Below, piece by piece: positions 1 to 64,000 of a stretch of DNA of 64,000 nt. A program made the translations under genes and the position numbers. Positions within the stretch are counted from its first letter, which is position 1, and each line of letters starts with the position of its first letter. The notes below the pieces were generated by a model that was not told the origin of the DNA, did not search any database, and was given only the letters and a program-made list of their open reading frames with translations. Origin of the DNA: a virus; IMG/VR virus record IMGVR_UViG_3300023180_005138, positions 53,379 to 117,378 of that record, one strand, 5' to 3'.

Positions 1-867
1 GATAAAATTAGAGATCGGGCAGCGGAGCTAGGCATTCGTACTGCCCGATTTTCTTATGCAGAGTCTTTAGCTTCTTTATATTCTATTGCAGATGAAATTG
101 GATACCCTTGTGTAATAAAACCAGTAATGAGTTCGAGTGGTAAGGGACAGTCGATAGCAAACTCTGTAGAAGACCTAGCTTCTTCTTGGCAATATGCTGT
201 GGATAATATGAGAGGAGACAGAGAAAAAGTAATCATAGAAGAGTTTATTAAATTTGATTATGAAATCACTCTTCTCACAATTAAACAACAAAATGGTCCT
301 ACTTTATTTTGTCCTCCTATTGGGCACCACCAAGAAAGTGGTGATTATAAACATAGCTGGCAACCTGCTACAGAAGAAACTTTTACAGGACATATTATTG
401 AATCAGATGCTAGACAAATTGCAAAAACTATAACAGACGATTTAGGAGGTTCTGGCATATTTGGAGTAGAGTTTTTTGTAATAACTTCTTCAGATAGACC
501 AGAAGTTATATTTAGTGAATTAAGTCCTCGTCCACACGATACAGGTATGATCACTATGATATCTCAAGAATTATCAGAATTTGATCTACATGTTAGGGCA
601 TTTACTGGACTTCCTATACCAGAAATTAAAGTTAGACCTAATAAAAATAAATGGGCAAGTGCTACTATTAATATTCCATCTGATACTAAATCAGGGTTAG
701 TTTATGATCTAGAAGGTATTGAAGAAGCATTGGAACTGGGATGTGATATTAGAATCTTTGGAAAACCAAGTACAAAACCTAATAGAAGAGTAGGAGTGTT
801 ACTGTCTAATAATTTAGATACAGCACTAGAGGCTCAGAAGTTAGTCAAAATCAAGACGCAAGTGTGA
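1..867 (+). CDS. purT: Formate-dependent phosphoribosylglycinamide formyltransferase PurT (ATP-grasp), 5' end outside the window
   Basis: Frame is open from base 1 (DKIRDRAAELGIRTARF...IGYPCVIKPVMSSSGKGQS). PurT-type motifs: EEFIKFDYEITLLT, GIFGVEFF, SELSPRPHDTGMIT, LSEFDLHVRAF, IRIFGKP. Confidence 0.88.
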   Translation, partial: DKIRDRAAELGIRTARFSYAESLASLYSIADEIGYPCVIKPVMSSSGKGQSIANSVEDLASSWQYAVDNMRGDREKVIIEEFIKFDYEITLLTIKQQNGPTLFCPPIGHHQESGDYKHSWQPATEETFTGHIIESDARQIAKTITDDLGGSGIFGVEFFVITSSDRPEVIFSELSPRPHDTGMITMISQELSEFDLHVRAFTGLPIPEIKVRPNKNKWASATINIPSDTKSGLVYDLEGIEEALELGCDIRIFGKPSTKPNRRVGVLLSNNLDTALEAQKLVKIKTQV

Positions 868-991
868 CGTCTTAGGAAAGTAGCGCACTCCGTGCGCCCG
901 GCTGTGTCTCTCCGAGACAACGTGAATGAACATCTTAGGTCAGCGCTGTCCAACAGCTGTTCACCTGCGGTGGTATTTATTCACTAATTAT
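868..991 (-). ncRNA. Candidate structured small RNA with multiple hairpins
   Basis: GC-rich intergenic stretch. Perfect stems at 883-897, 905-919, 945-957 and 962-972, an enclosing pair 922-927/979-984, and an upstream minus-strand promoter (998-1026). No convincing ORF. Confidence 0.45.
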
Positions 992-997
992 GCACAT

Positions 998-1026
998 AGA
1001 ATAGCATACTTTTTGCCTTTCGGCAA
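998..1026 (-). promoter_or_regulatory. Sigma70-type promoter TTGCCG-N17-(TGc)TATTCT pointing into the 868-991 element
   Basis: -35 at 1026-1021, 17-nt spacer, extended -10 at 1003-998. Confidence 0.55.
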
Positions 1027-1070
1027 GTATATAAAATTAAAATTTTATCGTTGCTCTTTCTGGTGCAACG

Positions 1071-1104
1071 CTGTCATAAAACTGTAACAAAACTGTGATA
1101 TATT
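1071..1104 (+). promoter_or_regulatory. Pho box (PhoB-type 11-bp direct repeats x3) with -10 element
   Basis: CTGTCATAAAA-CTGTAACAAAA-CTGTGATATAT at 1071-1103. TATATT at 1099-1104 lies 10 nt after the first 18-bp box, as in E. coli pho promoters. Confidence 0.75.
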
Positions 1105-1108
1105 TATA

Positions 1109-1555
1109 ATGAAACTAAAACATATTCATGCTCATATGAAATCTGCTTTTAACTATGCAGAGTGTTCCACAGCCGTCCGTCTTCAGGTCGGCTGTGTTAT
1201 TGTAAAAGAAGATCGTATTATTAGCATCGGATACAACGGTATGCCAAGTGGTTGGAACAACTGTTGCGAAGACACTGTATTTTTTCAAGGTGGCAAGCAA
1301 TTAGTAGAGCCTATACTAAAAACAAAACCAGAAGTACTACATGCAGAATCTAATGCTATAGCTAAACTAGCACGATCACCTGAGAGTGGAGAAGGAGCTG
1401 TAGCTTTTATTACCCACGCTCCTTGTTTAGATTGTGCAAAACTTTTGTATCAAGCTGGTATCTGTGAAGTATACTACTCTCATAGCTATAGACTCACAGA
1501 TGGAATAGATTTTTTAAAACAGTGTAAGATTAAAGTTCATCAGGTAGAACTATGA
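1109..1555 (+). CDS. dCMP deaminase
   Basis: VGCVIVKEDRIISIGYNG, zinc motifs HAESNAI and PCLDC. Confidence 0.92.
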   Translation: MKLKHIHAHMKSAFNYAECSTAVRLQVGCVIVKEDRIISIGYNGMPSGWNNCCEDTVFFQGGKQLVEPILKTKPEVLHAESNAIAKLARSPESGEGAVAFITHAPCLDCAKLLYQAGICEVYYSHSYRLTDGIDFLKQCKIKVHQVEL

Positions 1556-1788
1556 AAAGAGTGATGTTTTCTGCTAAATTAAGTGATGAACTTGCAGAAG
1601 AACTCACAGATGCTATAGTAGAGATGCTACAAGAGGAACCTGAGATAGAGATTAAAGATCTATCTCGTAGATTAAAAATAGAGACGATTAATCTTCCCTG
1701 GGGAGTTGATTCTCCCTTTGCCTATATATTTAAAGAAGATCAAAAAACCTGGTGTTGTCTCAAACCTCAATATAGAAAGAGAGACTAA
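1552..1788 (+). CDS. Hypothetical protein (78 aa)
   Basis: ATGA overlap with the upstream gene, 2 nt before the next gene; no recognisable motif. Confidence 0.7.
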   Translation: MKRVMFSAKLSDELAEELTDAIVEMLQEEPEIEIKDLSRRLKIETINLPWGVDSPFAYIFKEDQKTWCCLKPQYRKRD

Positions 1789-1790
1789 AA

Positions 1791-2750
1791 ATGGATGCAG
1801 TAACTATTTGGATGGCGATCGGATTTCTCATGGCCGCATATAGTGTTATAGCAAACGATTCAGTCCAAACGCTTGGAACTTGGATTGCATCAAATAACGA
1901 ACGATTCCACTGGACAGTTTTATGGACCGCCTCTTCGGCGGTTTTGCTTTGGGCGCTATGGTTCGGTTGGTATATCAATGGAGGCGACATTTCATATGGT
2001 CGCCTAACTAAGATACCTTTCCAAGAGGTTCAATGGTATCATGCAGCTGCTCCAGCAATCCTTCTACTTCTAACTCGTGTGGGTGTCCCTGTCTCTACTT
2101 CCTTCCTCGTTCTCTCTGCATTTGCATCAACCTTTGTGTTAGAAAAGATGTTGATGAAATCTATCATGGGATATGCTGTAGCAGCTGTCACTGCCTACGC
2201 ACTTTGGCATATCATTGCTCGATTAATTAATGAAAAGAAGCCTATCGGTGATCACTGGAGTCGCCCATACTGGCGTGTAGCACAGTGGGTAACTACTGGT
2301 CTACTTTGGTGGACTTGGTTATCACATGATATGGCAAACATTGCAGTGTTTCTTCCCAGACAAGTTCCATGGGATTTAATGATTATCATTTCAATCATCT
2401 TTGTCGCAGGACTAGGATGGATGTTTATGGAACGTGGAGGTAAGATTCAAAATATTGTGTTAGAAAAATCTACAACACGATATATTAGATCAGCTACGTT
2501 AATTGATTTAGCGTATTTTGTTATTCTCTACTTCTTCAAAGAACTCAATAATATTCCAATGTCAACCACATGGGTATTCGTTGGTCTACTGACAGGACGA
2601 GAACTAGCAATTGCTTCTGTATATAATACTAAGATGAAACAAATCTTTCCTTTAGTCACTCGTGATTTTATGAAAATGATGATTGGTCTTGGTGCTTCAG
2701 TAGGCATTGTACTATTAATTCATTATGTAATTGTACCTAACGGTTACTAG
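1791..2750 (+). CDS. Pit/PHO4-like inorganic phosphate permease (multi-pass membrane protein)
   Basis: Many hydrophobic helices. Internally repeated signature halves ANDSVQT...GVPVSTS and HDMANIA...IPMSTT resemble the Pit GANDxAN...GxPVSTT repeats. Confidence 0.72.
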   Translation: MDAVTIWMAIGFLMAAYSVIANDSVQTLGTWIASNNERFHWTVLWTASSAVLLWALWFGWYINGGDISYGRLTKIPFQEVQWYHAAAPAILLLLTRVGVPVSTSFLVLSAFASTFVLEKMLMKSIMGYAVAAVTAYALWHIIARLINEKKPIGDHWSRPYWRVAQWVTTGLLWWTWLSHDMANIAVFLPRQVPWDLMIIISIIFVAGLGWMFMERGGKIQNIVLEKSTTRYIRSATLIDLAYFVILYFFKELNNIPMSTTWVFVGLLTGRELAIASVYNTKMKQIFPLVTRDFMKMMIGLGASVGIVLLIHYVIVPNGY

Positions 2751-2770
2751 AATTTAAATTTAAATAGTTC

Positions 2771-2799
2771 TGGACAATTATGGGATAGTGTAGTAAAAT
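2771..2799 (+). promoter_or_regulatory. Sigma70-type promoter TGGACA-N17-TAAAAT upstream of sbcD
   Basis: -35 at 2771-2776, -10 at 2794-2799. Confidence 0.5.
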
Positions 2800-2818
2800 A
2801 CACTATCCTTAAATTTTT
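2783..2818 (+). terminator. Hairpin, probable intrinsic terminator of the purT-permease region
   Basis: GGATAGTGTA-GTAAAA-TACACTATCC (10-bp stem) followed by TTAAATTTTT. Confidence 0.55.
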
Positions 2819-2830
2819 GGAGAAGCTAGA

Positions 2831-3799
2831 TTGAAAATTTTACACAGTGCCGACTGGCATATTAACCTACATAAGAAAAAAGTTCCCGCTAGTTGGAGTG
2901 CGAATCGTTTCAGACTTTTCTTTGAAGAGATTCATAAATTAGAAGAAACACATGATGTTCACTTCTTATCTGGTGATATTTTTGATAGAAAACCTGAACC
3001 AGATGAAATTTGTTTATTTCTTAGATTCGCAAATGCAGTAAAAATTCCAACCTATATTATCCCAGGAAACCATGAAGCTACGAAGAAAGGCGAAACATTC
3101 CTTGAACATTTCCATGAACAACATGCTATTACGAATCCAAACGTGGTTCTTATTACAAAAAATCAACGTGAAACTATACGGGGTCAAAGCGTATATTTCT
3201 ATCCCTATGGAGAAATGCAAAAAGAAAATCTTCTGGATTTTGAGGGAGATGAAATTCTTGTTACTCATATTCGTGGAGAAGTACCGCCCCATATCACGGC
3301 TGAATATGATTTTGAAAAGCTTCGTCCCTGGAAACTCATACTTCTTGGTGACATACATTTTGCTCATCGTTACTTGGATTATCCTGCTTGGTATAGTGGT
3401 TCTCCGATGAATGTAAGTTTTGATAGAGATGACTCTAGAGACTATGGAGTTAACTCTATTGATTTTAGATCTATTGATGATTATGAAGTATCTTTTCTAC
3501 CACTAAAACTTCCAAAGCTAGTAAGAAAGACTCTACAAGTAGGAGAAGAAATGGTTCCTGATAATTTTAATCATGTAATATATGAAGTAACTGGTTCAGT
3601 AGATCAACTTGCTAAAGTACAAAACTCAGAACTACTTGATAAAAAGATTGCTCTAAAGCCAACTGAAAACTCAAAACTAGACTTAAAAAATATGAGTCTT
3701 ATTGAAGAACTTAGAGCATATTTAGAATACACAAAAATTTCAAATACAGAAGAAATTATAAAAGACTTTCAAGACTTAAATATAAATGTTGGAACTTAA
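2831..3799 (+). CDS. sbcD: SbcD/Mre11-like metallophosphoesterase nuclease (T5 D12-like)
   Basis: ADWH, GDIFD, GNHE, THIRG and GDIH motifs; TTG start after GGAGAAG. Confidence 0.9.
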   Translation: MKILHSADWHINLHKKKVPASWSANRFRLFFEEIHKLEETHDVHFLSGDIFDRKPEPDEICLFLRFANAVKIPTYIIPGNHEATKKGETFLEHFHEQHAITNPNVVLITKNQRETIRGQSVYFYPYGEMQKENLLDFEGDEILVTHIRGEVPPHITAEYDFEKLRPWKLILLGDIHFAHRYLDYPAWYSGSPMNVSFDRDDSRDYGVNSIDFRSIDDYEVSFLPLKLPKLVRKTLQVGEEMVPDNFNHVIYEVTGSVDQLAKVQNSELLDKKIALKPTENSKLDLKNMSLIEELRAYLEYTKISNTEEIIKDFQDLNINVGT

Positions 3800-4604
3800 T
3801 AGAGTATATTGGGAATATGATGATAGAAACTGGTGGCGACCAACTCCATACTCTCAAGCAAAAGTAACTTGTCCTAGATATAAAAGATATGGACCTACAA
3901 TAAGACATGATTTATTTACTCTTGTAGAAAAATTTGTAGAAAAGTATCCTAAATATAACTATTATATAGCTATGAGTGGCGGCATTGATTCTGAAATCAC
4001 TGCTGAAACTTTTTTTCAATTAGGTGTACCCTTTGAAGCTGTCAGCTTATCGCTATTCGAAGCACAAAATGCACATGACTTAATATATGTAAAACATTTT
4101 TGTCAACAAAGAAGTATAAACTATAATTTTATAGATTTAGATTTAACTGATTTTGTAAATAATGTAATACCAAAAGCAGTAGAGTTTGGACAGTTTACTA
4201 ATTCTTTGAGTCAAGTTGCCTTAACATATCTTTTTGAATTTATGGATGAAAAAGATATTCTTATTTTTTCTGGACATAACCCTGACTTTTGTTTAAAAGG
4301 TATAGGATGGTGGGAAGACTCACCAAACTTGGTAAAGTATGCAATAAATACTGATAATAATTTTTTTACTTTTACAAGTTTAGAACCTATTTTTATGCAC
4401 TATCTAATAAACTACGACCCAAGGCAGCCTGGAGATAAAGATAATACTTTTATATATAACTGTTATCCTAATCTAAAAAAGAGAACAAAAAGAACTGGAT
4501 GGGAAGTATTAGGGCATATTCAAGATAAATATAAAACACTATTAGACACTCCTGTATTACTAGGAAGTGATACATATGAACAGGTATTTTTAACATGGAA
4601 ATAA
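3786..4604 (+). CDS. PP-loop (adenine nucleotide alpha-hydrolase-like) protein inserted between sbcD and sbcC
   Basis: IAMSGGIDSE motif; overlaps both neighbours. Confidence 0.6.
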   Translation: MLELNRVYWEYDDRNWWRPTPYSQAKVTCPRYKRYGPTIRHDLFTLVEKFVEKYPKYNYYIAMSGGIDSEITAETFFQLGVPFEAVSLSLFEAQNAHDLIYVKHFCQQRSINYNFIDLDLTDFVNNVIPKAVEFGQFTNSLSQVALTYLFEFMDEKDILIFSGHNPDFCLKGIGWWEDSPNLVKYAINTDNNFFTFTSLEPIFMHYLINYDPRQPGDKDNTFIYNCYPNLKKRTKRTGWEVLGHIQDKYKTLLDTPVLLGSDTYEQVFLTWK

Positions 4605-6421
4605 CATTAGAATCATTAAAATTTAATAATATGTTTAGCTATGGAAATGATAATGAATTATCAATAAATAGCAATAAAATTACACAACTTACTGCTCCTA
4701 ATGGAAGCGGTAAATCTACTATTGCATTAATCATACAAGAACTGCTATTTTCTAAAAATATTAAGAATATTAAAAAAGGTGATATTTTAAATAGATACTC
4801 TAATGTAAAAGAATGGAACGGATCTATTGAATTTAAAGTAAATGCTAAATCTTATAAAATAGACGTTAAAAGAGTAGGAGCCTCTTCTAAGGTTGCTCTT
4901 TATGAAAATGGAACGGATATTTCAGATCACAAAGTCCCTGATACCTACAAAAAAATAGCTTCTATTTTAGGAATGGACTTTGAAGTATTTTCTCAATTAA
5001 CATATCAAAGCTCAACAGACTTACTAGACTTTATTAAGGCAACTGATACAAACCGTAAAAAATTCTTAATTAACCTCTTTGGATTAGAAAAATATATAGG
5101 AATAGGAGATGCTCTTAAAGTATCGCTATCTTCCCTAGAAAAAGATCTTGCTGGTAAAAATGGTGAAATGAAAACTGTTAAAGCTTTCTTAGAAGAGACT
5201 CAAATAGGAAGAGCAAAAAACTTAATTGAAGTACCAGAAGTAGATGATAGATTACGTCAAAGTATTGCTAGACTAAAAAACGAACTAGAAGATTACGAAG
5301 ATCAATGTAAAAAGATTGATAGAAATAATTCCTTAATTGAGGATAGAGATTCTTTAAAATTTGATGTGTCATTAAAATCTCCCAAAATAAATGAGACGCT
5401 TTCTGACGAGTTAGAAACCGCAAAAAATGATGTATCAAAGAGAAAAAATCATATCTCTAACGTAAATAAACAACTTAAGGACATAGATACAGCCGATAAA
5501 TGTTATGTGTGCGGACAGCAAATCGACAATACGCATTCAATGCTTATGAAGGCTAATCTTGAAGAAGATTTATTCTCTTCTAAAAAAGAACTAGAAATTG
5601 AAGAACAAAAGTTACAAGAATTACAAAAAACATTAGATGACTATCTTAAACTTGATAAAGAATATAGCAGAAACTTAGCTGCAATTGACAAGTTTGAGAA
5701 TCTAACTCAAATTATTGATTCATCTCTACCTGTAGAATATCCAGACTATACTCAAATAGAAACAGAAGCAAAGAAATTGTCAAAAACTCTTTTTGAACAA
5801 GAAAAAGAAAGAGACTTTGCTATGGAACATAATGAACAAGTTAAGATTCATAATACTAAATTGGAAGCCCTGCAGGAACAAAAACGACAATTTTTAGTTA
5901 GACAACAGCTGTTAAATAATGATATAATTTCTTTAACTTCAAAAATTAAAAATATAACAATTTTAAGAAAAGCATTTAGCACAACAGGTATTGTAGCGTT
6001 CAAACTTGAAAATCTAACAAAAGAACTTGAAGATACTATTAATAGATATTTATCAGAATTATCTGATGGTAAATTTCAAGTAGTTTTCAGACTAGAAGGC
6101 GAAAAACTAAATATTGTTGTAGTTAATGATGGAAAAGAGACTCCTATAGAAACCGTCTCTGGAGGAGAGTTTAGTAGAATACAAACTGCTATTCTTCTTT
6201 CTATAAGAAGCCTACTATCTAAAATAGGCGGAAATTATATCAATTTGCTGTTCTTAGATGAAATAACTGGTGTTTTAGATGATGCCGGTAAGGAAAAACT
6301 TATTGATATTTTACAAGAGGAAGAGAACTTAAATGTGTTTTTGATATCTCATGATTTTACACATCCTCTAATAGAAAAAGTTTCAATATTAAAAGAAAAT
6401 AATGTAAGTCACATAGAATAG
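4595..6421 (+). CDS. sbcC: SbcC/Rad50-like SMC ATPase (T5 D13-like)
   Basis: Walker A APNGSGKST, coiled coils with zinc hook CYVC, signature VSGGE, Walker B LFLDE, H-loop ISHD. Confidence 0.92.
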   Translation: MEITLESLKFNNMFSYGNDNELSINSNKITQLTAPNGSGKSTIALIIQELLFSKNIKNIKKGDILNRYSNVKEWNGSIEFKVNAKSYKIDVKRVGASSKVALYENGTDISDHKVPDTYKKIASILGMDFEVFSQLTYQSSTDLLDFIKATDTNRKKFLINLFGLEKYIGIGDALKVSLSSLEKDLAGKNGEMKTVKAFLEETQIGRAKNLIEVPEVDDRLRQSIARLKNELEDYEDQCKKIDRNNSLIEDRDSLKFDVSLKSPKINETLSDELETAKNDVSKRKNHISNVNKQLKDIDTADKCYVCGQQIDNTHSMLMKANLEEDLFSSKKELEIEEQKLQELQKTLDDYLKLDKEYSRNLAAIDKFENLTQIIDSSLPVEYPDYTQIETEAKKLSKTLFEQEKERDFAMEHNEQVKIHNTKLEALQEQKRQFLVRQQLLNNDIISLTSKIKNITILRKAFSTTGIVAFKLENLTKELEDTINRYLSELSDGKFQVVFRLEGEKLNIVVVNDGKETPIETVSGGEFSRIQTAILLSIRSLLSKIGGNYINLLFLDEITGVLDDAGKEKLIDILQEEENLNVFLISHDFTHPLIEKVSILKENNVSHIE

Positions 6422-6433
6422 GAGAAAAATATA

Positions 6434-8734
6434 GTGTCAAACATAGAGGTAATAAAAAGAGATGGTAATAAAGAGTCTCTTAATCTAGAAAAGTTACATA
6501 AGATGACTTTTGAAGCCTGTGATGGATTAAGTGGAGTTTCTGCGTCACAGATTGAAATGAATTCTGGTATTCAAATTTTTGATGGTATTACAACTAAAGA
6601 TATTCAAGATATTTTAGTTAAAAGTGCTGCTGATCTAATTTCTTTAGACACACCAAACTATCAGTTTGCAGCTGCCAGACTACTTCTTTTTGCGCTTAGA
6701 AAAGAAGTAATGGGTCAGTTTGAATATATTTCTTTATCAGAAATGATTAATAGAAATATTAAGCATGGTGTCTATGATAGTACTATACTAGAGTGGTACT
6801 CTGCAAAAGAGATTGAAAAACTTGATTCTTATGTTAAACATCAACGTGACTTCGACTTTACATATGCTGGACTACGACAAGTAGTAGATAAATATTTAGT
6901 ACAAGATCGTTCTAGCGGTCAGATATATGAAACTCCACAATTTATGTATATTATGATTGCTGCAACTATGTTTGCACAATATCCGAAAGAGACTAGATTA
7001 TCCTATGTTAAAAAATACTATGATGCTATTTCTACATTTAAAATTAATATCCCAACTCCTGTTATGGCAGGCGTTCGCACTCCTATCAGGCAGTTTGCTT
7101 CTTGTGTTCTCGTTGATGCTGATGATACTCTTCAGTCCATATTTAGTTCTGATATGGCTATCGGATACTATACAGCACAAAGAGCTGGAATTGGTATCAA
7201 CTCTGGAAGAATTAGAGCGATCAATTCGAAAATTAGAGACGGAGAAGTACAACATACAGGGGTCATTCCTTTCCTTAAGAAATTTGAAAGTACAGTTCGT
7301 TGTTGTACTCAAAACGGTGTACGCGGAGGCTCTGCGACAGTACATTTTCCTATTTGGCACAGAGAAATCGAAGACATTCTGGTACTAAAAAACAATAAAG
7401 GAACTGAAGATAATCGTGTTCGTAAGTTAGACTACTCTATTCAAATTTCTAAGTTATTTTATGAACGTTTTATTGAGGATAAACAAATCTCTTTATTTTC
7501 TCCTCACGATGTTCCTGGTCTATATGAGGCTTTTGGCACTGATAAGTTTGATGAACTTTATGAAAAATATGAACGCGCTTATTCAATTCCTAAAAAGAAA
7601 GTTAAAGCTCAAGATATATTTATGGCATTATTAAAAGAAAGAGCAGAAACTGGTCGTATCTATATTATGAATCTAGATCATTGTAATTCTCACTCATCTT
7701 TTAAAGACAAAGTATATATGTCTAATCTGTGCCAAGAAATTACGTTACCTACGAAACCGATTCAACACATTGATGATAAGAATGGAGAAATTGCTCTTTG
7801 TATCTTAAGTGCTCTAAACTTAGGTAAAATTAGTAAGCTAGATGAAATGGAAGAACTTGCTGATATAGCAGTTCGTGCGTTAGACGAACTAATAGATTTT
7901 CAAGGATACCCAGTCGATGCTGCAGAAAAGTCTACAAAAGCTAGACGTTCATTAGGTGTAGGATATATCGGAGTAGCACATTACTTAGCTAAGAATAAAG
8001 TAAAATATGATTCTCCAGAAGCTTGGCAGCTTATGCATGATACTACAGAAGCATTTCAATATTACTTAATTAAGGCTTCTGTGAATCTTGCTAAAGAAAA
8101 AGGAGCTTGTGAGTATTTTAATCGTACAAAGTATTATGATGGTATTTTACCTATTGATACATATAAGAAGGAAGTTGACGCTCTTATTCGTGACCCCTCT
8201 TTAAAGTATGATTGGGAAAGATTGAGAGAAGAAATTTGTAGGCATGGAATGAGACACTCTACTCTTACAGCACAAATGCCTTCAGAATCTTCTTCTGTTG
8301 TGTCAAACGCTACTAACGGTATTGAGCCTCCACGAGGATACCTATCTGTTAAGAAATCTAAAAAAGGACCTCTGAAACAGATTGTTCCTGGATACTATCA
8401 TTATAGAAACTATTATACCCTATTATGGGATATGCCAAGTAATGATGGATATATTAACATTGTAGCCGTAATGCAAAAATTCTTTGATCAAGCTATTAGT
8501 GGAAACTGGAGTTATAATCCAGAAAATTATGAAGATAATGAGGTTCCGTTATCTGTAATGGCTAAAGATTTATTAAATACTTATAAACTAGGGTGGAAAA
8601 CTTCTTATTATCAAAATACTTATGATGCTAAGAAAGACGAAGATGAAGAGCCAAAACATAATATTGGCTGGCATGATGAAACAGATTTACCAAAATTAGA
8701 AGACCCAGAAGATTGTGAAAGCTGCACTATATGA
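6434..8734 (+). CDS. nrdA: Ribonucleotide reductase class Ia alpha subunit
   Basis: N-terminal ATP cone (VIKRDG), PTPVMAG, QFASC, catalytic SNLCQEI, C-terminal CESC. Confidence 0.96.
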   Translation: MSNIEVIKRDGNKESLNLEKLHKMTFEACDGLSGVSASQIEMNSGIQIFDGITTKDIQDILVKSAADLISLDTPNYQFAAARLLLFALRKEVMGQFEYISLSEMINRNIKHGVYDSTILEWYSAKEIEKLDSYVKHQRDFDFTYAGLRQVVDKYLVQDRSSGQIYETPQFMYIMIAATMFAQYPKETRLSYVKKYYDAISTFKINIPTPVMAGVRTPIRQFASCVLVDADDTLQSIFSSDMAIGYYTAQRAGIGINSGRIRAINSKIRDGEVQHTGVIPFLKKFESTVRCCTQNGVRGGSATVHFPIWHREIEDILVLKNNKGTEDNRVRKLDYSIQISKLFYERFIEDKQISLFSPHDVPGLYEAFGTDKFDELYEKYERAYSIPKKKVKAQDIFMALLKERAETGRIYIMNLDHCNSHSSFKDKVYMSNLCQEITLPTKPIQHIDDKNGEIALCILSALNLGKISKLDEMEELADIAVRALDELIDFQGYPVDAAEKSTKARRSLGVGYIGVAHYLAKNKVKYDSPEAWQLMHDTTEAFQYYLIKASVNLAKEKGACEYFNRTKYYDGILPIDTYKKEVDALIRDPSLKYDWERLREEICRHGMRHSTLTAQMPSESSSVVSNATNGIEPPRGYLSVKKSKKGPLKQIVPGYYHYRNYYTLLWDMPSNDGYINIVAVMQKFFDQAISGNWSYNPENYEDNEVPLSVMAKDLLNTYKLGWKTSYYQNTYDAKKDEDEEPKHNIGWHDETDLPKLEDPEDCESCTI

Positions 8735-9303
8735 AAAAGATAATATTTTTTAACGGACCTCCTAGATGTGGTAAAGATACTGCATCTAACGGTCTCCTAT
8801 CTCATTATGAAAAATCAGAAAATATTAAGTTTTCAGAGTCTTTAAAATCTTCTTTGCCTAAGTTTTTTGGTATTTCCGATGACTATGTAAGTGCCCTAGA
8901 AAATCATAAAGAGTTTCCTCTCGAAATTTTATTAGGCAAAACTTGGAGAGAGGTGCAGATCTCTTTATCTGAGTATTGGGCTAAACCAATATTCGGTAAA
9001 GATGTATTTGGTAGAATAGCATCTAATAGAATAAAACACTCTAATAATGAAATTTTTTTTATTAGTGATAGCGGATTCTATGAAGAAGCCCATACTTTAG
9101 TAGAAGATTTTGGAGTAAAAAATTGTTTACTAATAAGAGTAAAGCGAGAAGGTTACGATTTTTCGTCAGATAGTAGAAGTTACTGGAATAATATTGATGA
9201 CATTTATGAAACAGCAGTGTATAATAATAAAGATATAAATTCTTTAATAGAAACATGTATTAAAGAAATAAATAGGTGGCTAAATAATGACAACAGTTTT
9301 TAA
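8731..9303 (+). CDS. P-loop kinase, deoxynucleoside monophosphate kinase-like
   Basis: NGPPRCGKDT, WREVQISLSE, ISDSGF; sits between nrdA and nrdB. Confidence 0.7.
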   Translation: MKKIIFFNGPPRCGKDTASNGLLSHYEKSENIKFSESLKSSLPKFFGISDDYVSALENHKEFPLEILLGKTWREVQISLSEYWAKPIFGKDVFGRIASNRIKHSNNEIFFISDSGFYEEAHTLVEDFGVKNCLLIRVKREGYDFSSDSRSYWNNIDDIYETAVYNNKDINSLIETCIKEINRWLNNDNSF

Positions 9304-10387
9304 TAAGAATAAAATAGATTTTACTAAACAGCCTATGTTCTTTGGAGAAGAGTTAAATTCTCAAAGATACGATGCTTTTAAGTATCCAATTTTTGATAAG
9401 CTAACGCAAAGTCAGCTTGGATATTTTTGGCGCCCAGAAGAAGTATCTCTTCAAAAAGATCGTAATGATTATAATGAACTTAGAGAAGAACAAAAATTTA
9501 TTTTTACTTCTAATCTAAAATATCAAACGCTGTTAGATTCTGTTCAAGGTAGAGGACCTGCGCTAGCTTTTATACCTTTCTGTACTCTTCCAGAACTAGA
9601 AGCTTGTATGATTACTTGGGACTTTTTTGAGACTATCCATAGTCGTTCATATACGCATATAATGAAAAATGTGTATTCTAATCCTAGTGAAGTATTTGAT
9701 ACTATTCTAGATGACCCTATGATTATTGAAAGAGCTGAAAGCGTAACTAAAACCTACGATGATTTTATTGAGTATGGAAACCGTTTTAAGCTTGGATTAG
9801 TAAATGATACTAGAGAACTTAAAAAGAGGCTCTGGTTAGCTTTAATTAATGTTAATATACTAGAAGGAATTAGATTTTATGTAAGTTTTGCTTGTACTTT
9901 TGCCTTTGGCGAACTAAAACTGATGGAAGGTAGTGCTAAAATTATTTCGCTGATTGCTAGAGATGAATCTCAGCACCTTGCTATTACTCAGCATATTATT
10001 AAAAACTATCGTGCTGCTGAAGGTGATTCAGAGATGCGAGAAGTTATTAAAGAATGCACTCCTACTGTTTATCAGATGTATAAAGATGCAGTTGCGGAAG
10101 AAAAACGTTGGGCTGAGTATCTTTTTGAACATGGTTCAATGGTAGGACTAAACGCAAAACTTTTATCAGATTATGTAGAGTGGGTTGCCAATAAACGTAT
10201 GAAAGCTATTGGATTAGAAGCAATATTTAGTCAGAAAACTAATAATAACCCACTTCCTTGGACACAACATTGGTTAAATTCAAGAGAACTTCAAAATGCT
10301 CCTCAAGAGACAGAAATTGAATCCTACATAGTAGGAGGAATTAAACAAGACATTAATAAAAATACCTTTGAAGGATTTAAACTATGA
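9287..10387 (+). CDS. nrdB: Ribonucleotide reductase class Ia beta subunit
   Basis: FWRPEEV, LDSVQGR, ETIHSRSY, LEGIRFY, RDESQH di-iron motifs. Confidence 0.96.
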   Translation: MTTVFNKNKIDFTKQPMFFGEELNSQRYDAFKYPIFDKLTQSQLGYFWRPEEVSLQKDRNDYNELREEQKFIFTSNLKYQTLLDSVQGRGPALAFIPFCTLPELEACMITWDFFETIHSRSYTHIMKNVYSNPSEVFDTILDDPMIIERAESVTKTYDDFIEYGNRFKLGLVNDTRELKKRLWLALINVNILEGIRFYVSFACTFAFGELKLMEGSAKIISLIARDESQHLAITQHIIKNYRAAEGDSEMREVIKECTPTVYQMYKDAVAEEKRWAEYLFEHGSMVGLNAKLLSDYVEWVANKRMKAIGLEAIFSQKTNNNPLPWTQHWLNSRELQNAPQETEIESYIVGGIKQDINKNTFEGFKL

Positions 10388-10629
10388 GTAAAAATATTAT
10401 ATGGTCAAAAGACGATTGCATTTTTTGTCAAAAAGCAAAGTATGAATTAGAGTCAAGAAGCATTCCTTATGAAGAAAGAAAATTAGGAGATGGTTGGACA
10501 AAAGAACAGTTACTAGAAATAGTGCCGGATGCTAAAACTGTACCTCAAATATTCATGTGGGGTAAATATGTAGGAGGGTATACAGACCTACAAAATTACA
10601 TTGAGAATCATGGAATGAACGTTGGCTAG
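10384..10629 (+). CDS. Glutaredoxin
   Basis: CIFC active site, TVPQIF, GGYTDL. Confidence 0.9.
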   Translation: MSKNIIWSKDDCIFCQKAKYELESRSIPYEERKLGDGWTKEQLLEIVPDAKTVPQIFMWGKYVGGYTDLQNYIENHGMNVG

Positions 10630-11065
10630 CCGTAGTAAAATAAAAGGCTCTGCTTATGAGGCTAAGATTAGAGATTTATTAACAAAAGAGCTTAAAATAG
10701 AATTTAAACGTATGCCTCTCAGTGGTGCTATTGAATACCTAAAAGGTGATCTATGGACTCCCCATGACACAGCTGCTTGGCCTTATTGTATAGAATGTAA
10801 ACACTATGCAGAAGTAAACTGGAACGGACTTTTAACCGCTACATCTTCTGATTTATTAAACTTTTGGAGACAAGCTGTTAGAGAGGCAGAAGTCATGAAA
10901 AAGAAACCTCTTGTTATTTACAGGTGGAATCGTTCTAAAGATTATATTTGTTGGAATGATGAGATAGAGTTAGAGAATCAAATTCACTGTCAAGTCTTTG
11001 ATTGTAACTTTAAAATGGGATTACTCCAAGACTGGTTAAAAGTTTACAAAAAGATTGCTAAATGA
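10622..11065 (+). CDS. PD-(D/E)xK Holliday-junction-resolvase-like endonuclease (T5 D14-like)
   Basis: KGSAYE...PLSGA...KGDL...IECKHY; T5 D14-like position before the flap endonuclease. Confidence 0.75.
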   Translation: MASRSKIKGSAYEAKIRDLLTKELKIEFKRMPLSGAIEYLKGDLWTPHDTAAWPYCIECKHYAEVNWNGLLTATSSDLLNFWRQAVREAEVMKKKPLVIYRWNRSKDYICWNDEIELENQIHCQVFDCNFKMGLLQDWLKVYKKIAK

Positions 11066-11083
11066 CTGAAATTGTTATATAAT
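11055..11083 (+). promoter_or_regulatory. Strong sigma70-type promoter TTGCTA-N17-TATAAT
   Basis: -35 at 11055-11060, -10 at 11078-11083. Confidence 0.75.
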
Positions 11084-11114
11084 ATATTATAACTTAAAAC
11101 AGAAAGAAATAAAA

Positions 11115-11969
11115 ATGAATACAAAAACTTGGGATGACTTAGCGGAGGTTGAGAACATTAAATCTCAGCCTAAGTCTCTACTTCTTATTGACGGTAATAA
11201 TCTAGCCTACCGTTGGTTACACCGTAAAAACTACAATTCTTTTCAAGATGATTATCTCCGAACACTAGAAAGCTTATCAGGAAGTTATAATGCAGAAAAA
11301 ACTATTGTATGTTTTGATTTTGGTAAAAGTTATTATAGAATGGATTTGCTTGATTCTTACAAAGGAAATAGATCTAAACCTAAAGAGGAAGAAGAACAAA
11401 AACATTACGAAGAGTTTTTTGCCTGTCTCAATGATATCCCAGAAATGTTACCTTATCAATCTCTAAAATTTAGAGGATTAGAGGCGGATGATATTATAAC
11501 TTTCTTAGTTATGAATTTATCTGATAGATACGAACATACTTGGATCGTAACAAGTGACCGAGATATGTATCAACTACTATCTGATAAGGTAAGTATCTTC
11601 AATATATTTTCACGAAAAGAAATTGACTTAGGAAGTTTCTATGAGACTTATGAACTAGAACCTACTCAATACCTATTCTCTCGTATTTTAGAGGGTGATA
11701 AAAGCGATAATATTATAGGAGTGGAAGGTGTAGGACCTAAAAGAGCACAACAGTTAGCTAAGGAGTATGAATCTTTAACTGCTTTATTAAGTGACCTACC
11801 TCTTAAAGGAAAATCTAAATACATTCAAAATATTAATCAAAGTAAGGATAAACTACTTCAGAACGAACAACTTATTTCATTAAAAAAATATAATAAATCT
11901 GTAGTTCAGGCAGCTAAAGATGGTCAAGAAGTATGGGAGACGCTATGCGAGATGGTGAACAACTGGTAG
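11115..11969 (+). CDS. 5'-3' exonuclease / flap endonuclease (T5 D15-like)
   Basis: LLIDGNNLAYR, YKGNR, EADDII, SDRDMYQL, GDKSDNIIGVEGVGPK. Confidence 0.92.
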   Translation: MNTKTWDDLAEVENIKSQPKSLLLIDGNNLAYRWLHRKNYNSFQDDYLRTLESLSGSYNAEKTIVCFDFGKSYYRMDLLDSYKGNRSKPKEEEEQKHYEEFFACLNDIPEMLPYQSLKFRGLEADDIITFLVMNLSDRYEHTWIVTSDRDMYQLLSDKVSIFNIFSRKEIDLGSFYETYELEPTQYLFSRILEGDKSDNIIGVEGVGPKRAQQLAKEYESLTALLSDLPLKGKSKYIQNINQSKDKLLQNEQLISLKKYNKSVVQAAKDGQEVWETLCEMVNNW

Positions 11970-12541
11970 TTTTATATGAAATATCTAGTTTAGCACAAGA
12001 AATAAGTAAAAAATATAATATAGAGTGGGGACTTATCCAAGAGTCTCCATTCGATTCTGTTTACTATTTAAGAAGTGCCAATCCCAAAGATATAGTAGTT
12101 TCTAGTAAATCCTTAGAAACTATACGCACAGGTATTTACGTACAGTTAACAGACCCTCGCGTAAGAATGGAAGTTATTACTAATTCTAATGTCTTACGGA
12201 GTAAAAATATAGGAGTGTTAAATAACGTATTTGATTATGATTTTAGAAATGAATTAACGCTAATTATTTATAATTATGGAAATATAGAGCAAACTATCTC
12301 TCAAGGAGAAATTATAGCTAATCTAAGTTTTAGAAGATTTCCTTTAGTAACATTTAAAAATGTTACTATGATAGAGCCTGGAGAAAAATATAAAGGCACT
12401 AAAGACAATAACTGGATTCAAGAAGAGAAAAAAGAAAGAAAACAAGATATAGTCGCTAAAAACTATATAAATAAGTCTGAGGAAAATATTAAAATTAATA
12501 AACATATGGTGCATAAAATAATCAAAGAAAGAACAGAATGA
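11933..12541 (+). CDS. Trimeric dUTPase-fold protein with degenerate catalytic motifs
   Basis: T5 dut position. IRTGIYVQL and FDYDFRNEL resemble dUTPase; motifs I, II and V are not recognisable. The start could be 11945. Confidence 0.6.
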   Translation: MGDAMRDGEQLVVLYEISSLAQEISKKYNIEWGLIQESPFDSVYYLRSANPKDIVVSSKSLETIRTGIYVQLTDPRVRMEVITNSNVLRSKNIGVLNNVFDYDFRNELTLIIYNYGNIEQTISQGEIIANLSFRRFPLVTFKNVTMIEPGEKYKGTKDNNWIQEEKKERKQDIVAKNYINKSEENIKINKHMVHKIIKERTE

Positions 12542-12744
12542 AAAAATACTTATTAATACTTTCTCATATTATTCTATATGTACTTGTAGTAGTCATAGGA
12601 TATTTTGAGTATCAATATTATAATTCTATATATCATACACTACTTATAATAGCTATACTATCTATTAATATTAATATATGGTATCAATCAACTCACACTA
12701 AAATTTTGTATTTAGCACTGAAAAAATGGTTAGGATGGAAATAA
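12538..12744 (+). CDS. Small two-helix membrane protein
   Basis: Two hydrophobic stretches; overlaps both neighbours. Confidence 0.55.
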   Translation: MKKYLLILSHIILYVLVVVIGYFEYQYYNSIYHTLLIIAILSININIWYQSTHTKILYLALKKWLGWK

Positions 12745-13406
12745 TGAAAGTAAAATTAATATCTCACTCTATTAGTGATATGGAAGGGCTAGTAGACTGT
12801 CAAGATTTAGTAGCCTATTGTGCAAGGGTTTCTAACCCTGCAAATCAAATGAATAAGGAAACTTCAGAAAAACTTATTAAATATTTAATTAAACACGGTC
12901 ACTGGTCGCCTCTTGAAATGGTTAACGCTTGTTTAGAAATTGAAACTACAAGAGATATTGCTAGACAGGTGCTACGACACCGCAGTTTTAGTTTTCAAGA
13001 ATTTTCTCAACGATACGCCGATCCTTCTGCTATGGGAGATATGTTTGTTGATAGAGAGGCAAGACTTCAAGATGAGAAAAATAGACAAAATTCTGTAGAG
13101 CTGGATAAAGACAGTAACATTCATAATGAATGGGCTTGCGAACAAATAGCGATAATGAAAGCTGCAGAAGACGCCTATAAATGGGCTATTAGTAATGGTA
13201 TTGCTAAAGAACAAGCTAGAGCAGTTTTACCGGAAGGACTAACTGTATCTAAATTATATATGAATGGTACTCTTCGTTCTTGGGTTCACTATATCGAACT
13301 CCGTAGTGGACACGGAACTCAAAAAGAACATATGGAAATAGCCCGTGCTTGCGCTGATGCGATAGAACCTATATTTCCTATGATTAGAGATTTTGTACAC
13401 GAATGA
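12744..13406 (+). CDS. thyX: Flavin-dependent thymidylate synthase
   Basis: HWSPLEM, RHRSFSFQEFSQRY, NGTLRSWVHY. The start is placed at the TAATG overlap at 12744 (ORF track begins at 12726). Confidence 0.95.
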   Translation: MKVKLISHSISDMEGLVDCQDLVAYCARVSNPANQMNKETSEKLIKYLIKHGHWSPLEMVNACLEIETTRDIARQVLRHRSFSFQEFSQRYADPSAMGDMFVDREARLQDEKNRQNSVELDKDSNIHNEWACEQIAIMKAAEDAYKWAISNGIAKEQARAVLPEGLTVSKLYMNGTLRSWVHYIELRSGHGTQKEHMEIARACADAIEPIFPMIRDFVHE

Positions 13407-14518
13407 TAGCTTTTCATACTCAATACTATAGAGGATTGGGTCATGCTATGCGGGTTAAGTATATCTCTGATAACTTACCCGCAAATTCATTTATAATGAT
13501 AAATCAATTATTCAATCCTCCTATTGAATATAATACTGAGTATGCTTATTATTTAGAAGAAAAGCCTGATAAGTTAGAGAATGACTATAGATTCTTAATG
13601 AAAAAAGAACGAGTCAGAAGAAGACTTGTTAGGTTGTTAGATATATTTGATAAACACCCAGAAATTACTAAATTAGTATGTGAAGGGTTTCCTTTTTGTA
13701 GGCAACAATTTTCCTATGAATATTTTTCTATGTTCGAAGAATGTAAAAAGAGAGATATTCAAATTATTATTAGTGTAAGAGATTTTCCTTGGGATGAGCC
13801 TCACTATGAAGGTCTTCAAGACTGGATAGCTAATACAATAAACCAAACTATTCTACATTACGATTGTAAAATTTTAATACACGGAGATGATAAAGTTATG
13901 CCTTTGATGGCAGATGCTATAAGAAATTATCAGTGGTCAGAACTAGAAAAGCCTATTAAAGATAAAATAATTTATACAGGATATGTTTGTAACCCTCATA
14001 TAAAGCCTCATAAAAAAGAAAACAATAACGTATATATCAGCTGCGGACTAAATAAAGAAGAAGCATTTTTTATTTATAGTAAAATTCTTAGAAATTTATC
14101 AAAAAAATTTCCTAATCTTAATTTTATAGTTCCTTTAGGAGACTCAGAGTTATTTTCTAAGATAGGAAGCAGAGCTTCAGGTAATGTAAATATTGTTAAT
14201 TATATTCCAAACTTATCTAAAAAATTAGAAAGCTGTACTGCGTATATAACATACGGCGGATATAATAGCACTACAGACATACTTAAAGCTAGAATACCTT
14301 CAATTATAATACCTAGACAAGACGGGCATAAACTCGAACAGCTAATTAGGTGCTTTAAATTTGAAGAATATGACTGGTTTAAAGTATGTTCTTATCACTC
14401 GTTATTTAATATAGATAAACAACTAAATTCAATTTTAGAAGATAGTAGTTTTCCTAGAAAAACTTTTATTAATTTGGACGGAGCGGATATAAGTGCCAGA
14501 CTCATTGAAGACTTTTAA
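13403..14518 (+). CDS. GT-B fold glycosyltransferase (GT28 C-terminal-like / COG4671-like)
   Basis: RGLGHAMR, EGFPF, GGYNSTTDILKARIPSIIIPR...EQLIR. Confidence 0.72.
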   Translation: MIAFHTQYYRGLGHAMRVKYISDNLPANSFIMINQLFNPPIEYNTEYAYYLEEKPDKLENDYRFLMKKERVRRRLVRLLDIFDKHPEITKLVCEGFPFCRQQFSYEYFSMFEECKKRDIQIIISVRDFPWDEPHYEGLQDWIANTINQTILHYDCKILIHGDDKVMPLMADAIRNYQWSELEKPIKDKIIYTGYVCNPHIKPHKKENNNVYISCGLNKEEAFFIYSKILRNLSKKFPNLNFIVPLGDSELFSKIGSRASGNVNIVNYIPNLSKKLESCTAYITYGGYNSTTDILKARIPSIIIPRQDGHKLEQLIRCFKFEEYDWFKVCSYHSLFNIDKQLNSILEDSSFPRKTFINLDGADISARLIEDF

Positions 14519-15044
14519 AAAACTAGAAAATAATTGGAAACAAGGTCTAAAACAGACGGAATTTAAATACATAGAGTGGATTATTAAGAATAATAGATAT
14601 GATTTATTTTTAAGTAAAGAACCTAGAAAAAATTGGATAAGAGAGACTTTATTAGAAAAAAAGTGTGCTTCTAAATTTAAAACTTGTAAGACTCTTGTTA
14701 TGGTAGGTTCTGGTATGTATCCATATAGCTTAGTAGATTTACATAAAGAATATCCAAATATGAAAATGATTGGATTAGACTACGATGAAAAATGTGTAAA
14801 ACTAAGTAAGCACCTAATAGAGAAATGTAAGATAAAAAACATAGAAATAATATTTATAGATGGTAAAAAATATGATTATTCTAATTTAGATCACGAAGAC
14901 TTAGTATTTTTTAGTATTGATGTTGAAGGTATTGATGAGATTTTTCAAAGAGTTATAGAAACAAGTAGGGCGCAGCCTTATATCTGCGCCCCAGGTAAAC
15001 ATGCTTGGTTTAAGAATACGTTTGGTGATTATTTAAAAAGTTAG
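14493..15044 (+). CDS. Class I SAM-dependent methyltransferase-fold protein (nicotianamine-synthase-like motif I)
   Basis: VMVGSGMYPYS...IGLDYD...IDG. Confidence 0.6.
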   Translation: MPDSLKTFKKLENNWKQGLKQTEFKYIEWIIKNNRYDLFLSKEPRKNWIRETLLEKKCASKFKTCKTLVMVGSGMYPYSLVDLHKEYPNMKMIGLDYDEKCVKLSKHLIEKCKIKNIEIIFIDGKKYDYSNLDHEDLVFFSIDVEGIDEIFQRVIETSRAQPYICAPGKHAWFKNTFGDYLKS

Positions 15045-15179
15045 TTTTTTTGGTTTTTTATTGATAGAAATACCTTTACCAGAAATTAAGCGTACAGCAA
15101 TAGAATCTTTTTTCTTTTTGCTGTACGCTTTTTTCTTTACTTTAGGCATTGTTTGTTGTAAAAACGCTGGAATATCCAT
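15033..15179 (-). CDS. Small Lys-rich protein (48 aa, MDIPAFLQQTMPKVKKKAYSKKKK...), not in the ORF track
   Basis: My translation; ATG overlaps the upstream stop (TAATG at 15177-15181). Confidence 0.6.
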   Translation of the reverse strand: MDIPAFLQQTMPKVKKKAYSKKKKDSIAVRLISGKGISINKKPKKLTF

Positions 15180-15418
15180 TATTCGCCTTTTTGTTTTACA
15201 ACTTTTTTACCATAGTTTAGTTGTCTTTGAGGATACGTTCCTAGATCAAGTCCGGTTCCGTTATATACCGCTTTGAGTTCTCTTGATGCAGAGTCTCCTT
15301 CACGATACTTCATAACAGTTTTTTGCTTACGAACAGGATCATATTCTTCGGGCATGCCATAACGATTGTCACCAATCATAACAACCCTACGTTCTCCTTT
15401 TCCTGCCGCTCCTGCCAT
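15179..15418 (-). CDS. Hypothetical protein (79 aa)
   Basis: GGAGGA ribosome binding site upstream. Confidence 0.75.
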   Translation of the reverse strand: MAGAAGKGERRVVMIGDNRYGMPEEYDPVRKQKTVMKYREGDSASRELKAVYNGTGLDLGTYPQRQLNYGKKVVKQKGE

Positions 15419-15433
15419 TTAACTATCCTCCTA

Positions 15434-15697
15434 TTAGAAACGACCCTTGCCGTTACCGCTCATTGAAGTTCCGGTAGCGCCAAGTGAACCATTTTGTGGC
15501 CCTTTTGAAAGGCCATGAGCATCTGTATCTGCTCCTGCATTATTACCGATAAGGCCGGGGGCGTCCTTTAAATACTTCTTACCGGTTGCATCGCCAGAAG
15601 CACCTGGACCCATATCTGTTCCTCCCTGTGGATTCATCTCATATGAGTTTCCTAGGGCTGCTGCAACGCCAGTAACTTCTTTTCTTACTGCTGCCAT
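15434..15697 (-). CDS. Gly-rich hypothetical protein (87 aa)
   Basis: AGGAG ribosome binding site and a promoter upstream. Confidence 0.75.
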   Translation of the reverse strand: MAAVRKEVTGVAAALGNSYEMNPQGGTDMGPGASGDATGKKYLKDAPGLIGNNAGADTDAHGLSKGPQNGSLGATGTSMSGNGKGRF

Positions 15698-15755
15698 TTT
15701 AAGTTCTCCTTTTTAGTTCTTAACTAACTAGCTTGTACAAATTAGCTATATATAA

Positions 15756-15784
15756 ATTATATCTTGCTAAAGTAAATTTAGCAA
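15756..15784 (-). promoter_or_regulatory. Sigma70-type promoter TTGCTA-N17-TATAAT overlapped by an 8-bp inverted repeat
   Basis: -35 at 15784-15779, -10 at 15761-15756; inverted repeat TTGCTAAA-N5-TTTAGCAA at 15764-15784. Confidence 0.72.
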
Positions 15785-15800
15785 TAGTTATTTTCAAAAA

Positions 15801-16022
15801 TTATTTTATTTCTAGTTGGACTACTTTTTGTTTTTTCTCTTCCAAAGAAAGTACTTTTTCGTTTTCTATCATATCAATAATAATATTAGTAATATTTATT
15901 TCTTTTTGTAAGTCATGTACTCTTATTTGGAGCTTTTGCAAAGCTTCTAAATAATAATCAAGTTCTTGTTGTTTTTTAAGTCTTGACTCTACTAACTCTA
16001 CTAGAGAAATAACTTCTCCCAT
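15801..16022 (-). CDS. Coiled-coil hypothetical protein (73 aa, MGEVISLVELVESRLKK...)
   Basis: Start moved to ATG 16022, directly after the stop of 16024-16191 (track start 16061 overlaps that gene). Confidence 0.7.
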   Translation of the reverse strand: MGEVISLVELVESRLKKQQELDYYLEALQKLQIRVHDLQKEINITNIIIDMIENEKVLSLEEKKQKVVQLEIK

Positions 16023-16023
16023 A

Positions 16024-16191
16024 TTACTCTGATTTCCAAGCTGTCCATGCACCATAGGCAATTGCTGCCCAACAAATAAGATTCATTGGAATTATTGCTG
16101 AGAAGAAGAGCCCAATAACGCCAACAGCGATAAGAGCACCGCCGTCCCAAGATGTACGTTCTTTAATTCTATCTTTAATCCAATTAATCAT
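16024..16191 (-). CDS. Small membrane protein (55 aa, MINWIKDRIKERTSWDGGALIAVG...), not in the ORF track
   Basis: My translation; GGAGG ribosome binding site, ATGA overlap, two hydrophobic helices. Confidence 0.75.
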   Translation of the reverse strand: MINWIKDRIKERTSWDGGALIAVGVIGLFFSAIIPMNLICWAAIAYGAWTAWKSE

Positions 16192-16328
16192 TTCTTTTTT
16201 CCTCCTTTTGGTTTTTTATAACCAGAAGCATATGCAGCAGCAGCTTGTTTTGCTGCTTGACCTTTTGTGGGGTAAACCTTACCAGAACTACCCCAACGAT
16301 AACCGCCTTTTACTTTTCTAATAGGCAT
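16188..16328 (-). CDS. Small basic protein (46 aa, MPIRKVKGGYRWGSSGKVYPTKGQAAKQ...), not in the ORF track
   Basis: My translation; AAGGAG ribosome binding site. Confidence 0.75.
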   Translation of the reverse strand: MPIRKVKGGYRWGSSGKVYPTKGQAAKQAAAAYASGYKKPKGGKKK

Positions 16329-16338
16329 TTTAGTCTCC

Positions 16339-17205
16339 TTACATATGTGTATGTGCTTTAGATTCTAGGATTTTTAAATCCTTTGCGGGTACTCCTTTAG
16401 CAATTCCATTAGAAAATACTACATCATAAAATTCAACAGTTCCATCTTTTTCTAATGAATGAGTTGTTGGAATGCACATTCCAAAGCCCATCTTTTCATG
16501 TTGCACAGATAACGCGCATACATGCTCAATACCTTGTGCGGTTGGTGGCAGAGGCATATCTTCTTCGTGAACTGCTTGAGGCTTTGGCTCATAACGCTCA
16601 CCAAATTTATAATATGTATAAACTGCTTCAATCATATGATCCATTTCGGCCATTTTAGCTTGTACCCAAGACTCAAGTTCATCATCAGGTTCAATCATAC
16701 TAAGCATCTCACCAGCATACATAATTAATTTTCTAAGAGAAGCACGAGCCATACGTCCTTCGCCATATTCTTTTTCTTTGTCCATTGTTGTAATTTCTCC
16801 GTACATTTTCTTTTCCTCTTCTACGGCTTTATCAGGTAAAGCGGGATTAATTTTCTTGTAGGGGTGTCTAATCTGTTCAATATGCATTGGAAGATAATCA
16901 AACATGTCAACAATTTCCATATCAAGTTCAGCAGAAACCATACCAATAGCGTAAGTTGTCATATGAGATAGCATTACAGCCTCTTCAACTTGATCCATAT
17001 CTACTTCAGTACTACCAATTTCATAAAGAGCTTTTTCAATACCAAACATAGCATCTTGATATTTCATTGCTGAAAGCACATCTTCTCTAGACTGCTTACT
17101 CATATCAGGAATCATTGCTTTTAATTTTGTAAAGGCTTGAACGGCTCCCATACAAATATCAAAGTTTTTAGTGGTGTATCCCATAAGTTCTACTTGATTT
17201 TCCAT
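16339..17205 (-). CDS. Acidic, Met-rich multi-domain hypothetical protein (possible virion/head component)
   Basis: AGGAG ribosome binding site. Segments such as TKNFDIC, ELESWVQAK and YDVVFSNG recall small domains of marine T4-like phages (recollection, unverified). Confidence 0.7.
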   Translation of the reverse strand: MENQVELMGYTTKNFDICMGAVQAFTKLKAMIPDMSKQSREDVLSAMKYQDAMFGIEKALYEIGSTEVDMDQVEEAVMLSHMTTYAIGMVSAELDMEIVDMFDYLPMHIEQIRHPYKKINPALPDKAVEEEKKMYGEITTMDKEKEYGEGRMARASLRKLIMYAGEMLSMIEPDDELESWVQAKMAEMDHMIEAVYTYYKFGERYEPKPQAVHEEDMPLPPTAQGIEHVCALSVQHEKMGFGMCIPTTHSLEKDGTVEFYDVVFSNGIAKGVPAKDLKILESKAHTHM

Positions 17206-17275
17206 TAGACATCTCCTAAAATTTTCTTTTATTATAACTTTTATACTATTTTACTTCCAGTTAAAAATTCTTAAA

Positions 17276-18256
17276 TTAAGTTCCAAGCCCAGCTTCAAAT
17301 ACCGTCTTTTCTCCAGTAGTTAAATTCTCTTCAATCTTTTCTCTACTACTCAATAATTTTCCACACTGAGACTTACAAAGTTTAAAACTTCTATCATATC
17401 CTTGTAAATATGCTTTTAGCTTATTCCAGTATTCATATGATATAATAGTTTCTAAAGGAATCTTCGTAGCATTAAACTTTTCTTCCATATCATCTAGATA
17501 ATAAAATCTATCATTACTTTTATCAAAGTAGTGTGATCCTGTCCAACAACATCTAAATACTAGACCATTTGGAGCAACATACCACTTCCCCCATTCTTCC
17601 CACGAACATATAATTTGTTTTGGGATAGAAGATAAGTCTGTTTTCTTTTTAGCATGAACATAATCTCCAGATTTTGGTGCTGCAAAATCACGACCAGTTT
17701 TAACAGTAGAAAAAGAGTGAAAACCTTCTGAGATAGCTAGTTCTTTAGCTTTTTCTACTTGATGCTTATTATGTTCAAAAACTATATATTTCCAGTGTAC
17801 TTGTGGTCTATTAGTTGCTATAACAGAACGAGCATTGTTAAATACATTTTCAAACTTTGTATTAATTCTATAAATAGAATGAGTATCTTCTAGTCCGTCT
17901 AAATCAAAATTTATAATATCTTCTGTGGTTAAAATATTTCCTACGTCAGTCCAATAGTCTGACCCATGTATACCACCGTTAGTATGAATATTTAAACGTG
18001 TTCCATATTTCTTAACATATGTAATAATTTCACGAAACTCTTTGTTCATTATAGAGTCTCCGAAATTACCATTTAAAACAATCCAGTCAAGTTGTTCTAA
18101 AAACTCTGGATAAAAGACTTGCTTAAATCTATCTAACGTATAGGTATACTGCTCATCGTTTAAGTCTATTCTTAGAGGTTTTAAACGATGACATGCAGGA
18201 CACTTTGCATTACATCTAAAAGTTAGTTCAGTAGTTATTTGTTTATATTTTCGCAT
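17276..18256 (-). CDS. Radical SAM protein with SPASM/twitch-like C-terminus
   Basis: CNAKCPAC (CxxxCxxC), NGNFGD, IHTNGG, C-terminal cysteines (IICSW, FRCCW, CKSQC). Confidence 0.88.
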   Translation of the reverse strand: MRKYKQITTELTFRCNAKCPACHRLKPLRIDLNDEQYTYTLDRFKQVFYPEFLEQLDWIVLNGNFGDSIMNKEFREIITYVKKYGTRLNIHTNGGIHGSDYWTDVGNILTTEDIINFDLDGLEDTHSIYRINTKFENVFNNARSVIATNRPQVHWKYIVFEHNKHQVEKAKELAISEGFHSFSTVKTGRDFAAPKSGDYVHAKKKTDLSSIPKQIICSWEEWGKWYVAPNGLVFRCCWTGSHYFDKSNDRFYYLDDMEEKFNATKIPLETIISYEYWNKLKAYLQGYDRSFKLCKSQCGKLLSSREKIEENLTTGEKTVFEAGLGT

Positions 18257-18266
18257 ATATCCCTCA

Positions 18267-21206
18267 TTATGGTGTATCCCATGCGGAAATAACAGAAACT
18301 AAGCCAGAGGGAAGGCTCGCTACAGTATATTGAATTGAGTTATTTCCTCCATTAAATATCCAATCAGCAGTTGGAGCTTGAACTACTCCATTTAAGGCTA
18401 CAGATATTTTATCAATATCTGCTGGAGAATTAGTTAGTGCAATTACATTTGAAGTACCTGTAGAAGTATTAGTTACATAAGTAGGAACAATTGAAGCACC
18501 AAGAAGACCGTCTACATATGCTTTAGTAGCTGCATCTTGTAGGGCAGTAGGATTTCCTACACCAGTAATTTTATTGGTTCCCATAGCAAGAGCGCCTGTC
18601 ATAGAGTCTCCTGCTTTATCTACTTTAGCATCAGCGTTTGAAGATACTGCATTAAGGTTTGCATTTAATTGGGTATAAGTAATATAGTCATTTGCACGAA
18701 GTTCTACACCATTAGATTCTACTGTATCTGCTGCAACAGAGGTAGCAGTAAATACTCCTACATTGGAAGTTCCTCTAGCATCAAAATTAAATCCTGAACT
18801 TGTGGTTCCTACCAAAAGATTACCTAGGTTAGTAATTCTAAGTCTTTCTGCAAGTGTCCCAGAATTACTAGTTCCGATAGCTAAGTAAGTACTTCCTCCA
18901 TTACTATCCACATTAATAGTACCTGCACCAGAAGTGCCATTGTAATCTAAATCTAATGAGTTTGTGGAACTACCATTTGAATCGTGAACTACAAGACCTC
19001 CACTAGAAATTGTTAGGGTTCCTGCAATATCACCATTACCGTCTACATCAAGGGAATCAGATTGCAGCTCACCAGTAATATCTACCCCGTCTGTTTTAGT
19101 TGTAAGTTTAGCACTCCCACCAAAATATAATAAAGCCGCAGTTGTAGAACCATCTGCTAAGAAGTAGTTTGCTAACCCTCCAGAACCGTCATCAGATGCT
19201 ATAGCAACATCTTTATCGGTAGCAGTATTTCTAATATGTAAATCTCCAGTAAAGTTATAAACTGTAGAGTCTGTTCCGTCGTGATATATTTTAAGGTCAG
19301 TAGAAGCACCTAGTTGAATCTCATCACTATCTCCCATGATAAGATGAGAACCAAGAGTTAAAGTCCCAGAAATATCACCATTACCATCTACATCAAGAGA
19401 GTCTGACTGAAGTTCACCAGTAATGTCTACACCATCTGCTTTAGTTGTAAGTTTGACTGCATTATCATAATAAAGGGTTACTGCACCATCAGGTGTAAAA
19501 ATAGCCATATTTTCTGAAGTACCTTTGGTAAGTCTGATGCTGTCGCCATTTGTTTGAAGTAATAATCTTCCAGTACCTTCGTCAGAAATGCGACTAGCCG
19601 AACCATCATGGTAAATCAATAAGTCTTGGCCATCACCAACTCTAATATATTGGCCATCAGCAACATCAACATTACTCACAAAAGATGCATCTTGGTTATC
19701 TGCAATAGTTAGTGCAGCAATTCCACCTGTTGAGAAACCAAGTCCGTCTGCTCCTGTTCTATACATACCAGTATCTGCATCACCACTAAAATTAAATGCA
19801 GGAGCGGCGGCAGTGCCGTTTGCGTAGGTTAGTCTAATACCTCCAGTTTGAGGACTTGCAAAAGAAGCAGTAGATATATTAAACCTATTAGTTCCTGATG
19901 TTGTAAAACTAATAGTTTCTGCCCCAGCTCTCCAAATACCTGTATTAGGATCAGAGTCAAAAGTAATAGAAGGAGCGCTGGCTGTTCCATCATCAAAATA
20001 ACCAGTGTTTAATCTAAGGTTAGCGGCTGTAGACCCAGAAATAGCTGTATTAGTAGCAGGGTCAAAGTTGTGTAGTAGGGCAACTTCCCCTTGAGATTCA
20101 TCATACCCAATAAATACATTACCATCATTTCCACGATTTAGTAGAAGACCAACATCAAGAGAAGGCGAACCTGTAAAGTTATTAGCTAAAAATAAGAGTC
20201 TATCATCAGTATAAGAGTCTTGAACTGCAAGATTTGCAAAAGAACCTGCAACAGTAAGGTTACCTTGAACTGTTAAGTCGTCATTCATAGTGACGGCTCC
20301 AGTAAAGGCTGTTGATCCATCTGTTATAGCAGCAATAGCTGAATTAGACCCCGTTAATCCTGTTACAAGATTAGTAATATCTGTATCATTAGAAGAAATA
20401 TTAGTATTTGCACCTTGAAGGCCTGTTACAAGGTTAGTGATATTTGTATTAGCACCTGAGTGGGCGCCTAAGAAAATAAGAGTATTAGCTTGAAGTTTAG
20501 CATTTGTACCTGTTAAACCAGTTTGTAAGTTAGTGATAGCAGTATTAGATCCTGTTAATCCTCCACGAGCAACAAGATAGGTAGCATAGTCATTTGCACG
20601 AAGTTCGACTCCCGCAGAAGATACAGATGTAGCTGTAAAAGTACCTGTATTAGCGGTCCCACGTACATCTAGCCTAAAAGGAGTAGTTGTAAAACCGCTA
20701 GAGCCAATAATAACATTACCTCCTACAGTTGGACTAAAATCAATAATAACGTTAGCAGGACTACCAAAAGCAACCTGCCCTACTCCTAAAGAAGTAGCTA
20801 CATTACTAAAACCAAAGGATCTTCGATCTTTATCTATCGTAAATATATTAGTACCAATAAGCAAATCAGTAGTTTCATTTATTATAGCAGTGACATTAGA
20901 TTGCACTAAATTTATATTTGCATTAGCTCTCCTAGCATATGCATGTAAATTAGATAGAATAGAACCAGCGTTAGAAGATACGGTATTAACATTAACTTGA
21001 GTAGCTACAACATTAGACTGTACTAAATCTATATTTGCATTAAGAGCTACCGCTATAGGACTAGCGGTAGCGGTATTAGCAGCAAATTTATCTGCTGTGA
21101 TAGAAGCAGTACTATAATGTCTAGTTTCCAGTGCGTGACTAGAGATAGCACCTGTTGTAATAACATTTGAGGAAATTACTTGAGAAGTAATCTGGGTTAT
21201 AGCCAT
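18267..21206 (-). CDS. Tail/neck fibre-like structural protein (979 aa)
   Basis: S/T/G/N-rich with internal repeats (KLTTKxDGVDITGELQSDSLDVDGNGDI x2; VELRANDY x2); shares ITNLVTGL modules with the giant fibre. Confidence 0.7.
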   Translation of the reverse strand: MAITQITSQVISSNVITTGAISSHALETRHYSTASITADKFAANTATASPIAVALNANIDLVQSNVVATQVNVNTVSSNAGSILSNLHAYARRANANINLVQSNVTAIINETTDLLIGTNIFTIDKDRRSFGFSNVATSLGVGQVAFGSPANVIIDFSPTVGGNVIIGSSGFTTTPFRLDVRGTANTGTFTATSVSSAGVELRANDYATYLVARGGLTGSNTAITNLQTGLTGTNAKLQANTLIFLGAHSGANTNITNLVTGLQGANTNISSNDTDITNLVTGLTGSNSAIAAITDGSTAFTGAVTMNDDLTVQGNLTVAGSFANLAVQDSYTDDRLLFLANNFTGSPSLDVGLLLNRGNDGNVFIGYDESQGEVALLHNFDPATNTAISGSTAANLRLNTGYFDDGTASAPSITFDSDPNTGIWRAGAETISFTTSGTNRFNISTASFASPQTGGIRLTYANGTAAAPAFNFSGDADTGMYRTGADGLGFSTGGIAALTIADNQDASFVSNVDVADGQYIRVGDGQDLLIYHDGSASRISDEGTGRLLLQTNGDSIRLTKGTSENMAIFTPDGAVTLYYDNAVKLTTKADGVDITGELQSDSLDVDGNGDISGTLTLGSHLIMGDSDEIQLGASTDLKIYHDGTDSTVYNFTGDLHIRNTATDKDVAIASDDGSGGLANYFLADGSTTAALLYFGGSAKLTTKTDGVDITGELQSDSLDVDGNGDIAGTLTISSGGLVVHDSNGSSTNSLDLDYNGTSGAGTINVDSNGGSTYLAIGTSNSGTLAERLRITNLGNLLVGTTSSGFNFDARGTSNVGVFTATSVAADTVESNGVELRANDYITYTQLNANLNAVSSNADAKVDKAGDSMTGALAMGTNKITGVGNPTALQDAATKAYVDGLLGASIVPTYVTNTSTGTSNVIALTNSPADIDKISVALNGVVQAPTADWIFNGGNNSIQYTVASLPSGLVSVISAWDTP

Positions 21207-21222
21207 TTAAATTATCTCCGTA

Positions 21223-21669
21223 TTATGTATCTGTTTTATCAGACTCTAGTTCGTCGAAAAATTCTTTTAAGAAATCTTTTTGTTCTGCAGGATTATCTTC
21301 TTCATCAAAAAATTCTTTAATAAAATCATCAATCTGGTCATCCACAGAAGGAGGAGCAAGTAAATCTTCAAACTCTAAGTCTTTACATGCTCTAATAACT
21401 AAGTTTTTACAGTATTCAATTTCATCTTCTTCCATAGACCCCAAAGAGCCATCTAAAGATTTTTTCTCTGTATAGTCATTTTCAATGTATAAAGAATATA
21501 CATCCCCTTCAAGTAGTTTTGCTAAAGTAGGTTCTTTTTCCATAAAAGCATCAAAAGGGAAAGACCTTTCGACCGGCATTGCTCTAGGACCTTCAGTTTC
21601 GACGTCTCTAAAATAACAATACACTGTTTTTGTTTGAATGTCAATAGCATTAAATTTAATTGTAAGCAT
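21223..21669 (-). CDS. Acidic hypothetical protein in the tail module
   Basis: GGAGG ribosome binding site; D/E-rich C-terminus. Confidence 0.7.
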   Translation of the reverse strand: MLTIKFNAIDIQTKTVYCYFRDVETEGPRAMPVERSFPFDAFMEKEPTLAKLLEGDVYSLYIENDYTEKKSLDGSLGSMEEDEIEYCKNLVIRACKDLEFEDLLAPPSVDDQIDDFIKEFFDEEDNPAEQKDFLKEFFDELESDKTDT

Positions 21670-21679
21670 TTGGTGCCTC

Positions 21680-22972
21680 CTAAGTTTTTATAATATATTT
21701 CATACTGATTCCTGGATGGGTTACAGTATGTGTATGAGCTGAATGGGCAGATACTGAACTAACTACGTTGATAGTAGTCGATACGTCTTTATTAGTACTA
21801 GCGCTAACAGCAGCCGTGCCTACAGTATGAGAAGTTGGACCTCCTGAAGCAGTACTATTTTGAAAACTACTACCTATCGCTGTTGAAGTAGCTCCTAAAC
21901 TAACAGAAGTAGACGTACCATATATAGCTCTTCCTCTAATATCTGGTAAATTAAATGTAGTAGATCCGTTTCCTGATCCAAAAGCAGTTCCACAGACAGC
22001 ATAGAGCGCTGCATATGTTGTTCTACTTATTGCACTGCCTGAACATTCTAGCCAACCACTAGGAGCTGCACCACCTGCCCAGGCTACAACTACACCAGCT
22101 GGTATAAGAGGAGCAGCAGTTTCTGAAGTACTTCCCATAATAGTAGACTGAACAACTAAGTTAGCTCTGATAGGAGCAAGAGCACCTGCAGTAGTATATA
22201 CCCCAAGACCTCTATTTGTATCTCCTGTATTGCCTGGAATCATCTTTATTGCAGCATTTTTTGTTCCGTTATTAAATCCTAAAGCTATATCATTAGAACC
22301 AGAAGAAGATTTTAGCTCAATAGCGGCACTTGTAGCTGTTGTCTGATTATTGGCAAAACTAGAAACTACTATTCTTGGAGTAATCGTAACTGCAGAAGTA
22401 TGTTCCATTACAGTTGTAGGAATTGCTTTCATAGAAGCGTTTAATTTAGGACCTGTTACTGCTCCATTTGTTAATTCAGTAGTACCAACTCTACCAGGAA
22501 AAGGCAATCCAACGTCAACAAAGTCACTATTAAAAGTTCCTGTTGTTGCTACTCTTAAATACATTCTATTATTGGAAGAGCCTCCGCTATCTTTAACTAC
22601 AACAAAAGCTTCTCCAACATCAAAAGTAGCAATATTAGCTGCAGCAGCGGCTAAGGAACCTTGTTGCCTCCAAGCAACTCCATATCTAGTAAAATTACCT
22701 CCCACAGGTCGATTAGTTCTGCCAGAAGCAACAGTAATAGCGCTATCAGAAACATAAAACATTCCAGTATCCGAGTCTCTATACCACATACCATCATAAG
22801 CGGTTGCGCCCATAGCAGACCCTTCTGCTACCAAGTTATCTGTATCTGGTGTAGCTCCACTATAAAAATTTTGTAATAGTGCTCTTAAACTACTATTAAA
22901 TTGCGATCTTGAAACCGCAATAGATGCCCCTTGAGAGGGCAATACGTAGGTATTTGCATCTGTTAATGCCAT
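21680..22972 (-). CDS. Tail fibre / baseplate-distal protein with a C-terminal phage tail collar domain
   Basis: PAGVVVAWAGGAAPSGWLECSGSAISRTTYAALYAVCGTAFG...FNLPDIRGR. Confidence 0.8.
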   Translation of the reverse strand: MALTDANTYVLPSQGASIAVSRSQFNSSLRALLQNFYSGATPDTDNLVAEGSAMGATAYDGMWYRDSDTGMFYVSDSAITVASGRTNRPVGGNFTRYGVAWRQQGSLAAAAANIATFDVGEAFVVVKDSGGSSNNRMYLRVATTGTFNSDFVDVGLPFPGRVGTTELTNGAVTGPKLNASMKAIPTTVMEHTSAVTITPRIVVSSFANNQTTATSAAIELKSSSGSNDIALGFNNGTKNAAIKMIPGNTGDTNRGLGVYTTAGALAPIRANLVVQSTIMGSTSETAAPLIPAGVVVAWAGGAAPSGWLECSGSAISRTTYAALYAVCGTAFGSGNGSTTFNLPDIRGRAIYGTSTSVSLGATSTAIGSSFQNSTASGGPTSHTVGTAAVSASTNKDVSTTINVVSSVSAHSAHTHTVTHPGISMKYIIKT

Positions 22973-22976
22973 ATTA

Positions 22977-25900
22977 TTAAACTCCTGTTACCGCGAAATC
23001 TACTTGTGGTAATATACCACTTGGTCCGCCAATATTATGTGCAGAGACTCCATTAGAGAAATATACGGAAATATTCGCTCCTCCTAACCCTCTATCTAAA
23101 ATAATTACTTGTGGTTGTGCTAACTGATTAGAACTTGCACTCACAATAGACCCAGTTACTTTTGGAATTTGTGTAAATGCCATCTGTGAATAATCAACAT
23201 ATTTTGATAAGGTATCTACTGTTACTATTTCTGTATATAATCTTTCGTCTAAAGTTATTTTATAGTTAAACTTATCCAAAATTAATTCAGCTTGAGTCGG
23301 GTCACTATTATTAACTTTATATCTAAACTGGAAATATCTAAAGGTTCTAGCACCTGTTACAAAGTTTTCAAAACCGTCTGAACCAGCTACAGAAGTAAAC
23401 GCTGATGAATCTACGTTACCATTAGCAAAATAAGGACTTGTTGTAGCGTATCTAACTTCAGTATTAGTTGTTACAATACCCGAAGTTCCATAAAAAGTCG
23501 CTCCCTCACTTAAATCTAACCACTGTTTTAAGTTTACCAATTTATAGGAGCTTCCGGCAACTTCTAAATTCGCAAATCCATTACTTCCTGTAGACATTCC
23601 GTTAGCATACCAAGAGTCTCCCAAAATAATTTCATTATCATTAGAAACTCCAGCAATTAAAGAAAATACGTTAGCGTTAGAATCATCTCCGTCATAGTTT
23701 CCAATAGCTACAATACCATATACATTGGCAGGGAAAGATCCTTGTAATCCGCTAACTAAAGTTTTATTTTCTGAATGATAAGTTACCGTAGCTGCTCCTG
23801 TGTTAGAGCTTCCTAAAATTTCTCCAATACCTAATGTTCCAGAAAAATCTACATCCTTTAATTTTCCAGAGCCAGAGGCAGCTTCTGTGACTTGATCTCC
23901 TCCTATCTGCTCGCTATAATCTAACCAAGTAGATTTAAGAGCTTGAGAGCCTACTAATTCTAATTGTATAGAAGCAGTCAAAGTATTACCTAAATCTCTA
24001 ATTTGTGTTACATATTCAGCATTTTCTAGTGCTCTTAAGTCTGTAGGAGATCCTCCAATTACACTCCAACCAGAGGAGGAACCATTAGCGTTATCTACTA
24101 CACTGGAATCAAACAAACTATCCGCTTTTGCGTAAGATAATCCTCCTGTATTAGAAGAATAGAATGATGCATAGGCGGACTCTGTGTTATTAGAGTTGTG
24201 AACCCCTACTACTAAAGGTACTCCAGGGGTATCTTCAGAAAAGATTTGGTATGTTTTACTAAAAGAAACAGGTTGAGAAGTAAAGGAAGCTGCAACTATA
24301 TCAGTACTGAATATACCAGAAGTATCTTTAGTTCTTACTAGATACGAATATTGACCATATTGATCAATATCAATTACTACTCGGTTAGTACGAGCGTCAA
24401 CGATAGCAACCTCTTGTGCTCTAGGCCATAAGTCTAAAAGAGTTGCTTGATCTGTTGCAATAGAGCCTTCAACCTTTTTAATTTGAACTTCTAATAGGTC
24501 AAGGTCATAGTTATCACCTGTTATAGGATCAATAACGTATCTCCAAATCATAACTAAAGTGTCACTTGCCTGTCCTACAGCAAAGTTTACCACATTTTTA
24601 GGAGGAGCTAATTTACCGGTGATTGAAGCCTGTTTAATTGCTACTGAGCCTCTAATATTTTTATTTAAAGGTATAACGCGTACAACAATAGCATTGGGGT
24701 TTGAACTTAAACCTCTTTCAATATTATCTATTTTTATTCTTATCTTTCCATCTTCATCTACCCCTGCTGCAGACACTTTTACAGTATTAAAAGAGGTTAA
24801 GTCTCCTGCAATATCTCCAGATATTTTATAAGAAATTTCATAATCGGTTACTTCTTGACCTGTGATATGGTCAAAAGAAACCATAATTCTAGTAGAGACT
24901 CCTAGTGTTGAGTCTTTATATAACTCTTCCGCAATAGCTAAATTAGAAACAGCCTTAATCGGAATAGGTCTTACACTAACACTTTTAGTTGTAAAAGGGC
25001 TACGTCTTCCATACTTAGTTACGTTTCTAGCCCTTACAGAATGAATACCTACTTCAGCTCTATTAATTACTCTTTTACTACCAGACTCTAAGTTTAAAGG
25101 TATAAAAGTATTAACGGGGGTATTAGTAGTATATACCCCATTATTAGCTAAATTTAAAAGACCTCTATAACGAAGATGGTTATAGTCAAAGGTAAACGTT
25201 TTTGATCCTAAATCTAAATTACCAACAGTTCCAATAGGATCTTCAGTAATATTTATAGCAAACGCTGTTGCCACATTAGATTTAATATTATCACTCAAAG
25301 TAACTCTATATATACCGTTAGCAGTAAGAGCAGCGTCATAAGACGGAGCCGCAATATCAAAGGTAGAGTCAGAAATACCATATACGTTACCCGCATTCCA
25401 GGTAATATTATCACCTCTTTCTAATATAGGAACAGTATAAACATTAGCTGTTACTCTAATATCTAAATTAGATATTGAGGTAGGTAAAGTGCTTAGATTA
25501 ATAGATACTTGAGAATTAGATAAATTATCTAATCCTTTTTCTAGTGTAAAATCAGAGTGTGTTCCTCCATTAATAAATACTTCTACAAAGCCTGTATGTC
25601 TTAGAGAAACTCCTAAAGGTTGTTTAAAAACATGATTATCAATTAAATTAGAGATAGTAGCTGTATTACTTCTAACTAAATCTAAATGTGTACCAGTTAC
25701 ATACAGAGAATTATTAGCAAAATATCTGTGATCTATAACTTGAGGAACCTTAATATAAAAAGGAGGATCAGGCAATAATCCATGAATAGTAGTAGAACCA
25801 GAATGATCATTCAATATTTTAATAGTATTAGTAGAGGCATTATAAGAAGTAACATTAGCACTGTATTGAGTCACCCTAGTATCAGACCCAATAAATCCTA

Positions 25901-28900
25901 ATAATCCCGCTGCGTCTCCTGTACCTCCCTCATCTTTAGAGTTAATTGGTAAAGTAATCTTATCATTACCTTTTAATCCTCCAAAGTCAAAAGTATCATT
26001 AACAGCAAGAACATGAGTACCAAAGTTTATGTCTTGAAGATTGTTTAATCCTGTCAAAGAAAGCTCAATATACCCATTAGCTTCTTCGTCAGCTCCAATA
26101 TCAACGATATCATAACCAGTAACAAGAATTTTTGATCTTCCGATTTCTGTAGTGAAACCGTTTTTACCCATTAGAGTAACAGACTCTCCTTCTAAGATAT
26201 CTGTAAAATCATCCATATGTACTTTTATAATATCCCTCGATGCTTGAGGGGTAGTGTTTGATACTAGCGATCTTGTATTAAAAGGAGGAGCATGGAAAAA
26301 GTCAGTTCTAGTCTCGTTAGAATAACCGGTAAAATCATTTGTAAAACTAATATCAATATCAGTATAAACAGAGCCGTCTAAATCTCTTTTTGGTACTGCT
26401 CTTAGTTCAAACATAGGAGCAGGAGGAGCTTGTAGAGGAGAGAATAAATCCGTAAAAGCTAAAGGCTTATAATTAATTAATGTATCAGAATCTACATAAA
26501 CATTAGAAATATATTCTCTAGCTTCAATGAATACTGTTTCGTCTGGCTCTCTTTTCATATTAATGATTCTAAAGAGTTTGTCAGATTGCGCAGTAAAAAT
26601 ATCAGTAGGATTAGCAATAGTTCCTATACTCCAAGTATCATACCTACTTGGTGTATGAAAAGTTCCCCACCCACCACTAAAAGCATTAAAAGTTTTAGAT
26701 GGGTGATCCCATTTACTTAAAGCCTCAACTCTGATAACTTCGGCACCACCAGTAACATTTGCAGTATTAGATAGATTAAAACTAGTGTTACTAATTATAT
26801 AAGCATCAACTAAACCAGAAGTGTGACTAGACACCCTAAGAATTAAAGGATCAGTATTAGCTGTAAAAAACGACGAAGTTATAGAAGGATTTCCTATATG
26901 TTCTAGGTATATAGCCGTATTTGATGCAGTAGAAGAGTTAGATACTATACCTCCATAACCCCACCCTACAGAAGTAGCTCTTTGAGATACCGCAATAATA
27001 GATCCTGGAGTAAGTTCAGAAGCTTCTATACCAGTTTTAAAGCCAACTTTTCTTCTAGAATATTTGGAATCAGCAATAACATATTGAGCAGCTCTAATTG
27101 CTTGACTTTTTCTAGCTACTCCATCTAAATCAATTTTTGCAATATTCTCAATACTATTACGTTCTCTAAGAGCTTTTGGATCATCAATTCTTAAAACTTC
27201 TCTTCTAAAGTGTAATGTAGGGTCTATATAAGTAACATCTACACCAGTAATTAGAGACTCCTCTGATATACCAGAAATATTCATGGTCCCTGCTATAATA
27301 TTTGTCTCATTAAATACTGCTGATGGCATATTATCAGGCTTATCCTGATACATCATAATTTTACCACCAGAATAGAATAGTATAGATCTAGAACTAAGAC
27401 TAACAATATTTATAGCATCCATGACTTGTTTTTGGTCAGATATAACACCGTCGTATATAAAACGTCTCTCTAACACTCCAAGACCTGCGTCTATCCCCAC
27501 TAAAACCTCTGTAACCTTTGTTTTAACTCCTCTAGGCTTATATCTATTAGTACCATCAGCCTCTGCTGCAACTCCTACAAATTCACCTGTAGTAACATCA
27601 CAAGCATCATTATATACTGCAGCATCATAAAAAGAGAATTTATCAACATTTTCTTCTGGAATACCTAATCCATAAGATTTATTAGTTAGCATGTCATATA
27701 TAATCCATGCAGGATTCTGAGTCCATGAGAATACAAACTGCCCGTCCCAAAGACCGTTATAAATAACAGGAGTGCCTGTTAGTAAGGTAGTTCCAGTTTT
27801 TTGTTGACTATAACCATAATTTGTTCTATCAGTGGCACTAACCTCTACCTCTCTCCAATCAATATCTCCATTCTCTAAAATAGGCTGATTATAATTAGAG
27901 GGTACTTTTACAATAAGACCTTTAACTATCTGAGTAATAGCAGGCATTCCGCCTTTATGTTCTGCGAAAGCTTTTAGTGCATATCCAACAGTAGCTGTTC
28001 TAGTATATGCAATAGGTTCTTCTATAATTTCGGTCCACCCTTGGAAAGTTACAGAGGCTTGTACTTTAGAAGACGCAGTATCAGCATTTGTTTTTTCAAC
28101 TGTGAATTTATAACCAGCGTCATCTATTTTATTAGTAGGAACTGCTAAGTATATGTCAAAAGAAAATGCAACGTTCGTCTTACCATTAATAGTTCTTGTT
28201 TGTGTAGCTAGTTCTTCTGTTCCATCTCTATTATATAATGTAACTTTTACCTCTATAGTTTCTGGAAGAACATCTCCTTTATCATTTTGTTTTTGTAAGC
28301 CTCCAATGATAAAATAAAACTTACAGGCTGTTAATGCTGTAGGAGATGTATCTTGTTTATCAACAGCAGATCGAGGAACGCCATCAGCATTACCTTTTTT
28401 AAGTTCTACTGTTCCTTGTAGTCTCTGAGGGATAAAAGTATAGTCTCCAAATAAAGGAATGCGTTGTTGAGATATTGTTCCTGTATTAGTATAATAAAAG
28501 AACTTTTCATCATCTACTACTCCCTCTACTAATAAATCTTCAATATTACCTTCATTAAATTCTATATCTTGTGGTCCATTTGGGTTGATTCTATATACAG
28601 GACCTTCTCCTAAACCAAGGGTTAGTAATAAAATATCTGTAGAGAACAGGTTATTGGGAGTTTCGGTTCCGCTACCGCCGCCTTTTCCTCCACCGCCACC
28701 ATTATGAACATAAACTCCATTAGCGATATAAGAGTGAACATGAGAAACTTTAAAGTTATAAACTTCTCCATCTCGTAGATATTCAATAGAATTAATTTTA
28801 GATAGTTGATTATCGTTTGTTAAAAGATTGTCACCAACCTTAAAATCTTTTAGCTCTTGATATGTACCATCTTCTTTTAACACCCAGTGATTAGGAGTAA

Positions 28901-29153
28901 TATCAAGAGTACCCGCTTCGTGTTCGACGCGATATATTTTATCTATAGGGTGATAAAAAGTCTCAGTAACTGTGGATAAAACAGAATGTCCTAATTCGTT
29001 AAAAGCCCATACGGAATCTCCTACTTCAATATCTGAAATAGGTTTAAATCCTGATTCTATAGAGATAAGAGTATCAGGAGCAAAACAACCTCCTCCTCCG
29101 CCTCCACCTTCTATTAAAGGAACCGCAGTATCATCAATATAAAGCACTGTCAT
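22977..29153 (-). CDS. Tail tip attachment / central fibre protein (lambda J-like) with an N-terminal Hint domain
   Basis: LGEGPV, IVKGLIVKVPSNY, WTQNPAWIIYDML, GQVWSIG-like segment, FN3-like C-terminal repeats; follows the I-, K- and L-like genes. Confidence 0.88.
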   Translation of the reverse strand: MTVLYIDDTAVPLIEGGGGGGGCFAPDTLISIESGFKPISDIEVGDSVWAFNELGHSVLSTVTETFYHPIDKIYRVEHEAGTLDITPNHWVLKEDGTYQELKDFKVGDNLLTNDNQLSKINSIEYLRDGEVYNFKVSHVHSYIANGVYVHNGGGGGKGGGSGTETPNNLFSTDILLLTLGLGEGPVYRINPNGPQDIEFNEGNIEDLLVEGVVDDEKFFYYTNTGTISQQRIPLFGDYTFIPQRLQGTVELKKGNADGVPRSAVDKQDTSPTALTACKFYFIIGGLQKQNDKGDVLPETIEVKVTLYNRDGTEELATQTRTINGKTNVAFSFDIYLAVPTNKIDDAGYKFTVEKTNADTASSKVQASVTFQGWTEIIEEPIAYTRTATVGYALKAFAEHKGGMPAITQIVKGLIVKVPSNYNQPILENGDIDWREVEVSATDRTNYGYSQQKTGTTLLTGTPVIYNGLWDGQFVFSWTQNPAWIIYDMLTNKSYGLGIPEENVDKFSFYDAAVYNDACDVTTGEFVGVAAEADGTNRYKPRGVKTKVTEVLVGIDAGLGVLERRFIYDGVISDQKQVMDAINIVSLSSRSILFYSGGKIMMYQDKPDNMPSAVFNETNIIAGTMNISGISEESLITGVDVTYIDPTLHFRREVLRIDDPKALRERNSIENIAKIDLDGVARKSQAIRAAQYVIADSKYSRRKVGFKTGIEASELTPGSIIAVSQRATSVGWGYGGIVSNSSTASNTAIYLEHIGNPSITSSFFTANTDPLILRVSSHTSGLVDAYIISNTSFNLSNTANVTGGAEVIRVEALSKWDHPSKTFNAFSGGWGTFHTPSRYDTWSIGTIANPTDIFTAQSDKLFRIINMKREPDETVFIEAREYISNVYVDSDTLINYKPLAFTDLFSPLQAPPAPMFELRAVPKRDLDGSVYTDIDISFTNDFTGYSNETRTDFFHAPPFNTRSLVSNTTPQASRDIIKVHMDDFTDILEGESVTLMGKNGFTTEIGRSKILVTGYDIVDIGADEEANGYIELSLTGLNNLQDINFGTHVLAVNDTFDFGGLKGNDKITLPINSKDEGGTGDAAGLLGFIGSDTRVTQYSANVTSYNASTNTIKILNDHSGSTTIHGLLPDPPFYIKVPQVIDHRYFANNSLYVTGTHLDLVRSNTATISNLIDNHVFKQPLGVSLRHTGFVEVFINGGTHSDFTLEKGLDNLSNSQVSINLSTLPTSISNLDIRVTANVYTVPILERGDNITWNAGNVYGISDSTFDIAAPSYDAALTANGIYRVTLSDNIKSNVATAFAINITEDPIGTVGNLDLGSKTFTFDYNHLRYRGLLNLANNGVYTTNTPVNTFIPLNLESGSKRVINRAEVGIHSVRARNVTKYGRRSPFTTKSVSVRPIPIKAVSNLAIAEELYKDSTLGVSTRIMVSFDHITGQEVTDYEISYKISGDIAGDLTSFNTVKVSAAGVDEDGKIRIKIDNIERGLSSNPNAIVVRVIPLNKNIRGSVAIKQASITGKLAPPKNVVNFAVGQASDTLVMIWRYVIDPITGDNYDLDLLEVQIKKVEGSIATDQATLLDLWPRAQEVAIVDARTNRVVIDIDQYGQYSYLVRTKDTSGIFSTDIVAASFTSQPVSFSKTYQIFSEDTPGVPLVVGVHNSNNTESAYASFYSSNTGGLSYAKADSLFDSSVVDNANGSSSGWSVIGGSPTDLRALENAEYVTQIRDLGNTLTASIQLELVGSQALKSTWLDYSEQIGGDQVTEAASGSGKLKDVDFSGTLGIGEILGSSNTGAATVTYHSENKTLVSGLQGSFPANVYGIVAIGNYDGDDSNANVFSLIAGVSNDNEIILGDSWYANGMSTGSNGFANLEVAGSSYKLVNLKQWLDLSEGATFYGTSGIVTTNTEVRYATTSPYFANGNVDSSAFTSVAGSDGFENFVTGARTFRYFQFRYKVNNSDPTQAELILDKFNYKITLDERLYTEIVTVDTLSKYVDYSQMAFTQIPKVTGSIVSASSNQLAQPQVIILDRGLGGANISVYFSNGVSAHNIGGPSGILPQVDFAVTGV
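28701..29087 (-). other. Hint (intein-like/BIL) domain, residues C23-N151 of J, no endonuclease, +1 residue Gly
   Basis: Block A CFAPDT, block B TPNH, block F VYNFKV, block G SYIANGVYVHN; flanked by G7 and G5K. Confidence 0.88.
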
Positions 29154-29170
29154 TCTGTATAATCTACCTT

Positions 29171-29887
29171 TTAATTTGTCCTAGTAATTTCATCTGACCT
29201 AGTATAAAATATGTCACTCACAGCGATTGTATCGTTTTCTCCGTGTTTTATAGTTTCTACGTGCCCACTTAACATTTGTCCTGCAACTCTAGGAGCACCA
29301 TAAATCAGAGGAACATTAGCATTAGTATCTGTAGTATTCTCTAAAGCATCAAACATATCATTATTTCTTCTTTGTTGGTTATTATTACTATTATTAACAG
29401 GCTCTGGAGGTTTCATCATCATTTGCATTAGTCCAGCCAAAACCAGACCAATACCCATTTTAAGCAGCCCTCCTGCTGTCAGACCAGCGATACCGACCTT
29501 AGCACTAGCATCAAATGCTGCAAGCCCACCAGCGGCGAAGGCACCTCCAGTAAAAAGGGCGAGACCTATTAAAACTACTCCCAAAAGTACCATTAAAAGA
29601 CCACTTTTTCCTCCTGACCCTTCTAAAATAGGGACTAAGGTAAGTTCTTCATGTTTTAATCTATTAAATTCATAGTCTTTTTTCTTTAATAGTTCTCCTT
29701 CTGGAGTTATTAAACTAATATTTTCTTTTAAACATCCTGTAGAGATAGTTTTTATATACCTTCTCATTTTAGGAAATAAAGCCACTAATGCATGACGTAT
29801 ATCAGAAATACTGTTTACGTCTACTTGGTGAGACTTAACTCCTGTCATTTCTTGAAATGCGGGATGAAAGTTTAAAGTAACTAGCAT
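29171..29887 (-). CDS. Tail assembly protein I-like (ubiquitin-like N-domain plus hydrophobic Gly/Ala segment)
   Basis: N-domain ends in VPILEGSGG, then a hydrophobic helix, then NVPLIYGAPRVAGQMLS. Confidence 0.82.
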   Translation of the reverse strand: MLVTLNFHPAFQEMTGVKSHQVDVNSISDIRHALVALFPKMRRYIKTISTGCLKENISLITPEGELLKKKDYEFNRLKHEELTLVPILEGSGGKSGLLMVLLGVVLIGLALFTGGAFAAGGLAAFDASAKVGIAGLTAGGLLKMGIGLVLAGLMQMMMKPPEPVNNSNNNQQRRNNDMFDALENTTDTNANVPLIYGAPRVAGQMLSGHVETIKHGENDTIAVSDIFYTRSDEITRTN

Positions 29888-30252
29888 TGTAAATCTGATT
29901 CCTCTAATGGTTTAAATCTTAGATAATTTAAGTCATCTAACCAGTATAAATAATATTCCTCTTTTGGACTACCAACTATAAATTTATATTGTTTAAATAT
30001 AGCAGAGTTCTTATCATGATCACTAGGTAGTACGTCATGATAAGCAGTATGGCTATGAAAAATACCCCAGCAATCCTCTCCATACTTGAATAAGGCTCTG
30101 GGGTCTAAGACAAAACTTTCTGATGGCACAGGACTAAGATTATCACAAGGAATATATTCAAAGTTTTTTGTAATAATTCCACAACATTCTACTTCAGTAT
30201 TTTCATTAATATGTTTTTTAAATCCTGCTACTAAGTCTTTGTACCTATCCAT
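29881..30252 (-). CDS. JAB/MPN metalloprotease (lambda K N-domain-like)
   Basis: ECCGII...NLSPVPSESFVLDP...IFHSH...PSDHD. Confidence 0.85.
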   Translation of the reverse strand: MDRYKDLVAGFKKHINENTEVECCGIITKNFEYIPCDNLSPVPSESFVLDPRALFKYGEDCWGIFHSHTAYHDVLPSDHDKNSAIFKQYKFIVGSPKEEYYLYWLDDLNYLRFKPLEESDLQC

Positions 30253-30686
30253 TTATATATCCCCATCGTATATTGTTTATAATAGTTACCATATGTAGCT
30301 ATATGTGATTTGTGATTTTGTAATATATGCAGTATCTTATTATTCCCTATATATAAACCACAATGATTAGTAATTGTAGAAGCACCAATAGTCATAGTTA
30401 TAACATCAAATTCTTTAGGACTATTAACTAACTGCCATCCATAATCTTTAGAAGATGCTTTTTTAATATTATCTTCATGAATTTGCTGATACCAGTAATC
30501 GTCTACTATATTACACCAGTCTCTAGTAGTATAGGGTATTTCTATTTCAAGTTCTTGTTTATAAATATACTTAACTAAATTAAAACAATCTATTCCAGTA
30601 TTAGGGTCTAATCCTAAATGTTTAAAAGGAAGCCCTACGTATTTATCCCATTCCACCGCCATATACTTGCTATTTGATCTCTCCAA
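30231..30686 (-). CDS. NlpC/P60 peptidase (lambda K C-domain-like)
   Basis: YVGLPF...GIDCFNL, NHCGLYIG, ILH. Confidence 0.85.
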   Translation of the reverse strand: MERSNSKYMAVEWDKYVGLPFKHLGLDPNTGIDCFNLVKYIYKQELEIEIPYTTRDWCNIVDDYWYQQIHEDNIKKASSKDYGWQLVNSPKEFDVITMTIGASTITNHCGLYIGNNKILHILQNHKSHIATYGNYYKQYTMGIYKWIGTKT

Positions 30687-31066
30687 TCTTGATTTAATAC
30701 CTCAATTAAAGAACTTTTTCCTTCCGGTAAGTGAATAAATCTATTAGCCTCTATATATAAACCAAAATGAGTTGGTATTAAACGACCTGATTTAAATATT
30801 ATTACATCATATTCTTGCAACTCTGTCAAGTAAACTTTTTTAGCAACAGTAGTTGCCCAATCTTCAAGTGTCTGAACGGATAAGCGCTTCATCCAACCTC
30901 TTCCATCTTTTGGCTTACCCCCTGGAAGACCTAAAGGTTCCCACAAACTTTCAAAAACATTAGAATTAAGCTCATTTTTATAGATGGAATCTATAAGAGT
31001 AATACAATTATTTTCTAAGTAATTATGTTGAATTCCTAAGTATTTAAGATATTTTGATTCCATCAT
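30635..31066 (-). CDS. Second NlpC/P60-like protein
   Basis: YLGIQH...NNCITLI, YDVIIF, THFGLY, FIH. Confidence 0.75.
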   Translation of the reverse strand: MMESKYLKYLGIQHNYLENNCITLIDSIYKNELNSNVFESLWEPLGLPGGKPKDGRGWMKRLSVQTLEDWATTVAKKVYLTELQEYDVIIFKSGRLIPTHFGLYIEANRFIHLPEGKSSLIEVLNQDWRDQIASIWRWNGINT

Positions 31067-32219
31067 ACCAATCTGCTAACTGAGGGACTATAGCTGTAAA
31101 ATTTTCGTTTCTATTTCTGTCTAAAATTCCAGTATTTTTCTTAAAGATACACTCTAATTTTTCTCTGTCTTTTATCTCACCATTCATATATCTTAACCAG
31201 TCTGACATATGTTTAATATCAGATATATGTAAATCTTTTTTGTGAGTCTCTATAAAATTTTTATAATACCTCATTATTTTTTGCTTTTCTTCAGTAGGTA
31301 AAACTTGCAAAGAAATAGAAGGGGGAGTAACTAGCGTTGTACCAAAGATAGGTATATTTTTCTTTTTACCCCATAAAAGTAAATCAGGCATAGAATAAAT
31401 AGTTAATATAGATACGACTGAACTAATAGAGGTAACATAGGGTTTAACCATATCTATATTAGACTCAAAGTCTTCCCAAACTAACTCTTTTCTAACATAT
31501 TCTGTAACTTCTTTATAACCATCACAACTCGTCCAGAGGTTGACTTTCTTAAACTGTTTCCATAAAGATACTAGATCATATTCTTTAAATTTTAAAATAG
31601 ATAGGTTAGTGTTATACTGAACATTTATATCAGTTTTACCCTTAGAAATTAAGTACTCCAGTATTTTATAATGTTGCTCTAATACTAAAGGCTCTCCTCC
31701 TGCAAAATATAAAACTTCTAAATTAGGATATATTAACTCTAATCCTTCCCAAAACAAATCATTATCCCACTGCTCTTCTTTTTTACCTTGAATTGAAAAT
31801 AAGTTTTTACCTTCTTTTATCCAAGCAGTACTAGAAGCAGGACCGCAAGTTCTGCACCTAAAATTACAAGTATTTCCTAGTCTAAAATCTATATAAGGAG
31901 GGGGAGGAGGGGTAAGGGTTTTTTGTAGGTACTCTTTGTGACTCCAAAAATTATTAGCGTTATTCTTTGGATTTTCAATAACACCTAATTCATCTTTTTT
32001 AAAACAAGGATTATAACACTGTTCTGGTATTTTCCCTTCTAAAAAAGATTTTCTTAATTCTATGTACGGAGTTCCGTGCCACACATCCATAATAGGTTGT
32101 GTATTATCTCCTAAAGAATCTTTATTTGAAAAAGAATCTGAAAAGCAACAGGCTTTATACTCCCCTCTCATATTACCATGCATATGAATCCACGGTAATA
32201 TACATCCTTTTATTGCCAT
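31044..32219 (-). CDS. Radical SAM protein with an N-terminal twitch/SPASM-like Cys cluster, inserted in the tail-tip operon
   Basis: CILPW...ACC...CYNPC, DFRLGNTCNFRCRTC, YFAGGEP, QYNTNLS. Confidence 0.88.
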   Translation of the reverse strand: MAIKGCILPWIHMHGNMRGEYKACCFSDSFSNKDSLGDNTQPIMDVWHGTPYIELRKSFLEGKIPEQCYNPCFKKDELGVIENPKNNANNFWSHKEYLQKTLTPPPPPYIDFRLGNTCNFRCRTCGPASSTAWIKEGKNLFSIQGKKEEQWDNDLFWEGLELIYPNLEVLYFAGGEPLVLEQHYKILEYLISKGKTDINVQYNTNLSILKFKEYDLVSLWKQFKKVNLWTSCDGYKEVTEYVRKELVWEDFESNIDMVKPYVTSISSVVSILTIYSMPDLLLWGKKKNIPIFGTTLVTPPSISLQVLPTEEKQKIMRYYKNFIETHKKDLHISDIKHMSDWLRYMNGEIKDREKLECIFKKNTGILDRNRNENFTAIVPQLADWYDGIKIS

Positions 32220-33961
32220 TACTGTTTTGGTACCTGTCTTCCTGTTCCTGGAAACCCTCCAAAATGAATTGTATTATTTCTAACTCTACAGGCTTCATAT
32301 GATTTACCACATTCATCATCTTTTATTGATGCTGCGATAGTATTATTAGCAAATATAGGATTTGTATTAGCATAACGAGTCGGAAAAGTACCTGGTATAG
32401 CACTAGCGGCAGCAGGAGGGGTAGGAGGTCCAGGATATTGACACTCAGTTCCTTTATACTCCCATTGACACGTATTTTTATAAAATTTTCTTTTTGGAAG
32501 ACGTAGTTTAAAATACTGTAACCAACTAGTTAAAGTAAATTCTGCAATTTGCTCATTTAGAGTAGGCATTTCTAAAATTTTAAATACATCTTTTACATAG
32601 GCTTCTGGATCATAATCATCGTTTACGATATAAAGGTTTTGTGTTTCTGCTGCATTAGCTAGAGGGGCACTCAAAAATAAAATTCTTTCTTCTTGAATAT
32701 CTTGAATAGTTCTAGTAGCAGTTCCAAATTGATTTTTAACATTATCGCCTACTCTATAAGGAGCTGCGTTTACTACAGATATGACATTTCCACTAATATA
32801 ATCTATACTAGAGTGTTCTGGCCAGTATTCAAGATGTGTTGCAAAAGTAGACTTAATTTCTACAACTCCTCCAAGAAAATCTCTCGTATCGTATTTAAGT
32901 TGTTCCCAGTCTTCCCCTAATGTCTGTGCTCTTGAATATCCCCAAGCTGAGTTTGTAGTTCCATAATAAGAATCTACGACATCTTGATTAAAATGAACAT
33001 TACCTACAACTGTCGCCGGGTCAAGACCCCACACCATTTCACCATTTACCATAGCATGACAAGAGTTAGACGTAACATTTCCTACTAAGTATGGATTTTC
33101 TACAAGAGTAGTAACAACATTATCATAGTTAGATACCGAAATACTAACTCTATCAATACTTCCATCCGAAGAAGTAGAAATACCAGAAGATTCTACTGGA
33201 TAAGGAAGATAACTCTCTCCTGCAAAAGAAACATTGTAGGTTAAATCAGAAAAATTATCACCAATTACTTCTGCTATTCTCCACGGCATGTCTACAGGCC
33301 AAGCGTATCCGGCACCCTCTCCAGAAGGATTACCGTTTTCATTAGGAGGATACCACTCTCCGGGGTAATAAAAAGTATATAGTCTTACTACAGGAGGTTG
33401 AGTAAATGCATGTCGTGCTCTAATAAAAGGGCTAACATTTATTGCTGAAATTGTAGCACTAGAAGATTGTACTGCGTTTGCAGCTATTAAAGTGCCTGTT
33501 GAAGAAGCAAAACTAAAAGCATTAGTATTACCCGTTTGTCTAAATACTTTAATAGTTGATTGACCTGGAAGAGTGCTATCAAAAAATTGAATCTTATTAT
33601 TTCCTTCATGATAGGTCCAATCATTAGGATAAGCTATTTGTTCATTAACATAGACACTAAGTTCTGTAGCATAGGTAGGAATTGTCAAACCAGTTAGCGT
33701 AACATACTCTGTGCTTGAAGTTGCAGCAAATGATTGTATTGAAACAACATTAGAAAGTAAATAATGATTACTGTATACAGATTCTCCTACAGTAAATTCT
33801 TGAAAAGCATTAGCAACTTTAACTTTAATATTACTTGTAGAAGGATCTACATTAGCAACATACCCAAAAGTTTCAGAACTGGCACCAATAATATTGTTTC
33901 CATTCTTAAATGGGGTTGTATCATTAACTGTTAAAATATAATCATAAAGTCTAGTAGACAT
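32219..33961 (-). CDS. Minor tail protein L-like (C-terminal Fe-S cysteines) with an extended N-terminus
   Basis: YLPYPVE, LPKRKFYKNTCQWEYKGTEC, DECGKSYEAC, HFGGFPG. Confidence 0.82.
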   Translation of the reverse strand: MSTRLYDYILTVNDTTPFKNGNNIIGASSETFGYVANVDPSTSNIKVKVANAFQEFTVGESVYSNHYLLSNVVSIQSFAATSSTEYVTLTGLTIPTYATELSVYVNEQIAYPNDWTYHEGNNKIQFFDSTLPGQSTIKVFRQTGNTNAFSFASSTGTLIAANAVQSSSATISAINVSPFIRARHAFTQPPVVRLYTFYYPGEWYPPNENGNPSGEGAGYAWPVDMPWRIAEVIGDNFSDLTYNVSFAGESYLPYPVESSGISTSSDGSIDRVSISVSNYDNVVTTLVENPYLVGNVTSNSCHAMVNGEMVWGLDPATVVGNVHFNQDVVDSYYGTTNSAWGYSRAQTLGEDWEQLKYDTRDFLGGVVEIKSTFATHLEYWPEHSSIDYISGNVISVVNAAPYRVGDNVKNQFGTATRTIQDIQEERILFLSAPLANAAETQNLYIVNDDYDPEAYVKDVFKILEMPTLNEQIAEFTLTSWLQYFKLRLPKRKFYKNTCQWEYKGTECQYPGPPTPPAAASAIPGTFPTRYANTNPIFANNTIAASIKDDECGKSYEACRVRNNTIHFGGFPGTGRQVPKQ

Positions 33962-34938
33962 TAATCAAAATCTTCCATTAAATTTATAGTAACTGAGTAA
34001 AAATTTTGGGTAAGAGCGGTACCACCAGAAATAACTTGTTGAATTTGTAGAGGTCCATTAAATCTTGTTCTTACTGTACCAGTACTATTAATATGTGTCA
34101 AGTCAAAAGTGAAAGTTTCATACTCTCCGTTCATAGATACATAAAAATCTTCAATTGCTTGTTTTTCAACACCAGAAATATTATTGTATGCTAACTGATA
34201 CTGTCTTTTTCCTCTGCGAGACATTAATCGTCTCTTTTCATAACCGCTTTGAGTCGCATATTTATTTACATTAAATTGACGACCGAGTTGGAACCCATTA
34301 GAAGGTTTACGATCTCTCATATCATTAAATCGACCAATTGAGTCTACTTGAGGAGCAAACGTTCTAATTTCTAGAGTAACATTAGCGTAATCTACTTCTT
34401 CTTCGTCTACAGCAGGGGCTACTGGAAGGTCTATACCATTTACTCCTAAAGTAGCACTTGGATAAGTAAAACTATCTGGATTCTGTAACACGCCTGAAAG
34501 CGTAACAAATATAGCGTTGGCTTCATTTTCTCCTATACTACCTAAAACAGGAGTTGGAAGAGAAAAAGTTGTAGCAACACCGTTTAATAGATACGTGTTA
34601 GAATCTATAATAGTAGCAGAAGTATTTGAATAATGAGCGTAAAAAACAGCGGGATACTTTCGAGTTACTCTAAACCTATTAGGCAAATCAATAGTTCTAA
34701 GGATAAGTTCATCAGCACTTGGGGCTGCTACAAAAGTAATAGAACCGTTATTATTAGATAAATAATAACTTGAAACATCTTGAACAATACCATCAATAGT
34801 AGCTATTACCTCTCCTGAAAATGATACTGTAGAAGGAAGGGGGAATTCAATTTCGATTCCTGTAGTAGTATATGTTTTTGTTCCCACAGTCGAAAAAGCG
34901 TCTAGTGCTACTGTAGCGTCGTTTGGATATGTAGCCAT
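33961..34938 (-). CDS. Distal tail / minor tail protein M-like with N-terminal extra domains
   Basis: C-terminal GYEKRR...YQLAYNNIS...IEDFY...GEYETFTF; immediately follows the tape measure. Confidence 0.7.
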   Translation of the reverse strand: MATYPNDATVALDAFSTVGTKTYTTTGIEIEFPLPSTVSFSGEVIATIDGIVQDVSSYYLSNNNGSITFVAAPSADELILRTIDLPNRFRVTRKYPAVFYAHYSNTSATIIDSNTYLLNGVATTFSLPTPVLGSIGENEANAIFVTLSGVLQNPDSFTYPSATLGVNGIDLPVAPAVDEEEVDYANVTLEIRTFAPQVDSIGRFNDMRDRKPSNGFQLGRQFNVNKYATQSGYEKRRLMSRRGKRQYQLAYNNISGVEKQAIEDFYVSMNGEYETFTFDLTHINSTGTVRTRFNGPLQIQQVISGGTALTQNFYSVTINLMEDFD

Positions 34939-34940
34939 TT

Positions 34941-37900
34941 TTATGTATTACTCCTAATTGATCTTCTGATAGGGCCGTTTGTATCTAGGTCCTTAAGAAT
35001 CAGTTTAACAATTGCTGTTTCGCCGTCCATCTGTGTTTCTCCTTGTTCAGCTTCTTTATCTGATCCTTTATTTTCTATTTGAACTTTTACCTTTGGTGCT
35101 GAATTAAGAGCGGTTTTACCTGTAGCATTCATGCGCTCCATATTTGAAGCACCGATAGCATCTACAGCACTCTTCTTCATTACAAACTCGCCTGGCTCTA
35201 AGAGAGCAGGCACGCTATCACGGGTTCTAACATTACCGCCTGCTGCATAACGAGCAATACCTTGTCTACCTACTAAACCACCTGATGCAGCAGCCACTAG
35301 GGCAGTAAAGAATCCACCGCCACCACCAGCAGAACCAGATGCACCTACAGTTTGTAGGGCTGTAGCAGCACTATAGGCTGCTGTAGTTAGTGTAGTATCC
35401 GCCGTTGTTTGACTTACAGCAGCTACCTTAGACCCCACCTGTGCTGCTTCTAGTGCTTGTGTGGCAGCACCTGCGCTTCCTAAACTACCACCAAGAACGC
35501 TTGCATCATTACCTACGTTGAGTAGGCTGCCTCCAGCAGTCTGTGTATCAGTACCAAAGCTACTTAAAAGTCCACTACTATCCGTAACTTTGGTACCAAA
35601 ATCGCCAAGATTTGTTACGCCATCCTTAAGGCCTGTTGTAAAGTTATCAAGCTCTGCAGTTACTCCCTCAAGGCCAAGGCCACCGTCGCCGATGCCGGCT
35701 TCTGATACACGATTAGTAAACTTATCCGTAGAGAAAGGTGTGGCCGCTGGGAATCCTCCCATAGGAGCTTGTCCAAAACTGGTTCCGAAGGGACTCCCTA
35801 GAGGAGTGAAAGAGCCTCCAATATTACCTAAACCTCCAGGGGCGCCAAAACCCATAGCACCAAAACCACCGGGGCCTGACGGGTTAAGAGTATTTTGACC
35901 AAACATATCAAAAGGACCATATGTTGTCGAAGAATAACCTGTTCCCATTGGATTAAAACCGCCGCCTAAATTATAGTCAGATTGTACCTGATCTCCCAAT
36001 AGAGTACCTATTGGTACGTTTTTACTCTTAAGCACCTCAACAGGGACTCCATTAGACGTTATTCCGCCGCTGCCGCCACCAAACCAATCGCTTACCATAT
36101 CTCCTAGATTTTTAAAAGCACCCGAAACAGAATCTACTATTCCAGATACGCCAGATTTTATACTATCCCATAAATCACTAAATGCACCTTTTGTTTCTTC
36201 TAACATCTCACCAGGAACAGGGGACTTTCCACTACCACCAGTATCAGTAATCTTTGGACCACCAGTACCAGGAATCTTTAGACCACCAGCTGCTTCACCT
36301 ACTCCACCACCAGAGCAAGCACAGAACTCTGATACGTTAGTAACATAAACTGATTGGATGCCAACGTCTTTAAGGGCTTTAACACTTCCTTCAATATTTC
36401 CGAGACTTGATTTAATAGCTGAAGAAGCCGCATCAGGTAGAGTCTGTGTTAATGCTGTTGTAGCAGTTTTAGTAAGCCCTCCTAACAATCCTTGGAATTG
36501 TTGTTTAAGAAAATCAGTTACAGGCTGTACAATAAACTGCTTAAAAGCTTGTTTAGCTAGGTCCACTAAAATACCCTTAAGCATATTCATTAGACCTTCT
36601 TTAAAGTTCTTCATTGTTAGAGTACCGTTTTTAATAGCCTCAAATAAATCATCGACACCTTTATTAAGAGCACCTTCGATAATTCCTGCTGCTGCTTGTA
36701 AATATTTTAATAACCCAGCTTCTTCTAACTGGTACTTTCTTTCTGCTAAAGCAATAATTTCCTTTTGCTTATCTCTTTCAATGTTTAAAGCTGTTAGCTT
36801 TTCTTGTGCGTTAGAAGAAGCGGCAGCTTTTTGTGCCTCAATACTTTTTAACTGAGCTTCGGTATTAGCACTCTGTGCTTCTATTTCTTTAATTTTCTGA
36901 TTATAATTTTCAAGTATTTTTGCTGATTCAGCGGCATATCTTCTGTCTACGTCAGCTTGAATTTTTTTAATCTTCTGCTCTTCTGCGTTTAAAAGCGATG
37001 TTTTAAGATCTGCAAGACGTTGATTCTTCTTAATCTCCTCGTTTAATATATCAGCACTTGCAGTTTTTTGTGCCTCAATATTAGTTCGTAAATTCTCAAC
37101 ATTAGTTTGAAGGGTCTTAATAGTAGAATTAGCCAACTCCCTTGCAGTCTTCTTAACTTCCTCAAGTTGTGGATCTTTCTTACCAGTTTGCAACTCTACT
37201 AGTCTAGCCTGTTGCTCTAAAATTTTAGCCATTGCTGTAATGTATCTATCATCTACCTGAGCCTGCATTTCAAGAAGCTTAACCTTCTTTTCAATTAGTC
37301 CTAGTTGATATTCTCTATCCTTAGCAGCATTTGCTGCTTGTAAGTCAGCAACTTTTTGTTGAGATAAAACAAGTTCTTTTTCTTTAACAATTTGCTCCGC
37401 TCTGTCAGAACGAGCCTTATCATCCAGCGCCTTTTTCTCATCTAGTGCTTTGAACTGGTCAAGTGCTTCAAGTGCTGCATTAGTTTTCTTTACCTCGTTT
37501 AATTCTATTTGTTCTCTTAGTATAGCAGCTTGTTTATCTAAAGCAGCTAAGTCAGCAGCTAGTTTAGTGCGAATTAAGTTTTCTTCTCTATCAAGACGCG
37601 CCATTTCTGCATTAAACTTTTCCCGAGCAACATTAATCTCTGCATCTCTAATTTGTTTTTCTGTAGCTAAATTACCTAATAAACCTAATTGATTTTGTTG
37701 TCTTTCTGCAGCATTAACTTTTTGTAAATCTGCTCGTCGAGCAGCAGCATTAGTTGCTCGTTGCGCAGCTTCTGCTCTAGCAGCTTCTGCCTGTGCTAAT
37801 TGTTTGGAGGCTTCTAAAGCTTTTATTCTTAAGTCAACTTCTTGTTCAAGTCCTTTTCTAACAGTAGCAGCCGCAGCTCTTTCAGCCGCGTTAGCTTCGT

Positions 37901-40748
37901 TTTTAGCTTGTTGAATTTCTCTAGCATTAGCCTGTCTAGCTTTTAGTAGATCTAGCTCTTTTTGTAAAATATCTACAGAAGCTTGCGCTTTTAATACTGC
38001 TAGTTGCTGTTGAAGAACAGTTAAACTTCTTTGTTGAGTTCTTAAAAGTTTTGTAGAATCTTTTGCAGCCTCTATTATAAGACCAGCTTTTGCTTTTTCT
38101 GCTGTAGTAGCATTGGTTGCTCGTTGAATTTCTATAGAAGTTATACCTAGTGATTTAATCTTGCCTTGTAAAATCGATGCCTCGTTATTTTTACCCTCTT
38201 TTTGCGCTTGAACTAACATCTCTTGTAATCTAACAGCTTCTCTTTGCTTATCAGAGATATTTCCTGCCGCTGCTATTGTATCATCTAGGAACTTCATTTG
38301 ATTTGCTTTTACTTCTTCAGGAGTAGCAGCTATCTCAGCTATCTTTCCAACTTTGCTTATAGACCCACTAGCTAATAAAGAGTCAACCGCTTTTAAGGCT
38401 CCTCCGAAAGTAGATTGAAGATCTTTGTTAATTTTTTCTAATCCTTGAACATTAGCTAAAGTATTAGAAAGACTTTGAATTCTTTTCTCTAATTTGTATA
38501 AAGCTTCCTCTTGCTGATTACTTAGATCATCAAAATCTAGAGTATCTGAGAATTTTTCTAACTCTCTATTTGCTCTAACCAAAGCTTGAGAAAGTTTTTC
38601 TGAATTAACACCTAACTTTAATTGCTCATTAAAGTTCTGTATGGCCCCCGTTGTTGCTACAAGAGCGGCTCCTTGTGCTTCTGCTCCCGCTATAAATTCA
38701 TTTTGACCGCCTACATTTTGTATAATAACGTCAAGTAAGTTTTTATACTCTTTTACCGCCGCTCCATTTTCATCAGTTAATTGTTTTACAGCTTTTGCTG
38801 CGGAGTCATAAGACACACCAGTGGCAACAATACCCCTTAATAAACCAACATTTTCTTTTCCTACAGTTTTAATAGCTTGTTTTGTTTCTTGAAGAACTAA
38901 TAGTCTAAACTTTTCTTCTTTTGTTAACTCTCCTGTCTTGTCAGTTAAAGCTTTAATTCGCGCATCAAGGGTTTTTACTCCTGCGTCGTTATCATTGAGG
39001 AGTTTTGTAGTTCTTTCAAGAGATTTACCAGTTAAATCCTGTGAAGCCGCATACTGAATTTGTGATTTACCAAAAAGGAGGAAATACTTTGTGAGCCTAT
39101 CTGTTTTTTCAGAGGCAATTTGTGCATTAACACTACCAGCTTGTACTCCTTGTATTAAATCTGCCTGTTCTTTTCTAACATCTGCTATCTGATCTTCTGT
39201 AAGCCCAAGAGCCTTGGCATATTGAACCGCAGTTCCTGATGAATTTAATATCGCAGTAGATAATCCTTCTATTTCTTTTCTATTTTGTCTAGCCTGAGCG
39301 TTTAATCTTTCAAAGTATCCTATTACCTCTCCAATTAAATCAATACCAAATAAAGAAAGAACTCCTTGAGCAATTCCTACATATATTAAAATTTTTGACA
39401 TTGCCGCCCCTACAGCAACTACTGCTCCTTGTAGAACACGAAAAGTTCCTGCTAATCCTGATACACCCTTTGCAGTTCCTCGTGCAATCTTACCTGTACC
39501 TTCTAGCCTGTCATTAAAAGCTGTTTCTGCAGTTTCGAGTCCTTTAATCTGTGCTGCATAGACCCCCGTGCCGTTATCAAGAGCCTTTAAATCAGCAATT
39601 CTACGTGCAGTTAACTCTTTGCCTCTTTCAGCTTGCCTAATAGATAGATCTTGCGTTGCAAGAAGTTTACGAATTTCTGCCCCTTCAGTACGAGCTAATT
39701 TAGCATTAGTGCCTTGAATAGCTCCTGTACCTGTTAACCCTCCTTCTCCTTTAGAGAGAGCCTGTTTAGCAGCCGCCTGGAACTTAGTAAGAGCTTCTGG
39801 ACCGGCTCTTGAAAATTTCTCAGTAAGATTATCTAATTTTCTAGTAACAAAATCAAATCCAGACCCTAGTCCTGCAACTATAGAGTCTTTTAGTTTTGAA
39901 AAAACAATAGCACCTACAGCCCCAAAAGCTATAATTAAATTACCTGTTTTAGATAAGAAATCAGCAATAGGGCTTAAAACATTTGCTACGAATCCTAACA
40001 CAGATTGTGTTAAGTCTTGGAACTTAGCAGCTAATTGTTCGATTGATTGTTGGGAAGTTTTAGAACTTGTATCAATAATACCAAACTTTGCATTACCTTC
40101 ATCAATAACAGCATTAACAAATGCTTGGCGTCTTTCAAAAGTAGTCAAACTAGAAGCACTTCTATTTAAAGATGCAGCATACTTATTAACAGCAGGCTCA
40201 ATACGAGTAAAAATACCAAGTTCGTCGATAAGTTCTGGTTCTAACTTAGCAGAGCCTCTAACTAGTCGGTTAAAAGAATCTGTTAAATCTCTACCTAAAG
40301 CACGAGATGCTTTTAAAGAAACAGTTGTAAGACCTTCAATCTGTTTAGCACTAAAACCTGCAGAAAGTGCGGTGTTAACTTGAGTAGCAGCTTCAACAAT
40401 AGATAACTGATTTTTTGTTATCTCTTTTGTTTTAGCAATAATTTGATCCCCTGATTCCCCAATAGTTCTAGCTAAAGTTTGAGTACCCCTAATAACTTCT
40501 TCGTTTCTAGCAGCTCTAGACAGTGCTTGGAAAGCAGAAGTAATAGCAAAGATATTAGCGGCAGCGCCTGCATAAACAGAAACCAGACCTCCCAAACCAG
40601 ATGCTTGAGCAGAAAACTGTCTTCCTGCTGATGCGCTGGTTTGACCAAGTCTGGTTTGTTGTTTAGTTACTGTTTCAGTAGCCGCAGCTGCTGCAGCCGC
40701 TCCTTTGGTACTAAAAGTAGTTTCAATAATATTTTTAATTGATGCCAC
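34941..40748 (-). CDS. Tape measure protein (T5 pb2-like N-terminus)
   Basis: 1935 aa, Ala-rich coiled coil, hydrophobic segments, C-terminal AAGG...DSVPALLEPGEFVMKKSAV. Confidence 0.92.
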   Translation of the reverse strand: MASIKNIIETTFSTKGAAAAAAATETVTKQQTRLGQTSASAGRQFSAQASGLGGLVSVYAGAAANIFAITSAFQALSRAARNEEVIRGTQTLARTIGESGDQIIAKTKEITKNQLSIVEAATQVNTALSAGFSAKQIEGLTTVSLKASRALGRDLTDSFNRLVRGSAKLEPELIDELGIFTRIEPAVNKYAASLNRSASSLTTFERRQAFVNAVIDEGNAKFGIIDTSSKTSQQSIEQLAAKFQDLTQSVLGFVANVLSPIADFLSKTGNLIIAFGAVGAIVFSKLKDSIVAGLGSGFDFVTRKLDNLTEKFSRAGPEALTKFQAAAKQALSKGEGGLTGTGAIQGTNAKLARTEGAEIRKLLATQDLSIRQAERGKELTARRIADLKALDNGTGVYAAQIKGLETAETAFNDRLEGTGKIARGTAKGVSGLAGTFRVLQGAVVAVGAAMSKILIYVGIAQGVLSLFGIDLIGEVIGYFERLNAQARQNRKEIEGLSTAILNSSGTAVQYAKALGLTEDQIADVRKEQADLIQGVQAGSVNAQIASEKTDRLTKYFLLFGKSQIQYAASQDLTGKSLERTTKLLNDNDAGVKTLDARIKALTDKTGELTKEEKFRLLVLQETKQAIKTVGKENVGLLRGIVATGVSYDSAAKAVKQLTDENGAAVKEYKNLLDVIIQNVGGQNEFIAGAEAQGAALVATTGAIQNFNEQLKLGVNSEKLSQALVRANRELEKFSDTLDFDDLSNQQEEALYKLEKRIQSLSNTLANVQGLEKINKDLQSTFGGALKAVDSLLASGSISKVGKIAEIAATPEEVKANQMKFLDDTIAAAGNISDKQREAVRLQEMLVQAQKEGKNNEASILQGKIKSLGITSIEIQRATNATTAEKAKAGLIIEAAKDSTKLLRTQQRSLTVLQQQLAVLKAQASVDILQKELDLLKARQANAREIQQAKNEANAAERAAAATVRKGLEQEVDLRIKALEASKQLAQAEAARAEAAQRATNAAARRADLQKVNAAERQQNQLGLLGNLATEKQIRDAEINVAREKFNAEMARLDREENLIRTKLAADLAALDKQAAILREQIELNEVKKTNAALEALDQFKALDEKKALDDKARSDRAEQIVKEKELVLSQQKVADLQAANAAKDREYQLGLIEKKVKLLEMQAQVDDRYITAMAKILEQQARLVELQTGKKDPQLEEVKKTARELANSTIKTLQTNVENLRTNIEAQKTASADILNEEIKKNQRLADLKTSLLNAEEQKIKKIQADVDRRYAAESAKILENYNQKIKEIEAQSANTEAQLKSIEAQKAAASSNAQEKLTALNIERDKQKEIIALAERKYQLEEAGLLKYLQAAAGIIEGALNKGVDDLFEAIKNGTLTMKNFKEGLMNMLKGILVDLAKQAFKQFIVQPVTDFLKQQFQGLLGGLTKTATTALTQTLPDAASSAIKSSLGNIEGSVKALKDVGIQSVYVTNVSEFCACSGGGVGEAAGGLKIPGTGGPKITDTGGSGKSPVPGEMLEETKGAFSDLWDSIKSGVSGIVDSVSGAFKNLGDMVSDWFGGGSGGITSNGVPVEVLKSKNVPIGTLLGDQVQSDYNLGGGFNPMGTGYSSTTYGPFDMFGQNTLNPSGPGGFGAMGFGAPGGLGNIGGSFTPLGSPFGTSFGQAPMGGFPAATPFSTDKFTNRVSEAGIGDGGLGLEGVTAELDNFTTGLKDGVTNLGDFGTKVTDSSGLLSSFGTDTQTAGGSLLNVGNDASVLGGSLGSAGAATQALEAAQVGSKVAAVSQTTADTTLTTAAYSAATALQTVGASGSAGGGGGFFTALVAAASGGLVGRQGIARYAAGGNVRTRDSVPALLEPGEFVMKKSAVDAIGASNMERMNATGKTALNSAPKVKVQIENKGSDKEAEQGETQMDGETAIVKLILKDLDTNGPIRRSIRSNT

Positions 40749-41071
40749 TAGCGTCTCACCCTTGATGCGGCTTCTCTAGTTCTACGTTGTTGGTCATAGT
40801 GTGTAGAAGCCTCAGAAATACATACTTGAAGAAGTTCAAACACCTCTTCACTATCTTCAATTTTATAGATGCGCATAATATCTCCTAAACCTGCATAGTC
40901 TTTACCTAACCAGACTCCATTCATTCCCTCTATCTTATCTGGCAAAGCATTAAAAAGCCTTAGAGCTTGTTGCGCTTCGTAACTTAATTCATGTACCTCT
41001 GGCGGCATTTCGTCAGGGTCAGGGTCCCATCCCATCTGTTCACACATTAACAGATATTGGTCTTGGGTCAT
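40748..41071 (-). CDS. Tail assembly chaperone, second (T) frame, reached by -1 frameshift
   Basis: MCEQMGWDPDPDEMP; in the -1 frame relative to 41068-41538 and open back to the slippery site. Confidence 0.8.
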   Translation of the reverse strand: MTQDQYLLMCEQMGWDPDPDEMPPEVHELSYEAQQALRLFNALPDKIEGMNGVWLGKDYAGLGDIMRIYKIEDSEEVFELLQVCISEASTHYDQQRRTREAASRVRR

Positions 41072-41538
41072 TCCCCCTGCTTGGAAGCTGTGCCGGAGGT
41101 ACTTTTCGAGTTTTTTGAGTCTTCAGCCTTCTTATTAATAGAAAACTGCTCATAATCATTTAGTGCGTCAGTTACAAACTGATCAAAAACTGTGGAATTC
41201 TTTAGAAGATCTAGTGCGTCTTCTTCAGAATAATTTACGTCCTCATTTGGCTCCATAGAACTAATATCTACTGGAAGAAGCTTGGGCAACGATCTAACTT
41301 TAAGACCTGACCACCCCTTAATTGCTCTACGTGAATACTCTTCAATAAACTTATCATTATCAATTTCCTCTTCACGTTGACGAGTACGCTTATTAAACTT
41401 ATATGTAAGACTTGAGTTACGAATCTTCATTAGATCATCACGACCTAAATATACTAGATTAACTACAAAACCTTCGATATCAGGAAACTCTACGTCAATT
41501 ACGGTTTCCTTTGCCATTAAACTTGAAATTTTACTCAT
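41068..41538 (-). CDS. Tail assembly chaperone (G)
   Basis: Lies between major tail protein and tape measure; carries the slippery site. Confidence 0.82.
   Translation of the reverse strand: MSKISSLMAKETVIDVEFPDIEGFVVNLVYLGRDDLMKIRNSSLTYKFNKRTRQREEEIDNDKFIEEYSRRAIKGWSGLKVRSLPKLLPVDISSMEPNEDVNYSEEDALDLLKNSTVFDQFVTDALNDYEQFSINKKAEDSKNSKSTSGTASKQGE
41110..41116 (-). other. Programmed -1 ribosomal frameshift heptamer A AAA AAC
   Basis: TCA AAA AAC at codons 141-143 of the chaperone; the -1 frame reads KLEKYLRHSFQAGG into MTQDQY. Confidence 0.8.
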
Positions 41539-41561
41539 TTTTTGGTTTTCCCCTCTGTGTT

Positions 41562-41668
41562 AATAAAAAGGGTGCTCACCGTCGTTATCAACGCCTGTCA
41601 AACTGAGGGGGCAAGTTTGACGTTTGTTAACAGTGAGCACCCACATGAAATTAAATTTTGCCCCCTCA
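41562..41668 (-). terminator. Long hairpin terminator with an 11-nt loop complementary to upstream RNA (pseudoknot or switch)
   Basis: Outer stem 41570-41579/41633-41642, inner stem 41597-41603/41615-41621, U-tract 41569-41562; loop 41604-41614 is complementary to 41658-41668. Confidence 0.65.
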
Positions 41669-41681
41669 AAGCTCATTTAAC

Positions 41682-42938
41682 TTACTTTTCTACAATAAGT
41701 GTCAACTCATCTCCGGTACCTTTGCTAGTTTCCTGAGCAAGGAAGTTAACTGTAATACCGATAACATCTTCAACAGCGTGAGTTGGAATCTCGAACTGAA
41801 TCTTTGGCATATTGATTGCAAAGAATGGTGCTGTTGCTCCGCCAATTTTAAGGTTAGCGTTAGATGTAGCAGAAGAAGATGTACGAGTGTCTTCAACGAT
41901 CTGCTTCAAGAACTGAGCAGAATCACTTGAACCACCACGTAAGTAAGCACTTAGTGAACCAGAAATAGCACGAGCACCGGCAAACTGACCGATAGGTGAG
42001 TTAAGAGATGCAAGCTCTTCTGGTGTTAAGTATGTGATGTTATTATTGTAGTCAAAACTGAGTGCAGTTACTGGGAATGTGAAATCAACCCCTGTAGCAG
42101 TTGAACTTTCAGCGTGCTTAATATCAATTGTTGAAAGTCTATTCTTAATGAAGCTAGCAGAAGAAATTGTGCCAGAAACATTATAAGAGTTCCAAGGATG
42201 ATAAGAAGCCTCAGCTGTCAGTGCATACTGATTTGAGTTAGCTGTGATTTCATTTCCTCCAGCATTTAGTATTCCACCGAATACTGAAATAGCATTATTA
42301 CGTTTATCATCACGAAGTTCGATTAGGTTTGTACCGAATCCTGTCCAAGTGGTTGTAGCAATGCCGTCAATAGCAGCATCAATAGACCCTTGGTTAACAG
42401 TTGCGTTAGAAACCTGATAAACAACGTTATCCATTTTGAAATATAGATGGTATTCAGAAGCAGTAGCAAAGTTTGCAGAATGCTGGAACACGTTTGCAGC
42501 AGCAGCACGCTCTCCTAGTGCAAATTTACCATCAGCCTGCCAAGTACTCTGAAGTGAATCGCCAGAAGCAAATGCAGTGTTACTCATTAAGGCTTGCCAC
42601 ATAAACCAGTCGGCGCAAGGCATTGAATTACCTTCAGCAGACTTATCTGAAGCACCTGCGGTCTTTTCAAGACCTGTTGGTTTTAGATACGCCTGGAAGT
42701 TCCAGTCAACTGGGTTAAGGGCGGTATTGAATCTCTGTTGTGAACGATCAGGAGTCAAACCACTTTCTAGTGATGTGATATCCTGAGTTGCAGCAGCCTG
42801 AGACACTGCAAATCCAGCAAGAATTTCTACTTGCCAAGTGTTTGCAGGTTTCATAGCTGTTACTTCGGCACCGCTGGCAATATCAACGGTGGACATAAAC
42901 ACTTTTGTGTTTCTCTGTAGGTTAAGTTGGGCAGCCAT
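41682..42938 (-). CDS. Major tail (tube) protein, T5 pb6-like
   Basis: LQRNTKVFMS, FNTALNPVDWNF, SFDYNNNITYLTPEEL; AAGGAG ribosome binding site; expression-biased codons. Confidence 0.85.
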   Translation of the reverse strand: MAAQLNLQRNTKVFMSTVDIASGAEVTAMKPANTWQVEILAGFAVSQAAATQDITSLESGLTPDRSQQRFNTALNPVDWNFQAYLKPTGLEKTAGASDKSAEGNSMPCADWFMWQALMSNTAFASGDSLQSTWQADGKFALGERAAAANVFQHSANFATASEYHLYFKMDNVVYQVSNATVNQGSIDAAIDGIATTTWTGFGTNLIELRDDKRNNAISVFGGILNAGGNEITANSNQYALTAEASYHPWNSYNVSGTISSASFIKNRLSTIDIKHAESSTATGVDFTFPVTALSFDYNNNITYLTPEELASLNSPIGQFAGARAISGSLSAYLRGGSSDSAQFLKQIVEDTRTSSSATSNANLKIGGATAPFFAINMPKIQFEIPTHAVEDVIGITVNFLAQETSKGTGDELTLIVEK

Positions 42939-42952
42939 TTAATTAAACTCCT

Positions 42953-43405
42953 TTATATATTTAATTGGTATCTTGTTGTCACGTCTATTTCCAAAATCCC
43001 AAAGGGAGCTACTAAACCTTCATCTGTGGAAACACCTTCTATTATCATATCTAGTATTCCAATGTTTGATCTATCACCTAAGTTATATACAATATGCTCT
43101 ATATCATCTGCTAGACTTTCTGCGGTTGTTATAGGGTTTTCTGCTCTAACATAAGCACGGATCGCAATGTTTAGCTCTCCAGTAGTTAATCCTGCGGTAT
43201 CGTAAATTCTAGATTCTGTTCCTGCATTTACGCATATTGTAGGAAAATCATTAATTTCGTCTAAAAATTTCACGCGACGAAAACAGTTATTTGAAATATC
43301 TAAGTTATAAGTGTAGCTTGCGTCAAAAGTAGAAACATCGCCGTTTATTTTTTTCAACTCAGATACCAATAAGTCGGTAATTTCTTTTCTTCGACTTAAC
43401 GCCAT
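42953..43405 (-). CDS. Tail terminator-like protein (T5 p142-like)
   Basis: FLDEINDFPTICV, position upstream of the major tail protein. Confidence 0.75.
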   Translation of the reverse strand: MALSRRKEITDLLVSELKKINGDVSTFDASYTYNLDISNNCFRRVKFLDEINDFPTICVNAGTESRIYDTAGLTTGELNIAIRAYVRAENPITTAESLADDIEHIVYNLGDRSNIGILDMIIEGVSTDEGLVAPFGILEIDVTTRYQLNI

Positions 43406-43424
43406 TTATTTTCTACCTTTTCAT

Positions 43425-43453
43425 AGTATATCAAATTGATTTTTATAAAGCAA
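43425..43453 (-). promoter_or_regulatory. Sigma70-type late promoter TTGCTT-N17-TATACT
   Basis: -35 at 43453-43448, -10 at 43430-43425. Confidence 0.72.
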
Positions 43454-43486
43454 ATCCTAAATTCTCAAAACAGATTCGTGCCCAGT

Positions 43487-44788
43487 TTAAAAACCTCTTA
43501 TAATTCTAAAACGAGTTCCATACACTTGTTTAACAGTATCTCTAATAGAACCTTGTAATAAAAATCTAGGTGCTCTTGCTCCTCTTTTTTCGTGAACACG
43601 ATAGTTAGGAGCATAATAATATGTAATTAATTGTTGTCTAATATTTTGCATAACTCTAACAGATTCTGCAAATTGACCAGTTCTATATGTTAGTACAGTA
43701 GGACTTAAAGGCTCTCCTCTAATAGGTCCTTTAGGCATACGACGCTCTACTTCTTTTTGTACTAAAGCACTTAATTGAACGTCTGAAATATAGTTTACTT
43801 TAGTTTCTGCCTTTTTCTTTTTCGTTTTAGCTGTTATAGATCCTTTTCCTAAAAGGGCAGACCCTTTTTCATATTCAATTAAAAATTTGCCCTTAAATTG
43901 TGAGTTCAAGAATTTAATTACAGAAGGAGAGAATTGTGAAAACTCTGCTGCTAAATCTTGAGCAATTGCCAGACTAAGCTTTTTTAATTCTACATCTAAA
44001 GATTTATTTGCTTTGTTTAAAGCGTTTCTAACTTCAGCTTCTGTAAAGTAAATTTGAAAGTAGACTTGTCCTTCTGCGCCTTCTGTCACTTTTATTTTAG
44101 CTTTAGGATTTTTGGATATTTGTTGCCAGTTCCAGCCAATAGATTTAATTATTCTTTTTCCACCAACTTGTATAGGAACTTTAATATCTGCTGCTTTTAA
44201 AGCAAAGTTTTTTCTTAATGCGATAGCAGCAGGAGATCTACTCTTATTTAAAAAAGATTTTAAACCTTCACTATCATTTTTTAATTTAACTAGCTCTTGT
44301 AAAAAAGAATCACCAAATCTAACGCGTTCTTCGATAGGAGTTGCAGAGCCTTCTGAAGTATCAAACCCAGTTATAAGTTTTGTGGTAGAGCGTAAATTAA
44401 TTCCTTGTCCGCCGGCTATCCCAATCTGTCCTGCTCTAGTTACTTGTCCTGAAGAGTCTGTTGTTGTAGAAATAGCTTTATTTTCTGAAACAACAGCCTG
44501 TCCTGACTCCGCATCATAAACAATATTATCGGGTATAACACCAGACCCTGATTTTCCTTGAATAAGGGTACCACCTAAATTGTCTACCATAACCCTATCA
44601 ACAATATTTGATAATCTTGAGTAGATACCAAATAAAGCTCTGGATAATGGTTCATTTGTAGCTTTTAAATAAAAACGAGCAGGTCCTATTGCATTTCTAG
44701 ATTTAAATAGTAAGTCTAATGCATTAGGTCCTGTAAAAGTTTTACCGTCTGGTCCTGTGACTTTAAATCTAGTAACAGACTCTATCAT
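43487..44788 (-). CDS. Tail completion/neck protein (T5 p143-like C-terminus) with a long N-terminal extension
   Basis: Position in the neck cluster; C-terminal LTYRTGQFAESV. Confidence 0.6.
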   Translation of the reverse strand: MIESVTRFKVTGPDGKTFTGPNALDLLFKSRNAIGPARFYLKATNEPLSRALFGIYSRLSNIVDRVMVDNLGGTLIQGKSGSGVIPDNIVYDAESGQAVVSENKAISTTTDSSGQVTRAGQIGIAGGQGINLRSTTKLITGFDTSEGSATPIEERVRFGDSFLQELVKLKNDSEGLKSFLNKSRSPAAIALRKNFALKAADIKVPIQVGGKRIIKSIGWNWQQISKNPKAKIKVTEGAEGQVYFQIYFTEAEVRNALNKANKSLDVELKKLSLAIAQDLAAEFSQFSPSVIKFLNSQFKGKFLIEYEKGSALLGKGSITAKTKKKKAETKVNYISDVQLSALVQKEVERRMPKGPIRGEPLSPTVLTYRTGQFAESVRVMQNIRQQLITYYYAPNYRVHEKRGARAPRFLLQGSIRDTVKQVYGTRFRIIRGF

Positions 44789-44789
44789 A

Positions 44790-46088
44790 CTAATAAATCA
44801 CTCTATATAAATCTAGAATACGACGAATGTGTGGAGGAAAATTAGCACTCAATGCTCTATCTTGAACATTCTCACCTTGGAAAGTAAAGCCTTGGGATTC
44901 TTGCCGATCTTTGTGTAACATTTTAGCATAATCCATAGTAGCCATCAATAAATCTTGAGGAATAGAGCCAGAATCATATCCAGACTTATAAGTTACTCTA
45001 ACACCACGAGGATAATTCTTAAATGTAGCAGCTCCTACAAGAGTTAATCCAAAATCTCCTGTACCATCACCAATATTTTTAGTAATTTCGCCTGTATCAG
45101 GGTAGAATAAAAAGTCTTCTACAGAAGCGTGATCGTCAGCAAAGCCAGAGGTATCATTGTCTCCATCAAAATGTGCTAATAAAACAGTATTATCATCTGT
45201 CGCATGTTGGTAAGAAGGAGCAGTAAAAGCAGTAGTATGTCTAGCAACATGAGAGATACGAGTTTCATCCATAAATCCATTAAAATATTGATAATTTGAA
45301 GTAACATTTTGTCTTGCAATTTCAAGTTGCGCAGAAATATCAGGCATCACATTTGAAGTAGTTTGTGTGCCTATAGAAGTTCCATCACGGTAAAGTGTCC
45401 AAGAAGAACCAGAACGAACAATTTCTACATGATGAAAAGTATTAGCAGAATAACCAGTTGAGGCCGCATGTGTAACATTAACAACTTCAGTACCTCCAGA
45501 TACTGCTCTAAAAGTAAAACCATTAGTAGTATCATATCCAAGGGACCAAAGATTATTAACATCCGCAGATTGTGAGATGAATACTGCATTAGCAGAATAA
45601 GAGTTAGATCTTATTTGTGTATCAATAGTAAAATCAGAGTCTCCAAAATACCAGTCATTAGAATCAGCTAAATAAATATAGTCATCAGATCCGTCAAAAA
45701 ACACAGAGGAGTCCCCGAACTTTTTATATCTAGTTTTTAGAACGGGTCCTCCACTGCGAGTTAAAGTATGGTTTGAATCTATTCTTGTTACTGAAGAACC
45801 ATCTGATTGTGGATTAGTTAGTTTTCTATATGCAGTACCGTCATACTCAGAAATAGAATGAACATTTTGTAAGGGTAGCCTAGATACAAAAACCGAAGAT
45901 TTTCCTCCGTCAAATACTTCTGAATACGAGTTACTTAAAACTTCGTGTCCAATATAGTTTTCTACAGCACCACAAGCGAAAGAAATAAGATTGCTGAGTC
46001 TAGCATCTTCGTTAGAGCTTGTAATGTTTAGATAATTTTTTATTTGTGCTAAAGTTACATATGGATATTTACCATAATTGCTAGACAT
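44790..46088 (-). CDS. Head-tail connector with an inserted LamG/concanavalin-like domain
   Basis: YVTLAQIKNYL...ENYIG and C-terminal PQDLLMA...IRRILDLYR flank FDGSDDY...HHVEIVRSG...FNGFMDETRIS. Confidence 0.82.
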   Translation of the reverse strand: MSSNYGKYPYVTLAQIKNYLNITSSNEDARLSNLISFACGAVENYIGHEVLSNSYSEVFDGGKSSVFVSRLPLQNVHSISEYDGTAYRKLTNPQSDGSSVTRIDSNHTLTRSGGPVLKTRYKKFGDSSVFFDGSDDYIYLADSNDWYFGDSDFTIDTQIRSNSYSANAVFISQSADVNNLWSLGYDTTNGFTFRAVSGGTEVVNVTHAASTGYSANTFHHVEIVRSGSSWTLYRDGTSIGTQTTSNVMPDISAQLEIARQNVTSNYQYFNGFMDETRISHVARHTTAFTAPSYQHATDDNTVLLAHFDGDNDTSGFADDHASVEDFLFYPDTGEITKNIGDGTGDFGLTLVGAATFKNYPRGVRVTYKSGYDSGSIPQDLLMATMDYAKMLHKDRQESQGFTFQGENVQDRALSANFPPHIRRILDLYRVIY

Positions 46089-46102
46089 TGTTTATCCCCT
46101 TC

Positions 46103-46324
46103 TTATTTAGTAACGATTGTAGTTTTTGGCTTAACAGGAGCCACAGCCTCTACGGAAGTAGCGCTGACTACTTTTTGCTTAACAGGAGCAGGAGCTGGTT
46201 TTGGAGCTTTAGCTGCTTTCCATTCTGCGATATAAGCGTCTACCTGAGTAAGACCATTTCCTAACTTCATTAGAATTCTACGAGCTTCGTCTTCATCATC
46301 AATTTGCATGATTTCATTAATCAT
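46103..46324 (-). CDS. Small hypothetical protein (73 aa) after the capsid gene
   Basis: AAGGAG ribosome binding site; Pro/Ala/Lys-rich tail. Confidence 0.7.
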   Translation of the reverse strand: MINEIMQIDDEDEARRILMKLGNGLTQVDAYIAEWKAAKAPKPAPAPVKQKVVSATSVEAVAPVKPKTTIVTK

Positions 46325-46348
46325 TATAATTTTCTCCTTGTCTTATAG

Positions 46349-46379
46349 TAAGAAAGGGAGGCAGGTTAACCTACCTCCC
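46349..46379 (-). terminator. Intrinsic terminator after the major capsid gene
   Basis: GGGAGGTAGG-TTAA-CCTGCCTCCC-TTTCTT. Confidence 0.8.
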
Positions 46380-46417
46380 TCTTCCTTAAGGTAAATCAGA
46401 ATCTATTATACCTAAGA

Positions 46418-47812
46418 TTAGGCAAGTGTTCTGATTGTAGCAGCATAGCCGTAGGTGGTTGAAACGTTTGCACCTGCACCTGAGCCTGTGGTTGAGAGAG
46501 CCTTGAAGTCAAAGCGTGTGCTCATGTACATCGCTGTGACCTGCTGGCGAGGCTCGTACTCGCTCTCGATCTCCATACCACGGCGTTCTGCGATCATCCA
46601 GCCTGGCTTGTAGACTAGAGCACCAATGTCGGCTGAGTTAGAACCAACGTTATCTAGGAACTCAGTAATAACAACTGGGATACCATAGATTGCGCCAACA
46701 GAACCTGTGAGGTATGTTGCGTTTGGTCCGAACTTATCGACTGTGCGGAAGTCGGAGGTTGTGACTAGCTCGTTGTAACCTTCGATTGTGGTTAGATATA
46801 CGAGGTGGTCACCAAGCTGTAGACCGTACTTACCCATTAGGGCGCGGGCTGAAGCAATATTAGCTGCTGTAGCCTTTGTGTCGCCATCGGCGGTACGAAC
46901 GGATAGACCGTCTGTAGCAACCTGGTTAACCATTGTGGTGATACCCTTAACAACAGAGGCATAAGTTGATGTGCCAGCTGGGTTAGCTGTGAAGCCTGAT
47001 AGGGCGCCAGTACCACGAAGGATTGCCTTGTCGATTGAACGAGAAAGGCGACGTGTTGCTGCGCGACGGAGGAAGTCGATTAGAGGAAGAATTGTATCCT
47101 CTTCTTCATCCTTGGCAAGATGTGTTGTAACCATGAACTTGTGTGGTGTAAAGTCAACTGACTTAATTGCGTTCTGGTTTGAGGTTGGGACGTTTGATGT
47201 ATCACCAACGCCTGTGGCATATGTGCCAGAAGCGAACTGTGCTACGTAATCGTCTGTATCCTCATCGGCGACTGGGACACGGAATGTCTTTGCATCGACC
47301 TGGATTCTATCGAACATAGGAGCAATAACGAGCTGCTGCTCCATTTCTTCATAGATATTTGTTGAGAAGTTGCTTAGGAACTGATCAACTGAAGTGACGG
47401 CCTTAATCTGATTACCAAGCTTGGTATCAAATGGGTCACGACGATTGAGAGCCTTAGCAAGAAGGAAGGCATTAGCCATTTCCTTTTCGCTATACTTGCT
47501 GGAAGCCTTCTGCTGCTGATAAACATGCTTGCTTTCAGAAATAGCTTTAATCTCGTCCTTATATTTTGCAATCTGTGCCTTTAGCTCAGAAAGCTCTTCA
47601 CGGGTCTGGCGAGTTGCCTCACCATTACGCTCAGCCTCATCGGACTCACGTATAACAGCTTCACCAGCCTTCTCGACTAGCTTCTCTGTGTTGTTTTCTC
47701 CAACTTTAACGGAGACTTCCTCGACAGCCTTCTCCACAACTGTTTCAGTTGCAGGAGCTGCTTTCTTTTCAGTCTCTAGTACAATTGGATCACCTGCATT
47801 TTCGGTTGCCAT
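46418..47812 (-). CDS. Major capsid protein from an internal in-frame start (464 aa, with a delta-domain-like coiled N-terminus)
   Basis: AAAGGAG ribosome binding site before ATG 47812 (MATENAG...); length matches T5 pb8; codon usage shifts to C-ending codons downstream. Confidence 0.8.
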   Translation of the reverse strand: MATENAGDPIVLETEKKAAPATETVVEKAVEEVSVKVGENNTEKLVEKAGEAVIRESDEAERNGEATRQTREELSELKAQIAKYKDEIKAISESKHVYQQQKASSKYSEKEMANAFLLAKALNRRDPFDTKLGNQIKAVTSVDQFLSNFSTNIYEEMEQQLVIAPMFDRIQVDAKTFRVPVADEDTDDYVAQFASGTYATGVGDTSNVPTSNQNAIKSVDFTPHKFMVTTHLAKDEEEDTILPLIDFLRRAATRRLSRSIDKAILRGTGALSGFTANPAGTSTYASVVKGITTMVNQVATDGLSVRTADGDTKATAANIASARALMGKYGLQLGDHLVYLTTIEGYNELVTTSDFRTVDKFGPNATYLTGSVGAIYGIPVVITEFLDNVGSNSADIGALVYKPGWMIAERRGMEIESEYEPRQQVTAMYMSTRFDFKALSTTGSGAGANVSTTYGYAATIRTLA

Positions 47813-49441
47813 TGTTTCATTCTCCTTTATAGTCTTAGTAGTCTTATGACCGTTTACTAATAAGGCTAGATCCTTTGAAGTCTCTTCGCCATCGTTGCAG
47901 TCAATACTCTTAAGCTTTTCGATGTTATTTAGCATCATTTTAGCAATATGATAGTTAGTGTCATTCCATTCTGATGATGGGGTAGTGGTTAAGTTTAGTG
48001 TTTTATTCAGCTTTTCCTGTAAAAGTTCACTGTTTTTAACAGCTTCGTTATCTTTCACTGCATAAAGCTCTTGTTCAGAAAGTGTAACCAGTGAGTCAAA
48101 CTTTTCTTTAATATTGGAACGTTCTCCATCACTTAAGCTTTTGAACTCTGTAACAGAGACATCTAGATCATACTGTGATCCAAGGTCCCAAAAATTCGCT
48201 ACTGATAAATTTTCAGCAGGGATTGTAACTGTATTATCCAATGATTTTCCGTTTAAGTCAACTTCTAAAAATTGAAAAATAGGGTTTTGGGCAGTAGCAA
48301 TTTTCACTGTCTGATACCTTTTACCCTCATGTTTTACAAAAGCACCATTTTTAATTTGTGCGGTTTCTGCACTAAGAAGATTAACAAAAGGAATTGGTTC
48401 ATAAGGATCAGATGATAAGGTCTTATCCTCATCGTCTTCATCTTCCTCGGATAGATTCTCAATTTCTACGTCTTCAGCAAGATTGACTTCCTTAATAATT
48501 TCCTTCTCTTCTTCTTCAGCGGCAGCAACAATGACTTCTTCTGTCTCGTTTGTTTCAACGTCTTTAGTCATAGTATTCTCCTCTTCAGAATATAGAGTAA
48601 CAGATGAGTAGTTAGGGTTTTTAGACCCACCGTTTGCCTCAGTCTCACTAGGAGACATGGGACGGGCTTCTCCATCTGTCTTATCAGGTGAATCAACATT
48701 GTTAGAAGGTTGAACTAAGAACACAATTTCATGACCGTGCCCTTCTGCTTCTTCAATGGTATAATTCACAATTTTGTGATAATGCTTTTGGCCATGAGAG
48801 GAATAGGTAGTAACACCATTGCCACTATCATCCATTTCAATGGTATGATAATGACCGGCTTTGTTACCAGTTATTCCGACATAAATGCCTTCCATCATTT
48901 TCACTTCGTCTTTTAAGCTAGCCTCTTTGAGACTCTTCTTAAAGTCTTCATATTCATCGTTAGATTCAAAACTTTTTCTAACACTGAATAAGCTTTCTTG
49001 GTTGCAAGGAACGGATACAACACTAATTTCGTGAAGTTCTACATCAGTAATTTGTGTTGTGTCTGTATTCCGATCATAGCGACCATCCTTAACGCGGAAC
49101 CCTACAGAAAAGCTCTTTAAAGCTCCGTCATTAATAAGTGTTTGTACACCGTGAAGTTTTTCTGCTGCGTCACTTACATAAGCTTCAACAAAAATACCTT
49201 TACGGTCTACAGAAATCTTTTCTACACGTCCAATAGGTTTGCTGTGATCGTGCTGATAAAGAAGAACAGGGTTCTTACGATAGTAATCAACACCCTTAGC
49301 CCAAGCATTAGCTGTAATGATATCACCTGCTCGATCTTTATCGGTGGTGTTAGCATAGCCAGCAATTCTTAAGCCTTTCTTCTTCTTAGGAGCACGTTTC
49401 TCAACAGTTAGTGGACTGTATACATGAAACATTTTATCCAT
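46418..49441 (-). CDS. HK97-type prohead protease, acidic linker domain and major capsid protein in one reading frame
   Basis: LLYQHDHSKPIG, LKSFSVGF, EISVVSVPCN, then the capsid fold. Start placed at 49441 (GGGGA ribosome binding site, 8-nt spacer); track start is 49504. Confidence 0.85.
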   Translation of the reverse strand: MDKMFHVYSPLTVEKRAPKKKKGLRIAGYANTTDKDRAGDIITANAWAKGVDYYRKNPVLLYQHDHSKPIGRVEKISVDRKGIFVEAYVSDAAEKLHGVQTLINDGALKSFSVGFRVKDGRYDRNTDTTQITDVELHEISVVSVPCNQESLFSVRKSFESNDEYEDFKKSLKEASLKDEVKMMEGIYVGITGNKAGHYHTIEMDDSGNGVTTYSSHGQKHYHKIVNYTIEEAEGHGHEIVFLVQPSNNVDSPDKTDGEARPMSPSETEANGGSKNPNYSSVTLYSEEENTMTKDVETNETEEVIVAAAEEEEKEIIKEVNLAEDVEIENLSEEDEDDEDKTLSSDPYEPIPFVNLLSAETAQIKNGAFVKHEGKRYQTVKIATAQNPIFQFLEVDLNGKSLDNTVTIPAENLSVANFWDLGSQYDLDVSVTEFKSLSDGERSNIKEKFDSLVTLSEQELYAVKDNEAVKNSELLQEKLNKTLNLTTTPSSEWNDTNYHIAKMMLNNIEKLKSIDCNDGEETSKDLALLVNGHKTTKTIKENETMATENAGDPIVLETEKKAAPATETVVEKAVEEVSVKVGENNTEKLVEKAGEAVIRESDEAERNGEATRQTREELSELKAQIAKYKDEIKAISESKHVYQQQKASSKYSEKEMANAFLLAKALNRRDPFDTKLGNQIKAVTSVDQFLSNFSTNIYEEMEQQLVIAPMFDRIQVDAKTFRVPVADEDTDDYVAQFASGTYATGVGDTSNVPTSNQNAIKSVDFTPHKFMVTTHLAKDEEEDTILPLIDFLRRAATRRLSRSIDKAILRGTGALSGFTANPAGTSTYASVVKGITTMVNQVATDGLSVRTADGDTKATAANIASARALMGKYGLQLGDHLVYLTTIEGYNELVTTSDFRTVDKFGPNATYLTGSVGAIYGIPVVITEFLDNVGSNSADIGALVYKPGWMIAERRGMEIESEYEPRQQVTAMYMSTRFDFKALSTTGSGAGANVSTTYGYAATIRTLA

Positions 49442-50705
49442 TCTCATTATCCCCTTGTGTAGGATCAGGAGGTGTATCTGTATTATCTTCTGTAGGTCTT
49501 CCACCTTGTGAGGGGTCTACAGCACTTCCTGTAATATTTTGTGGTATTCTAATCTCATCGCAATCTTCACGATGTTGGAATCTTAATCCTATTCTAGCTT
49601 CATTAGGTGTAATAATACCAGTATTTACTAATGTAGAATAGTACATAGCTTGTGTTTTTTCGTCCGCTCTAAGAGCTGAAACAGCTGCTCTATCTGGACG
49701 AATAATAATATCTGAGTTAAAGAAGTGAGAAAATGCGCTACAGAACTGTTCTAAAATTGGCATAATAGTATGGTTATAAAATAATACTTGGTTTGCAGCT
49801 ATGTTAGCATTATTTCCTGATTTTAACAGAACATATGGTACACCAAGTGCTTTTGCAATATCTTGTTGGACTCGTTCTACAGAAGCTTCAAAATCTAACT
49901 CGGAAAATTTAATTTGTCCAAAAGGACTTAGCTGTAGTCCGCCATCTAAAATAGCAGGATTTCTAGCACCACCATAAATAGTAGAATAACTCTGTCTCCA
50001 CTGTTCTAATAATCTTTCTTTTACTTTTGGACTTAGAACAGAAGCAGTTTGTAAGACAATACCTGGAATACCATTATTCTTAAAGAATTGACGCTGGAAA
50101 TTAATTAAGTAATAGTATAACTCAATTAATCTTTTAACAGATTTTAACTTTGGTGCGCCACGGTAAATACTATCTTCGTTATCTGACTTAATATGAATAA
50201 TTTCATCAGTATCAAATTTTAGAGCAGATTCTTGTCTTGTGGTTTGTTTACCATAACTATAAGCACTTGAAGACTGAACATTTCGCACTAAAAAGTTAAA
50301 ATGCGAAATAAAGGTTTTTTCGTCTGGAATAACTTCCATATCATTAGCTGGTAATACGTAAAGATTTGTACGATCATAATAAAAGAAGGCATTACCATCT
50401 AGTAAATAGTCTAAGAAAGCTCTACGAAATAACTTAACTCTGTCTTCAAAAGGATTTGGTGAACGATTTAAAAGTTTATCTACTTTCTTAACAGCACCTC
50501 CGCCTTCAACAATAATCGGGACTTCAATCAAAGCATTAATAATTAACTCAATAGAGCGATTAACTACTTCAACGTCACGATATGCTTGTTCAAAATCAAG
50601 AATAGTTTCTGGACTCGCATAAGGCTCTGCGGCAGCTAACGAAGGCTGTGCAGGGTTAAGCTTTTCTGATATCCATCTTCTCCAACCTGGAACTTCGTTA
50701 GCCAT
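49434..50705 (-). CDS. Portal protein (HK97/T5 family)
   Basis: DYLLDGNAF, FFKNNGIPG, DIAKALGVP, GIITPNEAR. Confidence 0.92.
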   Translation of the reverse strand: MANEVPGWRRWISEKLNPAQPSLAAAEPYASPETILDFEQAYRDVEVVNRSIELIINALIEVPIIVEGGGAVKKVDKLLNRSPNPFEDRVKLFRRAFLDYLLDGNAFFYYDRTNLYVLPANDMEVIPDEKTFISHFNFLVRNVQSSSAYSYGKQTTRQESALKFDTDEIIHIKSDNEDSIYRGAPKLKSVKRLIELYYYLINFQRQFFKNNGIPGIVLQTASVLSPKVKERLLEQWRQSYSTIYGGARNPAILDGGLQLSPFGQIKFSELDFEASVERVQQDIAKALGVPYVLLKSGNNANIAANQVLFYNHTIMPILEQFCSAFSHFFNSDIIIRPDRAAVSALRADEKTQAMYYSTLVNTGIITPNEARIGLRFQHREDCDEIRIPQNITGSAVDPSQGGRPTEDNTDTPPDPTQGDNENG

Positions 50706-51072
50706 GTTTCTCCCTTTGAATTTCTAACCAATTTATAATTTTATTTGATAGATGATTACTATAACGTTGTCCGTATATATTATGTAATCTTTCGTGATGT
50801 TGTTTACAAAGGGTATAAAGGTTGTTATTGCTTAACCGATCAAACTCATCATCATAAAATTTTACTCTTATATCTTTTATTTCCTCAACAGTATCAAATT
50901 TAGACACTTTATTTTTTATGCACCAGTCTTCAAAAAGTTGAGATATAGAAAAAATATGATGAAGTTCTAAGTTTTCTTTCTCTTTGCATATATAACATTC
51001 ATCGCGTAATTTGTAATCTTTTTTAATATAATCCCTTATATACTTAATAGGAATTCTTTTTAAATCTGCCAT
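50698..51072 (-). CDS. HNH endonuclease (packaging-associated or nicking)
   Basis: CYIC...LELHH...NLYTLCKQHHERLH; between terminase and portal as in T5. Confidence 0.85.
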   Translation of the reverse strand: MADLKRIPIKYIRDYIKKDYKLRDECYICKEKENLELHHIFSISQLFEDWCIKNKVSKFDTVEEIKDIRVKFYDDEFDRLSNNNLYTLCKQHHERLHNIYGQRYSNHLSNKIINWLEIQREKHG

Positions 51073-51079
51073 TAGAATA

Positions 51080-51108
51080 ACTTTACCAAATACTAAACTT
51101 TGTGTCCA
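51080..51108 (-). promoter_or_regulatory. Promoter TGGACA-N17-(TGg)TAAAGT giving a probably leaderless HNH-portal transcript
   Basis: -10 at 51085-51080, then 7 nt, then ATG 51072; no Shine-Dalgarno sequence. Confidence 0.55.
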
Positions 51109-51112
51109 ATCT

Positions 51113-51781
51113 TTAATTTTTAGAAGCCAAGAAAGGGGAACGAAAATCTTGAATTACTTGCCATCTCTTACTAAAATGCTCAGGATGTTTGTTTAATCCT
51201 ACAGCTCCCTCTTCTAATAAGGAAACTTCTGTTTTAATTATTTTAGGTTTTGTCTTATAGTAGTCACTCATAGAAAGAGATACCTGTATATCATCCCCTC
51301 TATCTTTTGTTCCCCAAGGTTCTATATAGTCTTTCCATATAGTTTTTAAATGAGGAATCGAAACAGATAAACAAGCTCCAACAGCTATATCTGATTCTGC
51401 ATCTATACACCATTCACTAGATAAATCTTCATAACAAGAAACTTTATTTACTCCAGATCTACCATATATAGATATAAGCCTATCAGGAGTCTTTCTTATT
51501 TCTACTATTAGTCTCATTATACAGTGAAAACTTGGGTCAATATCATCGTCTAGTATAATTGCATATTTATAATTTAAATCTTTTGCAAATTTCCAACGCT
51601 CAATACACCATCCATTTTCTTTTTTATTTATAACGGCTGCACCTTTAAACTGATGTACTTTATAAGAAGGATTATTATTAATTATAAATATAGGTAATTT
51701 ACCTTTAAATTTTTCAACAAGATAATAAATATTACTAAGTCTTTTGTAGTTTAAAATTATTAGTGCAGTATCTTTAAGCAT
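51113..51781 (-). CDS. GT-A fold glycosyltransferase-like protein
   Basis: LIILNYKR...INNN...RW...IILDDD (DxD motif)...VGACL...GDDIQVS. Confidence 0.7.
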   Translation of the reverse strand: MLKDTALIILNYKRLSNIYYLVEKFKGKLPIFIINNNPSYKVHQFKGAAVINKKENGWCIERWKFAKDLNYKYAIILDDDIDPSFHCIMRLIVEIRKTPDRLISIYGRSGVNKVSCYEDLSSEWCIDAESDIAVGACLSVSIPHLKTIWKDYIEPWGTKDRGDDIQVSLSMSDYYKTKPKIIKTEVSLLEEGAVGLNKHPEHFSKRWQVIQDFRSPFLASKN

Positions 51782-53036
51782 AAATTGAAGCCGATGTTTT
51801 TACATAGGTATAAATACCATATCTTACAGCGTCTGAAGCATGAGAATTATCGTCATGAATTGTTTTTGGATTTTCTGTTTTTGGATTCCACTTATAGTTT
51901 GCCATAGCAGTAAAAGTTTGAAAACCAGTCTCTGCATCAAAAATAAGTTTATCATGATCTACAAGAGCTGCAATATAATTTATACCGTCTTTAACAGATT
52001 TTACAGCATTCTCACAAAAAATATCATAGTCATAAGCAAAATCAGCTTTAAGTTGCTGGGCAGCAGAATCAATATAAATCATTTCTACTTCCCACTTTTC
52101 TTCCATTTCTTTAATATTTTCAGCAAGTTCTGAGGTTGTTACCTCTCCAGAAATATATTCATCTATTACATAAAAGCGTTCACCATCAGTAGCTATTACA
52201 ATAAAAGCATTTAAGTCTCGATAACCAACGTCAAGTCCTGCAATAATCTCAAAACGATTAAGATTTTGCTTTACCCAAGTTAAGTCTTGAAGATGACGAT
52301 TCTCATCAAGACTATAGACCTGCATTTCCGTAGTAGTCCAATCACACTCATACTCTTGAGCAAACATCTTATTAGAAATAGAACGACGAGCCTCTTCAAT
52401 ATCTTTTGTACTTAGAAGAGGATTGGCTCTCCAGGTAAATAGACCAGAACCCCAATCCTCAAATTCTGAATCTTGTCCACGAAGATAGTATGTATAAAGA
52501 TAATTTGTTTTACCACGGGGAGTGGATATAAAAAGTGCCCGAGAATCGGGGTAGGTAGAAAGAGCAGGGCGCAAATCACGAGTAAAATACTCATCATCAG
52601 GGATGATTGCCGCCTCGTCTACAATTATAAGATGAGCAGCCCGCCCCACAAGTGAGTCTCTGTTGTTAGCCGATAAGAGGCGGAAGGTAGAACCGTTGAT
52701 AAGTTTAACAACCTTATCTTTTTGATTGAATCTATCCACTTCCAGTTGTAAATTTCTAATAATATCTGTGACATAATCCCAAATAATTGATGATAGAGTA
52801 AAGTTAGGAGCTACTACCATCACCTGTTTTCCTGGCTCTAAGAGTTTAGCAAAAGCCAAAATACCAGCAGCTAGAGATTTACCAGTTCTTCGAGCAGAAA
52901 TGTGAGTCCAAAAACGATGGTCTTCTAATCCTTGAACCATTCCCCACTGAGACTCATTAAATTGTATTCCGTTATGTTCCCCTACTACAATCTTATCAAG
53001 TAGTCTTTCTACAGGTACTTTAAAATAGTTATCCAT
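51774..53036 (-). CDS. terL: Terminase large subunit (T5-like)
   Basis: Walker A ARRTGKS, Walker B LIIVDEAA, ISTPRG, QEYEC, GLDVG, DAVRY. Confidence 0.93.
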   Translation of the reverse strand: MDNYFKVPVERLLDKIVVGEHNGIQFNESQWGMVQGLEDHRFWTHISARRTGKSLAAGILAFAKLLEPGKQVMVVAPNFTLSSIIWDYVTDIIRNLQLEVDRFNQKDKVVKLINGSTFRLLSANNRDSLVGRAAHLIIVDEAAIIPDDEYFTRDLRPALSTYPDSRALFISTPRGKTNYLYTYYLRGQDSEFEDWGSGLFTWRANPLLSTKDIEEARRSISNKMFAQEYECDWTTTEMQVYSLDENRHLQDLTWVKQNLNRFEIIAGLDVGYRDLNAFIVIATDGERFYVIDEYISGEVTTSELAENIKEMEEKWEVEMIYIDSAAQQLKADFAYDYDIFCENAVKSVKDGINYIAALVDHDKLIFDAETGFQTFTAMANYKWNPKTENPKTIHDDNSHASDAVRYGIYTYVKTSASIYA

Positions 53037-53042
53037 CTATAC

Positions 53043-53321
53043 TCATTTCAAATAATTAGCAAGAGCAATTCCAAGACCTGCTACTGCACTAGCTACAGAA
53101 CCTACCCAGATTAAAGTCTTTAAACTTACACGACCAGTTGTAGCAATTGTTCTAAGTTGATTTATTTCTTTGTGCATTTCACTAATAGAATTAGACATAG
53201 CCTGCATGTTCTTTAATAGTTGTTCATATCGCTCTTGACATACGGCCTCATGTCTAGAAAACTCTAGCTTAGACTGTTGTGTGCGTTCATGAAGTTTATC
53301 AATACTATTTTCAATATCCAT
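53043..53321 (-). CDS. Coiled-coil protein with a C-terminal membrane anchor (holin-like or small-terminase-position protein)
   Basis: HEAVCQERY, heptad repeats, C-terminal hydrophobic helix. Confidence 0.5.
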   Translation of the reverse strand: MDIENSIDKLHERTQQSKLEFSRHEAVCQERYEQLLKNMQAMSNSISEMHKEINQLRTIATTGRVSLKTLIWVGSVASAVAGLGIALANYLK

Positions 53322-53325
53322 TAGT

Positions 53326-56019
53326 CTACGTCTTTATAATAAATTTAACAGCAACACCTGGATGGGTAACTGTTAGTGCAGGAACGGAGTGAGTATGAGC
53401 AGCATGATTACTTACTGCCGTAACAACTGTAATTGAGTTTGTAACGTCTTTATCTGTTGTAGAGTTAGTTGTGCTAGTCGTAACACTATGAGTTGTAGGA
53501 CCTCCTGACCCTGTAGTTCCAGTTCCAGTTGAGTTCTGACCGCTTGCATTAACTTCTCCACCTGTCTTAGAACCAAGAGTAAAGGTAGACGCACCATATG
53601 GGGCTCTATCTCTAAAGTCGGGAACGTTGAAGGTCGTAGACCCGTCGCCTGCACCATAAGTAGTGCCAATTGCAGAAAAAAGTGCTGCATATGTTGTTCT
53701 TGAAATAGCTCCACCTTGACAGAGATACCATCCTCCAGGTGCAGTGGCTGCACCATACATGATGATAGATCCTGCAGGAATTAAGTCATTCCCGCCTTCT
53801 TGTAGTTTACCATCAGCCGCATTAAAATCGCCAGCAGTAGTAAAAGTAAACTGAACAGAGCTTGTTACGACTTGAAGATTACCACCAGAATTTGTTGTTA
53901 GGTTATTAGGAGACTCATATACTTTCCAACCATTACCTCCAACCCATTCAAGACCTTCATTAGGACCAGGATCGTTGAATGTAAGATGGTTTACTGCAGT
54001 AATATTATAGTTGTTCATGTCTAACGCGCTGTTAGCATCTCTTCTCATAAATGTGTTTTCAGATAGTCCATCTAATAAGTCAGCATCAAGTCCAGACCCA
54101 GCACCATCGTTACCAGAGTGCCAAATGGTGTTACCAAATAATGTTGCGGTAGTTTCATATAGCGCTAGTGTCTGTGTAAGAGTAACAGCAGAGCCACTAC
54201 TTACACCGGATTTTACTTGAAAAATCATAGCAGCGTTAGTACTTGCATCTGTATTCACGTGAATACGTGCAGAGTTACCATTTTGCTCTGGTATACCAGC
54301 CTTATGGTTCCATGTTATGTTAGCATTTCCGTATCCGTCATTAATCGTTAGTGATACGCCGCCACTACCACGCCCTGCCGTTATGTAAGTATCGGTGGAA
54401 TACTCGCCTGTGCCTGATGTTTTACCAGTTAGGTTGTTGAATGCATGGGTGTGGCTATCGTTAGCGATAACAATAGCATTATATGTGCCACTGACATCTC
54501 CACCAAATGATGTAGATGTGTTTAAGTAATAAGACCCTTGCTGCCCATCAAGTAAGTCAGCATCTAGACCAGAACTAGCGCCATCTACAGTTTTAATTGC
54601 CGTAAGAATTTCAGAGGCAGTTTGATCCGCAGTTGCCCCAGACTCAATTCCATCTAATTTAGTACCGTCTGTTGCTATATCGCGACCATCTACCGTACCA
54701 GAAAGAGTAATATTGCCGTTGAAATTAACTGTATCACTATTATATGCATAATGGAATACTTCTGAACGAACACCAGAACTCATACGATAGAATGTTACAT
54801 GGTCGGCGCTTTCACCTGAAGCAAATGCTGGGGAACCATCGCCATTATATGAGATACCACCACCGGCAGATCCGTCTTGAGTTACCTCAATAGCACCTGT
54901 ACTTTGTGAACCATTGGTACTTTGGCCAACCTGTAAAATTGCCAGCCCCGCATTTTGCGCTTTAATCCGAAGAGTTGTATTAGCGCCACCACTATCAATA
55001 GTTTGGTCTGCTTGATCGTTTCGTAAGAAACTTCCTGACGAAATACCATCTAATAAATCAGCATCTAGTCCAGAACCAGCACCATCAACTGTCTTAATCG
55101 CCGTAAGAATTTCACTAGCAGTTTGATCTGCTGTCGCACCCGACTCGATACCGTCTAACTTAGCACCGTCTGTTGCTATATCGCGACCATCAACAGTGCC
55201 TGAAACAGCAATGTTACCGCTGCTGTCGATACGCATACGTTCAGTGCCACCAGTTTTAAATGTTAATGTGTCAGCAGCAGCCCAATCCATTCCTGTATTA
55301 GTATCATGCGTGAATGTATAATAAGGATCATGCGAACCATAAGCAGTTGATCCATTACCAACATACATAACACCAGTGGAAGATATTTGGTTAATGGTCG
55401 TACCATCAGCAGTAATTTTAAACGGGATAAAGGATTGACCTAATGCCGCAGCATATTTAAATCCTGCTCCAACAGCATTACCACCAAGACTAGCATTACT
55501 AGAATCGACTAAAAAATAAACACCGTCTGTGGTATTAGATCCTTCTGTAGAAACTGTTAAACCAGAACTGAATGAAGTTGTACCAATACCGACTCTGCCG
55601 CTGCTGTCGATACGCATATCTTCACCAGAACCATTAGTTCTGAAAGACATGTAATTTGTTCCATTATCATATTCAATTGCACCAGCGTTTTCATCTAGAT
55701 AATCACCAAAGTAAACTCGTGATTGACCTGATGATCCAGAAATTATAGCAATATGAGCATCATTTCCTGCAACAGAATTATTTTGAAATAAAGCTACAGT
55801 TTCACCAGATTGTGTTTCTGGGGGAGTTGTTCCTGTACCTTCACTTACTTCCAATCGTGCATAGCTTGGACTTTTTCCAATACCGACACTGCCGCCAACA
55901 TTTACGTTACCAGTAGAAGTTCCATCACCAATAGTAACAGTGGCGTTAGCTTGAACTTCAAACTTACCAGTGGCATCTATACCAAGACCACCTAAAAATG
56001 GATCAACACGAGTTACCAT
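53326..56019 (-). CDS. Tail fibre with GSGLDADLLDG repeats and a C-terminal collar domain
   Basis: Repeated GTVDGRDIATDG.KLDGIESGATADQT modules; IPAGSIIMYGAATAPGGWYLC collar. Confidence 0.82.
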   Translation of the reverse strand: MVTRVDPFLGGLGIDATGKFEVQANATVTIGDGTSTGNVNVGGSVGIGKSPSYARLEVSEGTGTTPPETQSGETVALFQNNSVAGNDAHIAIISGSSGQSRVYFGDYLDENAGAIEYDNGTNYMSFRTNGSGEDMRIDSSGRVGIGTTSFSSGLTVSTEGSNTTDGVYFLVDSSNASLGGNAVGAGFKYAAALGQSFIPFKITADGTTINQISSTGVMYVGNGSTAYGSHDPYYTFTHDTNTGMDWAAADTLTFKTGGTERMRIDSSGNIAVSGTVDGRDIATDGAKLDGIESGATADQTASEILTAIKTVDGAGSGLDADLLDGISSGSFLRNDQADQTIDSGGANTTLRIKAQNAGLAILQVGQSTNGSQSTGAIEVTQDGSAGGGISYNGDGSPAFASGESADHVTFYRMSSGVRSEVFHYAYNSDTVNFNGNITLSGTVDGRDIATDGTKLDGIESGATADQTASEILTAIKTVDGASSGLDADLLDGQQGSYYLNTSTSFGGDVSGTYNAIVIANDSHTHAFNNLTGKTSGTGEYSTDTYITAGRGSGGVSLTINDGYGNANITWNHKAGIPEQNGNSARIHVNTDASTNAAMIFQVKSGVSSGSAVTLTQTLALYETTATLFGNTIWHSGNDGAGSGLDADLLDGLSENTFMRRDANSALDMNNYNITAVNHLTFNDPGPNEGLEWVGGNGWKVYESPNNLTTNSGGNLQVVTSSVQFTFTTAGDFNAADGKLQEGGNDLIPAGSIIMYGAATAPGGWYLCQGGAISRTTYAALFSAIGTTYGAGDGSTTFNVPDFRDRAPYGASTFTLGSKTGGEVNASGQNSTGTGTTGSGGPTTHSVTTSTTNSTTDKDVTNSITVVTAVSNHAAHTHSVPALTVTHPGVAVKFIIKT

Positions 56020-56336
56020 TATTTCTTAACCTTCCTTCTTGGCGAAGCACCAGTAGCTACATTTACAGGAGTGCCAGTCCCCTGTCCTTTTTTACCTGCT
56101 CCTGCTTTTCTTTGGGCTGCTCGTTTACGACGAACAAAAGAGGCTCTGCCTTCTTTTCCTAATTTTCTAGCTTTTTCTCTAGATAGACAGGCGGCATAAG
56201 GTTCATCAACTTCGCCTTCCCCACATTTACCAATACGATTACCCTGGGCATCATAACGATCCCAACCGCCACCCCCAATGCCGCCAGTCTTACCTGTTCC
56301 AAACCAAGCTTTAAGACCTCCACGAGGTTTTGCCAT
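56019..56336 (-). CDS. Basic Gly/Lys/Arg-rich hypothetical protein
   Basis: TAATG overlaps on both sides. Confidence 0.75.
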   Translation of the reverse strand: MAKPRGGLKAWFGTGKTGGIGGGGWDRYDAQGNRIGKCGEGEVDEPYAACLSREKARKLGKEGRASFVRRKRAAQRKAGAGKKGQGTGTPVNVATGASPRRKVKK

Positions 56337-56537
56337 TTAGCTCTCCAGTGATGATTTTAATTTAGAAACAAATACTGACTTAGCTGCATCAAGTTGGTCA
56401 AAGCGCATCCTTAAGTTATCTTGCTGAATGCTAATATCTCTAAGCTGTGCAACGCACTTTAATTGGTCTTGATTAAAAGTGCTTAAATCATACTCTTTAT
56501 CATCAATTGTAATTTTATTTGTATTTTCTTCTGTCAT
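56337..56537 (-). CDS. Small coiled-coil fibre-associated protein
   Basis: ITIDDKEYDL followed by heptads; GAGGGG ribosome binding site. Confidence 0.7.
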   Translation of the reverse strand: MTEENTNKITIDDKEYDLSTFNQDQLKCVAQLRDISIQQDNLRMRFDQLDAAKSVFVSKLKSSLES

Positions 56538-56555
56538 AGTTCCCCTCTATCTTTC

Positions 56556-56909
56556 TTACGCCCAAGGCGCTATTTTATTTACTCTGGCTGGATTTTTTTG
56601 AGCATCAATTTGAGCATCAATAGAAGCTTTTAAACGAGCCTCTGCTTCCGAAGTAGTCTCTTCTCCTTCAACAAGGTTAGAGAGAGTCCAGCCTTTAACT
56701 ATTTCTTCAGTAAGACTAGCAAATGCTGTAAATGATCCAGCTTCTGCATCTCCTGTTGCAATAGAACCATAAACGGTTCCCGATACTGGAGATTCATCGT
56801 CAGTTTCTCCCGATAGTCTCCAATGAATTAATTTTACTACGTCAGTTAGATCACCTTCTGTAGGTGCTGTTTCAAGAGGTCCAAAAGACCATGTGTATGT
56901 TGTAGCCAT
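56556..56909 (-). CDS. Fibre-associated (chaperone-like) protein
   Basis: MATTYTWS...VVKLIHWRL...FASLTEEIVKGW, a type I recall next to fibre genes in marine phages. Confidence 0.65.
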   Translation of the reverse strand: MATTYTWSFGPLETAPTEGDLTDVVKLIHWRLSGETDDESPVSGTVYGSIATGDAEAGSFTAFASLTEEIVKGWTLSNLVEGEETTSEAEARLKASIDAQIDAQKNPARVNKIAPWA

Positions 56910-57154
56910 TAGTCATATTTCCTTTTTGGGTTTGAAATTATTTGATTTTTAAATGGTGTTTTTAAAGCGCACCACTCATCATATCCCATATAACCTGGTT
57001 TCTTACCAGCTGGTTTGGTGACCATTCTACCGAGGGGGGTGTAGAATTCGCACCAATCTTGTTTTTCTTTGTAACGCTGGTCAGACGAAGCCTGTTCCCA
57101 AGTACCTCCTGAACGAGATTTTTTATCACGATAGCGATAACGAAGTGTTGCCAT
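56909..57154 (-). CDS. Basic hypothetical protein (81 aa)
   Basis: TAATG overlaps on both sides. Confidence 0.7.
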   Translation of the reverse strand: MATLRYRYRDKKSRSGGTWEQASSDQRYKEKQDWCEFYTPLGRMVTKPAGKKPGYMGYDEWCALKTPFKNQIISNPKRKYD

Positions 57155-57294
57155 TACTTTTTCTTCTTTTTAGCTAAAATCGATTTCTGAAGTGCAGGAG
57201 GCAACTTCTTTTGAGCAGCAGTTAAACCACCGTTACCATTTGCTTTCTTCTTACCATTTTTCATAGGCTTCTTTTTACCATAATGTCCGGGCAT
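57154..57294 (-). CDS. Small Lys-rich protein (46 aa, MPGHYGKKKPMKNGKKK...LAKKKKK), not in the ORF track
   Basis: My translation; AGGAAG upstream, stop overlaps the next ATG. Confidence 0.72.
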   Translation of the reverse strand: MPGHYGKKKPMKNGKKKANGNGGLTAAQKKLPPALQKSILAKKKKK

Positions 57295-57296
57295 AG

Positions 57297-57467
57297 TTAT
57301 TTCTTCCTTTTTGTAGTAGAAGTACGGTATTTACCACCACGTTTTTTATATTCACGCACTAACCAACCATTAGCGTATGCAGAAGGATAAACCTTAAACT
57401 TGGATTTAGCCTCTGCCTTAACTCGATTGTATAGAGCTTTGTTGGTTGGAATTGCTTTTTGTGCCAT
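57297..57467 (-). CDS. Small basic protein (56 aa, MAQKAIPTNKALYNRVKAEAKSKFKVYPSAYANGWLVREYKKRGG...), not in the ORF track
   Basis: My translation; directly downstream of the 57477-57505 promoter. Confidence 0.75.
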   Translation of the reverse strand: MAQKAIPTNKALYNRVKAEAKSKFKVYPSAYANGWLVREYKKRGGKYRTSTTKRKK

Positions 57468-57476
57468 AATCTTTAT

Positions 57477-57505
57477 ACTTTACCTTATATTTTTGTAGGA
57501 GTCAA
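57477..57505 (-). promoter_or_regulatory. Promoter TTGACT-N17-TAAAGT with a near-leaderless first gene
   Basis: -35 at 57505-57500, -10 at 57482-57477, ATG 9 nt later. Confidence 0.65.
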
Positions 57506-57521
57506 ATCAAAATTTAAAATA

Positions 57522-60500
57522 TTATGTTTTAATAATAAACTTCACAGCTACAGCAGGATACGTAACTGTATGGGAATGTGACCCATGATTATTCACGCCT
57601 GTTACAACTGTAATGGAGTTTGTAACGTCTTTGTCTGTTGTAGAGTTAGTTGTACTAGTTGTAACACTATGACTCGTGGATCCCCCAGAAGATGTCGCTG
57701 CTTGGGCGCTTCCATTAATTTCATTAGTGGTCTTAGACCCAAGAGTATAGGTTGATGCGCCATAAGGAGCACGGTCCCTAAAGTCGGGCACATTGAATGT
57801 GGTAGAGCCGTCTCCTGTACCATAGGTAGTGCCGATTGCTGCGAATAAAGCGGAATATGTTGTTCTTGAAATAGCGCCCCCTTGGCATAAATACCAGCCC
57901 GAAGGGGCTGTAGCCGCTCCCCACATACCAATAAAGCCTGCAGGAATTACGTTAGCATTAATATCAGAGCCTAACCCTAAAGATTGTCTAAAGCCTGTTG
58001 CATTAGTTTTTCTAATATAGTTATCAGTTGATGAATAGAAGATAGTATCAGATGTTCTAGTTCCAGTAGCGTGAGACATATTAAAGTATGTGCTGAATCC
58101 ATATCTCATGTAAATATCACCAGAGCCATTTCTAGCTGCAATAGTAGAAGCTGTAGCTGAGGTTGAAGATTGCAAACCATCAAGTAAGTCAGCATCTAAA
58201 CCTGAACCGCTGCCATCGTTCCCCGCGTGCCAAACCCGATAATAGGTGGCGCCCATAGACCAACCGCCAACAGCAAAGTCATTAATGTCGCCCTTTAGTC
58301 CAAAGTATGCCGCGTAATCACCGCCTATATGGAATTGCATAAATGCGTCTGCACCTGCTGTGTCTTGATATACCTCTAATGTTGCTTGATCGCCGCTTGA
58401 AGTTTCAAGAACGTCATTAGAATAAAAACTAATTTCAACTCCGGTATTTGTAATCGCATCATCAGCATCACTTCTTAGAAAACTTGCTGATGAGATACCA
58501 TCAAGTAAATCAGCATCAAGACCTGACCCAGAACCATCTACTGTTTTAATAGCAGTTAGTATTTCAGCGGCAGTTTGATCAGCAGTAGCTCCCGACTCTA
58601 TTCCGTCGAGTTTAGTACCATCGGAAGCGACATCACGACCATCGACAGTGCCTGAAACAACAATGTTACCTGTTATAGTAACACCGCCACTATCGGTATT
58701 GAGTTTTTCAGCTCCATTATGATATAGTCTAGTTTCGCTATTTTCAATAAATTGAAGATGCCATTTATTATTTTGGTCATCGTAGATGCCACCAGTTGCT
58801 CCATCAGTCATAAAAGACCAAAGACCTTCATTGGAACTATTACTAATCTGTATGCCACCCCAAGTGCCTGTAGTGCTTTTTATCAGAAGTAAATCTGCAC
58901 GGTCAGTTGATTCGGTAAGCACTACTTCACTGCCAATATCGAGTGAGTTGCTTATATCAACATTAGTAGCTGTTACTGTACCATTGACAGTTAAACCACT
59001 GGTGGATAACTCCATATAATCACTTGCGCCGCCATCAGCAAGTGTACCAATATACCAACGATGAAGTGCACCAGATCTATTATATAATGTGCTAGCTTCA
59101 ACACCAATAGCATAACCAGTAGCACCAGACCCGGCATAAAGTTGAATGTGCCCATCGGTTGTTGTGCGATTTGAAAATACTAAATCGTCGTTGAGTGTTA
59201 TTACACCTGTCGCTGTATCGGCTGTGTCACTTCTCAAGAAACTTGCGCCTTGAATACCATCAACAGTATCAGCATCAATACCGTTACCAGAACCTTCGTC
59301 AGCAGTTGTAAGAATACGATTTCCATTAAGATTGATACTACCACCCGATTCCTGAAGTCTAGCATCATAATCTTCTCCGGTAGTATTCTTGAAGTCAATA
59401 TAAGCGCCACCAGCAGCACGAGTAATTTCAATAGCACCGTCTGAGGCGTTAAGAAGAACCTGTAAATTTGTCCCGTTGTTTACAGTAATATTGCCCGCAT
59501 CAAGAGTCAAACTTCCAGAGGTTATACTATCTGATGTATCACTTCTTAGATAACTAGCGCCTTGAACACCATCAAGAGTATCAGCATCAAGTCCAGATCC
59601 TGCACCGTCATTAGAAGTATCAAAGAATCCTAGTGCTCTAATTTCAGCAGCAGTCATTGTACCACCTGCAGAAGCAATACCTGCCGCAAGTTGAGCGGCG
59701 TTTGAAGAACGAGTAGCTTCTACTGCATAATACGCACTTGACTGACCGTCTAGTAAGTCAGCGTCTAGACCAGATCCTGCTCCGTCAACTGTTTTAATCT
59801 TAGTTAAAACGTCAGCAGCTGTATAACTTGATGAGGCAAGTTTAGCATCTAATGCTGTTTGTAATCCATCAATATTTGAGATGATATGATTATGGCTGTC
59901 ATCTGCGACTGTAACAACAATGCTTGTAGTACCTGAACCAGATGCGTCGCCGGATAGAGTAATAGTTTGGTTACCAGTTAAGTAAGAACCAGACGCTTGT
60001 TTACCATCTAACTGTGTTTGAATTGCCGAAGTAACTCCGTCAAGATATCCTAACTCTGTAGAAGTTACTGCAGATACGGCTACTTTACCAGAGCCGTCAG
60101 ATACAAGAGCCCTTGAAGCAGTTAAATTTCCTGTAGTAATTGAGGACACAGCACCAGCAATATTAGCAGTGCGACGTGCCTCAACAGCTGTAATATTTGT
60201 ATTAGCGCCATCAATACCACCTTTAGCGACTAGATAAGTTGCATAGACGTTAGCTACAGTATCCTTGGAGTCTAAAGTAGTTTGTAAGTTATCAATATTT
60301 GAGATAACGTGATTATGTGAGTCATCTGCTACGGTAACGGTAATAGCTGTAGTACCAGAGCCACTTACATCACCACTAAGAGTAATAGTTTCATTACCAG
60401 TTAAGTAAGAACCAGACGCTTGTTTTCCGTCTAATTGTGTTTGGATAGCGGAAGTTACGCCATCTAAGTATCCTAACTCTGTAGAGGTTACTGCAGATAC

Positions 60501-63500
60501 CGCTACCTTACCAGAACCGTCAGATACAAGGGCTCTAGAAGCAGTTAAGTCACCAGTAGTAATTGAGGATACCGCACCCGCAATATTCGCTACTCGACGA
60601 GACTCTACTGCTGTGATGTCAGTAGCATTAGTAACAGTATTAGAAGAAATAGTTCCAATCTGTGTAGAAACTGTAGTGCTAAAGTTAGCATCGTCTCCAA
60701 GAGCTGCAGCAAGTTCATTAAGAGTATTCAGAGCTTCTGGGGCACTATCTACAATGTTTGCTACCGCAGTCCCAACGAAGGCTGTTGTAGCAATTTGAGT
60801 AGTACTAGTCCCTGCAGCAGCTGTAGGAGCCGCTGGAACACCTGTGAAGGTTGGAGAAGCAGTAGTTGCTCTTAATCCAATAGCTGTGTTAGCGCCTGCA
60901 ATGCCTCCTTGTAGTGCAATCACGTTTGCTTCTTCAGCTGCGATTCTTGCGTTAGCACCAGAATGTGCTCCTAGTAGAATAGCAGTATTAGCAGCTCGTC
61001 TTGCTTCTAAGGCAGTAATATTAGTATTAGAGCCTCCTAGACCAGTTACAAGGTTAGTAATATCAGTATCGTTAGAAGAGATAGCAGAGTTGGCTCCATC
61101 AATACCGCCCTTAGCAACTAGATAAGTTGCATAAACATTTGCTACAGTATCTTTAGCATCAAGAGAGGTTTGAAGATTATCAATATTAGAAATAACATGA
61201 TTATGAGAATCATCAGCCACAGTAACTGTAATAGAAGTAGTTCCTGATCCACTAACATCTCCATTAAGAGTGATAGTTTGATTCCCTTCAAGTTTAGCGT
61301 CTAACTGGGTCTGAATAGCAGATGTGACTCCGTCTAAGTACCCTAGTTCTGTGGCTGTTACTGCAGATACAGCTACTTTACCAGACTCGTCAGAAGTTAA
61401 AGCTCTAGAAGCAGTTAGATCAGAAGTAGTGATTGATGATACTGCTCCAGCAATATTAGCAGTTCTACGAGCTTCTACAGCGGTAATATTTGTATTTGAT
61501 CCTCCAAGACCAGTGACTAGATTAGTAATGTCAGTATCGTTAGAACTAATATTAGTATTAGAACCTTCTAAACCAGTTACAAGATTAGTAATGTCAGTAT
61601 CGTTACTTGAAATAGCAGCGTTAGCACCGTCAATACCGCCTTTAGCGACTAGATACGTTGCATAAACGTTAGCTACGCTATCTTTAGTAGCTATAGTAGT
61701 ATTAGAACCTTCCAAACCAGTTACAAGGTTAGTAATGTCAGTATCGTTACTTGAAATAGCAGCGTTAGCACCGTCAATACCGCCTTGTAAAGCAATTACA
61801 TTTGCTTCTTCAGCAGCAATTCTAGCGTTAGCTCCAGAATGGGCTCCTAATAGAATAGCAGTATTAGCGTTTCTACGAGCTTCAAGAGCTGTAATAGAAG
61901 TATTAGACCCATCTAACCCAGTTATAAGGTTAGTAATTGAAGTATTAGATCCAGCGATACCACCTTGTAAAGCTACTGTATTAGCAGAGATAGTCCCAAT
62001 TTGAGTAGAAATTGTTGTAGCAAAATTTGCGTCATCTCCAAGAGCAGCAGCAAGCTCGTTTAAAGTATTAAGAGCTTCTGGAGCACTATCAACTATACCT
62101 GCAACAGCTGAGTCTACATAAGAAGTAGAAGCTTTTGTGCTTAAAGTAGTATTAGAACCTTCTAAACCAGTTACAAGATTAGTAATGTCAGTATCGTTAC
62201 TTGAAATAGCAGCGTTAGCACCGTCAATACCGCCTTTAGCGACTAGATACGTTGCATAAACGTTAGCTACGCTATCTTTAGTAGCTATAGTAGTATTAGA
62301 ACCTTCCAAACCAGTTACAAGGTTAGTAATGTCAGTATCGTTAGAAGCGATGTTGGTGTTAGCCCCTGTAATACCCCCTTGTAGGGCTATAACATTTGCC
62401 TCTTCTGCTGCTATTCTAGTATTAGCGCCTGAGTGAGCACCAAGTAGGATTGCTGTATTAGCTGCACGACGAGCTTCTAAAGCTGCAATATCTGTGTCAT
62501 TAGAAGCAATAGCTGTATTAGCCCCGTCAATACCGCCTTGTAAAGCAATTACATTTGCTTCTTCAGCCGCAATACGTGTATTAGCCCCTGAGTGCGCTCC
62601 GAGGAAGATTGATGTATTAGAGTCACGACGCGCTTCAAGAGCTGTAACATCTGTATTAGATCCTTCAAGACCCGTTACAAGATTCGTAATATCTGTATTA
62701 GTAGAGGCAATCTCATTAGAGAGAGCAGTATTAGCGCCTGCAATTCCGCCTTGTAGAGATATTACGTTGGCTTCTTCAGCAGCGATTCTAGCGTTAGAAC
62801 CAGTAAATGCTCCTAGGAAGATAGAAGTGTTGGCAGCACGCCTTGCCTCTAGTGCAGTAACATTTGTATTAGCACCATCTAACCCAGTTACAAGATTTGT
62901 GATATCTGTGTTAGTCTCTGCAATCTCATTAGCGAGGGCGGTATTAGCTCCAGCAATACCACCTTGTAGCGCAATTACGTTGGCTTCTTCAGCAGCGATT
63001 CTAGCATTAGATCCTGTAAAGGCGCCAAGGAAAATAGAGGTATTGGCTGCCCGACGAGTTTCATTTGCAGTAATATTGGTATTTGAACCCGCAATGCCAG
63101 TTTGAAGATTAACAGTGTTAGAAGAAATTGTACCAATCTGAGTTGCAGTAGTTGTAGCAAAGTTAGCGTCATCACCTAAAGCAGCTGCAAGTTCGTTAAG
63201 AGTATCTAAAGTCTCTGGAGCACTATCTACAATTGCTGCAATTTGAGCATCTACATAAGTAGTAGCGGCTTTTGTAGCAATAACAGTATTAGCTCCGTCT
63301 AGTCCAGTTATTAGATTTGTAATATCAGTATCGTTGCCAGAAATAGCGCTGTTAGCTCCAGTGATGCCACCCTGTAAAGCAATTACATTAGCCTCTTCTG
63401 CTGCAAGACGTGTGTTAGAACCTGAGAAAGCGCCTTCAAAGATTGAGGTATTAGCCGCCCGTCTAGCTTCAAGAGCTGTGATGTTAGTATTTGATCCGCC

Positions 63501-64000
63501 TAGTCCAGTGACTAGGTTTGTGATATCAGTATCATTTGATGAGATGTTTGTGTTGGCCCCAATCAATCCTCCTTGTAGGGAGATGACGTTTGCCTCCTCT
63601 GCAGCGATACGAGAATTTGAACCAGAAATGCCACTTTGTAACGCAATGACATTGGCTTCTTCAGCGGCGATACGAGAGTTTGACCCTCCGATGCCGGTAA
63701 CTAAATTTGTGACATCCACATTGGTAGCTGAGATTTCGTTAGCGAGAGCTGTATTAGCGCCTACGAGTCCTGTCTGAAGATTAATTACATTAGCCTCTTC
63801 TGAAGCTATACGAGTGTTTTGTCCCGCAGCTGACCCAAGAAGAATTGTCACATTTGATTCGAGTAGAGCAATATTGGCTGAAACGTTAGCAGCGCCACCA
63901 GCTTCTGGAGTGACAAGTGTAGCAGTTTGTCCAGAGGCGCCTGTGATCTTAATTCCTTCTTCGCCTTCTTCAGAGATTGAGACATTGCCAAGAAAGATAG
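57522..64000 (-). CDS. Giant repeat-rich tail fibre (>2150 aa, 5' end outside the window) with a C-terminal collar domain
   Basis: Frame is open from 64000 (IFLGNVSISEEG...) through the track start at 63851; contains coiled-coil repeats, SHNH repeats and a collar domain. Confidence 0.85.
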   Translation of the reverse strand, partial: IFLGNVSISEEGEEGIKITGASGQTATLVTPEAGGAANVSANIALLESNVTILLGSAAGQNTRIASEEANVINLQTGLVGANTALANEISATNVDVTNLVTGIGGSNSRIAAEEANVIALQSGISGSNSRIAAEEANVISLQGGLIGANTNISSNDTDITNLVTGLGGSNTNITALEARRAANTSIFEGAFSGSNTRLAAEEANVIALQGGITGANSAISGNDTDITNLITGLDGANTVIATKAATTYVDAQIAAIVDSAPETLDTLNELAAALGDDANFATTTATQIGTISSNTVNLQTGIAGSNTNITANETRRAANTSIFLGAFTGSNARIAAEEANVIALQGGIAGANTALANEIAETNTDITNLVTGLDGANTNVTALEARRAANTSIFLGAFTGSNARIAAEEANVISLQGGIAGANTALSNEIASTNTDITNLVTGLEGSNTDVTALEARRDSNTSIFLGAHSGANTRIAAEEANVIALQGGIDGANTAIASNDTDIAALEARRAANTAILLGAHSGANTRIAAEEANVIALQGGITGANTNIASNDTDITNLVTGLEGSNTTIATKDSVANVYATYLVAKGGIDGANAAISSNDTDITNLVTGLEGSNTTLSTKASTSYVDSAVAGIVDSAPEALNTLNELAAALGDDANFATTISTQIGTISANTVALQGGIAGSNTSITNLITGLDGSNTSITALEARRNANTAILLGAHSGANARIAAEEANVIALQGGIDGANAAISSNDTDITNLVTGLEGSNTTIATKDSVANVYATYLVAKGGIDGANAAISSNDTDITNLVTGLEGSNTNISSNDTDITNLVTGLGGSNTNITAVEARRTANIAGAVSSITTSDLTASRALTSDESGKVAVSAVTATELGYLDGVTSAIQTQLDAKLEGNQTITLNGDVSGSGTTSITVTVADDSHNHVISNIDNLQTSLDAKDTVANVYATYLVAKGGIDGANSAISSNDTDITNLVTGLGGSNTNITALEARRAANTAILLGAHSGANARIAAEEANVIALQGGIAGANTAIGLRATTASPTFTGVPAAPTAAAGTSTTQIATTAFVGTAVANIVDSAPEALNTLNELAAALGDDANFSTTVSTQIGTISSNTVTNATDITAVESRRVANIAGAVSSITTGDLTASRALVSDGSGKVAVSAVTSTELGYLDGVTSAIQTQLDGKQASGSYLTGNETITLSGDVSGSGTTAITVTVADDSHNHVISNIDNLQTTLDSKDTVANVYATYLVAKGGIDGANTNITAVEARRTANIAGAVSSITTGNLTASRALVSDGSGKVAVSAVTSTELGYLDGVTSAIQTQLDGKQASGSYLTGNQTITLSGDASGSGTTSIVVTVADDSHNHIISNIDGLQTALDAKLASSSYTAADVLTKIKTVDGAGSGLDADLLDGQSSAYYAVEATRSSNAAQLAAGIASAGGTMTAAEIRALGFFDTSNDGAGSGLDADTLDGVQGASYLRSDTSDSITSGSLTLDAGNITVNNGTNLQVLLNASDGAIEITRAAGGAYIDFKNTTGEDYDARLQESGGSINLNGNRILTTADEGSGNGIDADTVDGIQGASFLRSDTADTATGVITLNDDLVFSNRTTTDGHIQLYAGSGATGYAIGVEASTLYNRSGALHRWYIGTLADGGASDYMELSTSGLTVNGTVTATNVDISNSLDIGSEVVLTESTDRADLLLIKSTTGTWGGIQISNSSNEGLWSFMTDGATGGIYDDQNNKWHLQFIENSETRLYHNGAEKLNTDSGGVTITGNIVVSGTVDGRDVASDGTKLDGIESGATADQTAAEILTAIKTVDGSGSGLDADLLDGISSASFLRSDADDAITNTGVEISFYSNDVLETSSGDQATLEVYQDTAGADAFMQFHIGGDYAAYFGLKGDINDFAVGGWSMGATYYRVWHAGNDGSGSGLDADLLDGLQSSTSATASTIAARNGSGDIYMRYGFSTYFNMSHATGTRTSDTIFYSSTDNYIRKTNATGFRQSLGLGSDINANVIPAGFIGMWGAATAPSGWYLCQGGAISRTTYSALFAAIGTTYGTGDGSTTFNVPDFRDRAPYGASTYTLGSKTTNEINGSAQAATSSGGSTSHSVTTSTTNSTTDKDVTNSITVVTGVNNHGSHSHTVTYPAVAVKFIIKT
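61553..61749. repeat. 197-bp exact direct repeat, copy 1
   Basis: Identical by manual comparison to 62147-62343 (offset 594). Confidence 0.9.
62147..62343. repeat. 197-bp exact direct repeat, copy 2
   Basis: Identical to 61553-61749. Confidence 0.9.

Follow-up and report, generated by a model that had tools for sequence, protein, structure and literature searches.

The window analysed here, a 64-kb stretch of a 117-kb viral genome, contains a tail-tip module in the lambda-type order H, M, L, K, I, J, as recognised by matches to Tape_meas_lam_C, Phage_tail_L, NlpC/P60, JAB, phrog_32 and phrog_31. The source of J is an uncultured marine phage. The two halves of lambda K are encoded by separate genes on the minus strand, one for an NlpC/P60 peptidase (30231..30686; PF00877, E 6e-13) and one for a 123-residue JAB/JAMM metalloprotease (29881..30252; PF14464, E 7.7e-8); a second, diverged NlpC/P60-like open reading frame (30635..31066, minus strand; PF00877, E 2.6e-5) is retained in related loci. 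Judged from its sequence, the JAB protein has the JAMM/MPN+ zinc site E...HxH...S..D with one extra residue between HxH and the serine, and E22, H66, S67, H68, S77 and D80 are invariant among 21 homologues.

The adjacent gene encodes the tail assembly protein I (29171..29887, minus strand; phrog_32, E 6.5e-28). Residues 1-90 (29618-29887, minus strand) are modelled by AF2 as a ubiquitin-like beta-grasp domain with a pLDDT of 80. Its best structural matches are SAMP1 (3po0; 3.9e-3, TM 0.59/0.70), MoaD and ubiquitin, none of them below 1e-3, and a Pfam search gave no match for the domain, in which invariance is limited to columns P86, G90 and G92. The sequence-only reading had placed VPILEG-SGGK at the end of this domain, next to a JAB gene, and both are found: the tail motif VPILEGSGG lies at 29609-29635 (minus strand) and is followed by a hydrophobic Gly/Ala segment and then by a C-terminal domain containing VPLIYG.

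J, the central tail fibre or tip protein, is 2058 residues long (22977..29153, minus strand; phrog_31, E 4e-91, PF24801, PF13550). Translation of this frame reads MTVLYIDDTA-VPLIEG-GGGGGG-C23...T86-P-N-H89...V-H-N151-GGGGGKGGGS, which bears out the earlier layout of a leader, a Gly run, a Hint domain and a Gly/Lys stretch. The leader (residues 1-16; 29106..29153) ends in VPLIEG (29106-29123), carries a conserved P-x-h-x-G motif and is the predicted interface with JAB. It is followed on the minus strand by a Gly run (residues 17-22; 29088..29105), a BIL-type Hint domain (residues 23-151; 28701..29087) and the hinge GGGGGKGGGS (residues 152-161; 28671..28700), which puts Gly at the +1 position. 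The key Hint residues are Cys23 (29085-29087), T86-P-N-H89 (28887-28898) and His150-Asn151 (28701-28706, with Asn151 at 28701-28703). AF2 models the leader as a weak beta-hairpin, and the residues ahead of Cys23 have low confidence. The hinge aligns with the G/K stretch that comes directly after the leader in Hint-less J proteins, and also with the start of lambda J, MGKGSSKG, whose first residues are MGKG as the earlier reading had stated.

The Hint domain of J is 129 residues long, contains no endonuclease, and no other Hint occurs in the 117-kb genome. Pfam assigns it to PT-HINT (PF07591; 32.9 bits against a cut-off of 27.7) and to Hint (29.9 bits against a cut-off of 29.7). PT-HINT domains usually precede a C-terminal toxin, whereas this one is N-terminal in a structural protein and no toxin domain follows it. 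AF2 pLDDT is ∼90 across residues 21-152. In the PDB, the sequence matches the Npu DnaB mini-intein and also the C. thermocellum BIL 2lwy (each 3.5e-6), and Foldseek with the model retrieved DnaB mini-inteins (3.6e-11), the Tetrahymena BUBL BIL2 (6y75; 1.2e-10) and 2lwy (7.4e-10). There were 65 PDB matches at E <= 0.001, and among the approximately 45 matches listed all are inteins, BIL or hedgehog domains. By these sequence and model comparisons the domain belongs to the HINT superfamily, with the horseshoe fold and blocks A, B, F and G. It possesses Cys1, the block B Thr-x-x-His and the C-terminal His-Asn of class 1 inteins; a canonical class 1 intein is nevertheless ruled out by the +1 residue, which is Gly152 here and K or G in the homologous Hints. 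The nearest relatives outside J occur in secreted bacterial proteins consisting of a signal peptide, GGGG|C, 2-5 tandem Hints and HN|KGG, and there the Hints sit behind a removable leader, an analogy for the layout proposed for J.

Conservation was evaluated in a set of 86 distinct homologous Hints. The Gly at -1, C1, F2, H68, T86, H89 and N151 are conserved in 100% of them. Of the 86, 76 have H and 10 have S as the penultimate residue, and 48 have K and 38 have G at +1. The lack of a C, S or T at +1 that had been noted for this one protein thus holds family-wide (0/86), and the Hint is therefore BIL-like and not a canonical intein. The gap between the motif Gly and Cys1 varies from 3 to 10 residues in homologues. 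When Hint presence was mapped onto a tree of J bodies, 3 changes accounted for 155 rows, compared with a mean of 48 after shuffling; a Hint-less clade of 88 rows, and separately the single row P0054, are nested among Hint-containing rows. Hint identity follows J-body identity (r 0.81), and the GC3 of the Hint (0.163) is close to that of the remainder of J (0.169). The Hint-less sequence VPxIxG[AS]KGG-KGGGG is the N-flank fused to the C-flank. These comparisons indicate that the Hint is inherited vertically and has been cleanly lost at least twice. Runs of Gly codons on both sides of the Hint should ease its in-frame loss, so that its long retention could mean a benefit over mere tolerance.

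The motif shared by I and J was defined by the pattern [VILT]P.[IVLF].G[GAS][GKF]G, which has exactly two occurrences in the six frames of the 64-kb window, at the I and J sites. Among 1289 ORFs from approximately 100 related loci, the same pattern is confined to J homologues (84) and I homologues (58). The sharing of this motif exceeds chance, and the end of the J leader mimics the tail in which the ubiquitin-like domain of I terminates; we found no prior description in the literature of a J leader that repeats the I tail motif. The P-x-h-x-G motif is retained in 83 of 84 Hint-containing J proteins, which implies that the leader does something in these lineages too. The check proposed with the sequence-only reading, whether Hint-less J homologues keep the motif, gave VPxIxG followed by G/K at the site in 108 of 113. 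Cultured phages with the leader include Bcep176 (Burkholderia) and RHph_I4 (Rhizobium); it is absent from lambda. JAB is present in 61 of the 62 loci with enough upstream DNA (31/31 with the Hint and 30/31 without).

A model of JAB with J(1-175) and Zn scored 0.79, as against 0.00 for the best of three controls; the mark used is reached by 58 of 80 solved complexes and by 2 of 110 mismatched pairs. The runs share at least 53% of contacts, with a partner pLDDT of at least 70. In the model the J interface comprises residues 1, 4, 6-7, 9 and 11-20 only, and the JAB interface includes E22, H66, H68, S77 and D80. Residues 11-20 are predicted to occupy the catalytic cleft of JAB, where G16 would contact H66, S77 and D80, and the Hint remains outside the cleft. 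The proposal that JAB engages the shared motif on J thus gains support at the level of modelling. Complexes of JAMM proteases with ubiquitin tails have already been solved, and what the pass consequently demonstrates is the likeness of the leader to such a tail and not its cutting; the model may echo those solved JAMM-ubiquitin complexes.

The reading we consider best, with a probability of roughly 60%, is that a self-excising BIL-type Hint sits between a removable, JAB-recognised leader and mature J. J would be made as a pre-protein in which the leader, the Gly run, the 129-residue Hint and the Gly/Lys hinge precede the J body, and the Hint would remove itself, most likely during tail maturation. 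We infer the following order of events: Cys23 would form a thioester with Gly22, and Asn151 would cyclise and free a J body that then starts at Gly152, the likely N-terminus of mature J. Gly at +1 makes canonical transesterification impossible, so the thioester would end in hydrolysis or in attack by the amine released at Gly152, and such an attack would recreate a J identical to the Hint-less form. The neighbouring JAB most likely also binds the J leader and cuts it at or next to Gly16. Ligation would be unneeded at a junction between leader and mature J, which would explain how the Hint can persist there with no +1 nucleophile, as a passenger of long standing passed on vertically. Against this stands the invariance of Cys1, T86 and H89, residues that a domain required solely for its C-terminal cut could afford to lose. 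Their invariance points to a need for the thioester, in ligation or in coupling to the C-terminal cut. Cleavage of I by JAB would follow the prediction of Iyer et al. 2006 that the JAB of K cuts I at a conserved Gly (PMC1779556). In lambda, gpI is resolved from residue 101, directly after VAGAKSG (PMC11101478), and virions are without gpK (PMC10721106). The resolved part of lambda J begins at residue 1 (PMC12617516), so no J processing is known in the model phage.

In a rival reading, true splicing by aminolysis, Asn151 would cyclise and the Gly152 amine (that of Lys in other clades) would attack the Gly22 thioester, rejoining leader, hinge and J; the product would have the form of Hint-less J, which JAB would then use or trim as in Hint-less phages. 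The invariance of the N-terminal catalytic residues, the retention of the leader motif in Hint-containing lineages, the identity of the joined flanks to the Hint-less sequence and the unhindered Gly at -1, often also at +1, all favour this outcome. Two studies cited in PMC7765530 and PMC7664689 also report ligation without nucleophilic side chains, Aranko 2013 for 2lwy and Dassa 2004 for other BILs. We nevertheless regard it as possible but doubtful: BIL domains, which have no +1 nucleophile, give mainly cleaved products (PMC7664689), ligation and hydrolysis are equally compatible with the present data, and ligation would be purposeless if JAB removes the leader anyway. Alternatively, the Hint thioester could pass the ubiquitin-tail-like leader to a lysine, an E1-free and ATP-free conjugation that JAB, an isopeptidase by ancestry, would reverse. 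The acceptor could be K157 of J or, in other clades, the +1 K; lysines of I or of a further tail protein are also candidates. Among the best structural matches to the Hint is the BUBL BIL2, which forms its isopeptide bond with Lys in an ATP-independent manner (PMC8616854). Lys occupies +1 in 48 of the 86 Hints or follows within a few residues, and the JAB cleft is predicted to accommodate the leader like a ubiquitin tail. Against this, only a 16-22-residue peptide, and no ubiquitin-like domain, precedes the Hint; tagging with such a peptide has no apparent purpose; and Hint-less relatives get by with the same set of leader, JAB and I. Conjugation is on this balance very improbable. Equally improbable is the full cycle in which the leader or the J N-terminus is put on a lysine of a tail-tip partner and removed by JAB, which, if true, would be a viral counterpart of ciliate BUBL serving as an assembly checkpoint.

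Two further explanations bear on the leader and on the purpose of the Hint. The leader could be a strand with a structural role, and its shared motif no protease site: during tip assembly it would dock J to I, K or L, and it would be kept on mature J, with JAB cutting I only, or nothing. This would suit the weak beta-hairpin modelled for the leader, the binding of lambda gpI to gpJ through beta-sheet augmentation (PMC10721106) and the third similar strand of I, VPLIYG. We consider it unlikely, in that the G/K run after the J motif resembles the tail of the ubiquitin-like domain of I and not its C-terminal motif, the complex model sets G16 at the zinc ligands, and lambda J is without a leader. 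It seems most improbable that the Hint is the relic of a sporadic intein in decay, for which nothing speaks, or that it protects the phage from host defence by ubiquitin-like (Bil) conjugation to its central fibre. A dead intein with no conserved motif would have undercut the sequence-only reading, but the catalytic residues are invariant over J divergence to ∼40% identity, the Hint co-diverges with J, its fold is confident, and motif and inheritance are conserved. The anti-defence role draws on published speculation only, in which DUB domains of phages might remove Bil conjugates (Hör et al., bioRxiv 10.1101/2023.09.04.556158), whereas the JAB/I/J module is universal in the family irrespective of the Hint and showed no link to a defence system. 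Of the two functions the sequence-only reading had suggested, the counter to host ubiquitin-like defences finds no support, and a timing switch for tail assembly gains none either.

The proposed self-excision behind a removable leader compares with known systems as follows. The J Hint is like A-type BILs such as C. thermocellum 2lwy in its fold, Cys1, TxxH, C-terminal His-Asn and absence of a +1 nucleophile, and by analogy N- and C-terminal cleavage would be expected, with possible ligation by a free amine (PMC7664689, PMC7765530). Known BILs lie in hypervariable regions of non-conserved bacterial proteins, often secreted ones or toxins. The J Hint, in contrast, belongs to a conserved structural protein of the phage tail tip, where its site is fixed: it comes after a leader resembling a ubiquitin tail, invariably has G before it and K/G after it, and has long been co-inherited with J. 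In sequence and structure the J Hint is matched best, with 25-34% identity, by class 1 mini-inteins encoded within phage helicase and terminase genes (Npu/Ssp DnaB, gp41-1), and these share with it an equal size, the lack of an endonuclease and intein-free alleles with an exact junction. The inteins of the cultured phages examined have C or T at +1, whereas the J family never has C, S or T; its site is a Gly/Lys linker and not a catalytic motif, and it shows neither the homing endonuclease nor the sporadic distribution of a mobile canonical intein. The lambda/T1 module (gpK with JAB and NlpC/P60, gpI with a ubiquitin-like domain and a plug, and gpJ) has the same genes and order, and the agreement extends to intact JAMM residues and to a conserved Gly after the ubiquitin-like domain of I (PMC1779556), but here K is split into JAB and NlpC genes, and J has a leader echoing the I tail motif and then a Hint. 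Tetrahymena BUBL, with BIL2 between two ubiquitin-like domains (6y75, 6tmm), likewise places a Hint behind a Gly-Gly-type ubiquitin tail with a downstream lysine (PMC8616854). J is excluded as a BUBL-type conjugation unit, in that just 22 low-confidence residues, and not a complete ubiquitin-like domain, stand before Cys23; it has only the tail of such a domain, and conjugation is unneeded to explain the data.

The N-terminal organization of the tail-tip protein J (22977-29153, minus strand) proposed in the sequence-only reading matches the translation exactly: a 16-residue leader ending in VPLIEG is followed by six glycines, a 129-residue domain that extends from Cys23 to Asn151 and contains T86-P-N-H89, the segment GGGGGKGGGS, and the J body. 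The Cys23-Asn151 domain exceeds the Pfam cut-offs for both PT-HINT and Hint, and its best sequence matches in the PDB are the Npu DnaB mini-intein and 2lwy, a bacterial-intein-like (BIL) domain from C. thermocellum (3.5e-6 each). An AF2 model built with 21 homologues gave a pLDDT of ∼90 at J residues 21-152 and less than 50 in the leader and at residues 153-184; Foldseek matched the modeled domain to mini-inteins (3.6e-11), Tetrahymena BUBL BIL2 (1.2e-10), 2lwy (7.4e-10), and hedgehog (3e-7). A protein search combined with the related IMG/VR loci (L numbers) yielded 197 distinct J N-termini, 84 of which contain Hint; two of these proteins (homologues are given P numbers) have it twice, for a total of 86 domains. 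C1, F2, H68, T86, H89, and N151 do not vary over the 86 domains. All 86 have Gly directly before Cys1, 76 have His and 10 have Ser as their penultimate residue, and +1 is occupied by Lys (48 domains) or Gly (38) but never by Cys, Ser, or Thr. The absence of a canonical +1 nucleophile noticed earlier in the window copy is therefore a property of the family and not an accident of that copy. In contrast, the junctions read in Hint relatives from cultured phages are canonical: a helicase of a Vibrio phage has Cys at +1, and a terminase of a Corynebacterium phage has Thr; none of the cultured-phage Hints among the matches listed is in a J gene. No Hint was present in 70 close relatives of the tail assembly protein I (47-63% identity) and, judged from these relatives, the domain is limited to J in the window's family.

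The operon around J is of the lambda tail-tip type and lies on the minus strand of the window; the parent IMG/VR record comprises 117,378 bases and is complete according to CheckV. Besides J, the operon encodes a tape-measure protein (34941-40748), a product that weakly matches DUF2460, an L homologue, a radical SAM/SPASM protein with an N-terminal SPASM region (31044-32219; PF04055, PF13186), two NlpC/P60-type ORFs (30231-31066), one of them diverged (E = 2.6e-5), the JAB metalloprotease (29881-30252), and I (29171-29887), all on the minus strand. The radical SAM gene is located between the L and NlpC genes, and the same gene is retained in distant relatives (L069:3637-4815, L072:1701-2876); lambda L proteins contain a 4Fe-4S cluster. 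The equivalent of lambda K is split three ways in the window, into the two NlpC/P60-type ORFs and the separate JAB gene, which overlap by a few codons, and most related loci share this split. Among distinct loci with sufficient upstream DNA, the order NlpC, JAB, I, J is found in 31/31 with Hint and 30/31 without it. Since JAB is present in every one of the 31 Hint-containing loci, Hint is not a replacement for JAB. Fusion of I to J by frameshifting or read-through was also rejected: the two genes are in different frames, stop codons occur in the 17-nt spacer between them, and the J start Met is identical in all homologues.

The history of the domain was followed on a FastTree of 560 J-body residues, Hint excluded, from 155 representatives; the tree is unrooted, so that gain and loss are not formally separable on it. 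The Hint label changes 3 times on this tree (shuffled mean 48). The basal grade consists of Hint-containing rows, one 88-row clade (support 97) lacks Hint, and a lone Hint-less protein, P0054, is nested within the window's own clade. One old gain followed by at least two clean losses is nonetheless the simplest account. The identity of Hint goes with that of the J body (r = 0.81, 3240 pairs) and GC3 of Hint equals that of the remaining J, and recent horizontal acquisition was ruled out by this composition and co-divergence. The whole genome contains one Hint, which likewise speaks against a recent arrival. Hint-less J proteins read VPxIxG[AS]KGG-KGGGG, which corresponds to the N- and C-flanks joined, and the Gly-codon runs on either side of Hint offer an easy route to both in-frame loss and duplication. 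Consistent with such duplication, two tandem Hints (aa 26-155 and 163-291; 50-54% mutual identity) separated by GGGGGKG occur in P0061 and P0068, each with intact end residues (Cys1, His-Asn). These two proteins are J of a more lambda-like lineage; tandem Hints also occur in P0207 and P0229. In pairs such as L006/P0012 and P0039/L063, the Hints are 93-98% identical versus ∼70% for the J body, a pattern that points to probable recombination break-points just after the J N-terminal region.

Protein I's N-terminal domain ends in VPILEG-SGGK, again as read earlier, and P86, G90, and G92 of this tail motif are the only invariant columns in the domain alignment. Translated in six frames, the whole 64 kb contains two matches to the pattern [VILT]P.[IVLF].G[GAS][GKF]G, located at the I and J sites, and among 1289 ORFs from ∼100 related IMG/VR loci this pattern is confined to homologues of J (84) and I (58). 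The leader motif P-x-h-x-G, part of what the sequence-only reading proposed as a JAB site common to both proteins, is present in 83/84 Hint-containing J proteins and is kept in 108/113 of those without Hint; in the former, Cys1 lies 3-10 residues after the motif Gly. The J leader likewise resembles the phage's own I tail in the cultured Burkholderia phage Bcep176 (J ...RISGAKGG, I ...VIIGSKSGG) and Rhizobium phage RHph_I4 (J ...LVSGRKGKKG, I ...LTQGHKKGG), so the leader and its proposed cleavage by JAB are directly testable in cultured phages, none of whose J proteins exceeds ∼25% identity to window J. Several Hint-containing clades encode two tandem I paralogues (L066:6098-7473, L069:5941-7497, L072:4005-5596, L082:5211-6671, L053:2202-3580), each with a ubiquitin-like domain, a VPxhxGGGGK tail, a hydrophobic segment, and a C-terminal domain; such an arrangement would give JAB three candidate substrates. 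I homologues of 476 aa (L034:6472-7902) and 417 aa (L084:812-2065) have long extensions past the usual C-terminal domain.

JAB residues E22, H66, S67, H68, S77, and D80 show no variation across 21 homologues. For I, the N-terminal domain was modeled as a β-grasp (pLDDT 80), with SAMP1, MoaD, and ubiquitin as its best structural matches (E = 4e-3 and weaker). This model fits the prediction of Iyer et al., 2006, whose profile searches uncovered I's ubiquitin-like domain and who predicted its release at the conserved Gly by the JAB of K (PMC1779556). A complex of JAB, J(1-175), and Zn, modeled with an alignment supplied for each protein, scored 0.79 (runs 0.78, 0.80, and 0.79), compared with 0.00 for the best of three controls; the mark that it met is reached by 58/80 solved complexes and 2/110 mismatched pairs. 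Contact agreement among runs was at least 53%, and partner pLDDT was at least 70. The confident interface comprises only J residues 1, 4, 6-7, 9, and 11-20, with Hint not involved; I14-G16 are paired with JAB residues 46-49, and G16 contacts H66, S77, and D80. Because JAMM enzymes have already been solved in complex with ubiquitin tails, the pass may rest on likeness to these structures. The model speaks to docking rather than to cutting: it shows that, to it, the J leader looks like a ubiquitin tail and that the adjoining Hint is no obstacle to docking. On balance, we lean modestly towards the J leader being a JAB substrate.

Taken together, we favor, with a probability of about 0.6, a picture in which J carries a self-excising BIL-type Hint and JAB cuts both the J leader and I. 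That Hint is an active, self-processing BIL-type domain is very probable; a dead relic was excluded. Cys23 would form a thioester at Gly22, and cyclization of Asn151 would free J beginning at Gly152, a terminus that would correspond to the N-terminus of lambda J. Because the +1 nucleophile is missing, transesterification is impossible, and the thioester would be hydrolyzed or would undergo attack by the freed amine of Gly152, as reported for BIL domains (Dassa 2004; Aranko 2013, as cited in PMC7765530 and PMC7664689). The J leader would probably be cut by JAB at or beside G16, and I likewise at this motif; the complex model suggests that Hint excision and JAB cutting could sterically occur in either order. 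BIL domains give mainly cleaved products (PMC7664689), and ligation through the Gly152 amine appears unlikely for J. In J as in the bacterial proteins described below, Hints follow an N-terminal portion that would be lost in any case, which makes ligation dispensable. Transfer to a lysine as in BUBL BIL2, which forms an isopeptide bond without ATP (PMC8616854), is highly improbable. Both readings are kept alive by features that argue for more than passive tolerance of the domain, namely the invariant N-terminal catalytic residues, the leader motif retained in Hint-containing lineages, and the persistence of Hint despite its loss-prone flanks. A benefit to the phage beyond Hint's own removal is nevertheless doubtful. 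The results gave support neither to the timing switch nor to the counter-defence role raised in the sequence-only reading; an anti-Bil role of phage DUB domains is published speculation (bioRxiv 10.1101/2023.09.04.556158).

A Hint-only profile run against 1.84 billion representatives recovered 253 proteins at E ≤ 1e-30. The best 150 of the 253 include further J lineages with Hint at the same place (P0308, P0318, P0333, P0335; Pfam FNIII-A_GpJ and Phage-tail_3). P0318, P0335, and P0339 have a short leader (e.g., M..IAGAGG) before Hint and a second leader-like motif (YP.IGGSGGGGKK) behind it, where JAB cutting would take off Hint without any Hint chemistry. The same 150 include a large bacterial group in which a signal peptide and ...ARGGGG/CF lead into 2-5 tandem Hints joined by HN/KG(G)(G)/CF; these proteins continue with a Gly-rich segment, then a membrane helix and Tim44-like domains. 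The group includes P0196-P0237 and others (e.g., P0206, P0196, P0217), and no description of it was found. Outside phages, the J Hint has its nearest relatives in this group, which by analogy supports reading the J leader as a pro-peptide. Of 280 full domains in these matches, 166 have Gly at -1 and 190 have Lys at +1. The locus defines an old and sizeable family of uniform intein-like domains that have Gly at -1 and Lys or Gly at +1, found behind removable leaders in phage J and as tandem arrays in secreted bacterial proteins. The family lends itself to the study of Hint chemistry without a nucleophile, and its members may be useful self-cleaving tags, yielding an oligo-Gly N-terminus.

BIL domains and the pairing of JAB with ubiquitin-like domains in tail modules were already known. 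The literature searched contained neither a fixed-site BIL family in gpJ nor a leader on J that mimics the I tail, or the modeled fit of such a leader to the JAB active site. The roles of gpK and gpI in lambda-type tail assembly are still unsettled: gpK is absent from lambda virions (PMC10721106), recent structure papers give its location as unknown, and full-text searches found no trial of its protease activity, nor any account of a Hint in gpJ or of a J leader. Lambda tape-measure gpH undergoes cleavage within a glycine-rich region (PMC12617516), and the JAB of K would be a candidate protease for this step, although the window tape-measure protein lacks the I/J tail motif. Lambda J starts MGKGSSKG without a leader and is resolved from its first residue (PMC12617516). 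Lambda I has VPRVAG-AKSGG at the place of the window I tail motif and is resolved from residue 101, right after VAGAKSG (PMC11101478; numbering from the lambda I sequence); these structures fit gpI processing without proving it. The present locus widens the 2006 JAB-gpI prediction, in that J bears the I tail motif as well and this copy is modeled in the JAB active site; one protease may thus mature two tail-tip proteins, or three in some relatives.
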